In this document: piece by piece, positions 1 through 64,000 of the stretch | Layout of the letters: every line of letters begins with the position of its first letter | Numbering within the stretch: the first letter of the stretch is position 1 | The notes under the pieces: generated by a model | What the model was told of the DNA's origin: nothing | Database searches by the model: none | The model's input: the letters and a program-made list of their open reading frames with translations, nothing else | Made by a program: the position numbers and the translations under genes | Assembly (NCBI GenBank): GCA_902805555.1 | Contig: CADCSY010000005.1 | Span: 13,555 to 77,554 of the forward strand | DNA length: 64,000 nucleotides | From: an uncultured Acidimicrobiales bacterium | GTDB taxonomy: Bacteria > Actinomycetota > Acidimicrobiia > Acidimicrobiales > CADCSY01 | Direction: 5' to 3'

Positions 1-1130
1 AGCGTGGTGGGCCGCACTGCGCCGAGGTAGGTGGCCCCGAGGTCGGTGACGCCGAGGGCCACGTCGGCGGCGTCCTCCGTGCGGGTGCAGGCGGCGCCGG
101 CCGGTCCGGCCTCGAGCCGCCAGCGCCCGCCGCTCGCCGGCCGGAACGGGTCCGCCACCTCGAGCACCAGCGAGTCCTGCACGAGGTACGAGCGGGCCTC
201 CATCGCTGCGCCGACGTCGAGCAGCCGCACCCAGAGGTGGTCGCCGACGTGGCCGGTCTGGAGCCGGCGGGGGTCGGCGAGGCGCCACCGGAGCGGGTCC
301 TGCACCGGCCGGTTGGCGGCGTCGATCGTGGCGACGAGGTCGACGCTGAGCAGGTGCTCCCACAGCGCGGCCTCGACCTCTGCGTCGGCGCCGATCACCT
401 CGGTGGCGACGAGGGTGCTGGCGGGGAGGCCGTGGTCGCCCCACGACGACTTGATGCGGTAGCAGGCGTAGCCGTCGGGTCGGCCGGCGTCGCTCTCGTG
501 CAGCACGAAGAACCGGGCCGAGGCACCCTCCCGCCCGTCGGGCCGGTCCCGCAGCCAGAAGTCCCAGTACGCAGGCTTGCGGCTGAGCGCGCCAGGCGTG
601 GTGGCCCGGTGGGCCTCGTACACCTCGGGGAGCACGGCGGCTGCCACCGCGGCGTCGACCTGGCGGAGCCGGCCCCCGACCGCCGGGGGGAAGGCCAGCG
701 TCGTCCCGTGCGTCGGCAGCTTCCACCTCGCCAGGTCGGCCGCCGACCCGTAGCCGTAGCGCCCGTAGATCACCGACTCGGATGCCGTGAGGATCGACAC
801 GGGCTGGCCGCGACGTGCGACCTCGTCGAGGTGGAGGTCCATCATCGAGGTGAGGATCCCCCGGCGGCGGTGGGTGGTGCGGACGCCGATGGCGGTCAGG
901 CCGCCCGCAGGCACGGTGGCGCCACCCGGCAGCGTCAGCCGGAAGGCGAAGGCGCCGCCGGTGGCGACGATCTCGCCGTCGTCGAAGACCCCCCACCGGT
1001 GCTCACCCTCGGTGATCGCAGCCCAGTCCGCGACCTCCTCGTCGGTCGGCTGCGCGCCGAAGGCGGCCTCGGTGACCCGGGCCCACGCCGGGAGCTCGTC
1101 GTCGGTGATGTCGCGCAGCTCGAGGTCCAC
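1..1130 (-). CDS. GNAT acetyltransferase, Eis-like (GNAT plus SCP2-like C-terminal part). Partial: the 3' end runs off the window start.
   Basis: Manual translation of the minus strand from a GTG at 1128-1130 is an uninterrupted frame to position 1. It reads VDLELRDITDDELPAWARVTEAAFGAQPTDEEV...GVFDDGEIVATGGAFAFRLTLPGG...HRRRGILTSMMDLHLDEVARRGQPVSILTASESVIYGRYGYG..., which is typical of Eis/UPF0256. It is absent from the ORF track because no stop lies inside the window. Confidence 0.55.
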   Translation of the reverse strand, partial: MDLELRDITDDELPAWARVTEAAFGAQPTDEEVADWAAITEGEHRWGVFDDGEIVATGGAFAFRLTLPGGATVPAGGLTAIGVRTTHRRRGILTSMMDLHLDEVARRGQPVSILTASESVIYGRYGYGSAADLARWKLPTHGTTLAFPPAVGGRLRQVDAAVAAAVLPEVYEAHRATTPGALSRKPAYWDFWLRDRPDGREGASARFFVLHESDAGRPDGYACYRIKSSWGDHGLPASTLVATEVIGADAEVEAALWEHLLSVDLVATIDAANRPVQDPLRWRLADPRRLQTGHVGDHLWVRLLDVGAAMEARSYLVQDSLVLEVADPFRPASGGRWRLEAGPAGAACTRTEDAADVALGVTDLGATYLGAVRPTT

Positions 1131-1195
1131 GGCGGCAGCATGCACCGCCGCCACGGGTGTGCGCCCGCCGTTTCCGGCCGCCGCACGGCGCAGGG

Positions 1196-2674
1196 TCAGC
1201 CAGCGGCGCGCTGGCGGAGCAGGGCGTTCACCGCCTTGCCGTCGGCCTTGCCCGACGTCGCCTTCATCACCTTGCCGACGAACAGCCCTGCCACCTTCGG
1301 GTCGCCGTCGACGAAGCGCTGCCACGCCGCCGGGTCGCTGGCGACAGCCGCGTCGACCGCGGCTGCCAGCTCGTCCTCGCCCATCGCCTCGAACCCCCGG
1401 GCTGCTGCGATGGCCTGTGGGTCGCCACCGCCGGCCACGAGCTCGGCCAGGACCACCTTCGCCTGGGTGGCGGTCAGGGCGCCGTCGGCCTCCATCCGGC
1501 TCACCGCTGCGAACGCCGGGGCGGTCAGGGCACCGACGTCTGCCGCGGCCAGGTCGTTGGCGGCGCGGGTCAGGAGCCGGTCCGGATCACCGCCTGCGTC
1601 GACCGCGGTGAGGACGAGGGCGTCGAGGTCGCGCTCGACGACGAGCGCAGCGGTCGCCTGCTCGGCGCCCGTCCGGTCGCTCAGGGCCCGCCGGCGAGCC
1701 GCAGGCAGGGGGGGCAGGGCGGCGTCGACCGCAGCCACCCACTCAGCGGCGGGTTCGAGCGGCACGAGGTCGGGCTCGGGGAAGTACCGGTAGTCGTCCG
1801 CCTCCTCCTTCGACCGGAGGGTGTGGGTCCGACCCTCGGCCTCGTCCCAGTGGCGGGTCTGCTGCACGATGCGCTCGCCGGCGGACAGGAGGTCGACCTG
1901 GCGGCGGGCCTCGTACTCGATGGCCCGCACGAGGGAGCGGGTGGAGTTGAGGTTCTTGATCTCGCAGCGGGTGCCGAGCTCGTCCGTCCCCGCCCTGCGC
2001 ATCGACACGTTGGCGTCGACCCGCATGCTGCCCTCCTCCATCTTGGCGTCGGAGGCCCCGGTGGCCAGCAGGACCGCCCGGAGCTCCTGCACGTAGGCCC
2101 TGGCCTGCTCGGGGGTGCGGATGTGGGGGCGGCCGACGATCTCGACGAGGGGGACGCCGGCCCGGTTGTAGTCCACGAGGGAGTGCAGCGCGTCGTGGAT
2201 GCGACCGCCCCCGCCGACGTGGGTCGACTTGCCGGTGTCCTCCTCGAGGTGGGCCCGCTCGATCCCCACGACGGAGCCGTCCGGCAGCTCGAGCTCACCG
2301 TCCACGTTGATCGGCCGGTCGTACTGGCTGACCTGGTAGTCCTTCGGCATGTCCGGATAGAAGTAGTTCTTCCGGTGGAAGACGCTCGGCTCCACCCGGC
2401 ACCGCAGCGCCCGGCCGAGGCGCATGGCGAGCTCGACCACCTGGCGGTTGAGGACCGGGAGCGACCCGGGGAGGCCCAGGCACACCGGGCACACGTTGGT
2501 GTTCGGCTCGGAGCCGAACTCGTTGGCGCAGCCGCAGAAGATCTTGGTGGCGGTGGCCAGCTCGCAGTGCACCTCGAGGCCGACGACGAGCTCCCACGCC
2601 TGCCCCGAGGGGTCGGTCACGGTGAACGGCTCGACGATCGTGCCGACCCCGGCGTCGGTGGTGAGGAAGGTCAT
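1196..2674 (-). CDS. gatB: Asp-tRNA(Asn)/Glu-tRNA(Gln) amidotransferase subunit B
   Basis: Clear GatB homology (DPSGQAWELVVGLEVHCEL, FCGCANEFG, RKNYFYPDMPK). The ATG at 2672-2674 is preceded by GGAGCGGACGAC, an RBS supplied by the upstream repeat element. The ORF-track extension upstream of this ATG is repeat sequence. Confidence 0.95.
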   Translation of the reverse strand: MTFLTTDAGVGTIVEPFTVTDPSGQAWELVVGLEVHCELATATKIFCGCANEFGSEPNTNVCPVCLGLPGSLPVLNRQVVELAMRLGRALRCRVEPSVFHRKNYFYPDMPKDYQVSQYDRPINVDGELELPDGSVVGIERAHLEEDTGKSTHVGGGGRIHDALHSLVDYNRAGVPLVEIVGRPHIRTPEQARAYVQELRAVLLATGASDAKMEEGSMRVDANVSMRRAGTDELGTRCEIKNLNSTRSLVRAIEYEARRQVDLLSAGERIVQQTRHWDEAEGRTHTLRSKEEADDYRYFPEPDLVPLEPAAEWVAAVDAALPPLPAARRRALSDRTGAEQATAALVVERDLDALVLTAVDAGGDPDRLLTRAANDLAAADVGALTAPAFAAVSRMEADGALTATQAKVVLAELVAGGGDPQAIAAARGFEAMGEDELAAAVDAAVASDPAAWQRFVDGDPKVAGLFVGKVMKATSGKADGKAVNALLRQRAAG

Positions 2675-2765
2675 GTCGTCCGCTCCCGGCCTGCGGCCGG
2701 GCCGCTCGGGCCCCGCTCGCTGCGCTCGCTCATGTCGTCCGCTCCCGGCCTGCGGCCGGGCCGCC
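2672..2765 (-). repeat. MIRU-like intercistronic repeat, locus A. One full ~59 bp copy plus a partial second copy, with a 20-codon mini-[23 protein letters not shown].
   Basis: The unit catgtcgtccgctcccggcctgcggccgggccgctcgggccccgctcgctgcgctcgct occurs at 2672-2730 and a partial copy at 2731-2765. The mini-ORF ATG (2733-2731) overlaps the gatA TGA (ATGA). The mini-ORF TGA (2673-2671) overlaps the gatB ATG (ATGA). Two perfect hairpins are present: cccggcc-tgc-ggccggg and gggcc-gctcg-ggccc. Confidence 0.8.
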
Positions 2766-4259
2766 ATCGCCGGTCGGCGCCATGCTGTGCTCGAGCACGG
2801 CGGCGGCCCGGAACAGCGTCGGCTCCGACAGGGCGGGGCCGAGCAGCTGGACGCCGATCGGCATCCCGTCGTCGCCGAGGCCGTAGGGGACCGAGATCGC
2901 CGGGTCGCCCGCCAGGTTGGAGGGGATCGTGCAGACGTCGGTCAGGTACATCGACAGGGGGTCTGCGGTCTTCGCGCCGAAGGGGAAGGCGGTCGTCGGC
3001 GCCGTCGGGGACAGGAGGAGGTCGAAGCGCTCGTACGCAGCGGCGAAGTCCCGGATGATGAGGGTGCGGACCTGCTGGGCCTTGCCGTAGTAGGCGTCGT
3101 AGTAGCCGGCCGACAGCGCGTAGGTGCCGAGCATGATGCGGCGCTTGACCTCGTCGCCGAAGCCGGCGGTGCGGGAGGCCACGTTCATCCCGCCGTTGGT
3201 GGGGGCGTCGACCCGCAGGCCGTAGCGGACGCCGTCGTAGCGGGCGAGGTTGCTCGACGCCTCGGCCGGGGCGATGAGGTAGTAGGCGGAGAGGCCGAGC
3301 GTGGTCGCCGGGACCGACACGTCCTCGACCTTGGCGCCGGCTGCCTCCAGCGCCTCGGCGGCGGCTGCCACCCTTCGCCTGACGTCGGGATCGGTCCCCT
3401 CCCCGGACAGCTCGGTGACGAGGCCGATGCGCAGCCCCTCGACCCCGGCGTCGAGCACGGCGCTCACCGCGGGGGCGGGGGCGTCGATCGACGTCGAGTC
3501 GAGGGGGTCGTGGCCGGCGACCACCTCCAGCAGCGCAGCGGCGTCGGCGACGGTGCGGCCGAACGGCCCGATCTGGTCGAGGCTGCTGGCGAAGGCGATG
3601 AGGCCGTAGCGGCTCACCGCGCCGTAGGTCGGCTTCATCCCGACGACCCCGCAGTAGGCGGCGGGCAGGCGGACGGAGCCACCGGTGTCGGAGCCGAGGC
3701 CGAGCGGCGCGAAGCCGGCAGCCACCGCTGCCGCGCTGCCCCCGCTGCTGCCGCCCGGCACCCGGCCCGTGTCGTGGGGGTTGCGGGTCGGGCCGAACGC
3801 GGAGTGCTCGGTCGAGGAGCCCATCGCGAACTCGTCGAGGTTGGCCTTGCCGATGGCGATCGCACCGGAGGCCGCCAGTCGAGCCACCACCGTGGCGTCG
3901 TAGGGCGGCAGCCAGCCCTCGAGGATCCGCGACGAGCACGTCGTGGGGACGCCCCTGGTGCACAGGTTGTCCTTCAGCGCGACTGGCACGCCCGCCAGCG
4001 GGCCCGGGTCCTCTCCGGCCGCCAGCCGCTCGTCGACCCGGCTCGCGGCCGCCAGCGCCTCCTCCTCCATGACGTGGTTGAAGGCGTGGATCTCGCCGTC
4101 ACCGGCGGCGATGCCCGCCAGGTGGTCCTCGACGACCGACACGGCCGACCTGGCGCCGGACCGGACCTGCGCAGCGAGCTGCAGCGCGCTCGCCTCCAGG
4201 CCGCCGACCTCCTCCGCCCCTTGCCTGCCGCCGGGCCCGCTCGTGTCACGCTCGCTCAC
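2730..4259 (-). CDS. gatA: Glu-tRNA(Gln) amidotransferase subunit A (amidase family)
   Basis: Amidase signature [17 protein letters not shown], and a GatA-like N-terminus. The GTG start overlaps the gatC TGA (GTGA). The C-terminal ~17 aa ([16 protein letters not shown]) are read from a copy of the repeat element. Confidence 0.93.
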
Positions 4260-4612
4260 TGCTCCTCCCCCAGCGCAGGGGGGACGCGGAACCGGTCGTC
4301 CTCGACCGCGGGCGCGGCGGCCAGCACCTCGGCCCGGTCCAGGCTGGGGCGGACGACGTCTTCTCGCAGCACGTTCACCAGCGGGAGCGGGTGGGCGGTG
4401 GGGGGCACCCCCTCGGTGTCGAGCGACTCGACGTCCTCGGCGTGGTCGAGCACCGCCGCCAGCTGCACCGTGAAGAGGTCGAGCTCCTCCTCGCTCAGCG
4501 ACAGCCGGGCGAGGTCGGCGACGTGGGCCACGTCCTCCCTGGTGATGCGCTCGGCCACGAAGGCATCGTAGAGGTGGCCTGCCCGCCCCCGTTCGGAGGT
4601 CCGGATCCGCAC
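4256..4612 (-). CDS. gatC: Asp/Glu-tRNA amidotransferase subunit C
   Basis: GatC motif [37 protein letters not shown]. The true start may lie downstream of the first M (e.g. at VAERITRED). Confidence 0.82.
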
Positions 4613-4878
4613 GTTCTGGCGGTCGGATCCGGTGCAGTGCCCCCGATCTGGCCGCCAGCTCAGGGCTGCGGCGGTGTCCCGCCACGTTCTGGCGGTCGGA
4701 TCCCGTGCTGTGACCCCGATCTGACCGCCAGCTCAGGGTGCGCGGTGACCGGCCTTGTTCTGGCGGTCGGATCCGGTGCTGTGACCCCGATGTGACCGCC
4801 AGCTCAGGGGTGCGGGGAGGTGCCCGCATCGTTCTGGCGGTTGGATCCGGTGCTGTGCACCCGATCTGACCGCCAGTA
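4613..4878. repeat. Tandem array of four ~72 bp units, each containing a 14-bp-stem imperfect inverted repeat (hairpin)
   Basis: Copies start at 4613, 4686, 4757 and 4831. The conserved core is gttctggcggtcggatccggtgctgtgaccccgatctgaccgccagctcagggtgcg, followed by a 13-15 nt variable tail. The stem pairs ctggcggtcggatc with gatctgaccgccag. Every stem mismatch is a G·T pair on the plus strand only. Confidence 0.85.
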
Positions 4879-4908
4879 CGGAGTCTGGGAAGGGAGCGGC
4901 GGCGGGCC

Positions 4909-5838
4909 TCAGTGGGCGGCGCGGTGGTGGGCGGCGAGGGCGTCGCCGCCGAAGTCCGACGTCGGGTCGCGGACCACCGTGTGCACGTGGTTGGCGCCGT
5001 CCTGGGTGTTGTCGAGCTCGACGAGCAGGCGGGGGGCGACGAGGCGGTAGTGGTGCCCGACCCCGGGCTCGGGAGCTCCAGACCATGCGAAGGTCGCCCC
5101 GGAGGGGTCGGGCCGTCGGCTGCCGGCTGGGAAGCGGCGCAGGTAGAGCCCGATGAGGGCGTCGGCCGCCGAGGCGGCAGCCCCGTCGAGGGCCGCGAGC
5201 GGCATCCCACCGCCCAGGGAGCCGATGTCGACCGCCGGGTCGTTCCTCGTGAGGATGTCGTCGGGGGCGCGATCGGCCACCACCGCCGACGACCGCTGCT
5301 CGACCGTGAGCGCGTGGAGCAGCTCGAAGCCCAGCGCCTCCTCGGCGGCCAGGGGCGCGCTGACGACCTTCCCCTCGTCCTCGACCACCGCCGGGTTGGC
5401 GCCGAGGAACAGCGGCGTGAGGTGGACCTCACCCTCCACCACCGTGGCGTGGACCGAGACGTGGTGGCCCTCGAAGCGCCAGCCCCAGGTCGGCGCGCCC
5501 GGGTCCCCGAACACCGACACCCAGTAGTCGTCCCGGTGACGGCGGTCCGAGGCGAAGCCCTCGGCGCCGTCGAGGACCTCGTCGAGCGCCATGATCACCC
5601 CGACCCGGGCGAACGCGGGCGCCGGCAGGAGGAGGCTCAGGACCCGGTGCACGGCCTTCGTGGCCCGCCTGTCGAGCGCGTGCACGGGCACCCCCCGCCG
5701 GGCGGTCGGCCAGTAGGCCCACGTCCGGCGCTCGTCCTCCTCGAAGGGCAGGGAGGCGGCGCTCCGGGCGGATGGCGCGAGTGCGTCGAGCAGCGCTGCG
5801 GCCTCGGCCGTCAACCGGGCGGCGAGGGGGCCACCCAC
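4909..5838 (-). CDS. DUF3500 family protein
   Basis: The [14 protein letters not shown] motif and overall composition fit DUF3500. GTG start at 5838. Confidence 0.55.
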
Positions 5839-5842
5839 GACG

Positions 5843-6601
5843 TCAGGCAGCGGTGACCTTGCGGATGAAGCCGATCGACCGCTCGGCGATGAGCTCCTTG
5901 TCGTAGTCGAGCGTGGCCACGTGGTAGCTCCGCTCGAGCGTGACCCGCTCCACCGGGCCGCTCACCGAGGCGGCGAGGTGGTCGCTGCTGGCCGGTTCGA
6001 CCACGTGGTCGTCGGTGCTCGTGAGGAGCAGCACGGGACAGGTGATGGCGGGGAGGAGCGGCTGCAGCTCGTCGAGCGCCTCGAAGAGCGACAGCGCACA
6101 GGCCAGCGGGGTGCCCTCGTAGGCCGACTCGTGCGCCTCGGGGTCGGCGATGTCGGAGCCGATGCCCGGCGACACCGTCTCCCCGGCGCCGAGCATGAGG
6201 GTGACCATCTCCTTGACCTCGGGCTCGCGGGCGGCGATGGCGGGGTTGATGCAGACGATCCCGGCCACCTCCGGGTGTCGGGCCGCCAACCAGGCGGTGA
6301 GCGTGCCGCCCATGGACAGCCCGACGACGACGACGGTGCGAGAGCGTCGGGCCAGGTCGGCGTACGCGGCCGCTGCGGCACCGGACCAGTCGGCCCACGT
6401 GGTCGTCATCATGTCCTCGATGGTGGTGCCGTGCCCCGGCAGCCGGGGCATCTCGACGGTGAACCCTGCGTCGACCAGCGCCTCGGCGAGGGGGCGCATC
6501 GTCCCCGGGTTGCCGGTGAAGCCGTGGAGGACGAGGACCCCGACGTCGTTGCCCGTCACCGAGAGGGGTTCGGCCCCCGGCATGATCTCGAGCTCGCTCA
6601 T
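5843..6601 (-). CDS. Alpha/beta hydrolase, carboxylesterase-like
   Basis: HGFTGNP oxyanion region, GLSMGG nucleophile elbow and a C-terminal His. The fold resembles Est/YvaK-type esterases. Confidence 0.75.
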   Translation of the reverse strand: MSELEIMPGAEPLSVTGNDVGVLVLHGFTGNPGTMRPLAEALVDAGFTVEMPRLPGHGTTIEDMMTTTWADWSGAAAAAYADLARRSRTVVVVGLSMGGTLTAWLAARHPEVAGIVCINPAIAAREPEVKEMVTLMLGAGETVSPGIGSDIADPEAHESAYEGTPLACALSLFEALDELQPLLPAITCPVLLLTSTDDHVVEPASSDHLAASVSGPVERVTLERSYHVATLDYDKELIAERSIGFIRKVTAA

Positions 6602-6671
6602 CTCGTCACCGTACCGCCGGCCGAACGACCGGCCCCCGGGGGCACTGCAGCGCGACGAGGGAGGCGCCCCG

Positions 6672-6899
6672 TCAGACGTAGGGGTCCTCGGGGCCCTTCG
6701 GCTCCTCCCACCAGTCGCCCGGTGGCGGGGTCCAGTCGGGATCCGGGTAGATGCAGTCGACCGGGCACGGGTCGAGGCACTTCCCGCACCCGGAGCACAG
6801 CTCGGGGATGATGATCACGTCGATGCCGTGGTTGAAGATGGCACCGAACTGCGTCGGGCAGTGCCTGATGCAGGTGTCGCAGTTGATGCACTCGGCCAT
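6672..6899 (-). CDS. YfhL-like 2[4Fe-4S] ferredoxin
   Basis: Two CxxCxxCxxxCP motifs (CINCDTCIRHCP and CSGCGKCLDPCP). The likely start is the ATG at 6899 (MAECINCD). The ORF-track start at 6980 would add a 27-aa extension. Confidence 0.7.
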   Translation of the reverse strand: MAECINCDTCIRHCPTQFGAIFNHGIDVIIIPELCSGCGKCLDPCPVDCIYPDPDWTPPPGDWWEEPKGPEDPYV

Positions 6900-7036
6900 C
6901 TCGATGCGCAGCGGGACGCTCTTCCACTTCGGGTTCCGCTCGCGGTGCTCGATCCGCTGGTCCCTGGTCGCAGCCGGCATGCCCGCACGATACCGCCCGC
7001 GTTGACCCCGGGGTCGGGGGGCGCGAGCGTGAGGGG

Positions 7037-7669
7037 ATGAGCAGTGACCGGCGCCTCACCGCGCAAGGCGTCGAGCGCAAGCAGCAGCTCCTCGACAGCG
7101 CGGCGACCCTCTTCGCGGAGCGGGGCTTCGCCGACACCCGGGTGATCGACATCGTCGCTGCCGCCGGCGTGGCAAAAGGGCTCTTCTACTGGTACTTCGA
7201 GAACAAGGACGCCGTCTTCGCCGAGCTGGTGACCTCCACGCGCCAGTCCCACCGGCTGGCCCAGCGGGACGCCATCGACCCCGCCGCCGACCCGCTCACC
7301 CAGCTGCGCCAGGGGTGCGAGGCGTCCGTCCGCTTCATGGCCGACCACGCCCACCTCTACGCGCTGCTCCAGGCCGAGGGGCCCGACCAGCGGGTCAGCG
7401 AGCTGCTGCGTGAGGGCACCCAGGTGCACGCCACCGACACCGCCGCGCTGCTCGAGCGAGGTATCGCAGAGGGGCTCGTGCGCGACGAGGACCCGATGCT
7501 GCTCGCCTACGGGGTCCTCGGGTCGGTCACCTGGTTCTGCCACTTCCACCGCACCGGGCGCATCACCCAGTCGGCGGAGGAGCTCGCCACCTTCGTCGGG
7601 CGCTACGTCGTGCGGTCCGTGGCCGCCGAGGGGGTCGACGAGAGCCTGCTGGTGGGCACCGCCGCCTGA
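7037..7669 (+). CDS. TetR/AcrR family transcriptional regulator
   Basis: N-terminal HTH LLDSAATLFAERGFADTRVIDIVAAAGVAKGLFYWYF. The RBS GAGGGGA precedes the ATG. Confidence 0.9.
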   Translation: MSSDRRLTAQGVERKQQLLDSAATLFAERGFADTRVIDIVAAAGVAKGLFYWYFENKDAVFAELVTSTRQSHRLAQRDAIDPAADPLTQLRQGCEASVRFMADHAHLYALLQAEGPDQRVSELLREGTQVHATDTAALLERGIAEGLVRDEDPMLLAYGVLGSVTWFCHFHRTGRITQSAEELATFVGRYVVRSVAAEGVDESLLVGTAA

Positions 7670-7789
7670 CCGGCGGCGCTCCCCCGCCCGGTCTCCGGCC
7701 GCGCCGGCGTCGACCCTGCGCACCTGCGTCCGGCACCCTGTGACCGCACTAGGTTGCTGACGGTTCGGACCTGACCCGAGGAGCGCTCC

Positions 7790-8197
7790 GTGCCGACGTA
7801 CCCCTTCCTGAGCGACGAGTGGATGGACGCAGCCCGCGAGATCCGCGAGGAGTACCGGGGCAAGACCCCGCCCACGGCCCAGCCCATCAAGATGAACCAG
7901 GTCATCACCGAGGTGCCGTTCGGCGAGGGCAAGATCGAGGCCCACATGGACTCGAGCTCCGGCGAGATGGAGATGGAGCTCGGGCACCTGGCCGACGCCG
8001 AGGTCACCGTGACGGTCGACTACGCGACGGCCAAGGCGATCTTCGTCGACCAGAACCAGCAGGCGGGGATGCAGGCGTTCATGTCGGGCAAGATCAAGGT
8101 CCAGGGCGACATGACCAAGCTGATGACCATGCAGCAGACGGGCATCGACCCGGTGGCCCTCGAGGTCGCAGGCCGGATCAAGGCCATCACCGAGTAG
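7790..8197 (+). CDS. SCP2 sterol-binding domain protein
   Basis: MQAFMSGKIKVQGDMTKLMTMQ is a typical SCP-2 C-terminal motif. Confidence 0.8.
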   Translation: MPTYPFLSDEWMDAAREIREEYRGKTPPTAQPIKMNQVITEVPFGEGKIEAHMDSSSGEMEMELGHLADAEVTVTVDYATAKAIFVDQNQQAGMQAFMSGKIKVQGDMTKLMTMQQTGIDPVALEVAGRIKAITE

Positions 8198-8230
8198 CCC
8201 GACCCCCTCGCGTCGGCCCCCGCTCTGGTG

Positions 8231-9697
8231 TCAGGTGCGGATCGGCACCTGCGCGGTCGAGGCCTCGTCCCCGTCCGCCACCGGCGCCTCGTCGGCGCCG
8301 GGTGCGGCCTCGCCTGCTGCTCCGTCGCCCTCGTCGCGGGGCGAGCGGCGGACGAACGTGGCCGACACGATGCCGAGCATCGAGACGGCCCCGCCGAGCA
8401 GGTAGGCGTGGTGGAACGAGCTCACGAGGCCGGCGGAGTCCCGCATGGAGACCTGCAGCGTCTGCATCAGCTGGATGCCGGCCACCACGCCCACCTGGGT
8501 GATGAGCTGCTGGGTGGCGCCCGCCACGCCGAGGTCGTCCTCGTCGACGGCGTTCGCCACCGTCGCCGCCATGGACGGCGCGGACGCGCCGAGGCCGATG
8601 CCCGAGAGGGCGAGCGACAGCACCACCCAGTGGTCCCCTGCGCCCGGCGTGACCTGCGCGAGCCCGACCATCGAGACGGTCACGGCGGCGGCGCCGAAGA
8701 TGCCGGCCGTGCGCTCCCCGACCCGCAGGGCCACGTAGCCACCGAGCGGCGCGGCCACCGAGAACGCGAAGGGCCGGGCGATCGAGAGCAGGCCGATCCG
8801 GGTGGCGCCGTAGCCGAACGCCGACGCCAGGAACAGCGGCGTGATGATGAAGCCGCCCATGTAGGCGAAGTTCGAGAAGAACTGCGTCGCCACCGGGGCC
8901 GAGAAGTTGCGGCGCCGCAGGTAGTCGGTGCGCAGCAGCGGTGACTCGACCTTCCCCTCCCAGCGGAGGAAGGCGACCAGCGCCACCGGGGCGTAGACGA
9001 AGCCGCCGATCACGAGGGGGCTGCTCCAGCCGAGCACCGGTCCCCGGTTGAGCGCCAGCAGCAGGGCGGTCACCCCCGAGGAGAGCAGGACCGCGCCGAC
9101 GGCGTCGAAGCGGGTGCGGTCGGCACGACGCTCGGTCTCGGGCAGGAGCAGCAGGGCGACGACTGCGCTGAAGAGCGCGAGCGGCGCCTGGATCACGAAG
9201 ATCCACCGCCAGCTGAGCGCCTCCACCACGGGCCCGCCGGCCACGACCCCGAGGACCGGGCCGCCCGCCATCACCATCGACCAGTAGCCCATGGCCTTCA
9301 CCCGGCCCTCGGGCGGGAAGACGCTGTAGATGAGGGCCATGGCCGCCGGCCCACAGGCCGCCCCGGACGCAGCGGCGAGGACGCGGAAGGCGATCAGCGA
9401 CGTGGCGTCCCAGGCCATCGCGATCCCGACGGCGAAGAGGGCCGAGCCGGCGAGTCCCATGAGGAAGACCCGCTTCTGTCCCCAGATGTCGCCCGCCTTG
9501 CCCGACGCCGGGCCGACGATGCCGAAGGCCAGCAACGGGCCGGTGATGACCCAGGTGAGGGTCGTCTCCGAGGTGCCGAGGTCGTTGGCGATCGTGGAGA
9601 GCGACACCGCCAGGATCGTGATGGTGAAGCCGACGGTGAAGAGCCCGAACAGCGCGGTGCCGAGCACGAGCCACGGGTACCGGGAGCTCGCACCCAT
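8231..9697 (-). CDS. MFS transporter (DHA2-like, 14 TMS)
   Basis: Multiple TM segments and MFS motifs (GKAGDIWGQKRVF). The start is the ATG at 9697 (MGASSRYPWLVLG). An alternative 5' extension reaches 10198 and includes the repeat region. Confidence 0.8.
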   Translation of the reverse strand: MGASSRYPWLVLGTALFGLFTVGFTITILAVSLSTIANDLGTSETTLTWVITGPLLAFGIVGPASGKAGDIWGQKRVFLMGLAGSALFAVGIAMAWDATSLIAFRVLAAASGAACGPAAMALIYSVFPPEGRVKAMGYWSMVMAGGPVLGVVAGGPVVEALSWRWIFVIQAPLALFSAVVALLLLPETERRADRTRFDAVGAVLLSSGVTALLLALNRGPVLGWSSPLVIGGFVYAPVALVAFLRWEGKVESPLLRTDYLRRRNFSAPVATQFFSNFAYMGGFIITPLFLASAFGYGATRIGLLSIARPFAFSVAAPLGGYVALRVGERTAGIFGAAAVTVSMVGLAQVTPGAGDHWVVLSLALSGIGLGASAPSMAATVANAVDEDDLGVAGATQQLITQVGVVAGIQLMQTLQVSMRDSAGLVSSFHHAYLLGGAVSMLGIVSATFVRRSPRDEGDGAAGEAAPGADEAPVADGDEASTAQVPIRT

Positions 9698-9790
9698 GCG
9701 GTCCTGCAGGCGGGCCTGGAGCAGGAGCGTCCCCTGGAGCAGGGACGACTCGCCCGAGTCGTCGCCGGCCACCTCGGGCTCGGGCTCGCC

Positions 9791-9954
9791 ATCGGGTCCG
9801 GCCGTGCCGACCGGCTGCCTGTCGGCGGGCCCCAGCTCAGGCTCCCCATTGGGTCCGGCGGTGCCGACCGGCTTGCTGTCGACGGAGCCCAGCTCGGGCT
9901 CGCCATCGGGTGCCGTGCCGACCAGCCGGCTGTCGGCGGGCTCCGGGACCCCGT
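9791..9954 (-). repeat. Three tandem ~57 bp (19-codon) repeats, upstream of or at the N-terminus of the MFS gene
   Basis: Units such as agctcgggctcgccatcgggtccggccgtgccgaccggctgcctgtcggcgggccc repeat three times. The period is a multiple of 3 and the repeats are in frame with the MFS ORF, translating as PVGTAGP(D/N)GEPELG. Confidence 0.7.
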
Positions 9955-10243
9955 CCCCGTCCCCGCCGGCGGGGGTCGGCCGGGGCTTCACGGTGCGAGG
10001 GTAACGGTGCCCCCGGCGGGGTCGCACCACCGACCTCGGGTCACTCGGTCGTCCCCGTGCTCGGCCTGTCAGCGCTCGCTGCGCCCTGGCGGACCGCTCC
10101 TGGCCGCCGTTCCCGGCGGCGTCAGGCCGTGGTGCCGGGAGGTCGTGGTGCCACGGTTCCACCGACCGATCGGCGACAGCGGCTCCGCCTCCTCGCACGT
10201 CCGGCCACCTCAGGCCGTCGCCGGCGGGTCCATCGGCGTCCGG

Positions 10244-11143
10244 TCAGTCGGCGTCCGGCCGCAGCTGCGGCATGTGGGTCGCGAGCTCGTCCACCGTCCA
10301 CCGGCCCTCGCGCTCGATGGTGGCTCCGAGCCGCCACGGCTCGAAGAGGCGCACGGTGCCGCCCTGCACGAAGAACGTCGAGCCCGTCTCGGGGGCCGAC
10401 GCCGAGGCGAGGTAGGCCACGAGCGGCGCGACGTTTGCTGCGTCCCACAGGTCGAAGGCGTTCGGCTCGGGTGGCGGCTGCACGAGGTCGCCGAGCCCCG
10501 GTGTGGCCTCGGTGAGGCGGGTCCTGGCAGCGGGGGCGATGGCGTTGACCCGGACCCCGTAGGCCCGCAGCTCCTGGGCTGCGATGACGGTGAAGGCGGC
10601 GATGCCCGCCTTGGCGGCGCCGTAGTTCGTCTGGCCGGGGTTGCCGACCAGCCCCGACGTCGACGACGTGTTGATCACCGACCGGTCGACCGTGCGCCCG
10701 GCCCGGTGCTGCTCGCGCCACCACTGGCCGGCGAAGTGGGTGGGGACGAAGTGGCCCTTCAGGTGGACCCGGATGACGTCGTCCCACTCCGCCTCGGTCA
10801 TGTTGCTGAGCGACCGGTCGCGCAGGATCCCTGCGTTGTTCACCAGGACGTGGAGGTCGCCGAAGGCCTCGACGGCAGCCTCGATCATGCGGCGGCCGCC
10901 GTCCCAGTCGGCCACGTCCTCGTCGTTGGCGACCGCCCGGCCGCCGGCGGCGGTGATCTCGGCCACCACCTGCTCCGCGGCGGTGCCGCCGTCGCCGGTG
11001 CCGGTGCCCCCGTCGTCCGGCGCCCCACCCCGGTCGTTCACGACGACCGCCGCGCCCTCGGAGGCGAACAGGAGCGCGTGCTCGCGGCCGATGCCCCTCC
11101 CGGCCCCGGTGATGACGGCGACCCGCCCGTCGAGCGCTCCCAT
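10244..11143 (-). CDS. SDR family oxidoreductase
   Basis: TGAGRGIG Rossmann motif, NNAG, and the catalytic S...YxxxK (SSTSG...YGAAKAG). The ATG at 11143 has GGAGG 7 nt upstream. The ORF-track GTG at 11155 is the alternative. Confidence 0.85.
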   Translation of the reverse strand: MGALDGRVAVITGAGRGIGREHALLFASEGAAVVVNDRGGAPDDGGTGTGDGGTAAEQVVAEITAAGGRAVANDEDVADWDGGRRMIEAAVEAFGDLHVLVNNAGILRDRSLSNMTEAEWDDVIRVHLKGHFVPTHFAGQWWREQHRAGRTVDRSVINTSSTSGLVGNPGQTNYGAAKAGIAAFTVIAAQELRAYGVRVNAIAPAARTRLTEATPGLGDLVQPPPEPNAFDLWDAANVAPLVAYLASASAPETGSTFFVQGGTVRLFEPWRLGATIEREGRWTVDELATHMPQLRPDAD

Positions 11144-11238
11144 GTGTGCCTCCACCGTGCTCGCGATCGAGGCAACCTAACAGCGGGCAGAGACGGGTCC
11201 CGGGGCCGAGCGGGAGCGGATGGGCGGTCGCGGACCCC

Positions 11239-13527
11239 TCACCTGCGGAGGAACAGGTCGACGACGGTCCCCCGCTCGACCGAGGCGCCCGCCTCGGGGT
11301 CGGTGGCGTTGACGTCGCCCCCGGCGGGACCGCTGACGTCACCCTCGACCAACCCGTTCGCACGGAGGCCGGCGATCGCGCCGTCGATCGAGCTCCCGGC
11401 GACGTCGGGCACGACCACGAGGTCGCGCCCCTTGGAGACGACCACCTCCACCGTGCCGCCTCGCGCCAGGGTGGCGCCGTCCTCGGGCGAGGAGCTGATG
11501 ACGAGCCCCTCCGCCACCGACGAGAAGTCCTCCGACACCTGGACGAGGAGGCCGAGCTCCTCGAGGGCGGCACGTGCGGCGTCGAGGGCGGCGCCCTCGA
11601 GCGGGGGGACCGTCCGGGGGGCGGGACCCGACGACAGGACGAGGTCGACCTCGCTCCCCTTCGGCGCTTCGGCTGGGCGGTCCTGGCCCGCCACGGACCA
11701 GGTGATGACGCGACCCGCCTCGACGTCCTCGACGTGCTGCTCCTGGACGTCGCCGAGGGTGAGCTCGCCCCGGTCGAGATCGGTCCTGACCTCCTGCTCG
11801 GTGCGGTTGAACAGGTCGGGCACCGGCCGGGGCGGCGGCCCGAGCGACACGAGGAGCCGGACGGTGCCGCCGTCGTCGAGCTCGGTGCCCGTCTGCGGGT
11901 CCTGGTCGATGACGAAGCCGGCGAGGACGACCTCGTTGTGCTCCTCCTCGACGACCACCTCCCAGTCGAGGCCGCCCTCCACCGACCGCTCGGCGGCAGC
12001 CAGCTCCGCCTCGGCCGCGTCGCGCTCGAGGGTGGCGACCCTCGGCACCGGTGCGCTGGTCGGCTGGGCGTCGACGTAGGCGCGGTACCCGAACCAGCCT
12101 GCGGCACCGAGGGCCACCAGGACGACCGGGACGACGAGCAGCACCCGCCGCCAGGGCCGGCGCCTGGCGCCAGCGCCCACGCCACCGTCCGGCTGGGCCC
12201 GCCCGGGTCCCTCCTCGGTCGCTGCGCCGCCACGGCGCCCGGCATCCCGTCGTGCAGATCTCGCCGCCGGGACGAGGGGGACGGATCGCCCGGTGGTGTC
12301 AGGGCCCGACGTGGAGGCGTCCGCCACGGTGGCGTCGGCGCCGGGCGTGCTCGCCGCTCCCCGGTCCTCGCGCACAGCCGCGGCGTCGGTGGAGGCGCCT
12401 GTGCCGTCACCACCGGGACCAGCGCGACCGGCACCCGAGCCGGTGTCGCGGACGCCCCCCGACGCGTCCCTCCCGCCGGGGGGGTCGACGGCCGCGTCCG
12501 CGGTCCTCCGGTCGGGGTCGGCGGCCAGCTCGTCGAAGAGCGCGCCGTGCGGGCCCGACCGTGCCGTCGTCGCCGGTTCCGGGAGGCCGTCGTGGCGCAG
12601 GTCGACGACCGGCGCGCCCACCGAGCCGGGGAGCAGCGTGGGATCGACCTGGCGGGCGTCGACGGGGAGGGCCCCGGCCAGGGCCAGGGGCCCGGGGCGC
12701 TCGAGTGAGCGGGCGGCGACCACCAGCTCCTCGGCCAGCTCGTCGGCGGTGGGCCGGTCGGCGGGGCTCGGGCGACCGACCCGCTCGAGGACCGCCTGCA
12801 GCGGTCCCAGCGCATCGGGCACCGGCACGGGCACCTCGACCCGGCCGACCAGCGTGCCGAGGGCGGTGTCGGCCGTGAGCGGCACCTTCCCCGTGACCGC
12901 CTCGATGAGGACGAGGCCGAGCGAGTACACGTCGGCCTTGCCGTCGATCCTCGGACCCGACGCCTGCTCCGGCGCTGCGTACCGGGCGGTGCCGACCAGG
13001 CCGTCTCCCGGCTCGGTCCACGCCGCCTCCGAGAGGGCCCGGGCGAGGCCGAAGTCGGCGATGCGAAGCCGACCGTCGTCGCCGAAGAGGAGGTTGGCCG
13101 GCTTGATGTCGCGGTGCACGAAGCTCCGGCGGTGCGCAGCGTCGAGCGCCCGCGCCGCATCGGCGCCGACCGCGGCCGCCTGCGAGGGGGTGAGGCGGGT
13201 GCCGAGGTCGAGCATCCCCCGGAGGCTCCCGCCGCCGAGGTACTCGAGCACCAGGTACGGCTCCTCGTCCTCACCCCAGTCGTAGACCACCATGAGGTTG
13301 GGGTGGCTGAGCCCCGCGGCCGCCCGCGCCTCGGCCCGGAACCGTCGGAGGAAGGCCTCGTCGGACGCCAGCGCCGGGTGCAGGACCTTGACCGCCACCC
13401 GGCGGCGCAGCGCCACGTCCTCCGCCAGGAACACCTGGGCCGAGGACCCGGTGCCCACCGGGGCGGTGAGCCGGTACCGACCGCCGAGGACCCGTCCCAG
13501 CTGGTCGGTCATGCCGGACGTGGCCAC
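11239..13527 (-). CDS. Ser/Thr protein kinase with C-terminal PASTA repeats (PknB-like)
   Basis: Kinase motifs VAVKVL, HRDIKPANLL, DFGLAR and APE. A Pro/Gly-rich linker is followed by one TM and about three PASTA domains. Confidence 0.9.
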   Translation of the reverse strand: MATSGMTDQLGRVLGGRYRLTAPVGTGSSAQVFLAEDVALRRRVAVKVLHPALASDEAFLRRFRAEARAAAGLSHPNLMVVYDWGEDEEPYLVLEYLGGGSLRGMLDLGTRLTPSQAAAVGADAARALDAAHRRSFVHRDIKPANLLFGDDGRLRIADFGLARALSEAAWTEPGDGLVGTARYAAPEQASGPRIDGKADVYSLGLVLIEAVTGKVPLTADTALGTLVGRVEVPVPVPDALGPLQAVLERVGRPSPADRPTADELAEELVVAARSLERPGPLALAGALPVDARQVDPTLLPGSVGAPVVDLRHDGLPEPATTARSGPHGALFDELAADPDRRTADAAVDPPGGRDASGGVRDTGSGAGRAGPGGDGTGASTDAAAVREDRGAASTPGADATVADASTSGPDTTGRSVPLVPAARSARRDAGRRGGAATEEGPGRAQPDGGVGAGARRRPWRRVLLVVPVVLVALGAAGWFGYRAYVDAQPTSAPVPRVATLERDAAEAELAAAERSVEGGLDWEVVVEEEHNEVVLAGFVIDQDPQTGTELDDGGTVRLLVSLGPPPRPVPDLFNRTEQEVRTDLDRGELTLGDVQEQHVEDVEAGRVITWSVAGQDRPAEAPKGSEVDLVLSSGPAPRTVPPLEGAALDAARAALEELGLLVQVSEDFSSVAEGLVISSSPEDGATLARGGTVEVVVSKGRDLVVVPDVAGSSIDGAIAGLRANGLVEGDVSGPAGGDVNATDPEAGASVERGTVVDLFLRR

Positions 13528-13728
13528 GCCGGAACGCTACCGCCGTGCCTGCGCCGGATCGGGTACCCCGACCGCCCCCTCGGCGGGGACGGCGGCGCCC
13601 GGGACCGACGTCGAATCACGCATCCACCCCGGTCTCGGGCAGGATCGTGGGGTGCGCGACGCCTCGGTGGAGGAGCCCGACCCGTCCCCCCGCCCGGGTC
13701 CCTCGGCGCACGGCTCGGTCGACGCACC

Positions 13729-14142
13729 ATGAGCACCTGGCTCCGCCGCATCGTGCTGCTCCTCCTGGTGGGCGGAGCCTTCGGCGCCATCGTCTACGCC
13801 GGAACCCTCGGCACCGGGTCGGAGGAGATCCGCCGGACCGACGAGGCGGTCGAGCGCCTGGTGCCGGAGGACGGGAGCCCGGTGGCGGTCCGCCAGGCCG
13901 AGGTCGGCGTCGACCTCGCCCCGGGGTGGACGGGCGTCCTCACGATCAACGGCCTCGAGATCCCCGAGGACCAGCTCCGCCGGGTCGAGGCCCAGAACGA
14001 GGTCTACTTCCAGCCGGGTGCGGAGAAGGAGATCGAGGCGTTCCAGCCGGGGACGATCGTCGTGGAGGCGGAGATCTGGCGGTCGGCCAGCGAGACCCGT
14101 GCCGACGCCCGCACCGTCACCTGGCGCTTCGGCGTCGCCTGA
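13729..14142 (+). CDS. Small membrane-anchored hypothetical protein
   Basis: A 137-aa ORF with an N-terminal TM (IVLLLLVGGAFGAIVYAG). It is divergent from the kinase gene and has no recognised domain. Confidence 0.45.
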   Translation: MSTWLRRIVLLLLVGGAFGAIVYAGTLGTGSEEIRRTDEAVERLVPEDGSPVAVRQAEVGVDLAPGWTGVLTINGLEIPEDQLRRVEAQNEVYFQPGAEKEIEAFQPGTIVVEAEIWRSASETRADARTVTWRFGVA

Positions 14143-14170
14143 CCCGCGCACCGTCGCCGGCGGTACCCGG

Positions 14171-16381
<2,211 letters not shown>

Positions 16382-16434
16382 CTACCGAGGGGGTGTGACG
16401 GGCCCGGCCCGCCGTGGCCGGTCTCGGCCGACGA

Positions 16435-17490
16435 TCAGGCACCCATGGAGAGGCGGGCGGCCACGGCCTGGTCGGAGACCCGGGCCGCCAGCTCGGCGGC
16501 GAGGTCGAGCCACCGGGCCGCCTGGCTGAGGCCGTGGCCGGCGAGGCCGCACGCCGGGGTGACGAGGGCGCGCGTGCGCAGCAGGGCGGGGTCGCAGCCG
16601 AGGCGGACGAGCTCGCACCACAGCGCCGTCAACCGGCGCCACAGGCGGTCGGCGTCGGTGCCGACCGGCTGGTCGGTGGGGACGGCGCCCCAGGCGATCC
16701 AGCCGCCCCGCTCGAGGTGGGTGGCCAGCGCGCTCGCCTCGTCGAGCACCTCCTCGCCGGCCGGGAGGGCCAGCAGGGTCGGACCCGCCTGCGACACGAG
16801 CCGCCAGTCGGTGGGGCCGCAGCAGTGCACGCCGGTGACGGCCCCTGCCCCCTCGAGGGCAGCCAGGGCGCCGGAGATGAGGTCGATGGTGGCGTCGGCG
16901 GTCAGGGGCACCCCGCCGGCCGGGAGGGCGACGAGGCCGGGCTCGTCGAGCACGGCGAGGAGCGGGGCGTCCGGCAGGCGGCGGGAGACGATGTCCACCA
17001 GGTCACGGGCCTGGGCCGAGACGGCGGCACCCGCCACCGGGAACGCAGCACCGGGGTCGGCGCCGGCGGCCACCAGGGCCAGGCCGAGGGTGACGGGACC
17101 CGTGAGCTGCACCTTCACCGGCCCGGCGCGACCGGCAGCCGCCGTGAGGAACGCCAGGAGGCCACCGTGGCTGGTCCCGTCGATGGTGGTGCCGACCACC
17201 GCTGCCGGGTCGAGGCCCGCGGCGTCGACCGACAGCGTGCCGCGGGCCGACACGGTCACCCCCTCGATGCCTCGCGCCGCCTGGGCCACCATGCCCTCGA
17301 GCGGCGAGCGGCGGGGCAGCTGCGGGGCGGCGGGCAGGCGGGGGTGCTTGCCCAGCACGAAGGCCGCCGCCTCGTCGGCGTCGCGGTGGGGCAGGCTCCC
17401 CATGGAGGTGACGGTGCCGGGTCGCAGCGGCGACCGGTCGGCCCCCGGTGCCGGAGGGCCCTCGGGCACCGGCTCGCGGTCCCCGCTCAC
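16435..17490 (-). CDS. Methionine synthase II-like (CIMS/URO-D superfamily) protein
   Basis: VTGVHCCGPTDW resembles the metal-binding region of MetE C-terminal-domain homologs. The conserved part starts at the ATG at 17403. An in-frame GTG at 17490 is delivered by a repeat-element end (GGAGCGGACGACGTG) and would add 29 aa. Confidence 0.55.
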   Translation of the reverse strand: MSGDREPVPEGPPAPGADRSPLRPGTVTSMGSLPHRDADEAAAFVLGKHPRLPAAPQLPRRSPLEGMVAQAARGIEGVTVSARGTLSVDAAGLDPAAVVGTTIDGTSHGGLLAFLTAAAGRAGPVKVQLTGPVTLGLALVAAGADPGAAFPVAGAAVSAQARDLVDIVSRRLPDAPLLAVLDEPGLVALPAGGVPLTADATIDLISGALAALEGAGAVTGVHCCGPTDWRLVSQAGPTLLALPAGEEVLDEASALATHLERGGWIAWGAVPTDQPVGTDADRLWRRLTALWCELVRLGCDPALLRTRALVTPACGLAGHGLSQAARWLDLAAELAARVSDQAVAARLSMGA

Positions 17491-17545
17491 GTCGTCCGCT
17501 CCTGGCCTGCTGCGAGGCCGCCCGGGCTCCGCTCGCCCCGCCCGG
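17487..17545 (-). repeat. MIRU-like repeat, locus B (degenerate copy in a divergent intergenic region)
   Basis: cacgtcgtccgctcctggcctgctgcgaggccgcccgggctccgctcgcccc. The mini-ORF frame ends ...GERSPGGLAAGQERTT with its TGA overlapping a GTG (GTGA). Confidence 0.7.
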
Positions 17546-17577
17546 CGCTGCGGGACCACCCTCGTGCTGAAGGCATC

Positions 17578-18501
17578 ATGCCGCCAGCGTTGGTCAGGGT
17601 GCCCGGGGTGCGCAAGTCTCGACGGGTGACCGGCTCCCCCGTGCTCCCGTGGCTCGTCCGCCTGACGTGGGTCGTGCTGCCGTTCACGGTGGGACCCGTC
17701 CTGGCCGACGCCCTCGACGAGCGGTCGGTGCCGGTGCGCAGCACCGCCTCCGTCGGCCTCTGGCTGGTCTGGGCGGTCGTGCTCGTCGCCACGCTCGTCC
17801 CTCGAGACGTCGGGCTCACCGTGCTGCGGATCGCAGCGCCCGCCGCCCTGGGGGCGGCGCTCCTGGGGGTCGGGTGGGCGGAGGCCGCGCGCCCCGCCGC
17901 CGCCCTGGCCGTCTCGACGGCGTCCGTGGCCGCGGCGGTCGCCTTCCTCCCGGAGGTCGGCTGGCTCTTCGTCAACGGCTCGGCCTACGGCGACGAGCGT
18001 CGACACCTCCTCCGGGCGCCCGGCTCGCTGCTGCTCGGACCGCTGCCCCTGGCGTGGGCGGCGCTCGTCACCGGCGTGGTCGGGGGGCCGCTGCTGCTCG
18101 CGAGCGAGCGGTGGCTGGCCGGTGCGGCGGCGACCGTCGTCGGCCTGGCCGTGGCGGGGGTCGTCGCCCGGGCGCTCCACTCCCTGACGAGGCGCTGGGC
18201 GGTGCTGGTCCCCGCCGGGCTCGTGCTGAAGGACCACCTCACCATCCTCGACCCGGTCCTGTTCCGGCGCACCGAGATCGAGGTCCTCCGCGTCGCGCCT
18301 GCCGACACCGACGCCCTCGACCTCACCGCCGCCGCCCCGGGCCTCGCCCTCGAGCTGCGGCTGCTCGACAAGGTGGCGCTCGTCCGGGTGGTCCCGGGGT
18401 CGAAGGGCCAGCAGGGGCGGACGGCCCGCCTCCTCTTCACCCCGACCCGCCCGGGAGCGGTGCTGCACGACGCCCACGAGCGCCGCATCCCCGTCGGCTG
18501 A
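17578..18501 (+). CDS. Hypothetical polytopic membrane protein
   Basis: A 307-aa ORF with ATG at 17578 and about 6 hydrophobic segments. No confident family assignment. Confidence 0.5.
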   Translation: MPPALVRVPGVRKSRRVTGSPVLPWLVRLTWVVLPFTVGPVLADALDERSVPVRSTASVGLWLVWAVVLVATLVPRDVGLTVLRIAAPAALGAALLGVGWAEAARPAAALAVSTASVAAAVAFLPEVGWLFVNGSAYGDERRHLLRAPGSLLLGPLPLAWAALVTGVVGGPLLLASERWLAGAAATVVGLAVAGVVARALHSLTRRWAVLVPAGLVLKDHLTILDPVLFRRTEIEVLRVAPADTDALDLTAAAPGLALELRLLDKVALVRVVPGSKGQQGRTARLLFTPTRPGAVLHDAHERRIPVG

Positions 18502-18546
18502 CCCCGTCCTCCCGCCGGCCGGGGCCCGGTAGGCGTGGGCGGCCGG

Positions 18547-19581
18547 TCAGTGGGCGGTGCCGCCGCCGAGGACGTCGTCGCCCCGGTAGACCACCACGCT
18601 CTGGCCGGGCGCCACCCGCCGGACGGGCTCGTCGAGCTCGACCCTGACGAGCGGGTGTGACGAGGAGAGCCGTCCGGGGTGCGCCGTCCCGTGCGCCGAC
18701 ACCTGCACCTCGACGGCACCGGAGGCGGCGGGGCCGACCCACGTGGGGGAGCCGACGACGAGGTCCGTGACGAGGAGGTCCTCGGCGGCGCCGACGGTGA
18801 CGGTGCCCGAGGCGACGTCCACGTCGGTGGCGAAGGAGGGTGCGCCGCCTCCGGCCAGGCCGAGGCCGCGCCGCTGGCCGACCGTGACGAGCTGGACGGC
18901 CGGCACCGAGCCGACCACCCGGCCCCCCCGGTCGACGACCCGGCCGGGCGTCAGCGCCATCCTCGGCCCCAGGAAGGCGCCCCTGCCGCCCGTGGCCGAG
19001 ATGAAGCACACGTCCTGGCTGTCCGGCTTGTCGGCGGTGCGGAGGCCCAGCCCCCGGGCCTTGGAGCGGACCTCGTCCTTGGTCAGGTGGCCGACCGGCA
19101 GGAGCGTGCGGGACAGGGCGTCCTGGTCGAGCATGTGCAGCACGTAGCTCTGGTCCTTGGCCCGGTCGGCGCCGCGCCGCAGGTGCCAGCGCTCGGGGCC
19201 CCGCTCGACCCGCGCATGGTGCCCTGTGGCGATGGCGTCGAAGCCGAGGGCGTCGGCCCGCCGCAGGAAGCGGTCGAACTTCAGCCGCCGGTTGCACTCG
19301 ACGCACGGGTTCGGGGTCCGCCCGGCTGCGTGGGCGGCCACGTAGGGCGCGACGACGTCCGCCTCGAAGTCGTCGGCGAAGCCGAACGTGAAGTGGTCGA
19401 CGCCGAGCTGCTGCGCCACGCGCCGGGCATCGTCGACGTCGGCCACCGAGCAGCACCCCGAGTCCGAGGGGCCGCCCCACAGCTTCATCGTGGCCCCCGT
19501 GACCTCGTGGCCGTCGGCGAGGAGGAGGGCGGCGGCGACGGAGGAGTCGACCCCGCCGCTCATCGCGAGGAGCACCTTCAC
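18547..19581 (-). CDS. mnmA: tRNA-specific 2-thiouridylase
   Basis: PP-loop SGGVDSS, the CVECNRRLKFDRF cysteines, and a C-terminal beta-barrel. The GTG start overlaps the iscS TGA (GTGA). Confidence 0.9.
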   Translation of the reverse strand: MKVLLAMSGGVDSSVAAALLLADGHEVTGATMKLWGGPSDSGCCSVADVDDARRVAQQLGVDHFTFGFADDFEADVVAPYVAAHAAGRTPNPCVECNRRLKFDRFLRRADALGFDAIATGHHARVERGPERWHLRRGADRAKDQSYVLHMLDQDALSRTLLPVGHLTKDEVRSKARGLGLRTADKPDSQDVCFISATGGRGAFLGPRMALTPGRVVDRGGRVVGSVPAVQLVTVGQRRGLGLAGGGAPSFATDVDVASGTVTVGAAEDLLVTDLVVGSPTWVGPAASGAVEVQVSAHGTAHPGRLSSSHPLVRVELDEPVRRVAPGQSVVVYRGDDVLGGGTAH

Positions 19582-20747
19582 GACGCACCGACCGCAACGA
19601 CCGGACGTGGCAGGAGCGGGTCGCGCTGGCGGAGCCGGTCGACGGCAGGGGGGATCACCGCGAGGGCGTGGTCGACGTCGGACCCGGTGGTCGTGGCACC
19701 GAGGCTGAGGCGCAGCGAGCCCCTCGCCTCCTCGCGCGCCACACCCATGGCGGCGAGGACGTGGGAGGGCTCGAGCGCGCCGCTGGCGCACGACGAGGCG
19801 GCGGAGGCGCAGACGCCCTGCCTGTCGAGCAGGACGAGGAGCGCCTCGCTGTCCACGCGGTCGAACAGCAGGTGGCAGCTGCCCGCCACCTTGCCGTCTC
19901 GTCGGCCCGTCTCACGGGACCCGGGCACCGCAGCCAGCAACCCGTCGGCCAGGCGGTCGCGCAGCGCCGCCACCCTGGCCACCGTGGCGCCCCGGTCGGC
20001 CACGGTGGCGGCAAGCGCAGCGGCGAAGCCGGCGATGCCGGCGACGTTGTGGGTGCCGCTCCGACGCTCCCGCTCCTGCCCGCCGCCGAGCAGCTGCGGC
20101 CGCAGCGAGGCGCCCTCACGGACCACCAGCGCCCCGACACCCTGCGGGCCGCCCAGCTTGTGGGCGCTCACGGAGACGAGCCCGGCGGGCGCCGTCGCCG
20201 CCGCGTCGAGCCAGGGGACGGCCTGCACGGCGTCGGTGTGCAGCACCGCCTCCGGGGCGTGGCGGGCCACGACGTCGGCCACCGCCGCCAGCGGCTGGAT
20301 CATCCCGGTCTCGTTGCTCACGAGCATCACGGACACGAGCGCCACGGGCGCTGGCGCGCGCTGCAGCACGTCGGCCAGGCCCTCGAGGTCCACGGTCCCG
20401 TCCGGGAGGACGGGGGCGGTCCGGCCGCCGAGGGCGGCGACGGGGTGGAGGACGGCGTGGTGCTCGATGGCGCTGCACACGGCCGTGCCGCCCCCAGCTG
20501 CGACCGTGCCCTTCACCGCGAGGTTGTCCGCCTCGGTCCCGCCCGAGGTGAACACGACCTCCGACGGTCGGCACCCGAGGCAGTCGGCGACGACGTCCCT
20601 GGCCTCGTCGACCACCTGTCGGCTGGCCCGGGCGAGCGCGTGCGCGCCCGTCGGGTTGCCGCCCGGCCGCGCCAGCTGGTCGAGCACGGCGGCCGCCGCC
20701 TCGGGCCGCAGCGGCGCCGTGGCCGCGTGGTCGAGGTAGGTGACCAC
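19578..20747 (-). CDS. iscS: Cysteine desulfurase (IscS/NifS family)
   Basis: PLP-lysine SAHKLGGPQGVG and the catalytic SSCAS motif. Translationally coupled to mnmA. Confidence 0.88.
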   Translation of the reverse strand: MVTYLDHAATAPLRPEAAAAVLDQLARPGGNPTGAHALARASRQVVDEARDVVADCLGCRPSEVVFTSGGTEADNLAVKGTVAAGGGTAVCSAIEHHAVLHPVAALGGRTAPVLPDGTVDLEGLADVLQRAPAPVALVSVMLVSNETGMIQPLAAVADVVARHAPEAVLHTDAVQAVPWLDAAATAPAGLVSVSAHKLGGPQGVGALVVREGASLRPQLLGGGQERERRSGTHNVAGIAGFAAALAATVADRGATVARVAALRDRLADGLLAAVPGSRETGRRDGKVAGSCHLLFDRVDSEALLVLLDRQGVCASAASSCASGALEPSHVLAAMGVAREEARGSLRLSLGATTTGSDVDHALAVIPPAVDRLRQRDPLLPRPVVAVGAS

Positions 20748-20789
20748 GGGCCCGAGGCTACCGGGGGGGCCCGGTCGGCTCCGTCCGGT

Positions 20790-21581
20790 TCACCAGGCCG
20801 TCGGCGGCGCCGGGCCCAGCGGGTCGTCCCCCACGAGCGGCGCCGCCCGCTGCTGGTAGCGGGCGGCGGCGCAGGTGAGGAAGGCCTCGGGGGGGACGCC
20901 GGGCGGGGGCACGTGACCGAGCCGGGCGGCGACCTTCGACGCGACGTCGGCCAGGAGCCGGTCCCGGACGGCCGGGGGGAGGGACGGGCTGCGGGCGAGC
21001 GCGGCGCGGGCGGCCCCGTAGTCGGCGGCGTCCATGGCCGACACGTCGATGGTCGCTGCGTACCCCTCCCATCCGGGGGGCACGGCGAAGCGCATGGCCT
21101 GGGGCGCCCCCGCCCCCGTCCGCTCCCGGATGACGAGGGTCCCGGCTGCGAGGTCGCCGAGCCGTTGGTCATCGCGGGTGAGCAGGATGCTGAGCACCGC
21201 GGCGACGCCCGAGGTGCCCACGATGTCGACGAGCGTCATGAACCCCCGGACGACCGTGTGGCGGAAGCGGACGGGCGAGCCGTCCCTGGCCACGACCCGC
21301 AGCCCGAGGGCGGCCTTGCCCGGCGTGCGGCCGCGCCACAGCGTCTCGAAGCCGATCGGGTAGCCGAGCAGGATCGTCGTGAGGGCGAGGACGATCACGA
21401 CGATCCCGAACGTCGATGCACCGCCGCTGAACGACAGGGTCGCGAACCCGAGCGCCACCGCGAGCACCAGCGAGCCCTGGATCGCGAGGTCGATCCCCGC
21501 GGCCAGGACCCGGGAGCCGAGGCTGGCGGTCTGGAACCGGAGCTCGACCGCCTCCGGCGTCACCAGCCGAGGGGAGGCCAT
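20790..21581 (-). CDS. RDD family membrane protein
   Basis: RDD-type TM core (RVLAAGIDLAI...RGRTPGKAALGLRVVARDG). The ATG at 21581 has GGGGAGG upstream. Confidence 0.75.
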   Translation of the reverse strand: MASPRLVTPEAVELRFQTASLGSRVLAAGIDLAIQGSLVLAVALGFATLSFSGGASTFGIVVIVLALTTILLGYPIGFETLWRGRTPGKAALGLRVVARDGSPVRFRHTVVRGFMTLVDIVGTSGVAAVLSILLTRDDQRLGDLAAGTLVIRERTGAGAPQAMRFAVPPGWEGYAATIDVSAMDAADYGAARAALARSPSLPPAVRDRLLADVASKVAARLGHVPPPGVPPEAFLTCAAARYQQRAAPLVGDDPLGPAPPTAW

Positions 21582-21678
21582 GGCGCCACGGTACGCGGCC
21601 CCCTGGCTCCGCCCGGCTGCCGGTACGGGCCTTCCGGGGCCGGCCGGCGAGCACCGGCACGGGTACCGTGCCCGGACC

Positions 21679-22704
21679 GTGGACATCGACCGCTTCATCG
21701 CCGCCAACGGGCCGGCGTGGGAGCGGCTCGGGGACCTCACCGAACGGGGGCGCCGAGGCGCCCGCGGCCTGCACCCGGCCGAGCTCGACGAGCTCGTCCG
21801 GCTGTACCAGCGGGCGTCCACCCACCTGTCCTACGCACGCACGTACTACGACGACCCGAGCCTGGCCAGCCGGCTCACCGGCGTGGTGGCCGGTGCCCGG
21901 GCGGTGGTGTACGGCACCCGGCCACGCAGCGGGCGGGCCCTCGGGTCGTTCTTCACGGCCACGTTCCCGGCGGCGGTGTGGCACGTCCGCCGCTTCGTCG
22001 CCGTGGCCGCCCTCCTGCTCCTGGTGCCCTTCGCCGCCGTCGCGATCTGGATCGCCAGCTCGGAGGAGGCGCTCGAGGCCAGCGCCCCGGCGGCGGTGCG
22101 GGCCACCTACGTCGAGCGCGACTTCGAGGCGTACTACTCCTCCGAGCCGGCCGCCGCCTTCGCCACGAACGTCTTCACGAACAACGTGCGGGTCGCCATC
22201 CTCGCCTTCGCCGCCGGGATCCTGCTGTGCGTGGTCACCGCCGGCCTCCTCGTCTACAACGGGGCGGCGGTGGGTGTCGCCGCCGGCCTGTTCGCCGCTG
22301 CCGGCCAGCCGGGGCGGTTCTGGGGGCTCATCCTCCCCCACGGGATGCTCGAGCTCTCGGCGGTGGTCGTCGCCGGCGCCGCCGGCCTGTCGCTCGGGTG
22401 GGCGATCGTCGTCCCCGGCGACCGCACCCGCCGGGACGCCCTCGCCGAGCAGGGGCGGCGCTCGGTCAGCATCGTGCTCGGGCTGGTGGTCGCCTTCCTC
22501 GTGGCCGGCCTGATCGAGGGGTTCGTGACGGGCCAGCCCTGGCCGACCGGCCTCCGGGTGGCCATCGGCGCGCTCGCCTGGCTCGTGTTCGTGCTCTACG
22601 TGGTGGTGCTGGGCCGGGCCGCTGCGGCCGACGGCCTCACCGGCCTGCTCGGGGAGGACCGGCGCGGGCGCACGGGCGTCGGACCGGCACCCGCCCGGAC
22701 GTGA
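21679..22704 (+). CDS. Stage II sporulation protein M-like (DUF95) membrane protein
   Basis: N-terminal VDIDRFIAANGPAWERL plus about 6 TMs. An alternative ATG at 21580 shares the CCATGG with the divergent RDD gene. Confidence 0.65.
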   Translation: MDIDRFIAANGPAWERLGDLTERGRRGARGLHPAELDELVRLYQRASTHLSYARTYYDDPSLASRLTGVVAGARAVVYGTRPRSGRALGSFFTATFPAAVWHVRRFVAVAALLLLVPFAAVAIWIASSEEALEASAPAAVRATYVERDFEAYYSSEPAAAFATNVFTNNVRVAILAFAAGILLCVVTAGLLVYNGAAVGVAAGLFAAAGQPGRFWGLILPHGMLELSAVVVAGAAGLSLGWAIVVPGDRTRRDALAEQGRRSVSIVLGLVVAFLVAGLIEGFVTGQPWPTGLRVAIGALAWLVFVLYVVVLGRAAAADGLTGLLGEDRRGRTGVGPAPART

Positions 22705-22720
22705 CCCCGCTCGCCGCCCC

Positions 22721-23983
22721 TCAGGGGGCGGCGGTCGCCGGGCCGGGCAGGCCGGGACCGGGCACAGCGCCGATCCCGGCGCCTCCCGGCTCGACCGCAT
22801 CGGCATCCTGATCCCGTCCCCCGTCGTCGAGCACGACCTCCCCGCCCGCCCCGGCCGTCGGGCGGCGCCGCTCCTCCGACACGATCGTGACCAGGAGGCC
22901 GGTGGCGAGGGCGGCGAGCGTCCAGACCGGGAGGTCGTCGGGCACCGCCACCATCGCCAGGAGCGTGGCGGCCAGCACGACGAGCCGCGTGACGAGCACG
23001 ATCCCCCGGGCCCGCCAGAGGGCGAACGCCGAGAAGCCGACGAAGAGGGCCACCCCGGACCCGAGGGCGAGGGCCACCTCGTCGTGCAGCGCCTCGTCGG
23101 GGTGGGCGACGATCTCCTCGACCGCCACGGCGAAGCCGACGATCCCGCAGACGAGGGCGAAGTGGGCGAGGCTGAAGGCGTCCCTGGCCACGCGACCCAC
23201 GTCCTGTGGCGTGGTGGCCCGCAGGCCCTCCTGCAACGCCTCCTTCAGCCACCCGAAGTACGTCCACCACAGGAGGCACGCGACGACGAGGGCTGCTCCC
23301 GCCGCGCCGATCAGCGCCGGGGTGCGCTCGTCGGAGGCCACGGCGGTGCCGGCCACGATCAGCGACTCCCCCAGGGCGATGATGACGAACAGCCCGTGGC
23401 GCTCGGCGAAGTGGGCGGGGTGGAGGTCCCAGAGGTACCCCCGCCCGGCGAACGACGCGGCGGCCAGGTCGCCGCCGATGGCGAGGGCCCACAGCCACGT
23501 CCTGCCCTGGACGCCGACGAACCCGCCCGCCAGCACGACGAGGAGGACGACCGTCGACGTGCCCGCCCACCGCCACACGCCGCGGCGGTCGTCGATGTCC
23601 CCCCGCTCGAGGTCGACGCGCACCTGGAGGGCCAGCCCGAGCAGGCGGACCACGAGGTAGGGGACGACGAACCAGAGCGGGTCGGACCCGTAGGCATCCG
23701 ACACCGCCGTGGCCATGACGAAGGCGACGGCGGTGGCGAGGAGGGTGCACGCCCGCACGAGCGTGTGCTCGGTGTCCGCCGGGTTGAGGGTCCAGGTGAA
23801 CTGCGTCCACGACCACCACACGAGCCAGAACAGCACCAGCGAGCGGACCACCCCGGCCGCCGTGAGGTCGCCGGCGGTGAGCGCCGTGACCTGGGTGACG
23901 GCGAAGACGAAGACGAGGTCGAAGAACAGCTCGACGAACGTGACGGACTGCGGGTCGGGCGCGTGCAGCCGGGTGCGGGTCAC
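22721..23983 (-). CDS. Low-temperature-requirement A (LtrA) family membrane protein
   Basis: FVELFFDLVFVFAVTQ is the LtrA signature. The putative GTG start is at 23983. Confidence 0.72.
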   Translation of the reverse strand: MTRTRLHAPDPQSVTFVELFFDLVFVFAVTQVTALTAGDLTAAGVVRSLVLFWLVWWSWTQFTWTLNPADTEHTLVRACTLLATAVAFVMATAVSDAYGSDPLWFVVPYLVVRLLGLALQVRVDLERGDIDDRRGVWRWAGTSTVVLLVVLAGGFVGVQGRTWLWALAIGGDLAAASFAGRGYLWDLHPAHFAERHGLFVIIALGESLIVAGTAVASDERTPALIGAAGAALVVACLLWWTYFGWLKEALQEGLRATTPQDVGRVARDAFSLAHFALVCGIVGFAVAVEEIVAHPDEALHDEVALALGSGVALFVGFSAFALWRARGIVLVTRLVVLAATLLAMVAVPDDLPVWTLAALATGLLVTIVSEERRRPTAGAGGEVVLDDGGRDQDADAVEPGGAGIGAVPGPGLPGPATAAP

Positions 23984-24062
23984 GCCCGGACCCAACCGAG
24001 GTCCCGCCCGATTTTCTTCCACCGGCACCGAGCGGACCGGACGGAGAGCACGGCGTCCGGGC

Positions 24063-25370
24063 CTACAGGGTCCCGGTGGCCTTGACCTTGAGGTAGGTGT
24101 CGGTGAGGCGGGGGGCCAGGTCCCCGGGGGCGGCGTCGACGACGGTCGCCCCCATCCCCCGCAGGCGGGCCACCACCCGACGACGCTCCTCGAGGGCGGT
24201 GATGGCGGCGGCCCGGCGGTAGGCGGCACCGGCGTCGGCCGGCGGCGCGGAGGCCCACGTGGCGACGGCGGGGTCGACGACGCTGGCGATCACCACGAGG
24301 TGGTCGCGCAGGAGGAGTGGGAGCGCCGGCAGCAGGGTCTCGTCGAGCGCCTGCTCTGCCAGCTCGGTGCTCAGCACGACGAGGGAGCGCCGGCGGAAGC
24401 GACCGAGGGCGGTGCCGAACGCCAGGCGGTGGTCGCTCTCGACGAGGACGGGCTCGAGGTCGTACATCGCCTCGGTCACCCGCCGCAGCTGGTGCGGCCC
24501 GCCACGGGGCGGCACCACCGCCCGGACCTCGGCGTCGAAGGCCAGCAGCCCGACCCGGTCGCCGAGCCGGCCGGCGACGTGGGTGAGCATCATCACGGCG
24601 TCCATGGCGTGCTCGACCCTGGGAACGTCCTCCACGCGGGCTGCCATCGTCCGGCCGAGGTCGAGCAGGCACAGCACCGTCTGGTTGCGCTCGGCCCGGT
24701 AGGTGCGGACGATGGGTCGCCCGGTCCGGGCCGTGGCGGCCCAGTCGATGCGCCGGGTCTCGTCGTCGACGCTGTAGTCGCGGAGGGCCTCGAACTCGGT
24801 CCCCGAGCCCCGCCCCTTGGCGGACCGCAACCCGACCTCGAGGATGCGGGCCCGCTCGATGCGCAGCTCGGCCTGCTCCTTCGAGCGGTAGCGGGGGTGC
24901 ACCCGCAGGACGGCGGGCACGTGGACCGTGGTCTGGCGGGCCGCGAGGCCGAGGGGGCCCTCGACCCTGAGCGTCACCGCCGACGGCTCGAAGCGGCCCC
25001 GCCGGGTGGGGCGGATCGTCGTCCCGGCGGACGCGACGCCACCGGCCGGGACCGAGAGGTGGGCCCGCCTCGTGCCTGCCGCCAGGGAGGGCGCCAGGTC
25101 GTCCGCCAGCCCGACGACCAGCGCCCGGCGGTGCGGGCTCGAGACCCGCCACGTGACGCGGCCCGCACCGCCGAGCGGGAGCACCGCCGGGAGCTCCCGC
25201 TCGACCTCGAGCGACGACGGCGGCGGCGCCAGGCGCCAGTCGACGACGGCCAGGAGCAGCAGGAGCCCGTCGACCACCACGAGCCCCAACGGCAGCCGGA
25301 GGGGCAGGACGAGCATCGCCGCCGACAGCGCCGCAGCCAGCAGCGCCAGCCGGCGCGTGGGGGCCGGCAC
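24063..25370 (-). CDS. DUF58 domain protein (MoxR partner)
   Basis: An N-terminal TM followed by the DUF58 core (RDYSVDDETRRIDWAATARTGRPIVRTYRAERNQTVLCLLDLG). The GTG at 25370 lies 2 nt after the moxR stop. Confidence 0.8.
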   Translation of the reverse strand: MPAPTRRLALLAAALSAAMLVLPLRLPLGLVVVDGLLLLLAVVDWRLAPPPSSLEVERELPAVLPLGGAGRVTWRVSSPHRRALVVGLADDLAPSLAAGTRRAHLSVPAGGVASAGTTIRPTRRGRFEPSAVTLRVEGPLGLAARQTTVHVPAVLRVHPRYRSKEQAELRIERARILEVGLRSAKGRGSGTEFEALRDYSVDDETRRIDWAATARTGRPIVRTYRAERNQTVLCLLDLGRTMAARVEDVPRVEHAMDAVMMLTHVAGRLGDRVGLLAFDAEVRAVVPPRGGPHQLRRVTEAMYDLEPVLVESDHRLAFGTALGRFRRRSLVVLSTELAEQALDETLLPALPLLLRDHLVVIASVVDPAVATWASAPPADAGAAYRRAAAITALEERRRVVARLRGMGATVVDAAPGDLAPRLTDTYLKVKATGTL

Positions 25371-25372
25371 GG

Positions 25373-26372
<1,000 letters not shown>

Positions 26373-26383
<11 letters not shown>

Positions 26384-27467
26384 GGTCGAGCTCCTCGGTG
26401 ACGGCGGAGGCGGCGGCGGCCAGCTCGACGAGGACCTCGTCGCCGCCTGCCGCTGCGGCTGCGGGTGTGAGCAGGTCGGACAGGCGCCGGCGGTCGAGAC
26501 CCGTGCGTGCGGCGGCCACCTCGGCCACGTGGGCGGGGGCGGCGGAGGTCGGCAGGCCCAGCCGGGCGGCGAGGTGCCGACGGAGGTCCTCCCGGATCAC
26601 CTCCGCGGCCCGGCCGTGGTGGCGGCCCTGCTGCAGGAGGTCGCCGACGGCGACCACGAGCTCGGACGCGGCGAGCTCGACCGGCTGGGGTTCGGGCACG
26701 GGCCGCCCGAGCCGGCGGCCCCGCCAGAGCGCGTAGAGCGTGAACGCGACCCCGAGCTGCAGGAGGGCCTGCTTCGGGCCGTCCCCGACCAGGTCGGTGA
26801 GCGAGGCGCTGCCGCCACCGACGAGCGTCGGCAGCACCACCGCCACCTGCGTGCCCTCCGCGGGCGCCAGCAGGGCACCGGCGAGCACGGCGTTGTCCGC
26901 CCGACCGAGGCGCTCGTTGACCCACACCGCTGCCCCGCCGACCGCGACCACCGTGCCGTCGCCGACCGGGGTGGCGACGACGAACGACCCACCGTCGCCG
27001 CCGCTGAAGCAGCCGCGACCCCGCACGCCGAGGTCGAAGCCGACGCCCTGCACGGACAGCTCCTCGACCCCGACGAGGGCGTCGATGCCGCACCCGCCGG
27101 CGTCGCGGCGGGGGTCGACGAGCTCACCGGTGGGCTCGACCTGGGCGAGGGGGGAGGAGGGGTCGGCGACCACGAGCGTCCGGCCCCCGCGCACCCAGGT
27201 GAGCAGGTCGTCCCGGCCGTCGCGGCCGAGCCGGTCGCCGAGCACGACGGCCACGTCGACGTCCGCGCCCGGCGCGCCCCTGGCGGTCGAGACCTCGGCG
27301 CCGAGCGCCCCGAGCGTCCGCACCAGGCCGAGGGCGCCGAGCGGGCCCGGGCTGTCCGGGTCGAGTGCCTCCCCCTCGTCGGCGGGTGGGCCGACCAGCA
27401 GCGCGCCGACGAGCACCGCCGCTCCGAGCAGCACCCAGCGGGCCCACCCCGCACGGCCTGCGGTCAC
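26373..27467 (-). CDS. DUF4350 domain protein
   Basis: N-terminal TM. Position within the conserved DUF4129–DUF4350–MoxR–DUF58 gene order. The GTG start overlaps the upstream stop (GTGA). Confidence 0.6.
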
Positions 27468-28111
27468 GAGCGACCGGAGCCGACGAGCACCCGCTCGGAC
27501 AGGTCGGCGAAGCGCCCGGCGTCGTCGGCACCCGTCGGACGGCCCCCGTACCAGGCCAGCTCGAACAGGGAGGTGGCACCGTCGAAGTCGGGGGCGACGG
27601 CCGGCGCCCGCCGGGCCACCTCGACCCGGTACTCCCCCGTCGTGCGCCCGGGCACCTCGTCGACGAGTCCCCGTGCCGCCAGCGATGCGACGAGCGCACG
27701 GTGGCGGCACCGCAGGCCGCCCCGCCAGTCCCCGGCCGACTCGAGCCGGGCCGCCTCCGCCAGCCAGTCCGTGGCCGGCCGGGCCGGGCCCCCGGGTGTG
27801 GCCACGACCGCGCCCGGCTCCCGTTGCACGCCGCGCGTCAAGCGGACGGCGAGCAGGACGGCCGCCACGACGAGGACGCCGACGACGACCCAGCCGACGA
27901 CCCCTCCTCCGCCCGACCCGAGGATGGTCTGGAGGAGCTCGTCGATGCGGTCGAAGAACCAGTCGCGCGCCCGGGCCAGCAGGCCCGGTGCCGGCCGGTC
28001 GAACACGGGGTCCGACAGCACCTGGTCGGCCGCCCGCCTGGCCTCCTCCGCCGACCTGTCGGGCTCGGGGAGCTCGGTGGCGGCGGACGGCCTCGACGAG
28101 CCGACGATCAC
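27464..28111 (-). CDS. DUF4129 domain protein
   Basis: One TM (VVGWVVVGVLVVAAVLLAV) and a C-terminal DUF4129-like region. The GTG start overlaps the upstream stop (GTGA). Confidence 0.55.
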   Translation of the reverse strand: MIVGSSRPSAATELPEPDRSAEEARRAADQVLSDPVFDRPAPGLLARARDWFFDRIDELLQTILGSGGGGVVGWVVVGVLVVAAVLLAVRLTRGVQREPGAVVATPGGPARPATDWLAEAARLESAGDWRGGLRCRHRALVASLAARGLVDEVPGRTTGEYRVEVARRAPAVAPDFDGATSLFELAWYGGRPTGADDAGRFADLSERVLVGSGRS

Positions 28112-29406
28112 CGGCGAGGGCCGGGCACGGCGAGCTCGGCTGCGATGACCTCGAGGTCGAAGCCCTCGAAGCGGATGCGGGCGTCGAAGTACTGGAGGGT
28201 GGCGACGATCGCCACGATCGGCTGGGTGATGAGGGCGCTCAGGATGGCCCCGACCGCGACGAGGAGCCAGCCGGCGTCGCTCCCTGCGAAGAACCCGGCG
28301 AACGTGGGGATGGCGCCGAGCACCTCGCCGAGGACGGAGGCGACGAGACCTGCGAGCAGCGCCGTGCCGAGCACCGGCCAGAACCGCCGGCGCATCAGCG
28401 ACCAGGACCGCCTGGTCCCGGCGACCGGCCCGAGCTGCTCCACCACGATCGCCGGTGCGACCGCCACCGACAGCGCCATCACCGCCACCAGCACCGGGAG
28501 CGCGACGAGGACGCCGAGCACCACCAGGATGCCGACACCGAGCCCGGACCCGCCGGCGACGAGGACGGCGACGAGCGCCACACCGAGGACGAGGAACCCG
28601 GAGGCCTCGAGGAGGTGGACCAGGAGCCAGCCGAGGAACAGCGCCCAGGCACGGCGGAACGTGGCTCGCAGCGCGTCCGCCGGCCCGAGCTGCTGGCCGA
28701 GGTAGGACGCGGCCACGACCTGGCTCACCGCCCCCGCCATGAACGGCAGGACGAGGAGGTTCAACAGGTCGGCGATCACGCCCACCACCAGGCCGCCGTC
28801 CGCCTGGAGCTCGTCCTCGGCCGTGAGTGAGGGGTCGGTGAACGTGTCGAAGAGCTCCGTGCCGCCGAGGAGGTCCCGCTGGGCGAAGGCGCCGATGACC
28901 TGGAGCGGGACGACGAAGACGGCCACGATCGGGAGCAGGGTCGCGGCGTTCGCCTTGAGGAGTCGGAAGGCGCCGTCGAGGATGTCGCTCACGGTCATCG
29001 GGTGCAGCGGCAGCGGGCCGGTGCGGGCCGAACCGCCCTTCGGCAGGGCCATGGCCGGCCCGTAGCCGTAGCCGGGGGGCGCGTACCCGTACCCGGGCGG
29101 CGGCCCGTACCCGGGCGGCGGCCCGTACCCGGGGGGCGGCGGGTTCCCGGGAGGTGGCTCGTACCCAGGCGGTGGGCCGTACCCGGGCGGTGGTGGGTTC
29201 GCGGGCTGCGCCGGGTTCCCGGGCGGCGGCGGGTTCCCGGGAGATGGGCCGTTCCCCGGGGGCGGCCCGTACCCGGGCGGTGGCGCTGGTGCCGGCCCCC
29301 CCGGGGGCGGCTCGGGGGAGGCCACACCGCCGGTGGGCGCACCCGGGGCCGCCCACGGAGGCGGCTGCGCGTGGTCGCCCTCGTCGGCGTCGGCGGGGGG
29401 AGCCAC
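28108..29406 (-). CDS. Polytopic membrane protein with a Pro/Gly/Tyr-rich N-terminus (glycerophosphoryl diester phosphodiesterase membrane-domain-like)
   Basis: About 100 aa of PPGY/PPGN repeats, then 6-7 TMs. Occupies the first position of the conserved MoxR module. Confidence 0.55.
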   Translation of the reverse strand: MAPPADADEGDHAQPPPWAAPGAPTGGVASPEPPPGGPAPAPPPGYGPPPGNGPSPGNPPPPGNPAQPANPPPPGYGPPPGYEPPPGNPPPPGYGPPPGYGPPPGYGYAPPGYGYGPAMALPKGGSARTGPLPLHPMTVSDILDGAFRLLKANAATLLPIVAVFVVPLQVIGAFAQRDLLGGTELFDTFTDPSLTAEDELQADGGLVVGVIADLLNLLVLPFMAGAVSQVVAASYLGQQLGPADALRATFRRAWALFLGWLLVHLLEASGFLVLGVALVAVLVAGGSGLGVGILVVLGVLVALPVLVAVMALSVAVAPAIVVEQLGPVAGTRRSWSLMRRRFWPVLGTALLAGLVASVLGEVLGAIPTFAGFFAGSDAGWLLVAVGAILSALITQPIVAIVATLQYFDARIRFEGFDLEVIAAELAVPGPRR

Positions 29407-29525
29407 GGCGGGGATGCTACTGAGGCGGCTCCCGGAGGCGGTGGCCGGCCGACGGCCCGTCCCCGGTTGCTCGCCCGCCGGCGCTCACCTGCCGGTGCCG
29501 CGGGGGCGGTGCTAAGGAGGACGGC

Positions 29526-30272
29526 GTGGAGGGCTACGACGCCAGCACCTACGGCGAGCGCTTCGCTGACGTCTACGACGAGTGGTACGGCGACGTCTCC
29601 GACGCAGCGGCCACCGTGTCGGTGCTGGCCGAGCTGGCCGACGGTGGGGCCGTCCTCGAGCTCGGGGTGGGCACGGGCCGGCTGGCGCTCCCCCTGGCCG
29701 CCCGGGGCCTCGACGTCCACGGGGTGGACGCCTCGCCGGCCATGGTCGAGCGGCTCCGGGCCAAGCCCGGGGGTGGGGCGGTCCACGTCACGCTGGGCGA
29801 CTTCGCCGACGTGGACGTCGACGTCCCCGGCGGCTTCGCCGTCGCGTTCGTCGCCTTCAACACCCTGTTCAACCTGACGACGGCGGAGGCCCAGCAGCGC
29901 TGCTTCACCAACGTGGCCGGCCGGCTCCGTCCCGGCGGGGCGTTCGTGCTGGAGGCGTTCGTGCCCGACACCGATGCCGCGCCGACCGGCGGTGGCGTCA
30001 CCACCCGGTCCATCACCGCCGACCGGGTCGAGCTGCAGGCCACGCTGGCCGACCTCACCGACCAGACGATCAGCGGGTCCACGATCAGCATCTCGCCCTC
30101 GGGGATCACGCTGCGCCCGTGGCACATCCGCTGGGCGACACCCCTCCAGCTCGACGCCATGGCGGCCGCCGCCGGCCTCGTGCTGGCCGACCGCTGGGGG
30201 GGCTGGGAGCGGGTGGAGCGGTCCCCCGACGACCGCCGCCATGTCACCGTGTACCGGCGACCGGAGGCGTAG
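29526..30272 (+). CDS. Class I SAM-dependent methyltransferase
   Basis: Motif I LELGVGTGRLALPLA. GTG start with the strong RBS AAGGAGGA. Confidence 0.8.
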   Translation: MEGYDASTYGERFADVYDEWYGDVSDAAATVSVLAELADGGAVLELGVGTGRLALPLAARGLDVHGVDASPAMVERLRAKPGGGAVHVTLGDFADVDVDVPGGFAVAFVAFNTLFNLTTAEAQQRCFTNVAGRLRPGGAFVLEAFVPDTDAAPTGGGVTTRSITADRVELQATLADLTDQTISGSTISISPSGITLRPWHIRWATPLQLDAMAAAAGLVLADRWGGWERVERSPDDRRHVTVYRRPEA

Positions 30273-30284
30273 GCTCCTCCTCTG

Positions 30285-31253
30285 GTGAGCCAGCTCCGAC
30301 TGAACCCCCTCGCCGGCCGGTGGGTCACGGTGACCGGCGACCGGGCGAGCCGGCCGGCGGCATTCGACGAGCGGTCCCTCCGGGTCGAGTCGGAGGACCG
30401 CCCGTGCCCGTTCTGCGTGGGCCACGAGGAGGCGTCTCCGGCAGCGCTCGAGACCCACGGGTCCTCGGGCGAGTGGCTCGTGCGGGTCGTGCCCAACCGC
30501 TACCCGGCCTTCTACGGGCGGGACCCGCTGGCCGTCACCCACATCGGACCCGTCTTCACCCGCGCGCCGGCGAGCGGCATCCACGAGGTGCTCGTGCTCA
30601 CCCCGGCGCACGACGGCTCCTGGGCGGACCTCGACGTGGAGCAGGTCGACCTCGTCATGGGAGCCATGCGCGAGCGCGTGGAGGCCCACGCCGGGGTCGA
30701 GGGCGTGCGCTACACGCAGGCCATCGTCAACCACGGCCGGGAGGCGGGGGCGTCGATCAACCACCCCCACGGCCAGCTGCTCGGGATCCCCTTCGTCCCG
30801 CGCGACATCGCCGAGGAGGAGGCGGGGTTCGCCCGCTTCGTCGGCGGGTGCCTCATGTGCACCACGCTCGAGGCCGAGGTCGAGGCCGGGCACCGGACGG
30901 TGCTCGAGGACGACCTCGCCGTCGTCGTCTGCCCGTACTGGAGCGGGACCCCGTTCGAGCTGCTCGTGATCCCCCGGGCCCACGAGGCCCACCTGGGCCG
31001 GGCCAAGCCCGCCGACGTGTGCGGCGTGGGGCGGGCCCTGCGCACGGCGCTGACGGTCCTCCGGGAGCGCCTGGGCGACGTGGCCTACAACGTCGTGTTC
31101 CACACCTCGCCCCACGGCCACGACGGGGAGTTCCACTGGCACGCCCACGTGCTGCCGAAGCTGACGACGCGGGCCGGCTTCGAGCTCGGGACGGGCGTCC
31201 TCATCAACATCGTGCCCCCCGAGGCGGCCGCCGACGTGCTCCTCGGCCGCTGA
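30285..31253 (+). CDS. galT: Galactose-1-phosphate uridylyltransferase
   Basis: CPFCVGHE zinc motif and the HPHGQ active site. Confidence 0.85.
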   Translation: MSQLRLNPLAGRWVTVTGDRASRPAAFDERSLRVESEDRPCPFCVGHEEASPAALETHGSSGEWLVRVVPNRYPAFYGRDPLAVTHIGPVFTRAPASGIHEVLVLTPAHDGSWADLDVEQVDLVMGAMRERVEAHAGVEGVRYTQAIVNHGREAGASINHPHGQLLGIPFVPRDIAEEEAGFARFVGGCLMCTTLEAEVEAGHRTVLEDDLAVVVCPYWSGTPFELLVIPRAHEAHLGRAKPADVCGVGRALRTALTVLRERLGDVAYNVVFHTSPHGHDGEFHWHAHVLPKLTTRAGFELGTGVLINIVPPEAAADVLLGR

Positions 31254-31264
31254 GGCGGGCTCCC

Positions 31265-31702
31265 GTGCCCCGCATCGAAGTGAGCACCGTGATCGACGCG
31301 CCCCCCCGGCGGGTCTGGCGGCAGGTGCGCGACATCTCGAGCCACGTCGGGTGGATGGCCGACGCCGAGTCCATCCGGTTCACCTCGAAGCGGCGACGGG
31401 GGGTGGGGACCACCTTCGAGTGCGTCACCAGGGTGGGCCCCCTCGCCCTGACCGACGTGATGGAGGTCACCTCGTGGTCGGCGGGCCGGGAGATGGGCGT
31501 GCGCCACACCGGCGTGGTCACCGGCGAGGGTCGCTTCACCCTGCGCCGGGCGAGGCGTGGGCGCACCCGCTTCACCTGGGAGGAGCGGCTCGTGTTCCCG
31601 TGGTGGCTCGGCGGCCGGCTCGGCGGCGTGGTCGGAGCCCAGGTGCTGAAGCAGATCTGGAAGGGCAACCTCCGCCGTCTCCGGTCCGGCTTCGCGGGTT
31701 GA
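31265..31702 (+). CDS. SRPBCC (polyketide cyclase/START-like) family protein
   Basis: STVIDAPPRRVWRQVRDISSHVGWM. GTG start. Confidence 0.7.
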   Translation: MPRIEVSTVIDAPPRRVWRQVRDISSHVGWMADAESIRFTSKRRRGVGTTFECVTRVGPLALTDVMEVTSWSAGREMGVRHTGVVTGEGRFTLRRARRGRTRFTWEERLVFPWWLGGRLGGVVGAQVLKQIWKGNLRRLRSGFAG

Positions 31703-31817
31703 CGAGGTGCCGGCACCGGCACCCGAGAGGGACGGCGCCGGCACCGGCGCCGGCGCAACCAAGGGTTCACCCGCCGGGGCTTGATCCCCGTCGCGGCGGT
31801 GGACGACGATCTGCGTC

Positions 31818-32588
31818 ATGCCCATGCGCGACTCCTACGAGCCCGGGCGGCCCTGCTGGGTCGACCTCGGCACCACCGACCCCACAGCCGCCCACGCCTT
31901 CTACGGCGAGCTCTTCGGCTGGACAGCCGAGGTCGACGAGCGGCCCGAGGCGGGGGGCTACGCCCAGCTGACCAAGGACGGCCACGTCGTCGCCGGCCTC
32001 GGCTCGCTGTTCACCGAGGGGATGCCGCCGGCGTGGACCACCTACGTCGCCACCGACGACGCGGACGCCATCGCCCTGAAGGTGACCGCCCACGGGGGCT
32101 CCGTGCTCTCGGAGCCGTTCGACGTCCTCGAGGTCGGCCGGATGGCGGTCCTCACCGACCCCGGCGGGGCCGTCTTCGCGGTGTGGCAGGCCAAGACCCA
32201 CATCGGCGCCTCCCTCGTCAACGAGCCCGGCTCCTGGAGCTGGAACCAGCTGCTGACCAGGGACAAGGACCAGGCCGAGGCCTTCTACGGTGCGGTGTTC
32301 GGTTGGACGTTCCGCAGCCACCCGGAGTGGGGCGAGTACTGGGCCCTCGGCGACGGGGAGATCGCGGGCATGAGCGAGATGGACGCCTCGTTCCCGGCCG
32401 AGGTGCCGCCGCACTGGCAGACGGCGTTCCAGTCGGTCGACGCGGACGCCACGGCGGCGAGGGCCGTCGAGCTGGGGGGCACGGTCGCGATGCCGGTCCA
32501 CGACATGGGCCCCGGTGGCCGCATGGGGGCGCTGACCGACCCGCAGGGGGCGGTGTTCGGGATCCTCTCGGTGCCCGCCTCGAGCTGA
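31818..32588 (+). CDS. VOC (glyoxalase/bleomycin-resistance) family protein, two-domain
   Basis: Two repeated modules, each with a PCWVDL/WNQL start, an FGW motif and a metal-binding pattern. Confidence 0.8.
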   Translation: MPMRDSYEPGRPCWVDLGTTDPTAAHAFYGELFGWTAEVDERPEAGGYAQLTKDGHVVAGLGSLFTEGMPPAWTTYVATDDADAIALKVTAHGGSVLSEPFDVLEVGRMAVLTDPGGAVFAVWQAKTHIGASLVNEPGSWSWNQLLTRDKDQAEAFYGAVFGWTFRSHPEWGEYWALGDGEIAGMSEMDASFPAEVPPHWQTAFQSVDADATAARAVELGGTVAMPVHDMGPGGRMGALTDPQGAVFGILSVPASS

Positions 32589-32630
32589 CGAGCCGAGGAG
32601 AGCGGTGGCGGGTGGTGCGCCCGCCACCTC

Positions 32631-33179
32631 TCAGGCGTCGGCGACGTGGCGGAGCCGGTGCTCCCGGCACGCACCGGCGAAGCCGGGGTGCACCCCGTCC
32701 AGGGTGACCCAGCGACGGGAGGCGTCGAGCGAGACGCCGACGGAGGCACGACCGAGGCGCCACTCGCCGACCATCGTGCCCACGACGGTGGCGAGCCCCG
32801 CCCCGATGACCAGCACGAGGCCGGCCGTGCCGAGCTGCGCCCAGCCGGTGAGGAGCAGGAGCGCCAGGGTCACCGCCACCCCGCACGCCAGCGCCCGGTT
32901 GCGGAGGGAACGGGCCGCACCCAGCTCGGCGTAGGCGGCGTCCGAGAGGGGGAGCTCGACGGCGAGGCGCTCGCCGGTGTCGCGGGAGGCGAGGGCGAGC
33001 AGCACGAGCCACCCGAGCGGTCCGGCGAGCACGAGGAGCCAGAGGATCCCCAGGCGGTTCGACCTCCCCACCTCCTCGACGACCCGCAGGCGCGAACCCG
33101 TCGGGGTCCCCTTCTTCGTGCAGACCGGCGGGAGGAGGCCGAGCACCGCGTCGTCGACGAACACCACGGCCTCGGCCAC
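32631..33179 (-). CDS. Hypothetical membrane protein
   Basis: A 182-aa ORF with 3 hydrophobic segments. No domain recognised. Confidence 0.4.
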   Translation of the reverse strand: MAEAVVFVDDAVLGLLPPVCTKKGTPTGSRLRVVEEVGRSNRLGILWLLVLAGPLGWLVLLALASRDTGERLAVELPLSDAAYAELGAARSLRNRALACGVAVTLALLLLTGWAQLGTAGLVLVIGAGLATVVGTMVGEWRLGRASVGVSLDASRRWVTLDGVHPGFAGACREHRLRHVADA

Positions 33180-33216
33180 GTCCCCACCCCGCTCCTCGTC
33201 CTGGCCGGACCCTACG

Positions 33217-35556
33217 TCACGCGGGGCCGGGGGCGGGGGGCCGTGCCGTCGGAGGTGCCGGCACCGCCTCCGACCTCGACTGCTCGGGCCGGGGCGCGAG
33301 CAGCAGCACGCCGAGCGGGGGGATCGTCAGCACGGCGGAGTGGGACATGCCGTGCCACTCCCGCTCCTCGGCGTGGACGACGGGCCCGACCTGGCTGCCG
33401 CTCCCGCCGTAGACGAGGTCGTCGGAGCTCAGCAGCACCTCCCACGGCCCTCCGGCGGGGAGCCCCGCCCGGTAGCCGTACCTCGGCACCGGGGTGAGGT
33501 TGGCGAGCGCGGCGACCGGGCGGCCGGGCTGCGGCCCACCGTCGATGCCCACCGGCAGGCGCAGGAACGAGTAGCAGCTCTGGTCGGCATCGTCGGCGTC
33601 CAGCCACCGGAAGCCGTCGGCGGCGGCGTCACCGCTCCACAGCGCGGGCTCGGTGACGTGCAGGCGGTTCAGGTCGCGCACGAGGTCGCGGATGCCGGCG
33701 TGGCCCGGGTCGTCGAGCAGGTGCCAGTCGAGGCTGCGGGCCTCCGACCACTCCCGCTCCTGGGCGAGCTCGGCTCCCATGAACAGCAGCTGCTTGCCGG
33801 GGTGGGCGAACATCCACGCGTAGAGGGCGCGCACGTTGGCGAGCTGCTGCCAGCGGTCGCCCGGCATCTTGGTGAGGAGCGACCCCTTGCCGTGCACCAC
33901 CTCGTCGTGGCTGAGGGGGAGCACGAAGCGCTCGCTGAAGGCGTAGGTGAGCCCGAACGTCAGCTGGTGGTGGTGGTGCCGACGGTGGACGGGGTCCTTC
34001 GAGAAGTAGTCGAGCGTGTCGTTCATCCAGCCCATGTTCCACTTCTGGCTGAAGCCGAGCCCGCCGAGGTGGACGGGCAGGCTCACCCCCGGCCACGCCG
34101 TCGACTCCTCGGCCACCGTGAGCACGCCGGGGTGGCGGCCGTGGACGACGGCGTTGAGCTCCTGGAGGAACGACACCGCCTCGAGGTTCTCCCGCCCGCC
34201 CTCGCGGTTCGGCACCCACTCGCCGTCCTCCCGGGAGTAGTCGAGGTAGAGCATCGACGCCACCGCGTCGACCCTGAGCCCGTCGACGTGGAGCTCCTCG
34301 ATCCAGTAGAGGGCGCTCGCCAGGAGGAAGTTGCGGACCTCGTTGCGCCCGAAGTTGAACACGAGCGTGCCCCAGTCGGGGTGCTCGCCCTGGCGGGGGT
34401 CGGCGTGCTCGTACAGGGCGGTGCCGTCGAAGCGGGCCAGGGCCCAGTCGTCCTTCGGGAAGTGGCCGGGGACCCAGTCGACGATCACGGCGATGCCCCG
34501 GGCGTGGAACGCGTCGACGAGGTGCCGGAAGTCGTCCGGCGTCCCGTGGCGGGAGGTCGGGGCGAAGTACGACGACACCTGGTACCCCCACGACGGGTCG
34601 TAGGGGTACTCCGACACCGGCATCAGCTCGACGTGGGTGAAGCCGAGCTCGACCACGTGGTCGACCAGGGTCGTGGCCAGCTCCCGGTAGGTGAGCGACC
34701 GGTCCCCCTGGCCGGGCACGGTGCGCCACGACCCGAGGTGGACCTCGTACACCGACATCGGAGCACGTGTCGGATCTGCCGCCGCCCGGCGCTCCAACCA
34801 CCCGCCGTCCTGCCAGACGTGCGCGCTCGTGGTGACGATGCTCGACTGGCCGGACGGCTGCCCCGCCCGGAAGGCGAGCGGGTCGGCCTTGAGCCGCAGC
34901 GCGCCCTCGGGGGTGACGAGCTCGAACTTGTACCGGGCGCCGTCGCCCACGCCGGGCAGGAACACCTCCCACACGCCGCTCGCGCCGATCACCCGCATCG
35001 GGTGCAGGCGTCCGTCCCAGCCGTTGAAGTCACCGACCACCCGCACCGCCTGCGCGTGGGGTGCCCACACCGCGAACGACGTGCCGAGCACGCCCTGGTG
35101 GAGGCGGACGTGGGAGCCGAGCACCTCCCACAGGCGCTCGTGGCGGCCCTCGCCGATGAGGTGGAGGTCGAGGTCGCCGACCGTCGGCCAGAACCGGTAG
35201 GGGTCCTCGACCGGGAAGACGAGCTCGCCGTACGAGACGTCGAGGCGGTACTGCGGCACCTCGAGGCCGGGGACCTCCACCTCGAAGACGCCCGCCGCGT
35301 GCACCTCGGTCATGGCGACGGCGGTGCCGTCCTCGAGCACCACGGCCGCCCCGGTGGCGTCGGGACGGAGGGCGCGGATCACCACGGAGCCGGAGCCGTC
35401 CGGGTGGGCGCCGAGCACGGCGTGGGGGTCGCGCAGCTGCCCGGCGGCGAGCAGTTCGACGGCCTCGGGGGGCGCTGCGACCCGCACCACGCCGGGTGCC
35501 GGCCCGGGTCCGGCTGCGCCGGGGGGCGGGGGCGGCGGACGGTCGACCGGGTTCAC
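33217..35556 (-). CDS. glgB: 1,4-alpha-glucan branching enzyme
   Basis: GH13 motifs DWVPGHF, GLRVDAV and HDEVVHGKG. The GTG start overlaps the pep2 TGA (GTGA). Confidence 0.95.
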   Translation of the reverse strand: MNPVDRPPPPPPGAAGPGPAPGVVRVAAPPEAVELLAAGQLRDPHAVLGAHPDGSGSVVIRALRPDATGAAVVLEDGTAVAMTEVHAAGVFEVEVPGLEVPQYRLDVSYGELVFPVEDPYRFWPTVGDLDLHLIGEGRHERLWEVLGSHVRLHQGVLGTSFAVWAPHAQAVRVVGDFNGWDGRLHPMRVIGASGVWEVFLPGVGDGARYKFELVTPEGALRLKADPLAFRAGQPSGQSSIVTTSAHVWQDGGWLERRAAADPTRAPMSVYEVHLGSWRTVPGQGDRSLTYRELATTLVDHVVELGFTHVELMPVSEYPYDPSWGYQVSSYFAPTSRHGTPDDFRHLVDAFHARGIAVIVDWVPGHFPKDDWALARFDGTALYEHADPRQGEHPDWGTLVFNFGRNEVRNFLLASALYWIEELHVDGLRVDAVASMLYLDYSREDGEWVPNREGGRENLEAVSFLQELNAVVHGRHPGVLTVAEESTAWPGVSLPVHLGGLGFSQKWNMGWMNDTLDYFSKDPVHRRHHHHQLTFGLTYAFSERFVLPLSHDEVVHGKGSLLTKMPGDRWQQLANVRALYAWMFAHPGKQLLFMGAELAQEREWSEARSLDWHLLDDPGHAGIRDLVRDLNRLHVTEPALWSGDAAADGFRWLDADDADQSCYSFLRLPVGIDGGPQPGRPVAALANLTPVPRYGYRAGLPAGGPWEVLLSSDDLVYGGSGSQVGPVVHAEEREWHGMSHSAVLTIPPLGVLLLAPRPEQSRSEAVPAPPTARPPAPGPA

Positions 35557-36881
35557 GCCCGCTCCAGCAGGCGCTCGACGGCGGCGCGGGGGATGGCCTC
35601 CCAGTCGGGCCGGTGGGCCTGCTCGTACGCCACCTCGTACACCGCCTTGTCGAGCTCGAAGGCCGACTGGACGAGGTCGCACCCCTCGTCGCTCGGCAGG
35701 AGGGCGTCGATGCCGCTCACCGCCCGGTAGCCCTCGCTGAAGGCGAAGCTGTTGCGCTCCTCCCACGCCCCCGCCAGTGCCGCCAGCTCGTCGGTGACCT
35801 CCTCGCCGCGGTCACGCAGCGCGACCTCGGCCGCGTAGTGGAACGACCGGAGCATCCCGGCCACGTCCCGCAGGGGGGAGGAGGGCCGGCGGCGCTCCTC
35901 CACCGGGCGGTCGGGCTCACCCTCGAAGTCGAGGACGAACCACCCTGCGTCGGTCCTCATCACCTGGCCGAGGTGCAGGTCGCCGTGGACGCGGAGGGCG
36001 CGCCCGGCGTCCGCGGTGGCCGCCAGCCGCTCGTAGCGGGCCCGCACGGCGCCGGTGTCGACCGACACGTCACCGAGCCGTTCGAGCTGGGCGAGCATGT
36101 CGTCGGCCCACGAGCGGGGGTCGGGGTCCGTCGTGCCGAACGCCTCCGCCATCGCCAGGTGCAGCTTGGCGGTCACGATGCCGAGACGGCGCGCCTGGGG
36201 CGCGAAGTCACCACCGCAGTCCTCTGGTGGGAGCCGCCGGTCGTACAGGTCGCGCAGCGACGTGAGCGCCAGCGACAGCCCCTCCGAGGCACCGGCCAGG
36301 AACTCGTTCACCACCGCGAGGTCGTCGCCGTCGCGCTGCCAGACGGCCTCGGGTCGGACCACACCTTCGAAGCCGACCCGCGCCAGCGCGGTGGTGACCT
36401 CGATGTCGGGGTTGCCGCCGTCGGAGAGGCGCCGGAACAGCTTCATGATGTGGCGCTCGTCGAACACGATCGAGGTGTTCGACTGCTCCACCAGGAGCAC
36501 GCGGGCCCGCTCGGCGCTGATGTCGGGCGCCACGTGGTGCAGGAGGTCGAGCGCCAGCTCCGGGTCGTACACGGCGTCGTAGGCGTGCGCCGGTCCCTGC
36601 GTGGTCTCCACGTCCCCCATGTAGGCCTCGGCCTTGCCCTCGAGGAAGACCTCGATCTCGTCCGGGGGCCGCAGGCCGACGAAGAGCTGGTAGCGGTGGC
36701 CCTGGGTGCCCCCGGCCGCCGGGACCTCGGCGATCACGTGCAGGGCGCCCGGCCACCCCTGGCGCAGCTCCGTCACCGCACGGATCTCGACGGCTGCGGT
36801 CACCGGGTCGCCGCCACCGAACCAGCGCTGCTTCGGCAGGTGGCCGGCCAGCAGCTCGGCGAGGTCCCCGGTCTCGATCAC
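35553..36881 (-). CDS. pep2: Maltokinase
   Basis: Mak/Pep2 homology ([16 protein letters not shown]). The GTG start overlaps the treS TGA. Confidence 0.9.
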
Positions 36882-38626
36882 CGGAGCTCCGTCGTCGTGC
36901 CCGGCAGGTGCTGCACCGGTTCCTCCGTCAGCGAGAACCAGTAGAAGCCATAGGGAGCGAGGGTCACGAAGTACGGCAGCTCACCGATGCGGGGGAACGG
37001 GACCCGGCCGAGCAGCTCGTGGGGCACCCACCCCTCGAAGGGGGCGAGCTGCAGCTCGACCGGCTGGGCGAAGCGGCTGAGGTTGTAGACGCAGAGCACC
37101 ACGTCGCGCTCGCCCGTGTCCGAGCGGAGCGACTCGCGGAGGAAGGCGAGCACGGACGGGTTCCCTGCGGAGAGGACCTCGAAGCTGCCGACCCCGAACA
37201 TCGGGTGGGCCTTGCGCACCTCGAGCATCCGCCTGACCCAGTGGAGGAACGAGCTCGGGTTGCGCTGCTGCGACTCGACGTTGACGGCGCTGAAGCCGTA
37301 CACGGGGTCCATCAGCGACGGGAGGTAGAGCTGCGCGAAGTCCGCCTTCGAGAAGCCGCCGTTGCGGTCGGGGGTCCACTGCATCGGGGTGCGGACGCCG
37401 TCACGGTCGCCGAGGTAGATGTTGTCGCCCATCAGGATCTCGTCGCCGTAGTACATGATCGGCGAACCCGGGAGGCTGTAGAGCAGGGCGTGGAACAGCT
37501 CCGCCACCCGCCGGTCGTTGTCGAGCAGGGGGGCGAGCCGCCGCCGGATCCCCACGTTGATCTTCATGCGGGGGTCGTTGGCGTACTCCGCGTACATGTA
37601 GTCCCGCTCCTCGTCGGTCACCATCTCGAGCGTCAGCTCGTCGTGGTTCCTCAGGAAGATCCCCCACTGGCAGTTGTCGGGGATGGCGGGTGTCTGCGCC
37701 AGGATCTCCGTGATCGGGTGGCGCTCCTCGCGCCGCAGCGCCATGTACATGCGGGGCATGAGCGGGAAGTTGAAGCACATGTGGCACTCGTCGCCGTCCT
37801 CGCCGAAGTAGTCGACGACGTCGGTGGGCCACTGGTTCGCCTCGGCCAGGATGACCTTGCCGGGGTGGGTCGTGTCGATCTCCTTGCGGAGCCGCTTCAG
37901 GTAGTCGTGGGTCTCGGGGAGGTTCTCCCCGTCGGTGCCGTCCCGCTCGAACAGGTACGGGACGGCGTCGAGGCGGAAGCCGTCGAGGCCGAGGTCGAGC
38001 CAGAACCGGACGACGTCGAGCATCGCGTTCGCGACCTCGGGGTTGTCGTAGTTCAGGTCGGGCTGGTGGTGGAAGAAGCGGTGCCAGTAGTACTGCCCCC
38101 GCAGCGGGTCGAAGGTCCAGTTCGAGACCTCCGTGTCCGTGAAGATGATCCGGGCCGCGGACCACCTCGTGTCGTCGTCGTTCCAGACGTACCAGTCGGC
38201 CTTCGGGTTCGCCCGGTCCTTCCGGCTCTCCTGGAACCAGGGGTGGGCGTCGCTCGTGTGGTTCATCACCATGTCGGCGATGACCCGGATGCCTCGCCGG
38301 TGCGCCTCCTCGAGCAGGTTCGCGGCGTCCCCGATGGTGCCGTACTCCGGGAGCACGTTGAAGAAGTCGGAGATGTCGTAGCCGCCGTCGCGCAGCGGCG
38401 ACTCGTAGAACGGCAGGAGCCAGAGGCAGTCGACGCCCAGCCACTGCAGGTAGTCGAGCTTGTGGGTCAGCCCGACGAGGTCGCCGGTGCCGTCGTTGTT
38501 GCTGTCGTTGAAGCCCCGGACGAGGACCTCGTAGAAGACCGCCTTCTTGAACCAGCCGTCGTCGTCGGGGAGCCACAGGCTCTGCGGCCGCGACCCCTCG
38601 GACCCGCTGCCGGTCCCGGAGCTCAC
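36878..38626 (-). CDS. treS: Trehalose synthase (maltose alpha-D-glucosyltransferase)
   Basis: GH13 motifs [17 protein letters not shown] and NHDEL. The GTG start overlaps the glgE TGA. The long ORF-track extension upstream is an artefact. Confidence 0.95.
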
Positions 38627-40542
38627 GCGCGACCGGGGCGGAGGTGGAGCACGTGGGCGGGCACCTCGGCCGGGTCCAGCCGGACGTAGGGCGCGGGGCC
38701 CTGCCAGGCGAAGCGCTCGTCGGTGAGCAGGTCGTGCGCGACGAAGGGCTCGTCGTGGCCGATCCCGAGGACGTCGAGGTCGAGGTGCAGGGTGTCCTCC
38801 TGCCAGGCGCCGGGGTCGAGGTTGACGATGCACAGCACGACGTCCCCGCGGTCGGCGGTGGCGCGGCTGTAGACGAGCAGGGCGTCCTTGCCGCTGTGGT
38901 GGAAGGTGGTGCCGCCGAGGCGCTGGAGCGCGGGGTGGTCCCGGCGGGCGTGGTTCAGCGTGGTGACGAGGGGGGCGAGGGAGTCCGACCGCGACCAGTC
39001 CCGCTCCTTCAGCTCGTACTTCTCCGACCGCGCGTACTCCTCGTTGAGGTCGCTCTGGGGCTCGTTCTCGCACAGCTCGTAGCCGCTGTAGATGCCGTAC
39101 GACGGGGACAGGGTGGCGGCGAGCACGAGGCGCAGGCGGAAGGCGGCCGGGGTCCCCCGCCGCAGCGGCCCGGCCAGGATGTCGGGGGTGTTCGGCCAGA
39201 AGCTCGGGCGCATGTAGCTCGCCGTCGGGCCGGTCTCGAGCTCGGTCACGTACGACGTGAGCTCGTCCTTCGTGGTGCGCCAGGTGAAGTACGTGTAGCT
39301 GAGGGTGAAGCCGACCTCGGCCAGGCGGGCCATCACCTTGGGCCTCGTGAACGCCTCGGCCAGGAACACGACCTCCGGGTGGTCCGCCTGCACGGCTCGG
39401 ATGACCCACGCCCAGAACGCCAAGGGCTTGGTGTGCGGGTTGTCCACCCGGAACACCTCGATGCCCTCGCCGATCCAGTGGTCGAGGATCGCCTTGCACT
39501 CCTCCCACAGCGCGACGCGGTCGGCCTCGTGGTCGGGCCAGAAGTTGACCGGGTAGATGTCCTGGTACTTCTTGGGCGGGTTCTCGGCGTACTTGATGGT
39601 GCCGTCGGGCCGGTGGTGGAACCACTCCGGGTGGGCGGCGACCCAGGGGTGGTCCGGCGAGCACTGGAGGGCGTAGTCGAGGGCGACCTCCATCCCGAGC
39701 GAGCGGGCCTCGGCCACGAGGCCCCGCAGGTCGGCGGCGGTGCCGAGCTCGGGGTGCACGTCGAGGTGTCCGCCCTCGGGACCGCCGATCGCCCACGGGC
39801 TCCCGACGTCGCCGGGGGCCGCCTCCACCGAGTTGTCCCTGCCCTTGCGGGCGGTGGTGCCGATCGGGTGGATGGGCGGCAGGTAGACGACGTCGAAGCC
39901 CATCTCGGCGACGGCCGCCAGCCGCTTCGTCGCACCCTGGAGCCCCCCCTCGGACCTCGGGAACAGCTCGTACCAGGTCGAGAACAGGCCGCGACGCCGG
40001 TCGACCCACAGGGGCAGCGGCTCGGCGGTGATGTCGGAGGGCAGCGGGACCCCCGCCACCGCCGCCGCGACCGCGTCGTCGAGGCCGGCGTTGAGGCGGA
40101 CCTCGGTGCTGCACGACGTCCGCCGCAGCGCCGCCGCGGCGTCGACCACGATCGAGCGCCGCACCGCCGGCACCTCCGGGACGAGCAGGTCGAGCAGGAT
40201 GGCGCCCTCCTCGAGCTCGGTCGCCACCTCCTGACCGGCACCGACCTTGGCGGTCAGGTCGCGCCGCCACGTGGCGAACCGGTCGGTCCACGCCTCGATG
40301 AGCAGCTGCGCAGCGCCGACCCGCTCGAGGGTGACGGTCGCCTGCCAGCGATCGTCGCCGACCTCGACCATGGGCACGGAGATGTCCTCCTCGGGCACCC
40401 GCACCCGCGCCGCCAGCAGGTCGTGGCCGTCCTTGAAGACGTCGGCGCTCACCACGAACGGGTCCCCGACCGCTGCCTTGGCCGGGAACGTGCGAGACGG
40501 CGTCCGCGGCTGGGCGGCGGTGATCTCGATGCGCGGCAGCAC
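38623..40542 (-). CDS. glgE: Alpha-1,4-glucan:maltose-1-phosphate maltosyltransferase
   Basis: GlgE homology across the whole length (RIEITAAQP..., [14 protein letters not shown]). GTG start with the RBS GGAAAGG. Confidence 0.95.
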
Positions 40543-40705
40543 CGGGTCACCTTTCCAGAGACCGTGGCTCGGCGAAAGCCGGCAAGCCGGGCACTACGGT
40601 CTGAGCGATGCGAGCAGCGCAGGACCGGGACCACCAGCCGCACCAGCGCCGGGTGCTCGTCGCCACGGCGGGGGCCGGGTCAGGCGTGGCCCCGGGGACG
40701 GCGAG

Positions 40706-43228
40706 GTGAAGGCCCAGCGCAGCTTCACCGTCCGTCCCCGACTGCCCGAGGCGCTGGCCGGCCTGTCCGAGCTGGCCATGAACCTCCGCTGGTCCTGGGA
40801 GGAGCAGACCCGGGACCTGTTCCGGTGGGTGGACCCGGATGCGTGGGAGGTCACCGTCCACGACCCGGTCGCCCTCCTGGCTCGGGTCGACCCCGGGCGC
40901 CTCGCCGAGCTCGAGGCCGACCCCGCCTTCCGCTCGCACCTCGCCGAGGTCCACGGCGCCCTGCGCCACTACCGGGAGCGGGACGGCTGGTTCCAGGGCC
41001 GGATCGACAGCCCGCTCCGTGCCGTCGCCTACTTCAGCCCGGAGTTCGGCATCGCCGAGGCGCTCCCGCAGTACTCGGGGGGCCTCGGCGTCCTGGCCGG
41101 GGACCACCTCAAGGCATCCAGCGACCTCGGCGTCCCCCTCGTCGGCGTGGGGCTCTTCTACCGGCACGGCTACTTCCGCCAGTCGCTCAACAGCGACGGC
41201 TGGCAGCAGGAGCGGTACCCGAGCCTCGACCCCTTCGCCATGGCCCTGCAGCCCGTCGAGGGCGTGCGGGTCGCCGTCGACCTCGCCGGCTCCACCCTCA
41301 CGGCCAGGGTGTGGCTGGCCGAGGTGGGGCGGGTCCGGCTCTACCTCCTCGACGCCGACGTCGAGGAGAACCCCGACGACGTGCGGATCGTCACCGACCG
41401 GCTCTACGGCGGTGACACCGAGCACCGGCTGCGCCAGGAGATCCTCCTCGGCATCGGTGGCGTGCGGGCCCTCGCCGCCGTCGGCGAGGAGCCGCAGGTG
41501 TTCCACACCAACGAGGGCCACGCCGGCTTCCTCGGCTTCGAGCGCATCCGGGCGCTGGTGGGAGGGGGGCTGTCCTTCGGCGACGCCCTGGAGGCGGTGC
41601 GGGCGGCGAGCATCTTCACGACCCACACGCCCGTCCCCGCCGGCATCGACCGGTTCCCCCGGGACCTCCTCGAGCGCTACTTCTCGGGCTGGGCCCAGGA
41701 GTGCGGCATCGGCATGGACGAGCTCATGGCCCTCGGGCACGAACCCGGCGAGGATCCAGGTGCGCCCTTCAACATGGCGGTGATGGGCCTGCGCCTCGCC
41801 GGCCGCAGCAACGCGGTGTCGAAGCTCCACGGGGCGGTCAGCCGCTCCATGTTCGCCCCGCTCTGGCCAGGGGTCCCGGTCGACGAGATCCCGATCACCT
41901 CGGTCACCAACGGCGTCCACGCCCGCACCTGGGTCAGCTCGGAGATGGTCGCGCTGCTCGAGCGCCACGTCGGAGCGGCGTGGGACCAGGCCGGGGCCGA
42001 CGACTGGGCGGGCGTGGCCCGCGCCGGGGACGACGAGCTGTGGCGGGTGCAGGAGCAGGGTCGCGAGCACCTCGTCTCGTTCGTCCGCCGGCACCTGCGC
42101 ACGAGCCTCACGGAGCGGGGCATGAGCAGCTCCGACACGGCGTGGACGGACGAGGTGCTCGATCCGAAGGCGCTCACGGTGTGCTTCGCCCGCCGCTTCG
42201 CGACGTACAAGCGGGGGACGCTGCTGCTCAGCCAGCCCGACCGGTTGCGGGCGCTGCTCACCTCGACGGAGCGCCCGGTCCAGTTCGTCTTCGCCGGCAA
42301 GGCCCACCCGGCCGACGACCAGGGCAAGGAGATCATCCGCCAGATCGTCGCCTTCTCGGGCGACCCCGCCATCCGGCACCGCTTCGTCTTCGTCGACGAC
42401 TACGACATCGCCGTCGCCCGCGTCCTCTACCAGGGCGCGGACGTGTGGCTCAACAACCCGCGCCGGCCCCAGGAGGCGTGCGGCACGAGCGGGGAGAAGG
42501 CGGCCCTGAACGGCGCCCTCAACTGCTCGATCCTCGACGGCTGGTGGGACGAGATGTTCGACGGCGAGAACGGCTGGGCCATCAGCTCGGCCGAAGGCGA
42601 GGAGGACCTCGCCAAGCGGGACCAGCAGGAGGTGGAGAGCCTGTTCGCCCTGCTCGAGGACCAGATCGTGCCCCAGTTCTACGAGCGGGGCCCGGGCCCG
42701 GTCCCCCGCCGCTGGGTCGCACGCATGAAGCACAACCTCGTCTCCCTCGGCCCGCAGGTGATCGCCAGCCGGATGGTGCAGGACTACGTCACCGACCTGT
42801 ACGAGCCCACGGCGGCCCGGGCCGACGTCCTCGCCGCCGACGGCTTCGCCCGTGCATCGGCCCTCGCAGGTTGGAAGTCGGGCGTCCGCGACGGCTGGCG
42901 GGCCGTGCACGTCGACGGGATCGAGAGCGACGACACCTCCGACCTCGGCCACGAGCGGGCGGTGCGGACCACCGTGTCGCTCGGCGACCTGCCCGCCGGC
43001 GACGTGGAGGTCCAGCTGCTCCACGGGCCGGTGGGCCAGGCCGACGAGCTCGAGCAGCCCTCGGTGGCGGCGATGGCGCCGTCCGGCGCGGCCACCGACG
43101 GGCACCACACGTTCGAGGTCACGATCCGCCTCGACCGCCCGGGCCGCTACGGCTTCGCCGTGCGGGTCGTCCCCTCCCACCACGACCTCACCACCCCCGT
43201 CGAGCTCGGCCTCGTCACCTGGGGCTGA
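40706..43228 (+). CDS. glgP: Alpha-glucan (glycogen/maltodextrin) phosphorylase
   Basis: N-terminal FTVRPRLPEALAGLSELAMNLRWSW and the PLP lysine region FAGKAHPADDQGKEIIR. GTG start at 40706. Confidence 0.9.
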   Translation: MKAQRSFTVRPRLPEALAGLSELAMNLRWSWEEQTRDLFRWVDPDAWEVTVHDPVALLARVDPGRLAELEADPAFRSHLAEVHGALRHYRERDGWFQGRIDSPLRAVAYFSPEFGIAEALPQYSGGLGVLAGDHLKASSDLGVPLVGVGLFYRHGYFRQSLNSDGWQQERYPSLDPFAMALQPVEGVRVAVDLAGSTLTARVWLAEVGRVRLYLLDADVEENPDDVRIVTDRLYGGDTEHRLRQEILLGIGGVRALAAVGEEPQVFHTNEGHAGFLGFERIRALVGGGLSFGDALEAVRAASIFTTHTPVPAGIDRFPRDLLERYFSGWAQECGIGMDELMALGHEPGEDPGAPFNMAVMGLRLAGRSNAVSKLHGAVSRSMFAPLWPGVPVDEIPITSVTNGVHARTWVSSEMVALLERHVGAAWDQAGADDWAGVARAGDDELWRVQEQGREHLVSFVRRHLRTSLTERGMSSSDTAWTDEVLDPKALTVCFARRFATYKRGTLLLSQPDRLRALLTSTERPVQFVFAGKAHPADDQGKEIIRQIVAFSGDPAIRHRFVFVDDYDIAVARVLYQGADVWLNNPRRPQEACGTSGEKAALNGALNCSILDGWWDEMFDGENGWAISSAEGEEDLAKRDQQEVESLFALLEDQIVPQFYERGPGPVPRRWVARMKHNLVSLGPQVIASRMVQDYVTDLYEPTAARADVLAADGFARASALAGWKSGVRDGWRAVHVDGIESDDTSDLGHERAVRTTVSLGDLPAGDVEVQLLHGPVGQADELEQPSVAAMAPSGAATDGHHTFEVTIRLDRPGRYGFAVRVVPSHHDLTTPVELGLVTWG

Positions 43229-43259
43229 GGGACGGAGCCGGCCCCTGCCGGCCGGTGGA

Positions 43260-44579
43260 TCAGGGCTCGCGGTCGGGGTCGCCCAGCCAGGTGCGGCCGT
43301 CCTCGACCGGGGGCACGACCGCGAGCGCCGGCGCTGCTTCCGGCCGGAGGGCCTTCAACAGGTCCACGCCGGTGGCGTTCTCCAGCTGCTCGGCCAGGCC
43401 GATCACGGCCGAGGGCAGCTGGCCCATCAGGCCGGGGATGCCCGACCCCTGGCCGCCGCTGTCGATGATCGAGACCCTGTCGATGTCGACGCTGGTGACG
43501 GTCGAGACGATCTTGTCGATGATCTCGGGGAGCATCCGCAGGACGAAGATCCGCTGGGCGTCGGCGCCCGCCTCCTGGTACTGCTGCACCAGGCGCCGGA
43601 ACACCTCCACCTGGGCGTTGCCCTCCTCGACGATCTTGGCTGCGTCCGCCTTGGCCGCGAGCTGCCTCGACTCGAGGTCGGCGCGCGCCGGGGCCACGAC
43701 GTCGGCCTCGAGCCGGCGGGTCTCGAGCTTCACCCGCTCGGTCTCGAGGTCCTGCTCGGCGACCACCCGCGCCTTCTCCCCGGCCACCTTGGCCTGGGCC
43801 TCGGCGGCACCGGCGAGCGCCTCGAGCTCGGCCTGGCGGACCCGCAGCATGTTCTGCTGCTCGACGATCTGGAGGTCGGCGTGGGCGGTGGCGATCTCGG
43901 CCCGCTGCCTGGACAGCGCCTCGGACTCCTCGGCCTCGGCCTTGCGCTGGGCCTCGGCGACCCTGGCCTCCTTCAGCACCTCGGCTGTCTGGCGCCGACC
44001 GACGGAGCTCAGGTAGCCGACCTCGTCGGTCACGTTCTGGATCTTGAGCACGTCGAGCTCGAGGCCGAGCGTCTTGATGTCGTCGTCGGCCTCGTCGATG
44101 AGGGTCTGGGCGAACTTGAGCCGGTCCTCGTTGACCTCCTCGGGGGTGAGGGTGGCGAGCACCCCCCGCAGGTTCGCCTCCAGCGTCTCCTTGGCGATCG
44201 CTGCGATGTCCACCTGGGGCACGTCGAGGAAGCGCTCGACCGAGTTCTGCAGCAGCCCCTCCACGCTCGACACCTTGACGTTGGCGATGCCCTGCACGTT
44301 GAGGGGGATGGCGCCGCGCGAGTAGGCGTTGTGCACGCCCACCTCGATGGGGATCGTGTTCAGCTCCATCCAGGAGACCCGCTCCAGGAGGGGCACCCGC
44401 AGCGTGCGCCCGCCGCGGATGGCCCGGTAGCCGACGGTGCGGCCGTCGCTCAGCTGGCGGGACCGACCGGAGATGACCGCCACCCGGTTCGGCGGGCAGA
44501 TGATGATCAGGCTGCGGACCGACATGAGGATCAGCAGGACGACGATGGCGAGGAGGACGCCGAGGACGAGCACGGTCAT
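43260..44579 (-). CDS. SPFH/band-7 flotillin-like protein
   Basis: An N-terminal TM, an SPFH domain and a long coiled-coil (EAQRKAEAEESEALSRQRAEIA...). Start MTVLVLGVLL. Confidence 0.85.
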   Translation of the reverse strand: MTVLVLGVLLAIVVLLILMSVRSLIIICPPNRVAVISGRSRQLSDGRTVGYRAIRGGRTLRVPLLERVSWMELNTIPIEVGVHNAYSRGAIPLNVQGIANVKVSSVEGLLQNSVERFLDVPQVDIAAIAKETLEANLRGVLATLTPEEVNEDRLKFAQTLIDEADDDIKTLGLELDVLKIQNVTDEVGYLSSVGRRQTAEVLKEARVAEAQRKAEAEESEALSRQRAEIATAHADLQIVEQQNMLRVRQAELEALAGAAEAQAKVAGEKARVVAEQDLETERVKLETRRLEADVVAPARADLESRQLAAKADAAKIVEEGNAQVEVFRRLVQQYQEAGADAQRIFVLRMLPEIIDKIVSTVTSVDIDRVSIIDSGGQGSGIPGLMGQLPSAVIGLAEQLENATGVDLLKALRPEAAPALAVVPPVEDGRTWLGDPDREP

Positions 44580-44637
44580 GGGTGGGGCTCCTGTGTGTCG
44601 GTGGCTGGTGGTGCGAGCCGGCCCGGGGCTGGACCGC

Positions 44638-45180
44638 TCACGTGAGCTCCGGGTCGAGGCGGGTGACGAGGGCGACCCCGCGGTCCACCTCGACGACGAG
44701 GACCGGCGCCCCCACCTCGAGCTCGGCGGGCGCGTCCGGCAGCGTCTCGGCCGAGAGGTAGACATGCTGGCCGCCGACGCTGACCGAGACCCGGCCACGC
44801 CGCTCGCTCGCCACCGGCAGCACCACCCGACCGACAGAACCGGCCAGCTGTCGGTCGCTCACGTCGCTCGTGCTCCCCGAGCGGCGCAGGTACGCGAAGA
44901 GCGTGCTGTTCACGGCGCCGGCCACGACCGCCGCGGCTGCGGCGGCCACGAGCGTGGTGGCGTCCGGCGTGTCGAGGAGGCCGAGGACGATGCCGCAGAC
45001 GCCGAACGTCGCCAGGAAGAAGGCGATCGTGCTGAGCGGCAGGAGCCTGAGCATGACGCCGCCCACCCCGTCGCCGGCGGACCCGTCACCGCCGCCGCCG
45101 TCGTCAGCCCCGGCCAGGAGGAACCACAGGACGAGTGGCACCCCTGCGGCAGCCGCGAAGAGGTACACGCCGTCAACCAC
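44638..45180 (-). CDS. NfeD-like membrane protein (flotillin partner)
   Basis: 2-3 TMs plus a C-terminal OB-fold-like beta region, lying upstream of the SPFH gene. Confidence 0.7.
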   Translation of the reverse strand: MVDGVYLFAAAAGVPLVLWFLLAGADDGGGGDGSAGDGVGGVMLRLLPLSTIAFFLATFGVCGIVLGLLDTPDATTLVAAAAAAVVAGAVNSTLFAYLRRSGSTSDVSDRQLAGSVGRVVLPVASERRGRVSVSVGGQHVYLSAETLPDAPAELEVGAPVLVVEVDRGVALVTRLDPELT

Positions 45181-45235
45181 GGAGCGACGTCACCCCGCGA
45201 ACCTAGCCCCGCCCCTCCGTCGGGGGCCCGCGGGC

Positions 45236-46015
45236 TCACCTCCCGGTGAAGGTCGCCTTCCCCGGGCCCTGCTCCAGGAAGGACCGCACGCCGACCTGGC
45301 TGTCGTCGGTGGTGAAGACCTGCTCGAAGAGCTGCAGCTCCCGGTCGAGCCCCCAGGCGAGCGTCGTCTCGATCCCCTCGTCGACCGCCTGCTTGGCCAG
45401 GCCCTGGGCGACGACCGCCCCCGTCGCCAGCTCGCGCGCCTTCTCGGCCGCCCGCGCCTGCACGTCGCCTGCGGGGACCACCTCGTCCACGAGGCCGATG
45501 CGCAGCGCCTCCTCCGCCTTCACCTGGCGGCCGGTGAGGATGATCTCCTTCGCCCTGGCCGGGCCGACCAGCCGGGGCAGGCGCTGGGTGCCGCCGCCGC
45601 CGGGGATGATGCCGAGGAGGATCTCGGGCTGGCCGAGCCGGGCGTTGTCGGCGCAGATCCGCCAGTCGCAGGCGAGGGCGAGCTCGCAGCCCCCGCCGAG
45701 GGCCACCCCGGTGATGGCGGCGACGGTGAACCTGGGGATGGCGGCCACCGCCCCGAGGGCGTCACGGAAGGCGGCGCCGATGCGGCGGGCCTCGTCCGGC
45801 CCGCCGAACTCGGAGATCTCCGCCCCCGCCGCGAACACCCGGTCCCCGCCGGTCACGACGACGGCCCCGGGAGGGTCGGCGGTGAGCCCGTCCGCCGCCT
45901 CCCTGAGCGCGACCAGCAGCTCGAGGGACATGGCGTTCACCTTCGGCCGGTCGAGGCGCAACGTCGCCACGCCGTCCTCGCCCCGCTCGACCCGCACCGG
46001 TGGTTGCTGGCTCAT
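45236..46015 (-). CDS. Enoyl-CoA hydratase/isomerase (crotonase family)
   Basis: Crotonase fold motifs GGDRVFAAGAEI and ALGGGCELALACD. The ATG overlaps the TGA of the repeat mini-ORF. Confidence 0.85.
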   Translation of the reverse strand: MSQQPPVRVERGEDGVATLRLDRPKVNAMSLELLVALREAADGLTADPPGAVVVTGGDRVFAAGAEISEFGGPDEARRIGAAFRDALGAVAAIPRFTVAAITGVALGGGCELALACDWRICADNARLGQPEILLGIIPGGGGTQRLPRLVGPARAKEIILTGRQVKAEEALRIGLVDEVVPAGDVQARAAEKARELATGAVVAQGLAKQAVDEGIETTLAWGLDRELQLFEQVFTTDDSQVGVRSFLEQGPGKATFTGR

Positions 46016-46077
46016 GCTTCCCGCTCCTGGCCTTCGGCCGGGCCGCTCGGGCCACGCTCGCTTCGCTCGCTCATGCC
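46012..46077 (-). repeat. MIRU-like repeat, locus C, with a 20-codon mini-[23 protein letters not shown]
   Basis: catgcttcccgctcctggccttcggccgggccgctcgggccacgctcgcttcgctcgctcatg. The mini-ORF TGA overlaps the enoyl-CoA hydratase ATG (ATGA). The repeat lies between meaB and the hydratase gene. Confidence 0.8.
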
Positions 46078-46114
46078 AGCACGTTAGGCAGGCGAGGGAG
46101 GTCGAGGGTCCTCC

Positions 46115-47107
46115 TCAGGAGGAGGCGCCGCTGGCGGCCTCGAGCAGCTCGTCCGCGGCCTGGTACGGGTCCGTGCGACGGTCGACGACCGCCGCGTGCA
46201 GCGCGCCGAACCGGTCGCCGCCTGCGATGCCGAGCGCCCGCTGCTCGAGGCTGCGGACGATGATCGTGCGCAGCTCGTCCTCGACACGACGGGCCCGGCG
46301 CTCGGCCAGCTGCCCGGTGCGCTCGAGGTGGGCCTTGTGGCCGAGCACCGACTCCCACAGCACGTCGCCTCCCTGGCCCCGCGACGCCACCGTCTCCACG
46401 ATGGGCGGCCGCCACGAGGTGGATCCCTCGACGCCGGCGTCGTGCATGCTCATCGTGAGGTCGAGCATCCCCTCGAGGTCGCGCCTGGTCTCGGCTGCGC
46501 CCGGCCGGTCCGCCTTGTTGATCACGAACACGTCCGCGATCTCCAGCAGGCCGGCCTTCGCCGCCTGCACGGCGTCGCCCCAGCCGGGGTTGACCACGAC
46601 CACGGTGGTGTCGGCGGCGCCGGCCACCTCGACCTCGACCTGGCCGACCCCCACCGTCTCGAGCAGCACCCACGGCGCACCCGCGGCGTCGAGCACCCGC
46701 ACGGCCTGCGGGGCGGCGAGGGCGAGCCCGCCGAGGTGGCCGCGGGTGGCCATCGACCGGATGAAGACGCCGTCGTCGAGGGCGTGGTCCTGCATCCGCA
46801 CCCGGTCGCCGAGGATGGCGCCACCGGTGAACGGGGACGACGGGTCGATGGCGAGCACCGCCACCTCCTCGCCCCGTCCGCGGAGCTCCCCGATGACCGC
46901 GCTCGTCAGGGTCGACTTGCCGGCCCCAGGGGCGCCGGTCAGCCCGACGGTGTACGCCCGGCCGCCGTGGCCGAAGGCGAGGCGACCGACCGCCCTCGCC
47001 CCCTCACCGCCCCGCTCGACCAGCGAGAGGGCCCGGGCCAGCGCCGACCGGTCACCGGTGCGGAGGGCGGCGACCAGCGCCTCGGGATCGCTGCGTCTGG
47101 GCGCCAT
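46115..47107 (-). CDS. meaB: Methylmalonyl-CoA mutase-associated GTPase MeaB/ArgK
   Basis: P-loop GAPGAGKST, and the NKAD and DxxG motifs. Confidence 0.9.
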   Translation of the reverse strand: MAPRRSDPEALVAALRTGDRSALARALSLVERGGEGARAVGRLAFGHGGRAYTVGLTGAPGAGKSTLTSAVIGELRGRGEEVAVLAIDPSSPFTGGAILGDRVRMQDHALDDGVFIRSMATRGHLGGLALAAPQAVRVLDAAGAPWVLLETVGVGQVEVEVAGAADTTVVVVNPGWGDAVQAAKAGLLEIADVFVINKADRPGAAETRRDLEGMLDLTMSMHDAGVEGSTSWRPPIVETVASRGQGGDVLWESVLGHKAHLERTGQLAERRARRVEDELRTIIVRSLEQRALGIAGGDRFGALHAAVVDRRTDPYQAADELLEAASGASS

Positions 47108-47139
47108 GTCCGCACCCTATGGCGCCGGAGTGGGAGGGG

Positions 47140-47379
47140 TCAGACGGCCACCACGGAGGTGACGCCCTCGACGCGGTCCTTGAGGATCCGCTCGATGCCC
47201 GCCTTCATGGTCTGGGTCGAGACGGGGCAGGTCCCGCAGGCACCGACGAGCTCGACGGTGATCTCACCGGTCTCCTCGTTCACGTCACGGACCACGATGT
47301 CCCCGCCGTCGGCCTGGAGGGCGGGGCGGATGACGTCGATGGTCTGGCGGATGCGGTCCTTCACATCCGAGGAGAACAC
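47140..47379 (-). CDS. NifU-like (Nfu) Fe-S cluster scaffold domain protein
   Basis: C-terminal NifU motif GACGTCPVSTQTMKAGIE. The likely GTG start is at 47379. The ORF-track ATG at 47460 would add 27 low-complexity aa. Confidence 0.6.
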   Translation of the reverse strand: MFSSDVKDRIRQTIDVIRPALQADGGDIVVRDVNEETGEITVELVGACGTCPVSTQTMKAGIERILKDRVEGVTSVVAV

Positions 47380-47393
47380 CCCGGCGGCGGACG

Positions 47394-47924
47394 ATGTTCC
47401 ACGGCCGGCCTGGAAGGGGGGAGGGGCCCGTCTACGCTCCCACGGTGCGCCGACCGGCAAGGAGCCTCGTCGCTGCGATGCTCCTCACGCCTGCCGGCCT
47501 CGCCGGCTGTGGGGACGGCGACCCCGGCGCCGGCGCCGCCGAGACCTCCGAAGCCAGCCCCGACGACTCCTCCGGAGGGCCGGGCGCGACGGCAGGCACC
47601 GAGGGGCCGGACGGCGGGACGTCGGACCCCTCGACCGAGCCGGAGCGGACCGGGCCGGAGGTGCAGGTCGTGGAGCTCACGTTCGCCGGCGGCGAGGTCA
47701 CCTCGGGGGCCGGGCGGGTCGCCGTGGCGGCAGGGAGCCCCGTTCGGCTCGAGGTGACGAGCGACGTGGACGAGGAGGTCCACGTGCACGGCTACGACAT
47801 CGAGGTGCCGGTCGCGGCCGGGGCCACCACGACGGTCGAGCTGGTCGGGGACCTCCCGGGCGTCTGGGAGGTCGAGCTGCACGACAGCGGCCAGCTGCTG
47901 TGCGAGCTCGAGATCGCCGGTTGA
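47394..47924 (+). CDS. Lipoprotein with a cupredoxin-like C-terminal domain
   Basis: Signal peptide and lipobox LAGC, an acidic low-complexity linker, then a beta-rich HVHGYD...VELHDSG...C domain. Confidence 0.55.
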   Translation: MFHGRPGRGEGPVYAPTVRRPARSLVAAMLLTPAGLAGCGDGDPGAGAAETSEASPDDSSGGPGATAGTEGPDGGTSDPSTEPERTGPEVQVVELTFAGGEVTSGAGRVAVAAGSPVRLEVTSDVDEEVHVHGYDIEVPVAAGATTTVELVGDLPGVWEVELHDSGQLLCELEIAG

Positions 47925-49276
47925 CCGCTCCCCTCGTCCTCGCCCACGGCATCGGGGGGCGGGGCGACCTCCCCCTCCCCGTCTGGCTCTTCGCCTACGG
48001 CGCCGGGACCGCGGTGCTCATCTCCTTCGCGACCCTGCGGCTGCTCTGGAGGACGCCCCGGCTCGACGGCGCCGCCGCCGGCAGGCCCGCGCCTGCCTGG
48101 ACCGGCCCCACCCTCGGCGTGCTGGCGGTGGTCGGGCGGATCACCGGGCTCCTGCTCTTCCTGCTCGTGCTCACGGCAGCGGCCGTCGGCTCGACGGAGA
48201 CGCAGGAGAACCTCGCCCCGGTCGCGGTCTACGTGCTCTTCTGGGTGGGGCTCCAGATCCTCTCGCCCCTGGTCGGTGACCTCTGGCGGGTGCTCAGCCC
48301 CTGGGACACGATCGCCCTCGTCGCCCGCCGGCTCCGGGGCAGGACCGCGGAGGGGCCCGGCCCCGACGAGGGGGCCTCGTGCTGGCCGGCGGTGGCAGCC
48401 CTCGCCGGCTTCCTCTGGCTCGAGCTCTGCTACCACGACCCGGCCGCCCCCCGGACGCTGGCGGTCGCCATCGGCGCGTACGCCGTCGTGATGCTCGCGT
48501 GCGCAGCCCGCTGGGGACGGGCCTGGTTGCGCACGGGCGACGGCTTCGCCGTGTGGTTCGGGCTCCTGGCCTCGCTCTCGCCGCTCCACGTCGACGGCGG
48601 GCGGATCGAGGCCGACGGCGCCCGTGTGACCGGGACTCGCCGGCTGCGGCTGCGCTGGCCGGCGACCGGGCTGACCGACCTCGTGCGCCGGCCCGGTGCC
48701 GCCGGCGTCGTGCTCGTGGTCCTCGGCGCCACCACGTTCGACGGCGTGACCCGGACGACCTTCTGGGACGGCATCGCCGGCACCCGCACGGGGTGGGGCC
48801 TGACCGCCGTGTCGACGATCGGGCTCCTCTGGGTGGTCGGCGTGGTCGCCGTCGCCTACGTGGGGGCGACGCGAGCCGGCGCCGCCCTGACCGGCCGTCC
48901 CGCCGGATCGCTCGTCGACCCCTTCCTGCACACGCTCGTGCCGATCGCTCTCGCCTACGCGGTGGCGCACTACTTCAGCCTCGCCGTCTTCGAGGGCCAG
49001 GGCGCGCTGGCCCTGCTGTCGGACCCGCTCGGGCGGGGGTGGGACCTCCTCGGCACCGCCGAGCGCGCCATCGACTACCGGGCCGTCTCGCCTGCCGCCA
49101 TCGCCTGGGTGCAGGCCACGGCGATCGTGGTCGGCCACGTGACCGGGGTGGTCCTCGGCCACGACCGTGCCATCGCCATGTTCGACGAGCACCAGGCCGA
49201 TCGCAGCCAGCGGCCGCTGGTGGGGGTCATGGTCGCCTACACGGTCGGCGGCCTCGCGCTGCTGCTGGGAGCCTGA
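47921..49276 (+). CDS. Integral membrane protein of unknown function with an N-terminal AHGxGG..DLPxP motif
   Basis: About 10 TMs. The TTG start overlaps the lipoprotein TGA (TTGA). Confidence 0.55.
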   Translation: MTAPLVLAHGIGGRGDLPLPVWLFAYGAGTAVLISFATLRLLWRTPRLDGAAAGRPAPAWTGPTLGVLAVVGRITGLLLFLLVLTAAAVGSTETQENLAPVAVYVLFWVGLQILSPLVGDLWRVLSPWDTIALVARRLRGRTAEGPGPDEGASCWPAVAALAGFLWLELCYHDPAAPRTLAVAIGAYAVVMLACAARWGRAWLRTGDGFAVWFGLLASLSPLHVDGGRIEADGARVTGTRRLRLRWPATGLTDLVRRPGAAGVVLVVLGATTFDGVTRTTFWDGIAGTRTGWGLTAVSTIGLLWVVGVVAVAYVGATRAGAALTGRPAGSLVDPFLHTLVPIALAYAVAHYFSLAVFEGQGALALLSDPLGRGWDLLGTAERAIDYRAVSPAAIAWVQATAIVVGHVTGVVLGHDRAIAMFDEHQADRSQRPLVGVMVAYTVGGLALLLGA

Positions 49277-49277
49277 C

Positions 49278-49505
49278 GTGGGGCCCGGTCCCGCCGTGAT
49301 CCTCGCCCACCAGGGCGGCTGGGACGAGGCGCTGTTCGTGGTCGTGCCGATGGCGGTGCTCCTCGGGCTCCTGGCCCTGGCCCAGCGACGAGCCGTCGCC
49401 GAGCACGACGCCGAGGTCGAGGCCGAGCACGAGGCCGAGGCCGAGGCCCGGCACGAGGCCGAGGTGGACCACCCGACTGCCCGCCCGCCCGAGCAGGGCT
49501 CCTAG
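49278..49505 (+). CDS. Small single-TM protein with an acidic/His-rich tail
   Basis: A 75-aa ORF whose GTG lies 1 nt after the upstream stop. It begins ...ILAHQGGWDE, echoing the AHGIGG motif of the preceding protein. The tail is AEHDAEVEAEHEAEAEARHEAEVDH. Confidence 0.4.
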   Translation: MGPGPAVILAHQGGWDEALFVVVPMAVLLGLLALAQRRAVAEHDAEVEAEHEAEAEARHEAEVDHPTARPPEQGS

Positions 49506-49507
49506 GG

Positions 49508-51067
49508 GTGCCCAGGGCCACCGCCCGGTCGACCGCCGACAGGGCCCAGGTCGACGCCTGGCTGACGGCCAGGGACGACATCGTGGTCGAGGTCGGCCAG
49601 GGCCAGGTGGCGACCTCCCCGGACGGCGTGCGCACCGCCAGCTTCGGGGCCGAGGCCGGCCCGGTGCGGGCCTACCGGCGGGAGGTGACCGCCACCCCCC
49701 GCCCCGACGGCCGCTTCGAGGTGACGTCGGAGGCGCGCTTCGAGCTCGCCGTCCCCTACTTCGGCTTCCTCTTCGTCCCCGGCGTGCGGCGGGCGCTCCG
49801 GCAGGTGCCGACGCAGGACCGCCACCAGCCGTGGTGGGCGCCACCGGACCGCCTGGACGAGCGGGCCGCCGGGATCCTCGGCGTCCTCGCTGCCGCCTCC
49901 CTCGTCGCCGGCTACCTCGGCACCGTCCTCACCCAGACGATCACCTACGCGGTCGACGACTTCGGCATCGGCGGCGACCGCGCCCAGGGGACGGCGCTCG
50001 CGACCGTGCGCATCGGCATCGCCGTCGCCCTCGTGCTCGTGGCCATCGCGGATCGCAAGGGCCGGCGCCTCGTGCTGCTCGTGGCCGCCGCCGGTGGCTG
50101 CCTCCTCGCTGCGACCGGTGCGCTCGCCCCGTCCCTCGGCTGGCTGACCGCCAGCCAGACGGCGGCTCGCGCCTTCTCGACGGCGCTGGCGCTCCTGATC
50201 GCCATCGTGGCCGCCGAGGAGATGCCGCGCGGCTCCCGGGCCTACGCAGTGAGCGTGCTCGGCATGGCTGCGGCGCTCGGCGCAGGCACGTGCGTGCTGT
50301 TCCTGCCGGTCGCCGACCTCGGCGACCGGGCCTGGCGCATCCTCTACCTGCTCCCGCTGCTCGCCCTCCCCCTCATCCGGGGGATCGCCCGCCGCCTCCC
50401 CGAGAGCAGGCGCTTCGGCGCCCCCCACGCGAACGTGGGTCTTGCGGGTCACGGCGGCCGTCTGGCCCTGCTGGCGGCCTCCGCCTTCCTGCTGTCGCTC
50501 TTCACCGCCCCGGCGTCGCAGTTCCAGAACGAGTACCTGCGCGACGAGCGCGGCTTCAGCGCCGCCGGGATCGCAGCGTTCACCATCCTCACCAACACGC
50601 CGGGTGGGATCGGCATCGTCATCGGCGGTCGCCTGGCCGACGTGCGGGGCCGGCGGATCGTCGGTGCGGTCGGGCTCATCGGCGGCGTCGGCGCCACCGT
50701 CCTGATGTACCTGAGCGAGGGACCCGGCATCTACGTGTGGTCCGTCGTCGGCGCCATCGTGGGAGCGGCCACGGTCCCGGCCCTCGGCGTCTACGGCCCG
50801 GAGCTGTTCCCGACCTCGCTCCGGGGGCGGGCCAACGGGGTGATCGGGCTGTGCGGGGTCCTCGGCGCCAGCGCCGGCCTGCTCGCCGCCGGCACCCTGT
50901 CCGACCGCTTCGGCGGACTCGGCCCCGCCCTCTCCGTGCTCGCCGTCGGGCCGGCCGTGGTCGTCGCCCTCGTCCTCGTCGCCTACCCGGAGACGGCCCA
51001 CCGGGAGCTCGAGGACATCAACCCCGAGGACGAGCTCCCCGCCACCCCAGCCCTCCCCCTCACCTAG
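49508..51067 (+). CDS. MFS transporter with a ~130-aa N-terminal soluble extension
   Basis: The GTG lies 2 nt after the preceding stop. The extension is a non-membrane domain (RFEVTSEARFELAVPYFGFLF) and is followed by 12 TMs with MFS motifs. Confidence 0.72.
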   Translation: MPRATARSTADRAQVDAWLTARDDIVVEVGQGQVATSPDGVRTASFGAEAGPVRAYRREVTATPRPDGRFEVTSEARFELAVPYFGFLFVPGVRRALRQVPTQDRHQPWWAPPDRLDERAAGILGVLAAASLVAGYLGTVLTQTITYAVDDFGIGGDRAQGTALATVRIGIAVALVLVAIADRKGRRLVLLVAAAGGCLLAATGALAPSLGWLTASQTAARAFSTALALLIAIVAAEEMPRGSRAYAVSVLGMAAALGAGTCVLFLPVADLGDRAWRILYLLPLLALPLIRGIARRLPESRRFGAPHANVGLAGHGGRLALLAASAFLLSLFTAPASQFQNEYLRDERGFSAAGIAAFTILTNTPGGIGIVIGGRLADVRGRRIVGAVGLIGGVGATVLMYLSEGPGIYVWSVVGAIVGAATVPALGVYGPELFPTSLRGRANGVIGLCGVLGASAGLLAAGTLSDRFGGLGPALSVLAVGPAVVVALVLVAYPETAHRELEDINPEDELPATPALPLT

Positions 51068-51118
51068 GTGTCGTGACCCGATGGTCGGGGTCCGGGGTCC
51101 ACGAGCCCCTCCGTCGGC

Positions 51119-51685
51119 TCAGCGAGCGGTGACCCACGCGGACACCACCGCCGCCACCTCACCGTCGGCACCCCGCAGGTCGTGGCGGCCGCCCTCGACC
51201 CAGTGGTGGTGCACCGGCCCGGGTATGGCGGCCGTCGCCTCGAGCAGCTCGTCAGGGGTCCCGAAGGCGTCCCTCGTGCCCGACACGAACAGGCACGGCA
51301 CGTCGAGCGCCGGCAGGTGCTCGGTGCGGCGGCGGTCGGGCCTCCCCGGCGGGTGGAGGGGGTAGCCGACGAGCACGAGCCCGGCCGCGTCCAGGCCCTC
51401 GGCCACCGCCATCGAGCACATGCGACCACCCATCGACCGGCCGCCGAGCACGAGGCGCCCCGGCGAGACCCCGGCCTGGGCCGCCAGCACCCCCGCCTCC
51501 TCCCGCACCGAGGCGATCAGCACCGGCGCCCGGTCGGGCGGCCGTCGTCCGCCCCGGGTCCGGTAGGGGAAGTCGAAGCGGCGGACGGGCAGCGGCGAGA
51601 GGGCCGCCTCGATGGCGAGGAGCCCAGGGTGGTCCTTGTCGCTGCCGGCGCCGTGCGCCAGCAGCACGCCGGCGACCCCGCTCAA
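51119..51685 (-). CDS. Alpha/beta hydrolase (KANL3/Tex30-like small hydrolase)
   Basis: LLAHGAGS, the GGRSMGG nucleophile elbow, and a His near the C-terminus. The TTG start overlaps the TGA of the J-domain gene (TTGA). Confidence 0.55.
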   Translation of the reverse strand: MSGVAGVLLAHGAGSDKDHPGLLAIEAALSPLPVRRFDFPYRTRGGRRPPDRAPVLIASVREEAGVLAAQAGVSPGRLVLGGRSMGGRMCSMAVAEGLDAAGLVLVGYPLHPPGRPDRRRTEHLPALDVPCLFVSGTRDAFGTPDELLEATAAIPGPVHHHWVEGGRHDLRGADGEVAAVVSAWVTAR

Positions 51686-52410
51686 CGCGCGGGTGTCGAC
51701 GCCGGGATGGCCGCTGTCAGGAGGATGCGCCGAGCCTCGGACAGCTCGCTGATGCGGTCGGCCGCCCGCTCGGACTCGCCACCGTGGTCGGGGTGGGCGG
51801 CCCGGAGCAGCCGGCGGAAGCGGCGCTGGACCTCGTCTCGCTCGGGCGACGCCCGGGAGGCGAAGCCCAGGGTCTCGAGCGCCCACTGCTCGGGATCGGC
51901 GAAGGCGCCCGCCGACCACGACCTCGCGCCGGCGGCCCCGGAGAGGTGCGCCACCATGGCCGGTCCCACCGGCCCCTGCCAGCGCATCCCCCGGCGGAGG
52001 ACCTCCATCACGCTGCGACGCGCGCTGAGGTCGAGCGCACCCGCGGCGTACACGGCACCGAGGATCTGGGACGCAGCCGTGCCCTGCTCGTCGAACTCGA
52101 AGTCGAGCGCGTCCCCCCGGCCGACGAGGCGGTGCCGGCTGCGGGCCAGGCCGATGTGGTCGACCTGGAGGCGGTGGCGGAGCCGGGGCTGGGGGATCCT
52201 GCGGCTCGCCTCCAGGTCGGTGACGAGCCGGCCGAGCTCGGGGAGCAGCTCGGCGTCGAGGTCGCCGATGTGGGCGGCCACGATCCCGCCCAGCAGCACG
52301 CCCCCGAAGCCGGGGGCGGGGTCCACGGGGAGCGTCGAGCGCCCGAGCGCCACCCTTCGGGTGGGGGCGATGGGCCGGCTGTGCCAGATCTCGAGCTCGG
52401 CCAGCAGCAC
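51682..52410 (-). CDS. J-domain (DnaJ-like) protein
   Basis: C-terminal J domain with an HPD motif (FRRLLRAAHPDHGGESERAADRISELSEARRIL). GTG start. Confidence 0.6.
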   Translation of the reverse strand: MLLAELEIWHSRPIAPTRRVALGRSTLPVDPAPGFGGVLLGGIVAAHIGDLDAELLPELGRLVTDLEASRRIPQPRLRHRLQVDHIGLARSRHRLVGRGDALDFEFDEQGTAASQILGAVYAAGALDLSARRSVMEVLRRGMRWQGPVGPAMVAHLSGAAGARSWSAGAFADPEQWALETLGFASRASPERDEVQRRFRRLLRAAHPDHGGESERAADRISELSEARRILLTAAIPASTPAR

Positions 52411-52526
52411 CGACCAACCGTACCGGCGCTCCCTGCGCTACGAGGAGGCGACAGGCGCCGCAGCTGCCGCTCGGGCTCCGCCCCCGACCGGGTCGGCGGC
52501 ACGTCCGGGGGCCCGGACGCCGCAGG

Positions 52527-53213
52527 TCACACGAGCGGGCGCAGCCGGCTCCTCAGGGAGCCGGCGAGCGCCTGGACCTCCTCGTCGTCGGCGTGCGCCT
52601 CGAGCAGCCCGGCGAGCCGGCCGACCTCCTCGGTGACCGAGGACCACGTCCCGCCGTCGAGCCCGTAGGGGGCGGGCCGGCCTGCCACCACCGGGGCGAG
52701 CTCGAGCACCTCGATCACCGCGCCGGACGCCGCCGGATCACCGCTCAGGACGTCGGCTGCGACGTAGAGGTCGCCGAGGAGCTCGGCGCCGCCGTCGTCG
52801 TCCTCGTCCTCGGGCTCGAGCGCGTCGGGATGGTCGATGGCGTCGATGAGCTCCTCGGTGAGGTCGGCCCAGCGCTCGGGCACCACGACCTCGTCCTCCC
52901 GCCACTCGTGGGCCACGCGCTCGGCCAGCAGCGCCACCGTGAGCGCCTCCCGCTCGACCGGGCCCCAGTCCTCGAGGTCGTAGCCGACCTCCTCCTCGCC
53001 CTCGGGCCACGGCTCGACCGCGACGGGCACCTCGGGACCGTCTGGGCCCTCCCGGTCAGGGGCTCCTGGTGCGCCCTCGGCCGTGGTGGTCCCCGGCGAC
53101 GCGTGCTCCGTCCCCTCCACCGGGTCGGGCACGAGCGCCACCCGGCAGTCGGCGCAGACGGTGGCGGCGGCCAGGTAGGTCTCGCCGCACAGTGGACAGC
53201 TGGCCGTGCTCAC
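52527..53213 (-). CDS. Hypothetical zinc-ribbon plus acidic-domain protein
   Basis: CPLCGETY...CADCRV is a Cys4 ribbon, followed by a strongly acidic region (EPEDEDDDGGAELL). The GTG start overlaps the S9 peptidase TGA (GTGA). Confidence 0.5.
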   Translation of the reverse strand: MSTASCPLCGETYLAAATVCADCRVALVPDPVEGTEHASPGTTTAEGAPGAPDREGPDGPEVPVAVEPWPEGEEEVGYDLEDWGPVEREALTVALLAERVAHEWREDEVVVPERWADLTEELIDAIDHPDALEPEDEDDDGGAELLGDLYVAADVLSGDPAASGAVIEVLELAPVVAGRPAPYGLDGGTWSSVTEEVGRLAGLLEAHADDEEVQALAGSLRSRLRPLV

Positions 53214-55279
53214 GATGATCCCCCTCTTGTCGCTGCCCTCACGTCGTCCTCTCCCGTCCTCGCCCCAGGCCGCTCCGCTCCGGTGCTCCGCTCCTGGCCT
53301 GCGGCCGGGCCGCTCGGGCCCCGCTCCGCTCCAATGTTCCGCTCCTGGCCTGCGGCCGGGCCGCTCGGGCCCCGCTCCGCTCCGGTGCTCCGCTCCTGGC
53401 CTGCGGCCGGGCCGCTCGGGCCCCGCTCCGCTCCGGGCGGCACCCGCCGGCGCAGCACGTGGCGTCGCAGGAAGGAGGAGGTGCGCTCGAGCTCGTCGAT
53501 GACGGTGGCGGGTCGGGCCCAGCCGTGCCCCTCGCCGTCGTAGAGGTGGAGCTCGACGGTGCGGCCGAGCGCCCGGAGCCTGTCGGCGATGGCGACGGAC
53601 TGCGCCGGAGGCACAACCGGGTCGTCGCTGCCCTGGAGGATGAGCAGCGGGGCGGTGATGGCGTCGGCCCGGTTCACCGGCGACCGGTCGCGGTACGCCT
53701 CGGCTGCCCCGGGGAGCGGACCGACCAACGTGTGGAGGTAGTGCGCCTCGAAGCGGTGCGTCGTCTCGTCGAGGTCGAACAGGTCGGTCACGCCGAAGAG
53801 GTCGATGCCGGCCGCGCACAGCTCCGGGTGCGCAGCGAGCACGTTCAACACGGTGAAGCCGCCCGCCGAGCCCCCCATGACCACGAGGCGCCGCTCGTCA
53901 CCCCACCCCCGCTCCCCCGCCGCCCGCAGGCCGGCGGCGACGTCCTCCACGTCGAGCTCGCCCCACCGGCCGGCCATGGCCTGGGCGTAGGCCCGGCCGT
54001 GCCCCGTCGACCCCCGGTGGTCGGGCACGAGCACCGCCCAGCCGGCGTCCACCCAGAAGGCGATCCGGGCGTTCCAGGTGACCGGCCACTGGTCGGTCGG
54101 TCCGCCGTGGACCCAGGCGATGAGGGGCGGGGGCGCTCCGTGGTCGAGGTGGGCCGGGGTGTAGAGGCGGCCCTGCACGTCGCACCCGTCGGCGCCGGGC
54201 CATGTCACCACCTCGGGCTCCACGAGCGCCGCCCCCTCGAACCCGGCCACCGGCCCCCGGGCGACGGTCCGACGGGTGCCGAGGTCGGGGCCCTCGTGGA
54301 CCACGATCTGGGTCGGCGTCCTCGCGCCGCTGCGGACGGCGGCGAGGCGGCCTCCCGCCCACGAGACGGCCCCGTGGGTGCCGCGCCCGAGGCGACGGTG
54401 ACCGCCGTCGGCCAGGTCGACGACGACGAGGTCACCGAAGCCCCCCTCGACGTTGCGGCACACGGCCACGGCCGTGCCCTCGGGGGACCAGCACCAGCTC
54501 CGCTGCCCGTGGCCCCACGCCGGTCCGCCGTGCTCGTCGTCCCCGGACAGCAGCGCCTCGGCACCCGTCCCGTCCGGCTCGTACGCCCACACGTTGGCGA
54601 AGCCGGACCGGTCGTCGACGAGGCCGATGCGGGCGCCGTCGGGGCTGTACCGGGGCTGCCCCACGCTGCGGTCGTCACCCCCGGCCACGACCGCCGGCGG
54701 GCGGCTCCCGTCGGCCGGGGCGACGACGATGCGGCTGGCGTCCCACGCCATGGCCGGGGTCGACCACTCGTGCCATGAGACCTCGGTGCCGTCGGCCGAC
54801 CACGCCGGGTCGAGCGCGAAGTCGGCATCCCCCGAGAGCCGCAGGGGCCAGCGCCCCCCGGGCCGGAGCTCGACGACGGCCACGTCCCGGGTGTCGACGA
54901 CGTAGGCCACCCGGGTCCCGTCCGGGGCGACCGCCGGGGCGGCGCAGCGGCCGCCACCCCCGCCCACGAGCCTGCGGGGCGGCCCGCCGCCGACGTGCTG
55001 CAGCCACAGGCCGCCGTCGTCGGCCGCGTAGACGAGACCGGATCCGTCCGGCAGCCAGTCGAAGGTGCCGCCCCCGTAGGCACGGGCCGCCAGCGGTGAC
55101 GGGGTGGTGGTCACGACCTGCTCGTGACCGCCGTCGAGGTCGACCACCACGAGGTCGGCCCGCCCCGCCTGGGTGGCGACGAAGGCGATGCGGGTCCCAT
55201 CGGACGAGAGGCGGGGCTCCCCGAGCGTCCGGCCGCCGGCGCACATGGCGGCGGTGATGCGGACGGTGGACGGGGGCAC
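53210..55279 (-). CDS. S9 family serine peptidase (prolyl oligopeptidase/acylaminoacyl-peptidase-like) with an N-terminal beta-propeller
   Basis: Nucleophile GGSAGG and the catalytic His region GEGHGW. GTG start. The C-terminal ~75 aa are translated repeat elements. Confidence 0.85.
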   Translation of the reverse strand: MPPSTVRITAAMCAGGRTLGEPRLSSDGTRIAFVATQAGRADLVVVDLDGGHEQVVTTTPSPLAARAYGGGTFDWLPDGSGLVYAADDGGLWLQHVGGGPPRRLVGGGGGRCAAPAVAPDGTRVAYVVDTRDVAVVELRPGGRWPLRLSGDADFALDPAWSADGTEVSWHEWSTPAMAWDASRIVVAPADGSRPPAVVAGGDDRSVGQPRYSPDGARIGLVDDRSGFANVWAYEPDGTGAEALLSGDDEHGGPAWGHGQRSWCWSPEGTAVAVCRNVEGGFGDLVVVDLADGGHRRLGRGTHGAVSWAGGRLAAVRSGARTPTQIVVHEGPDLGTRRTVARGPVAGFEGAALVEPEVVTWPGADGCDVQGRLYTPAHLDHGAPPPLIAWVHGGPTDQWPVTWNARIAFWVDAGWAVLVPDHRGSTGHGRAYAQAMAGRWGELDVEDVAAGLRAAGERGWGDERRLVVMGGSAGGFTVLNVLAAHPELCAAGIDLFGVTDLFDLDETTHRFEAHYLHTLVGPLPGAAEAYRDRSPVNRADAITAPLLILQGSDDPVVPPAQSVAIADRLRALGRTVELHLYDGEGHGWARPATVIDELERTSSFLRRHVLRRRVPPGAERGPSGPAAGQERSTGAERGPSGPAAGQERNIGAERGPSGPAAGQERSTGAERPGARTGEDDVRAATRGGSS
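53239..53440 (-). repeat. MIRU-like repeat, locus D. Three full tandem 51-bp copies plus a partial copy.
   Basis: The unit tccgctcctggcctgcggccgggccgctcgggccccgctccgctcc(ggtgc) has period 51 with copies at 53286, 53337 and 53388. It is read in frame as (GAERGPSGPAAGQERST)x3 at the C-terminus of the S9 peptidase ORF. Confidence 0.85.
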
Positions 55280-55364
55280 GGCGCGAGTCTGTCCGACGCC
55301 AGGAGGTGCGGTCGCCGCCCGTCCGGGTCCGGGAGGGCACGGTGCCCAGGGCTAGGTTGCGCCC

Positions 55365-56363
55365 ATGCGCCCCGCCGAGAAGCAGGTCCCCGATCGCAAC
55401 CTGGCCATGGAGCTCGTTCGGGTCACCGAGGCGGCCGCCCTGGCCGCGTCCCGGTTCGTGGGCAGGGCCGACAAGGAGGGCGCCGACGGCGCCGCAGTCG
55501 ACGCCATGCGGGTCGTCCTCGGGAGCGTCCCCATGGACGGGATCGTCGTCATCGGGGAGGGCGAGAAGGACGAGGCGCCCATGCTCTACAACGGCGAGCG
55601 GATCGGTGACGGCACGCCCCCCGAGACCGACATCGCCGTCGACCCGGTGGAGGGCACCACCCTCACGGCCATGGGCCAGGGCAACGCCATCTCGGTGATC
55701 GCCGTCTCCGAGCGGGGCTCGATGTTCGACCCCGGCCCCTGCGTGTACATGGAGAAGATCGCCGCCGGGCCCGACTGCGTCGGCGTCATCGACATCACGA
55801 GGACACCCACCGAGAACCTCCGTGCCGTCGCACAGGCGAAGGGCGAGTCCGTCCGCGACCTGACCGCCGTCATCCTCGACCGTCCACGCCACGACGACCT
55901 CGTGGCCGAGGTCCGGGCCGCCGGTGCCCGCATCCGCCTCATCTCCGCAGGGGACGTCATCGGCGCCATCTCCACCGCCTGGCCCGACAGCGGCGCCGAC
56001 ATCCTGTTCGGGATCGGCGGGACCCCCGAGGGCGTCATCTCCGCCGCCGCCCTCAAGTGCATGGGTGGCGAGCTGCAGGGCCGGCTGTGGCCACGCGACG
56101 ACGAGGAGCGCCAGGCCGCCGTCGACCTGGGCTACGACGTGGATGCCGTGCTCACCCTCGACGACCTCGTGAGGGGCGAGAACTCGTTCTTCGCCTGCAC
56201 CGGCATCACCGACGGCGAGGTGCTCAAGGGCGTGCACTACGACGCCAGGGGAGCCACCACGGACTCGCTCGTCATGCGCTCGAAGTCGGGGACCGTCCGT
56301 CGCATCGGCGCCCGGCACCGGCTCAACAAGCTCGCCGAGTACAGCTCGATCGAGTTCGGCTGA
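55365..56363 (+). CDS. glpX: Fructose-1,6-bisphosphatase class II
   Basis: GlpX homology throughout ([42 protein letters not shown]). Confidence 0.92.
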
Positions 56364-56404
56364 CCGACGGGCCCGGGTCGGGCGCCCACCCGTCGACCGC
56401 CCGC

Positions 56405-58822
56405 ATGACCGACGCGGGAGGTGAGGCGACGAAGCCGGCGACCGCCGCGACCGGGAGCCCCGCATCGTCGCCGTGGTGGCTGGCGGTGCCAGCGCTGGCG
56501 CCGCTGGCCGTGTGGCTGGAGGCCCTCCGACTCGACCGGGTCCTCGCACCCGGGGACGGCCTCACCTACTACCTCCCGGTGCAGATCGTGGCTGCCCGGT
56601 CGTGGCGGGCCGGCAGCATCCCCTCCTGGGACCGCTACTCGTTCGCGGGCTCGCCCCTGCTGGCCACCGGGCAGGTCGGCGCCTTCTACCCGCCGAACCT
56701 CGTGCACCTCGTGCTGTCCCCGGCGGTCGCCCACGACCTCCTGGTCGTCCTCGCCCTCGCCGTCGCGGGGCTCGGAGGCGCGCTCCTCGGCCGGCGGCTC
56801 ACCGGTGACCCGGTGGCCGGTGCGGTCGCAGGCCTCGCGTTCGGCCTCTCGGGCTTCCTCTTCGGGCACCTCAACCACCTCGCCATCTCCGCGACCGCCT
56901 GCTGGTTGCCGTGGGCGCTCCTCGGGGTCGAGCGGCTGCTCGAGCGGCCCCGCCCGCTCCGGCTCCTCGGCGCCGCGGCACCGGTCGCAGCCGCCGCCGT
57001 CGCCGGCCACCCGCAGCTGCTCCTCGTGGTGGTGGCGGTGGTCGTGCTGTGGGCCGCCGCAGTCGGCCTCGGCGAGCGGAGCTGGCGACCGCTGCTGCTC
57101 GGGGTCCTGACCGCCGTCGCCGGCCTCGGCCTCGGCGCGGTGCAGCTGGTCCCTGCGCTGCACCACCTCGGCCAGAGCGACCGGGCGTCGCTCACCTTCG
57201 CCCAGGCCATGAGCTGGTCGTACGGGCCTCGGGAGTCGCTGCTGCTCGTGTTCCCCCACCTGTTCGGGAGCCAGGGTGGGAGCGGCCCGTTCACCGCCCC
57301 CTACGCCGGCGAGTGGAGCCAGAACGAGCTCTCCGGCTACGTCGGCGCCGCCGCCCTGGTGCTGGGCGCTGCCGGTCTCGCAGCCGCCCACCGGGCCCGG
57401 CGGCTCCTCCCGATCGGGACCATCGCCGTCGTCGGCGCCCTCGTGGCGCTCGGTGACACCACGCCCGTCGGCCGGGTCGTGCACGCCCTCCCCGTCCTCG
57501 GCCAGCTCCGCTCGTGGGGTCGTGCCACCGTCGCCCTCGACCTGGCGGTGGCCGTCCTCGCCGCCTACGGCGTGGCCGCCGTCCGCGCCGGCCAGCCGCT
57601 CGGGCGGCGTCGGCCGGAGGCTCTCGACGCGACGGTGGGCGGTGGTGGGGTGGCGGGCGAGCCCGTGGCGGCACGTCGGCCAGGAGGGGCCGCCCCTGCC
57701 CCCGTCGCCCGGCGTGCACCGGCAGCCGTGCTGGGCGTGCTCGGGGTGCTCGCCCTCGTAGGACTGCTCCTCCCCCAGTCGCCCCACGGGGCGCCGGCGT
57801 GGTGGGCGGTCGGGTTGCCGATCGCCGCGGCCGGTGCCGCCCTCGCCGCCACCAGGTCGCCCCGGCGGCTCGTGGGCGGCGCGCTGGTGCTCGTGGTCGG
57901 GCTCGACATGGTGCTGTCGTTCGGGTGGTGGCACCGGTGGCGGGAGCAGTCACCCACGAGTGCCCAGGTGGCGGCCGCCCTCGACCCCGCGGTGCCGCCG
58001 CGCTGGGGCGCTGTGCCCGACGTGCCGGGGGGGATCGAGCGGGTCGCCTTCGACCTGGAGGACCCCCTCGAGGCACTGCCCGACGTCCCCCGCACCACCT
58101 CGGCCAAGGGCATCCTCACGGTGGCCGGCTACGACCCCCTGGCCCCGGCGGACCACCTGGAGGCCGTGGGCCTCGACTACCGGGGCGACGTCGACGAGCG
58201 CTCCCGGCTGCTCGCCCCGGGCTCCCACCTGGCCGACCTGCTCCGGGTCGCAGTGGTGGTCGGGAGCGACCTCGTGGGCCGACCCCGTGTCCCGGCGCTG
58301 CCGGAGGCGTTCCTCGTGGGCGAGGCGCGGAGGGTCGACCACGCCACGGCCGTGGGCGCGGCGCAGGGCAGGGGGGACCTCGAGCCCGAGCGGACGGCGC
58401 TCGTCGAGGGCTGCTCGGCGTGCGCCGCGCTGGACGACCCGGGCCCGGCCGGCGCTGCGGGCCCCGTCCGGTGGGGTCCGGCCTCGGCCTCGCTCGTGGT
58501 CGACGCCGAGCGCCCGGCCCTGCTCGTGCTCAGCCAGGCGTGGTCGCCCGGGTGGTCGGCGACGGTGGACGGAGAGCCGGCCGAGGTGGTGCGGACCGAC
58601 GGCGTGGTGCAGGGCGTCCCCCTCCCCCCCGGCTCGTCCCGGGTCGAGCTCAGGCACCGTGCCCCCGGCCTGCGCGACGGCGCGCTCGTCTCGAGCGCCA
58701 CGCTGCTCGTGCTGGTCGGCCTCAGCGCCAGGAGTCGAACCACATCCGGTCGTCCTGGAAGGGCTTGGTCGTCTCCACACCCGACCACACCGGGTACCAG
58801 AAGGCGAACGCGGCGATGGTGA
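56405..58822 (+). CDS. Large polytopic membrane protein, YfhO/GT-C-like (putative glycosyltransferase)
   Basis: About 13 TMs with a C-terminal beta-rich domain (SQAWSPGWSATVDGEPAEVVRTDGVVQGVPLPPGSSRVEL). The 3' ~100 nt overlap the convergent PMT gene, so the true stop may be earlier. Confidence 0.45.
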   Translation: MTDAGGEATKPATAATGSPASSPWWLAVPALAPLAVWLEALRLDRVLAPGDGLTYYLPVQIVAARSWRAGSIPSWDRYSFAGSPLLATGQVGAFYPPNLVHLVLSPAVAHDLLVVLALAVAGLGGALLGRRLTGDPVAGAVAGLAFGLSGFLFGHLNHLAISATACWLPWALLGVERLLERPRPLRLLGAAAPVAAAAVAGHPQLLLVVVAVVVLWAAAVGLGERSWRPLLLGVLTAVAGLGLGAVQLVPALHHLGQSDRASLTFAQAMSWSYGPRESLLLVFPHLFGSQGGSGPFTAPYAGEWSQNELSGYVGAAALVLGAAGLAAAHRARRLLPIGTIAVVGALVALGDTTPVGRVVHALPVLGQLRSWGRATVALDLAVAVLAAYGVAAVRAGQPLGRRRPEALDATVGGGGVAGEPVAARRPGGAAPAPVARRAPAAVLGVLGVLALVGLLLPQSPHGAPAWWAVGLPIAAAGAALAATRSPRRLVGGALVLVVGLDMVLSFGWWHRWREQSPTSAQVAAALDPAVPPRWGAVPDVPGGIERVAFDLEDPLEALPDVPRTTSAKGILTVAGYDPLAPADHLEAVGLDYRGDVDERSRLLAPGSHLADLLRVAVVVGSDLVGRPRVPALPEAFLVGEARRVDHATAVGAAQGRGDLEPERTALVEGCSACAALDDPGPAGAAGPVRWGPASASLVVDAERPALLVLSQAWSPGWSATVDGEPAEVVRTDGVVQGVPLPPGSSRVELRHRAPGLRDGALVSSATLLVLVGLSARSRTTSGRPGRAWSSPHPTTPGTRRRTRRW

Positions 58823-59960
58823 GTGCGCAGGCGGCCCCGGCGACGACGCGGCGGGGTCGGGGGCGAGGCACCCGCTGGAGGGCGTACGCCGCGCCCAGGG
58901 CCATGAACGGCACCACCGGCACCATGTAGAAGAGGTACCCCGGCTTGGTGAGCAGCCACGGCGCCCACTGCCCGACGGCGAAGGTGAGGACGATGGCGGC
59001 CGTCCCGTCCCGGCGTCGCAGCGCGAGCCAGGCGAGGAACGGGGTGGCGAGGGCGAACCCCCACCACAGGACCGGGTTGCCCAGGGTGACGATGCGGGCT
59101 CGCATCCCCTCGCCCACGACGCAGGCCTCCCCGTCGGAGCGGGGACAGCGCTCGTAGTAGGTGAGCACCGGGCGCTGCAGGAGGGGCCACCGCCAGGCGG
59201 GCGACCGGTACGGGTGCCTCGGCTCGAGGTTCCGGTGGAAGTCGACCAGCTCCCGGTGCTCGTCGACGAGGCCGGCCACCCGGTCCCCGGGCGACGTCCC
59301 GCACCGGCCCGCCTCGCACTGCTCGACCGCCTCCTCGGTGCTCTCGTAGCTCACGTACCAGCCGCTGTAGCCGAGCACGTACACGACGGCCGGCACGACG
59401 ACGAGCGGCACGAGGACCCGGCGCAGCGAGCGGTCCCGGACCACCACGACGGCGAGCGCGAGCGCCAGTGCGATGGCAGCCGACCACTTCGTCCCCAGGG
59501 CCAGCCCGAAGCTCACGCCCGCCAGCAGCCGCCAGTGGCGGCCGGGCTCGTCACGGTCGACGAGGAGCAGGAGCGCGCCGGCGGCGACGAACAGCCCGAC
59601 GAACACGTCGAGCATCCCGATCCGGCTCATCGTGAAGGCCAGCCCGTCGAGCGCGACGAACAGGGCCGCCAGCCCCGCCGCCCACCGCCGTCGGAGGAGG
59701 CGCAGGCCGAGCAGGTAGGTGGCGAGCACCGTCAGGGTGCCGGCGAGGGCCGGCGCCACCCGCCAGCCGAAGCTGTCGTCGCCGGCGACGGCGATGCCGG
59801 CGGCGATCAGCCACTTGCCGACGGGAGGGTGGGCCGGCCGCACCTCCTCGACGCCCTGGCGGAGGTACTCCTGCGCGTCCCCGACGTAGTACACCTCGTC
59901 GAAGTAGATCCGCTCCGGCTCGTCGAGGCGGGCGAGGCGGACGCCCCCGGCCAGCAGCAC
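58722..59960 (-). CDS. Dolichyl-phosphate-mannose protein mannosyltransferase (PMT, GT39)
   Basis: Loop-1 DE motif FDEVYY and a PMT-type multi-TM core. The N-terminus is incomplete as annotated: TM1 is encoded in frame upstream of the first canonical start. Confidence 0.78.
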   Translation of the reverse strand: MLLAGGVRLARLDEPERIYFDEVYYVGDAQEYLRQGVEEVRPAHPPVGKWLIAAGIAVAGDDSFGWRVAPALAGTLTVLATYLLGLRLLRRRWAAGLAALFVALDGLAFTMSRIGMLDVFVGLFVAAGALLLLVDRDEPGRHWRLLAGVSFGLALGTKWSAAIALALALAVVVVRDRSLRRVLVPLVVVPAVVYVLGYSGWYVSYESTEEAVEQCEAGRCGTSPGDRVAGLVDEHRELVDFHRNLEPRHPYRSPAWRWPLLQRPVLTYYERCPRSDGEACVVGEGMRARIVTLGNPVLWWGFALATPFLAWLALRRRDGTAAIVLTFAVGQWAPWLLTKPGYLFYMVPVVPFMALGAAYALQRVPRPRPRRVVAGAACALTIAAFAFWYPVWSGVETTKPFQDDRMWFDSWR

Positions 59961-60076
59961 CAGCAGGAGCGGGACGACGAGCCCCCACGCCCTGCGGCGT
60001 GGGGGACGCGAACGAGCCGCACCCGCCGGTGCGGCGAGTGCGGCTCGTTGTGCTGCGTCTTCGAGGGTGGAGGAGC

Positions 60077-60325
60077 TCAGCTCTCCGTCTCGGTCTCGGT
60101 GTTCGTCTCGGTCTCGGTCTCCGACTCCTCGGTCTCCGTCTCGGTCTCGGTCTCCGAGGGCTCCTCGGTCTCGGTGACCGTCTCCTCCTCGGTCTCGGTT
60201 CCCGCCTCGGTCTCGGTGACCTCAGCCTCGTTGTCGTCTTCCTCGTCGTCCGAGCACGCGCTGGCGCCGAGGGCCAGCGAGGTCACGGCGACGGGGATCA
60301 TGAGCTTGCGAAGGAAGGGCGACAT
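60077..60325 (-). CDS. Small acidic lipoprotein with an (E-T)n repeat
   Basis: Signal peptide plus LALGASAC, then D/E-rich sequence and ETETETETEESETETETNTETETES. Encoded by tandem ctcggt hexanucleotides. Confidence 0.5.
   Translation of the reverse strand: MSPFLRKLMIPVAVTSLALGASACSDDEEDDNEAEVTETEAGTETEEETVTETEEPSETETETETEESETETETNTETETES
60085..60200. repeat. Hexanucleotide (ctcggt/ctccgt) microsatellite inside the small lipoprotein gene
   Basis: About 15 imperfect in-frame ctcggt units. Confidence 0.8.
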
Positions 60326-60432
60326 CGGTGTCAGTACCTCGTGGTGGGGGTCAAGTGCCGGCTCTTTCTACCCCACCCGTTCGCGACGATATGTCATACC
60401 CCCGCCTCCTGCGCACGCTTCGTGCGCCCCTC

Positions 60433-61431
60433 TCACGCACCGGCTCCGAGCCGGCGCTCCAGCAGCACGAAGTCGGCGCCCCCCCGCCAGCGGGGCAGCA
60501 CCGCGACCTGCCGGAAGCCCCGCTCCACGTAGAACCGCTCGGCCCCACCGCCCGCAGCGGTCCGCAGGACGAGGCGGTGGCACCCCCGCTCGATGGCGGC
60601 GGCGGTGAACGCTGCGAGCAGGTGGCCACCGACGCCCTCGCCCTGCGCAGCACGGTCGACGATGAGCCGCTCGAGGTGGCCCTCGCCGTCGCGGACCAGG
60701 CCGGTGGCGGCACCGGTCACCGACCCGTCGCGGCGGGCGACGACCACCAGGTGCTCCGCCGGGCGCCAGCCGGCCCCGGTCACCTCCCGGTCGTGGTCAT
60801 CCCACGCTGCGTCGAACCACGCCCGGGCGTCGGCGTCGAGCGACTCGCCCACTGACAGCGCCAGCGGGAGGCTCCCCCGCCCGACGACGACGGCGCCCCC
60901 CAGGGGCGCTTCCAGCAGCCGCCGCCAGACCCGCTCGCCGTCCTCGTCCCGCTGCTCCTGCAGGAGGGCGAGGCCGGTGAACACCACGTCGACGCGGTGA
61001 TCGGCCAGGGCGTGGGCCGCCGCCTCGATCCGGGCCGGGTCGCCCCCGTCCATGAGCGTGACGTGGGGCACGAACGGCCAGGTGATGGGGCGGGCGAGCG
61101 GCTCGGTGAGCACGGCCGCCCGCAGCCGGCCGAGCGCCTCGGCCGCTCCGGCCCCACCGACGCGCAGGTACAGCACCGGGTTCTCCGGCAGGAAGGTCTC
61201 GGGAGGGCCCAGCGTGGCGGTGAACGGGTGCTGCGCCTCGCCCGCCGCCCGCACCAGCGCCTCGGCCTCACCCACGCGGTCCTCGACGACGTTCACCGGC
61301 GGCACCAGCGTCACGTGGGGCGGGACGTGGCGCACCGCACCAGCTGCGCCGAGGGCCACCCGGAGCAGGTCGACGCCCTCCGCGGCCCGGGGCGGGACGA
61401 GCAGGGCGACACCGAGGCGGGTCCTGGGCAC
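60433..61431 (-). CDS. Fusion protein: 2H phosphoesterase (LigT/2'-5' RNA ligase-like) N-terminus plus GNAT acetyltransferase C-terminus
   Basis: Two H-x-T-x motifs (HVTLVPP, HVTLMDG) about 90 aa apart. A GNAT A-motif follows (RLIVDRAAQGEGVGGHLLAAF...RGFRQV). Confidence 0.68.
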   Translation of the reverse strand: MPRTRLGVALLVPPRAAEGVDLLRVALGAAGAVRHVPPHVTLVPPVNVVEDRVGEAEALVRAAGEAQHPFTATLGPPETFLPENPVLYLRVGGAGAAEALGRLRAAVLTEPLARPITWPFVPHVTLMDGGDPARIEAAAHALADHRVDVVFTGLALLQEQRDEDGERVWRRLLEAPLGGAVVVGRGSLPLALSVGESLDADARAWFDAAWDDHDREVTGAGWRPAEHLVVVARRDGSVTGAATGLVRDGEGHLERLIVDRAAQGEGVGGHLLAAFTAAAIERGCHRLVLRTAAGGGAERFYVERGFRQVAVLPRWRGGADFVLLERRLGAGA

Positions 61432-61473
61432 GGCTCGAGCATCCCCCGCAGGGACGGTCGCGCAGTCGGGGCG

Positions 61474-61857
61474 TCAGCCCCCGGCCAGCTCGAGGCGGAC
61501 CCGGGCCCTCCGGGCAGCCGCATCCGCCTCGGCGTCACCGGCGCCGGTCGCGCCCTGCGCCTCGGCCAGGGCCCGCTCGGCCCTGGCCCGGTCGATCTGG
61601 TCGGGCAGCTCGGCCACGTCGGACAGCACGGTGACCCGGTCGTCCATGACCTCGACGAAGCCGCCGTGGACCGCCACCTTCATCCGCGTGCCCTCGGTGA
61701 GGTCGATCGTGACCACACCGATGTCGAGCAGGCCGATGAAGGGCGCGTGGCCCGTGAGGAAGGCGATGTCGCCCTCCGCCGTGCGGGCGGTGACCGACGT
61801 CGCGTCCCCGCTGAAGAGGATGCGCTCGGGCGAGACCAGCTCGACCTGGAGGGTCAC
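61474..61857 (-). CDS. atpC: F0F1 ATP synthase subunit epsilon
   Basis: Epsilon homology (MTLQVELVSPERILFSG...VAVHGGFVEV). Confidence 0.92.
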   Translation of the reverse strand: MTLQVELVSPERILFSGDATSVTARTAEGDIAFLTGHAPFIGLLDIGVVTIDLTEGTRMKVAVHGGFVEVMDDRVTVLSDVAELPDQIDRARAERALAEAQGATGAGDAEADAAARRARVRLELAGG

Positions 61858-61861
61858 CGGC

Positions 61862-64000
<2,139 letters not shown>

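Follow-up and report, generated by a model that had tools for sequence, protein, structure and literature searches.

The junction between gatA and gatB in an uncultured Acidimicrobiales bacterium is occupied by a short GC-rich element that recurs elsewhere in the 64,000-nt stretch of DNA analysed here (the window), which raises the question of what kind of repeat can be accommodated between the stop codon of one gene and the start codon of the next. The original prediction regarded the element as a MIRU-like intercistronic repeat carrying a translationally coupled 20-codon mini-ORF, and counted four loci. All four were found to carry the element on the minus strand, and a decayed copy at the gatC/gatA junction brings the total in the window to five. 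The features are the following.

2671-2733, minus strand: locus A, complete unit (59-nt unit plus junction TGA) with a 20-codon mini-ORF
2730-2765, minus strand: locus A, partial upstream unit (nhmmer E = 1.3e-5)
4205-4259, minus strand: locus E, decayed unit at the gatC/gatA junction (nhmmer E = 0.006 within the window)
17487-17545, minus strand: locus B, diverged unit (with ORF to 17579; nhmmer E = 1e-5 within the window)
46012-46074, minus strand: locus C, single unit (59-nt unit plus junction TGA)
53239-53436, minus strand: locus D, tandem array of 3.3 units of 51 nt (17 codons; TRF, 94% matches)
2680-2712, 46021-46053, 53288-53320, 53339-53371 and 53390-53422, minus strand: matches to the core 33-mer with at most 3 mismatches

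At locus A, the mini-ORF runs from 2733 to 2671 and encodes 20 residues, with an ATG-to-ATG period of 59 nt. Its ATG (2733-2731) overlaps the gatA stop TGA (2732-2730), and its TGA (2673-2671) overlaps the gatB ATG (2674-2672); both overlaps had been claimed beforehand and are borne out by the coordinates, as is the GGAG (2686-2683) located 8 nt before the gatB ATG. An exact-protein look-up of gatB with two alternative starts returned none on record. The partial upstream unit consists of the 3' ~33 nt of the element (hairpin 2, Shine-Dalgarno (SD) sequence, spacer and ATGA), which are fused in frame and constitute the last 10 codons of gatA, and the gatA genes of relatives stop about 15-20 residues sooner at a plain [A/G]TGA overlap. 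At locus E, the gatC stop TGA (4258-4256) overlaps a GTG (4259-4257), and the unit, now devoid of its terminal stop, codes for the N-terminal ~18 residues of gatA, of which the Amidase domain begins only at residue 42, downstream of this element-derived N-terminus.

The locus C mini-ORF runs from 46074 to 46012 and likewise encodes 20 residues. Its TGA (46014-46012) overlaps the ATG (46015-46013) of an enoyl-CoA hydratase (ECH_1) gene, just as had been stated, and an AGGAG is located at 46028-46024; its ATG lies 40 nt past the MeaB stop (46117-46115), with no stop overlap there. The unit at locus B ends with GGAGCGGACGACGTGA, in which the GTGA at 17490-17487 combines a GTG (17490-17488), the start of a downstream 351-aa ORF (16435-17490), with a TGA (17489-17487) closing a 30-codon ORF begun at the ATG at 17579. 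As the coding region upstream lies on the opposite strand, this copy is situated in a 5' leader rather than between cistrons. The downstream gene had been called MetE-like, a name that found no support, as the gene has no Pfam or NCBIfam match; an exact-protein look-up also returned none on record. Locus D does carry the repeat on the minus strand as predicted, but as an in-frame protein tail and not as a set of mini-ORFs: its units are devoid of ATGA junctions, the degenerate last one ends with GACGACGTGA, and the array read in the mini-ORF frame is the ~80-residue C-terminal tail of a Peptidase_S9 ORF (53210-55279). The Peptidase_S9 domain ends at residue 608 of 689, and the ORF stops at a GTGA overlapping the start of the next gene (GTG 53213-53211).

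Scanning the window with the core 33-mer GGCCCGAGCGGCCCGGCCGCAGGCCRGGAGCGG at no more than 3 mismatches gave 5 matches, compared with 0 in 100 shuffles. Beyond the window, an exact 28-nt core was detected at 63 loci in 27 assemblies, about 24 of which contain clear family copies; nearly all of the carriers are Acidimicrobiales MAGs, the matches of the exact-core scan being also described as Acidimicrobiales and Actinomycetota MAGs. A profile search with nhmmer recovered 94 copies in 71 arrays from 534 kb of sequence, with two or more units in 18 of the arrays, and about 80 near-identical copies of the element belong to other genomes. The consensus and its mini-ORF are accordingly present in about two dozen Acidimicrobiales genomes instead of being restricted to the four places first noticed. 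No match to the 5' half of the unit was obtained among viral contigs.

The units, which are solitary or arranged head to tail, measure 47-74 nt, rarely 92, and follow the layout [A/G]TGAGCGAGCG ... GGCCCGAGCGGCCCGGCC-GNA-GGCCAGGAGCGG-N5-[A/G]TGA. The 5' end is a TGA, mostly as [A/G]TGA, which provides the stop of the upstream gene together with a new start codon. It is followed by a short stop-free frame that spans GAGCG boxes together with small GC hairpins, one or two in number, whose loop is a GNA triplet. At the 3' end, an AGGAG Shine-Dalgarno sequence and 8 nt precede a second [A/G]TGA, which contains the start of the downstream gene and whose TGA closes the mini-ORF.

The unit length obeys a frame rule that depends on the type of junction. 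The lengths of 50, 59 (20 copies), 62, 68 (14 copies), 71, 74 (8 copies) and 92 nt, plus 47 nt, are all 2 mod 3, so that the mini-ORF stops on the junction TGA; 47, 59, 68 and 74 nt are the common classes. This holds for 46 of the 56 copies measured, which share descent, so that tallies of intact ORFs represent non-independent events. About 10 of the 56 go against the rule, in length classes of 1-4 copies each. A subfamily characterised by ATGCCTGA (periods 64 and 61) has its ORF in another frame, closing 5 nt after the next start, and units that lack ATGA have a length divisible by 3 (51 or 57 nt, 0 mod 3), the reading frame continuing through them.

With respect to neighbouring genes, 59 of 71 arrays have a downstream region coded on the strand of the unit and none has one coded on the other strand; for the upstream region, the same strand is found in 36 arrays and the opposite one in 11. 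Coding strands were assigned by GC1>GC2 plus GC3, because GC3 alone is invalid for strand calls, the antisense frame also having high GC3. In 45 of 81 exact copies, GGAGCGG is followed at a distance of exactly 5 nt by an [A/G]TG, mostly within ATGA or GTGA. A long high-GC3 ORF begins at the 3' start codon in at least 46 of the 71 arrays, and such an ORF ends at the 5' TGA in at least 26, with both features combined in 18. All ten downstream ORFs tested have Pfam domains that start near residue 1, which indicates that real genes do begin at the 3' start codon; they encode threonine synthase, NuoD, NuoI, a proteasome component, OTCase, a PurQ-like protein, ThiD, adenosine deaminase and two ABC ATPases, that is, mutually unrelated housekeeping functions. 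Many copies reside inside operons, including essential ones such as gatCAB, nuo, pur and arg, and to this extent the term intercistronic was apt; as a description of the whole family, start-codon-proximal is more accurate, given that at least 11 arrays, locus B among them, have a divergent gene upstream.

The number of units differs between closely related populations. Locus C contains 3 units in ENA sample L065 vs 1 in L064 and L066, locus D contains 3.3 units in the window vs 2.3 in L147, and an alternative allele of 2 x 47 nt is present at locus A in L149, while the flanking proteins are identical in the samples concerned; these counts derive from short-read metagenome assemblies, in which miscounts of tandem repeats are possible. 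Across species, the element is mostly absent from the corresponding sites: 78 of 80 related gatB loci are without it and 2 match its profile, and one further remnant was seen by eye at the gatB locus of L077. Of 21 such junctions inspected, the clearest, e.g. those of L074, L076, L084 and L086, are plain ATGA or GTGA overlaps. Decay of units and their absorption into protein termini are exemplified by loci A, D and E of the window and by L022.

These observations are probably best accounted for by a dispersed, array-forming repeat that resides 5' of start codons, has a translation-preserving design and is most likely selfish or neutral. The element very often occupies a former [A/G]TGA stop/start overlap within an operon, and new loci would arise through insertion at such overlaps; judged from the sequences, its design would allow the downstream gene still to be translated once a unit has been inserted. 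We infer that the mini-ORF would be translated, and the hairpins opened, by ribosomes that have completed the upstream gene or have loaded on the unit itself; these ribosomes would then terminate atop the next start codon and re-initiate there, aided by the SD of the unit, and arrays would thus act as chains of ribosome relays. Where the first mini-ORF start is without an upstream stop or an obvious SD, as at locus C and in copies that follow a divergent gene, the unit may be only an SD-supplying leader. The unit number would grow and shrink via slippage or unequal exchange, and units would decay and sometimes be absorbed into neighbouring protein termini. The unit is most likely a minisatellite-like element of selfish or neutral character and not a regulator, and orthologous copies have diverged about as much as their flanks, which provides no argument for purifying selection.

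The hairpins invite a different, cis-regulatory explanation, in which the GGCC-GNA-GGCC hairpin beside the AGGAG is bound by a protein or a small RNA, the genes form a post-transcriptional regulon and the mini-ORF is incidental. The 3' module is nearly invariant in about two dozen species, the loop of hairpin 2 is held to GNA in 81 of 85 copies, and the 74-nt type possesses an extra CCC-GNA-GGG hairpin. In addition, hairpin 2 is exchanged for another paired stem with a GNA loop in three copies, namely GCTGC-GGA-GCAGC in L018 and L053 and GGCGCC-GAA-GGCGCC in L011, all of them by-catch copies, as the family was fetched with a pattern fixing both arms of hairpin 2. The MAGs L007, L012 and L034 join the 3' module to unrelated 5' parts. 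All of this would suit a binding site. Such a site, however, should hardly be missing at nearly all related gatB loci, vary in number within populations or precede genes of unrelated function, and the 47-nt type (L149 and L070) propagates with hairpin 2 absent. Moreover, the two hairpins described as perfect (CCCGGCC-TGC-GGCCGGG and GGGCC-GCTCG-GGCCC) are indeed present at locus A, but they are not thermodynamically exceptional: most family members contain GGCCAGG, leading to a C.A mismatch in hairpin 2, and the folds of this 75% GC sequence show no excess stability over shuffled sequence (z = -1.1 to +1.3). Rfam 15 gave no match at the gathering score over the whole window and none even at E <= 1 for positions 2600-5000, and the mod-3 rule is left unexplained. 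We regard a cis-regulatory module as an unlikely account of the family.

A second alternative addresses the spread of the element and can be combined with the role after insertion that is proposed above. It supposes a non-autonomous element of the REP/RAYT or IS200/IS605 (HUH single-strand transposase) type that is recognised by way of its small hairpins, inserts 3' of a TGA-containing tetranucleotide and whose own 3' end regenerates the target, giving rise to head-to-tail arrays. As single-strand DNA, small GC hairpins with a GNA triloop are typically stable, [A/G]TGA is found at both unit ends, and paralogous copies are 90-94% identical with unrelated flanks, which are features to be anticipated of a mobile element. 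After removal of cases inflated by a preceding partial unit, the 5 nt before the left ATGA resembled the N5 spacer slightly more than expected (mean matches 2.27 vs 1.93 by chance, p ~0.015), and at least 4 of 5 spacer positions agreed in 6 of 33 units (p ~0.012). This duplication signal is nevertheless weak, and it is not expected for IS200/IS605-type insertion. REP/RAYT repeats are imperfect palindromes that have a conserved 5' tetranucleotide, occur in both orientations and accompany a RAYT (Y1 transposase) gene in the genome; in the family here, as covered by the 64-kb window and fragments of about 3-8 kb, hairpins are present but the orientation is strictly unidirectional. Selection after insertion explains the strict co-orientation equally well, and replication slippage does the same for array variation. 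A mobile origin of this type is accordingly possible at a rather low probability.

Conservation of the core, together with the three paired replacements of hairpin 2, could also point to recognition by a protein and to a constraint beyond that on a harmless passenger. One version is a targeted cassette, in which a putative Acidimicrobiales enzyme reads the GNA hairpins and inserts units at stop/start junctions; another is an RNA-binding factor that co-regulates hundreds of housekeeping genes. Either would explain an identical non-coding 28-mer across about two dozen species, as well as replaced hairpins that retain pairing and the GNA loop, and we hold this pair of readings to be a speculative minority option.

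Far less probable still is a functional 20-residue micropeptide, with the repeats as a multigene family. The ORF is intact in most copies, and the 59-nt type varies most within its 5' half at positions 12, 15 and 21, all three of which are third codon positions. On the other hand, the commonest variable site, the middle base of the hairpin-2 loop, can be any of the four bases and, as the second base of its codon, makes the residue A, E, G or V; the final two residues of the peptide are free to vary; the ATGCCTGA subfamily keeps its ORF in another frame and encodes a different 23-residue peptide; and units are read as tails of unrelated proteins. A peptide search of a 5.8-billion protein set yielded just 8 related short ORFs, all two-unit read-throughs, a result that is little informative on the distribution of the family. 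The conserved feature is thus not the peptide of the mini-ORF. Practically no credence can be given to the idea that the element is an intrinsic terminator or attenuator, or that low-complexity GC-rich sequence matched by chance, despite the GC-rich hairpins, considering that no terminator-like site exists at loci A, B and C, that the element has no T-run and resides within the essential operons named above, and that matches were absent from the shuffles and numerous, at about 80 near-identical copies, elsewhere.

Viewed as a selfish or neutral repeat of translation-preserving design, the family bears a close resemblance to the MIRUs described by Supply et al. in 1997 and 2000 (summarised in PMC3914561, PMC6286618 and PMC12548453), which insert at start codons and contain an internal ORF coupled at -4 spacing (PMC12548453). 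The architecture that had been anticipated is found in every part open to sequence analysis, with coupled translation as its predicted component. Both families consist of units of tens of bp (46-101 bp in MIRUs vs 47-74, rarely 92, here), which are dispersed over many loci as single copies or head-to-tail arrays; both share the orientation of the flanking genes, at start codons or within operons, and carry a small internal ORF overlapping the stop and start codons of the neighbours (-4 coupling). The copy number varies between strains in both, as deduced here from short-read metagenome assemblies, and MIRUs published as 53 and 77 bp long likewise have lengths of 2 mod 3. Furthermore, MIRU motif A contains GGAGCGG-N5-ATG as well (read from the motifs printed in PMC6286618).

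At the level of sequence, in contrast, no similarity to MIRU motifs A (TGACGAGGAGCGGCGCAGATGGCA) and B (GGCGCCGGTGACGATGCAGAGCGTAGCGA) was detected, the local alignment scores being 17-18 vs shuffle means of 19-22, and only GGAGCGG-N5-ATG and an AGCG-N-AGCG-like stretch are shared. The hosts differ too, belonging to the class Acidimicrobiia and not to Mycobacterium. The core here is composed of a GGCC-GNA-GGCC hairpin and GAGCG boxes, near-identical units are common to about two dozen species-level genomes, the ATGCCTGA subfamily has its ORF in another frame with an 8-nt overlap, and many copies are located in 5' leaders behind divergent genes. MIRUs have been reported from mycobacteria only (PMC6286618), or from M. 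leprae and the M. tuberculosis complex (PMC4213456), and no mycobacterial genome was among the matches of the exact-core scan, which was not aimed at mycobacteria. The claim that such a family had not been described outside mycobacteria agrees with our literature search, which was of incomplete coverage and disclosed no report of the core sequence or of a MIRU-like repeat elsewhere. The family is read as new and non-homologous to MIRUs, with the same design.

Other known systems share individual features with it. The short upstream ORFs of termination-reinitiation (reviewed in PMC12548453) also combine an NTGA overlap with an SD a few nt upstream and are indifferent to ORF content, whereas the coupling ORF here is a repeated, portable cassette and not a locus-specific leader. 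Rickettsia palindromic elements (RPEs) are similarly read in frame as parts of host proteins, as are the units at loci A (gatA C-terminus), D (S9 tail) and E (gatA N-terminus) and in L022; RPEs, however, insert within coding sequences, while absorption here is secondary, follows loss of the junction stop and is limited to protein termini. REP/BIME, ERIC, Correia/NEMIS, BOX and RUP elements are likewise short, high-copy hairpin repeats that are intergenic within transcription units and possibly mobilised in trans. They occur in both orientations, typically after genes or between convergent genes, and we know of none with a start/stop-overlapping ORF or an SD placed for the next gene. The Acidimicrobiales family differs from them in being strictly co-oriented and start-codon-proximal.

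MIRUs have so far been treated as a mycobacterial peculiarity, and the present family would represent a second, sequence-unrelated one in another class of Actinomycetota. Occurrence of the same design twice implies a general and probably convergent way for short repeats to colonise operons that are gene-dense and translationally coupled while leaving them unbroken, and the mod-3 rule, which shifts with the type of junction, offers a test from sequence alone of whether ribosomes see the mini-ORFs. As regards annotation, gene start and stop calls in Acidimicrobiales MAGs, and seemingly low-complexity N- or C-terminal tails (such as ERGPSGPAAGQER repeats), are often element-derived. The carriers are soil bacteria of the Acidimicrobiales. 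The arrays could be used as VNTR markers for these abundant uncultured organisms.

The minus-strand repeat element reported at four loci of the window was found at all of them, and a search with a profile built from related copies raised the number of loci to five, the additional copy (locus E) being a decayed one at the gatC/gatA junction. In a window of 72-77% G+C, the 33-nt core GGCCCGAGCGGCCCGGCCGCAGGCCRGGAGCGG gave five matches at up to three mismatches vs none in 100 dinucleotide-preserving shuffles, and the profile also recovered the diverged copy at locus B (E = 1e-5). The observation of a repeat element in the window is thereby confirmed. Genes were called by codon-position G+C, followed by a Pfam check, and the landmarks of three loci are as follows.

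2732-2730, minus strand: stop TGA of gatA (Amidase) at locus A, within ATGA
4259-4256, minus strand: GTGA, overlap of the gatC stop and the gatA GTG at locus E
4212-4257, minus strand: element copy at locus E, profile match (E = 0.006)
46074-46012, minus strand: single unit at locus C

At locus A (gatA-gatB), the anatomy agreed with the original prediction: the ATG overlapping the gatA stop (2733-2731) opens a 20-residue peptide, whose TGA (2673-2671) lies within the ATGA of the gatB start (2674-2672), and the GGAG stands 8 nt 5' of the gatB ATG. Successive ATGs are 59 nt apart, and the final ten gatA codons constitute the 3' half of another unit in an in-frame fusion. At locus E, a degenerate unit without its former stop forms residues 1 to ~18 of gatA, and the Amidase domain starts only at residue 42. 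The unit at locus C begins 40 nt past the MeaB stop and ends, as predicted, on the ATG of the enoyl-CoA hydratase gene. The diverged unit of locus B ends in GGAGCGGACGACGTGA at the GTG of an ORF of 351 aa without a family match, and the coding region upstream is on the opposite strand. Locus D comprises 3.3 units of 51 nt that lack ATGA junctions. The Peptidase_S9 ORF runs through them in the mini-ORF frame (GAERGPSGPAAGQERST three times) and does not stop until the GTGA at which the next gene begins; of its 689 residues, the S9 domain extends to residue 608.

An exact scan for GAGCGGCCCGGCCNNNGGCCRGGAGCGG across 185,579 species-representative genomes yielded 63 loci in 27 assemblies, nearly all of them soil and groundwater MAGs of Acidimicrobiales or of unclassified Actinomycetota; a match in Micromonospora and another in an Actinomycetes MAG look unrelated or only partly related to the family. 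Conservation extends to the flanks beyond the searched pattern, giving the consensus [A/G]TGAGCGAGCG-N-AGCGAGCG-K-GGCCC / GAGCGGCCCGGCC-GNA-GGCCAGGAGCGG / N5 / [A/G]TGA. The 68-nt unit type carries an insert of TCCGCAATGCAG, the 74-nt type an extra CCC-GNA-GGG hairpin, and the 47-nt type (contigs L149 and L070) is without hairpin 2, the GC stem with the GNA triloop. With nhmmer, 94 copies in 71 arrays were detected in 534 kb, 18 arrays having 2-3 units, and viral contigs searched with the 5' half of the unit yielded none. In three MAGs (L007 1395-1446, L012 3088-3129 and L034 1370-1428), the conserved 3' module, made up of hairpins, AGGAGCGG, a 5-6 nt spacer and the start codon, is preceded by unrelated 5' parts with other hairpins, for example GGCTCCGCC-GACA-GGCGGAGCC in L012; these combinations hint that the module is the portable core of the element. 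A ~91-bp tandem repeat in an Actinomycetes MAG (JAODBJ01; L050 6458-6583) has GGGGCCCGAGCGGCCCGGCC-TTC-GGCC in common with the family, its flanks being different and without a start or stop junction, and could be distantly related or match by chance.

The element marks the true starts of unrelated housekeeping genes, in operons and 5' leaders alike, because strand counts, ORFs and protein domains concur. With sense and antisense frames distinguished by GC3 >= 0.85 and GC1 - GC2 >= 0.08, the 300 nt 3' of the array were coding on the element strand in 59 of the 71 arrays and on the other strand in none; upstream, 36 were same-strand and 11 opposite. A start codon lies 5 nt past GGAGCGG in 45 of 81 exact copies. 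In at least 46 arrays a long high-GC3 ORF begins with the start codon at the unit end, and in at least 26 such an ORF is closed by the 5' TGA. All ten downstream ORFs tested (threonine synthase, two ABC ATPases, NuoD, NuoI, a proteasome subunit, adenosine deaminase, a PurQ-like amidotransferase, ornithine carbamoyltransferase and ThiD) have Pfam domains starting within ~25 residues of the start codon.

Unit lengths, measured from the 5' NTG to the next NTG irrespective of frame, were 50, 59 (20 copies), 62, 68 (14), 71, 74 (8) and 92 nt, all 2 mod 3, a rule that the 47-nt type also fits and that, with the NTGA junction, places the junction TGA in frame; off-rule lengths (57, 58, 60, 63 and 66) accounted for 10 of 56 copies, with 1 to 4 copies per length class. 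Units that have lost the ATGA show periods divisible by 3 and are read through, as with the 51-nt units at locus D and the 57-nt units of two short database ORFs (P0001 and P0002). In the L004/L046 subfamily, with junction ATGCCTGA and periods of 64 and 61 (1 mod 3), the ORF ends just past the next start, in another frame and with another peptide. The site that varies most often is the central base of the GNA loop (GAA 39, GCA 28, GGA 9, GTA 5; 85 copies), a second codon position specifying E, A, G or V. Taken together, these patterns in the sequences speak for selection on a stop-free frame terminating on the next start codon, which termination-reinitiation coupling requires (PMC12548453); they do not speak for selection on the mini-ORF peptide.

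Both predicted hairpins were present, but their stability did not exceed that of shuffled sequence. At loci A, B and C, no terminator-like or sigma-70-like site was found, and an Rfam search gave no match. In three by-catch copies hairpin 2 is swapped for a different paired stem with the GNA loop kept, and other copies have lost it and still form arrays, so hairpin 2 may, but need not, have a structural role.

Copy number differs among samples with identical flanking proteins: locus C has three units in L065 against one each in L064, L066 and the window, L147 has one unit fewer at locus D, and at locus A L149 carries a pair of 47-nt units and ends gatA differently. The profile matched only 2 of 80 related gatB loci, a further remnant being discerned by eye at the L077 gatA-gatB junction, and the clearest of the inspected gatB junctions are plain [A/G]TGA overlaps, often [A/G]TGAGCGA. 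Paralogous copies are 90-94% identical with unrelated flanks; orthologous copies have diverged to roughly the same extent as their own flanks. Because of this variation, the empty sites and the divergence pattern, the element appears to be a turnover-prone repeat and not a conserved regulatory site. Support for a duplication of the 5 nt just before the junction was only marginal (p ~0.015). In two MAG species, a 74-nt-type unit precedes an orthologous gene (N-terminus M[LF][QE][VL]VLAVDIGGTKLA; L030 3744-3830 and L049 5760-5850) with a divergence similar to that of the gene, and therefore some insertions are old enough to be shared between species. In L148 (sample ERZ1300029), whose element loci A and E are identical to the window, gatA was called as two ORFs of 311 and 196 aa (4354-5883), which suggests a frameshift or assembly error in the contig.

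MIRUs are described as tandem repeats of 46-101 bp at 41 M. tuberculosis loci (PMC3914561), reported as mycobacteria-specific with motifs A and B (PMC6286618), which insert at start codons with an internal ORF coupled at -4 (PMC12548453). The MIRU-like architecture originally proposed is supported, with the corrections above. The Acidimicrobiales element shares every architectural feature, but differs in sequence and in its hosts, which are not mycobacteria. It is best classified as a new variant of the MIRU design, non-homologous to MIRUs, which, judged from its sequence, would work like a MIRU outside the MIRU sequence family. Literature searches for MIRU-like elements outside mycobacteria, Acidimicrobiia repeats and the core sequences returned nothing relevant which, given incomplete coverage, is absence of evidence only.

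Other repeats were also identified in the window.

4612-4876, minus strand: different tandem repeat, 3.7 units of 71 bp (TRF)
29086-29305, in minus-strand ORF 28108-29484: 18-bp repeat, ~11 copies (CCCGTACCCGGGCGGCGG)
9778-9941: 57 bp x 2.9 tandem repeat (TRF), within a high-GC3 ORF
60082-60221: 6/18/24-bp TCTCGG-type arrays (TRF), within a high-GC3 ORF

The 71-bp repeat, each unit of which contains the inverted repeat CTGGCGGTCAGATC...GATCCGACCGCCAG, lies between the stop of the DUF3500 gene (4909) and the start of gatC (4612), with no second site within the window and no Rfam match. At 223 nt, the DUF3500-gatC intergenic region of L148 is shorter than that of L149 (294 nt) or the window (296 nt), which suggests one unit fewer in L148. 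The 18-bp repeat probably encodes a Pro/Gly-rich protein repeat, and those at 9778-9941 and 60082-60221 are likely repeats in coding sequence.

Follow-up and report, generated by a model that had tools for sequence, protein, structure and literature searches.

The locus between a DUF3500 gene and gatC in the window (the whole 64,000-nt stretch of Acidimicrobiales DNA analysed here) raises the question of what four tandem hairpins are doing in a single intergenic spacer. The original prediction offered a structured small RNA read from the plus strand, a set of operators for a dimeric regulator or a stack of terminators. The array is probably a REPIN/MITE-like palindromic repeat that forms a variable-number tandem array at the end of an operon, and in the annotation of the locus this repeat element replaces the candidate regulatory RNA or operator array. 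The repeat family is a new, not-yet-described palindromic family within a known and ordinary class, bacterial repeat DNA, from an order that has been little studied; a literature search for REP or MITE elements of this kind in the Acidimicrobiia or actinobacteria found nothing specific.

The array occupies positions 4612-4890 of the spacer that separates the DUF3500 stop codon from gatC, and it consists of four direct units with periods of 73, 71 and 74 nt. On this the original description holds, with Tandem Repeats Finder (TRF) reporting a single array (4612-4876; period, 71; 3.7 copies; 87% matches) whose score of 373 is the highest in the window, and a separate repeat search recovering four in-register copies at spacings of 73, 71 and 74. 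Read on the plus strand, unit 1 (4612-4684; stem, 4616-4658) is nearest to gatC and is followed by unit 2 (4685-4755; stem, 4689-4731), unit 3 (4756-4829; stem, 4760-4802) and unit 4 (4830-4890; stem, 4834-4876), which is nearest to the DUF3500 stop codon. A covariance model trained on window units together with copies from a MAG (see below) matches the four at 4605-4671 (70.6 bits), 4678-4745 (72.6 bits), 4749-4815 (76.8 bits) and 4823-4890 (73.9 bits), respectively. A degenerate fifth half-unit, consisting of the left arm only (CGTTCGGAGGTCCGGATCCGCA; 4590-4611, plus strand), adjoins the array and was recovered by the repeat search and in a TRF row of period 22 (4590-4631).

According to the stem map, each of the four units contains a 43-nt imperfect palindrome, and the 14-bp imperfect inverted arms that had been named, CTGGCGGTYGGATC and GATCTGRCCGCCAG, are correct and present in every unit; in unit 4 the pairing reaches arms of 20 nt around a 3-nt loop. 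The further claim that all stem mismatches in all copies are G·T pairs fails at unit 3, which has G4770·G4792 within the 14-bp stem; the inner, extended stem of units 1-3 carries C·C, T·C and G·A mismatches. The tails (13-20 nt) had been described as variable, and they do differ in sequence, but they are not unrelated, being diverged forms of one G-rich/C-rich linker. No ORF is conserved across the units, and the periods are not multiples of three. That nothing similar occurs elsewhere in the window is borne out by the arm 20-mer, with five occurrences in 64 kb (0.06 expected), all within the array, and by the covariance model, which found no further copy in the 63.7 kb outside the array (next best match, 16 bits). 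Rfam gave no match across the whole 64-kb window at gathering thresholds, and a permissive Rfam search around the array gave no overlapping match at E ≤ 10.

Upstream of the array lie a ferredoxin gene (Fer4; 6672-6980), an alpha/beta hydrolase gene (5843-6601) and the DUF3500 gene (4909-5838; Pfam DUF3500, 8.9e-64), which synteny identifies as the last of a Fer4-hydrolase-DUF3500 cluster, and downstream lie gatC (4256-4558; Pfam GatC, 1.3e-22), gatA and gatB. The ferredoxin and hydrolase genes were assigned by Pfam, and both are on the minus strand, as are DUF3500 and the three gat genes, which makes the plus strand of the array antisense to both of its neighbours, as had been stated. A divergently transcribed TetR-family gene (7037-7669; Pfam) is about 2 kb from the array. 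Elsewhere the window consists of core chromosome, with ligA, mnmA, glgB/glgE, a PknB-type kinase and genes for ATP synthase, and no transposase or Cas domain was found by Pfam among 41 of the window's ORFs. The array begins about 20-30 nt past the DUF3500 stop codon, and the gatC start and promoter-like box lie 45 nt beyond it.

This box, TACGAT (4565-4570, minus strand), is invariant 6-7 nt 5' of the gatC start codon in nine orthologous loci, while the surrounding bases vary, and it is the sole TANNNT hexamer on either strand within 4200-5000 (density across the whole window, 0.18 per kb per strand). Judged by the features of actinobacterial promoters, TACGAT is probably the -10 box of a leaderless gatCAB transcript, a reading that would set the gatC start at the GTG at 4558, where alignment with relatives also places it, and would give a protein of 100 aa; gene callers stretch GatC to 118 aa, into the repeat, at the related locus L104. 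The array would then lie upstream of the putative gatCAB promoter and outside the gatCAB mRNA. Along the plus strand, 4200-5000 contains no TANNNT -10 hexamer, and a sigma-70-type promoter was likewise not found around the array. A terminator scan of both strands over 4200-5300 returned no hairpin followed by a U-tract, and the tails in the array are G/C-rich.

The number of units differs among relatives in which this spacer is orthologous. DUF3500 homologues are annotated as Acidimicrobiales, and the order DUF3500-gatC-gatA-gatB is conserved. Units are absent from spacers of 51 nt (DUF3500 identity, 75%; L098/L099), 71 nt (81%; L096), ~33 nt (86%; L102) and 628 nt, the last containing an unrelated insert (83%; L097). 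A spacer of 188 nt holds one full and one decayed unit (85%; L100), one of ~375 nt holds four units with decayed partner arms and near-identical linkers (89%; L101), and one of ~220 nt with near-identical flanks holds three (≥90%, in the same 90% cluster as the window; L104), compared to four in the ~350-nt spacer of the window (100%); all of these copy numbers come from metagenome assemblies, in which tandem repeats can collapse. The first and last units of L104 are identical to units 4 and 1 of the window, respectively, and one distinct middle unit replaces units 2 and 3. Window units are 88-96% identical among themselves, as opposed to 73-84% identical to units of L101, and there is no positional orthology between the two sets, a pattern that points to concerted evolution by local duplication and loss. 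Since four close lineages lack the array and gatC keeps its own box, the array does not belong to the conserved control of gatCAB. Variable unit number among relatives had been named in advance as one mark of a neutral minisatellite, and this expectation is largely borne out, the orthologous spacer having 0, ~2, 3 or 4 units. Spacers with and without units have diverged too far for alignment, and no clean empty site or target-site duplication can be defined.

The element is not confined to this spacer. A scan with the 18-mer GTTCTGGCGGTYGGATCC of one genome per species matched 81 stretches, among them six contigs of the Acidimicrobiales MAG LejiaC_72_65, on each of which the 18-mer lies inside the same palindrome. 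This MAG has at least eight copies on the six contigs, including an extra unit at L019 that was added by the covariance model and forms a tandem pair with a spacing of 71 nt; identity between copies on different contigs reaches 98% (L019a and L021). The family is present in several uncultured Acidimicrobiales, with related copies, either single or as tandem pairs with a spacing of 71-72 nt, both in this MAG and in a metagenome. Altogether, the same palindrome with an identical arm of 14-18 nt is present at at least seven other Acidimicrobiales loci, and tandem arrays of 2-4 units exist at three loci (the window with L101 and L104, L019, and L106). The element is ~67-72 nt long and GC-rich, with a C-rich flank, GTTC, the arm TGGCGGTYGGATCC, a small apical hairpin, and a partner arm ending in CCGCCAG that is followed by YTC and a G-rich flank. 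In the MAG the order is the same, with a C-rich flank, GTTC, TGGCGGTTGGATCC, the small apical hairpin, an arm running to CCGCCAG, TTC and a G-run.

Copies in the MAG follow rpsJ (downstream of tuf), rplL, rplQ (downstream of rpoA) and the last Proton_antipo_M (nuo-type) gene, and one copy lies between convergent lpd-like and acyl-CoA carboxylase genes. The copies begin 2-40 nt past stop codons, in short gaps at operon ends, and they have no uniform orientation to the gene before them, being sense at four loci and antisense at two. A second polymorphic site was found 3' of the lpd-like gene, where L107 (GCA_035512495.1; 84% protein identity) has no unit, L080 has one and L106 (91% protein identity) has two in tandem with a 72-nt period. 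L106 and L104 come from the same sample (ERZ1300029), and the apical sequence of L106 resembles the window type. At L019 the units flank an AbiEi/DUF559 gene, an arrangement for which no further example was found. The window and the MAG loci share no orthologues and hence offer no measure of the distance between them.

Several other matches were set aside. Approximately 50 matches to the 18-mer in the Mycobacteriales fall in the coding sequence for FNRFWRSDPSR of an MtrB-type histidine kinase and are coincidental, and 13 metagenome matches to a gapped palindrome pattern, which are non-palindromic and without GTTC flanks, were judged to be due to chance. L050 and L077, from other Acidimicrobiia, have a single 18-mer match each and weak covariance-model scores (21.5 and 13.9 bits, respectively). 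As no true copy was found in JGI metagenome contigs, viral contigs, plasmids or phages, the family is rare.

The hairpin itself is conserved. The array folds far better than shuffled sequences, at -178.4 kcal/mol on the plus strand (z, -7.5) and at -154.2 kcal/mol on the minus strand (z, -5.5), and the plus strand is better by ~24 kcal/mol over the whole array. Across 20 units of the family, 86% of the cells in the hairpin are paired, compared to only 22-46% in slid controls; four pairs have changes on both sides, totalling 17 cells, and none of 500 shuffles reached the observed covariation score. That the structure is better on the plus strand had been predicted from the array, and it extends to the family, where the conserved-arm strand has the better fold in 16 of 19 units (summed energies, -735 and -641 kcal/mol). 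The cells of the 14-bp stem comprise 217 Watson-Crick pairs, 37 G·T, 7 A·C and 16 others. Counted as independent events, the G·T excess shrinks to ~13 against 5, which is suggestive but not strong, and the strand asymmetry is real but modest. The arm GTTCTGGCGGTYGGATCC is far more conserved than its partner arm (0.20 and 0.72 bits per column, respectively), a gap that is in part a matter of ascertainment since the MAG copies were found via GTTCTGGCGGTYGGATCC. The gap is also present in L101, a locus found by synteny, with unit 1 of L106 as an exception. Local GC skew, compared with element orientation as a test for a lagging-strand-template bias, gave no pattern (about 4-5 against 3, in small windows).

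These observations have to be set against other accounts of the array. A selected terminator or insulator, kept throughout the family mainly for its effect of ending transcription or stabilising 3' ends in operons with high expression, overlaps with the reading as a dispersed repeat, from which it differs solely in what maintains the repeat; at this locus the four copies would act together as a strengthened barrier to transcription from either side, separating the DUF3500 cluster from gatCAB. Such a role would fit the placement of copies 2-40 nt past the stops of the tuf-rpsJ, rplJL, rpoA-rplQ and nuo clusters and between convergent genes, a hairpin conserved with covariation, strong folding on both strands and the mixed orientation expected of a symmetric hairpin. 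It presumes a high-GC organism whose terminators do without the U-tract that is absent here, and it has no need of near-identical sequences across loci, yet copies are up to 98% identical and one arm is conserved well past the needs of pairing. Further, four close lineages have no unit in the same spacer and copy number differs among near-identical strains. Selection for termination is therefore an unlikely reason for the persistence of the element, and of the terminator stack that had been proposed, an incidental role is viable given the position of the family at operon ends, though the U-tract is missing. A purely local, neutral minisatellite that arose from a duplicated native spacer, unrelated to any dispersed element, would account for the copy-number variation, the concerted evolution and the degenerate half-unit next to the array; it is contradicted by the same palindrome at at least seven other Acidimicrobiales loci and is the least probable of the accounts considered.

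The two dedicated roles in the original prediction fare little better, in light of a spacer that varies, copies at unrelated loci in both orientations and a plus strand without TANNNT. It is very improbable that the array specifies a structured plus-strand small RNA of repeated hairpins, antisense to its neighbours, that would act as a sponge for a protein or regulate gatC or DUF3500 by antisense. The ~24 kcal/mol advantage of the plus strand, the better folding of the conserved-arm strand in most units and the 37 G·T to 7 A·C cells are what such an RNA would lead one to expect, but the G·T excess is small when counted by independent events and would be equally expected if the hairpins were recognised as single-stranded DNA. 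The plus strand has no TANNNT hexamer within 4200-5000, and the 13-20-nt tails are too short for promoters; copies elsewhere differ in orientation to the upstream gene (four loci sense, two antisense), close relatives lack the units and Rfam has no match. Slighter still is the probability that the units are four operators for a dimeric regulator of gatCAB or the upstream cluster, for which the TetR-family protein encoded 2 kb away (7037-7669) would be the candidate. Palindromic arms, a regular spacing of about seven helical turns and the strong conservation of one arm are consistent with operators. However, neither the divergent TetR-Fer4 spacer nor any other part of the window outside the array contains the arm, the centres of the half-sites are separated by 29 nt, an atypical distance for a dimer, and the same element follows unrelated genes in other genomes. 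L098/L099 keep the TetR synteny yet have no units, L096 and L102 likewise have none, and the period equals the length of the element, as it does in L019 and L106. A regulator dedicated to gatCAB is further disfavoured by the conserved promoter-like box that gatC has of its own, downstream of the array.

Under the preferred reading of a REPIN/MITE-like repeat, the element would have entered the DUF3500-gatC spacer in one sublineage, after which the array would have grown and shrunk, whether by slippage, by unequal exchange between units or by a mechanism specific to the element, with the result that the spacer behaves as a variable-number tandem repeat. The conserved property of the element is a long hairpin in single-stranded DNA or RNA. 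Transcripts reading through from the DUF3500 cluster would carry at their 3' end four hairpins, each with a folding energy of about -30 to -38 kcal/mol. These hairpins might make RNA polymerase pause or terminate or might shield the 3' end, and they would insulate the separate, probably leaderless gatCAB promoter. Because the hairpins lack a U-tract, any termination is putative, and the role of the array is at most incidental, as a 3'-end hairpin or an insulator.

Likenesses to several known systems are evident, along with differences from each. As with the REP and REPIN sequences of Pseudomonas fluorescens SBW25 and the BIMEs of E. coli, which are RAYT-dependent, the elements are short, GC-rich imperfect palindromes able to form a long single-strand hairpin, are extragenic and directly 3' of genes, occur as near-identical dispersed copies and have conserved imperfections that create a strand asymmetry. 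A REPIN consists of two inverted, self-palindromic REPs and a spacer, whereas the element here is a single hairpin with arms (CTGGCGGTYGGATCCGGTGC) that are not self-complementary beyond a core of 6-8 nt (CGGATCCG), and its conserved flanking tetranucleotide, GTTC with GTCC or GAAC as variants in some copies, differs from the 5' GT[AG]G (GTAG) of REPs. REPINs go together with a cognate HUH-Y1 transposase gene (RAYT) flanked by the repeats; neither a Y1_Tnp domain nor any other transposase domain was found in 15 ORFs adjoining the MAG and L106 copies, or in 41 ORFs of the window. Most of the REPIN-RAYT systems characterised so far are from Gammaproteobacteria, while the host here belongs to the Acidimicrobiales. 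Classical REPs number tens to hundreds per genome, compared to at least eight copies in one MAG, and the density in the source genome may be far below theirs, the other 63.7 kb being without a copy. Ordered tandem arrays are a further likeness, with 2-4 units here and highly structured arrays of up to five in a row among REPINs, for which the origin and mechanism are unexplained (PMC3337134); the present family adds fixed-period arrays at three independent loci to this unexplained arrangement.

Similarly, MITEs and related elements (the Correia elements of Neisseria, ERIC, and pneumococcal BOX with its variable number of boxB) are intergenic sequences of 50-150 nt with terminal inverted repeats, MITEs as a class being non-coding and 50-500 bp long, and the 14-20-nt arms and the non-coding unit of ~70 nt correspond to these features. 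They share with the element presence/absence polymorphism at orthologous sites (0, ~2, 3 or 4 units at one site and 0, 1 or 2 at the other), internal or whole-unit tandem amplification and incidental effects on transcription and RNA stability, and a minisatellite inside a MITE is described from Porphyromonas (PMC4596501). As opposed to a MITE, the whole element is one hairpin and not two ends around a core. No parent IS with matching ends was identified, and a target-site duplication is not demonstrable, as the GTTC on both sides of most copies is conserved and may belong to the element.

The MIRU-type VNTRs of mycobacteria are likewise tandem units of 40-100 bp between co-directional actinobacterial genes and vary in number among strains, as do the four units of the window and the three of L104, although assembly collapse may contribute to the latter difference. 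MIRU units reportedly carry short ORFs that overlap the flanking genes with the frame kept, while the periods of 73, 71 and 74, the lack of a conserved ORF, the strong palindromes and a gatC start of its own beyond the array all differ, and there is no sequence similarity. U-tract-less ('I-shaped') terminators of high-GC Actinobacteria resemble the element as GC-rich hairpins without a T-run past the stops at operon ends, but they are not conserved in sequence between loci and are not tandemly amplified; canonical intrinsic terminators have the U-tract after the GC-rich hairpin that is missing here. The array is not a CRISPR, for which the tails had already been considered too short and too few: CRISPR arrays have repeats of 23-55 nt, unique spacers of similar length and usually cas genes, and the tails here are 13-20 nt and mutually related, with no Cas domain found among 41 ORFs of the window. 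Integron attC sites, considered on account of their strand-specific hairpins and GTT-containing end, were rejected given that there are no cassettes between the units, the ends do not fit RYYYAAC/GTTRRRY and the window has no integrase. In a tRNA-derived origin, GGTTGGATCC would be T-loop-like, but the supporting stem is absent.

The conservation of one arm and the preponderance of G·T over A·C hint at a strand-specific partner that the reading as a REPIN/MITE-like repeat does not name. Two ways of supplying one, which even taken together are doubtful, are an active, strand-specific ssDNA replicator of the Acidimicrobiia, amounting to a REPIN-like system outside the Proteobacteria, and a host-protein site that was recruited as a U-tract-independent bidirectional terminator. 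As a replicator, the element would use its nearly invariant arm GTTCTGGCGGTYGGATCC and the flanking GTTC as the recognition and cleavage site of a candidate HUH-type or other enzyme, and insertion beside its own terminal GTTC would give head-to-tail arrays with a fixed period. Alternatively, the conserved arm would bind a host protein and the hairpin would have been recruited as a terminator at highly expressed operons.

Whichever process maintains the repeat, natural alleles with 0, 1, 2, 3 and 4 copies are available for comparison, and the DUF3500-gatC spacer could serve as a VNTR for strain typing in these populations. The array is also a predictable break-point for short-read assemblies, with two contigs (L082 and L105) ending inside it.

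Immediately ahead of gatC, on the minus strand (4558-4570), a TACGAT box lies 6-7 nt before the start codon. The box is invariant across nine orthologous loci and is the sole TANNNT hexamer between 4200 and 5000 of the window, a combination that suggests a promoter of a leaderless gatCAB transcript. Given such a leaderless promoter, gatC would begin at the GTG at 4558 and encode 100 aa, rather than at 4612, from which the gene callers' ORF of 118 aa is drawn. A degenerate half-unit, consisting of the left arm only (CGTTCGGAGGTCCGGATCCGCA; 4590-4611), is positioned between the hairpin array and the gatC promoter region, and a similar stretch occurs in L100, a relative with the orthologous spacer. 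In a second such relative (L097; DUF3500 identity, 83%), the DUF3500-gatC spacer is occupied by an unrelated 628-bp insert (1800-2426). Part of the insert, on the opposite strand, resembles the remains of a sigma- or LuxR-type gene, namely its C-terminal helix-turn-helix. Insertions seem to have recurred in this spacer.

Repeat units in the same orientation also lie on either side of two adjacent ORFs, AbiEi_4-like and DUF559/REase_MTES_1575, located downstream of rplJ-rplL in a contig of the MAG Acidimicrobiales LejiaC_72_65 (L019, 1-1235). The two ORFs are probably a single frameshifted gene, and a second instance of the repeat-flanked pair did not turn up. The conserved-arm 18-mer used for the genome scan (GTTCTGGCGGTCGGATCC) also matched about 50 Mycobacteriales loci (among L001-L079) from Rhodococcus, Gordonia, Nocardia, and Mycobacterium, where it encodes FNRFWRSDPSR, an exactly conserved stretch of an MtrB-type histidine kinase. 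These matches are not copies of the repeat; the agreement is coincidental and a potential trap for motif searches.

Elsewhere in the window, two fully overlapping ORFs of ~700 aa each occupy opposite strands at 16399-18546; each satisfies the GC3 criterion for coding, and no Pfam match was obtained for either. Other tandem repeats, at four places, fall inside ORFs, all with coding-type GC3, and are probably repetitive low-complexity protein segments: 57 nt x 2.9 in the N-terminal extension of an MFS transporter (9778-9941), 18 nt x 11 in an unannotated 458-aa ORF (29086-29284), 51 nt x 3.3 (94% identity) in a Peptidase_S9 protein (53270-53436), and 6/18/24-nt repeats at the N-terminus of a PMT-family mannosyltransferase (60082-60217).
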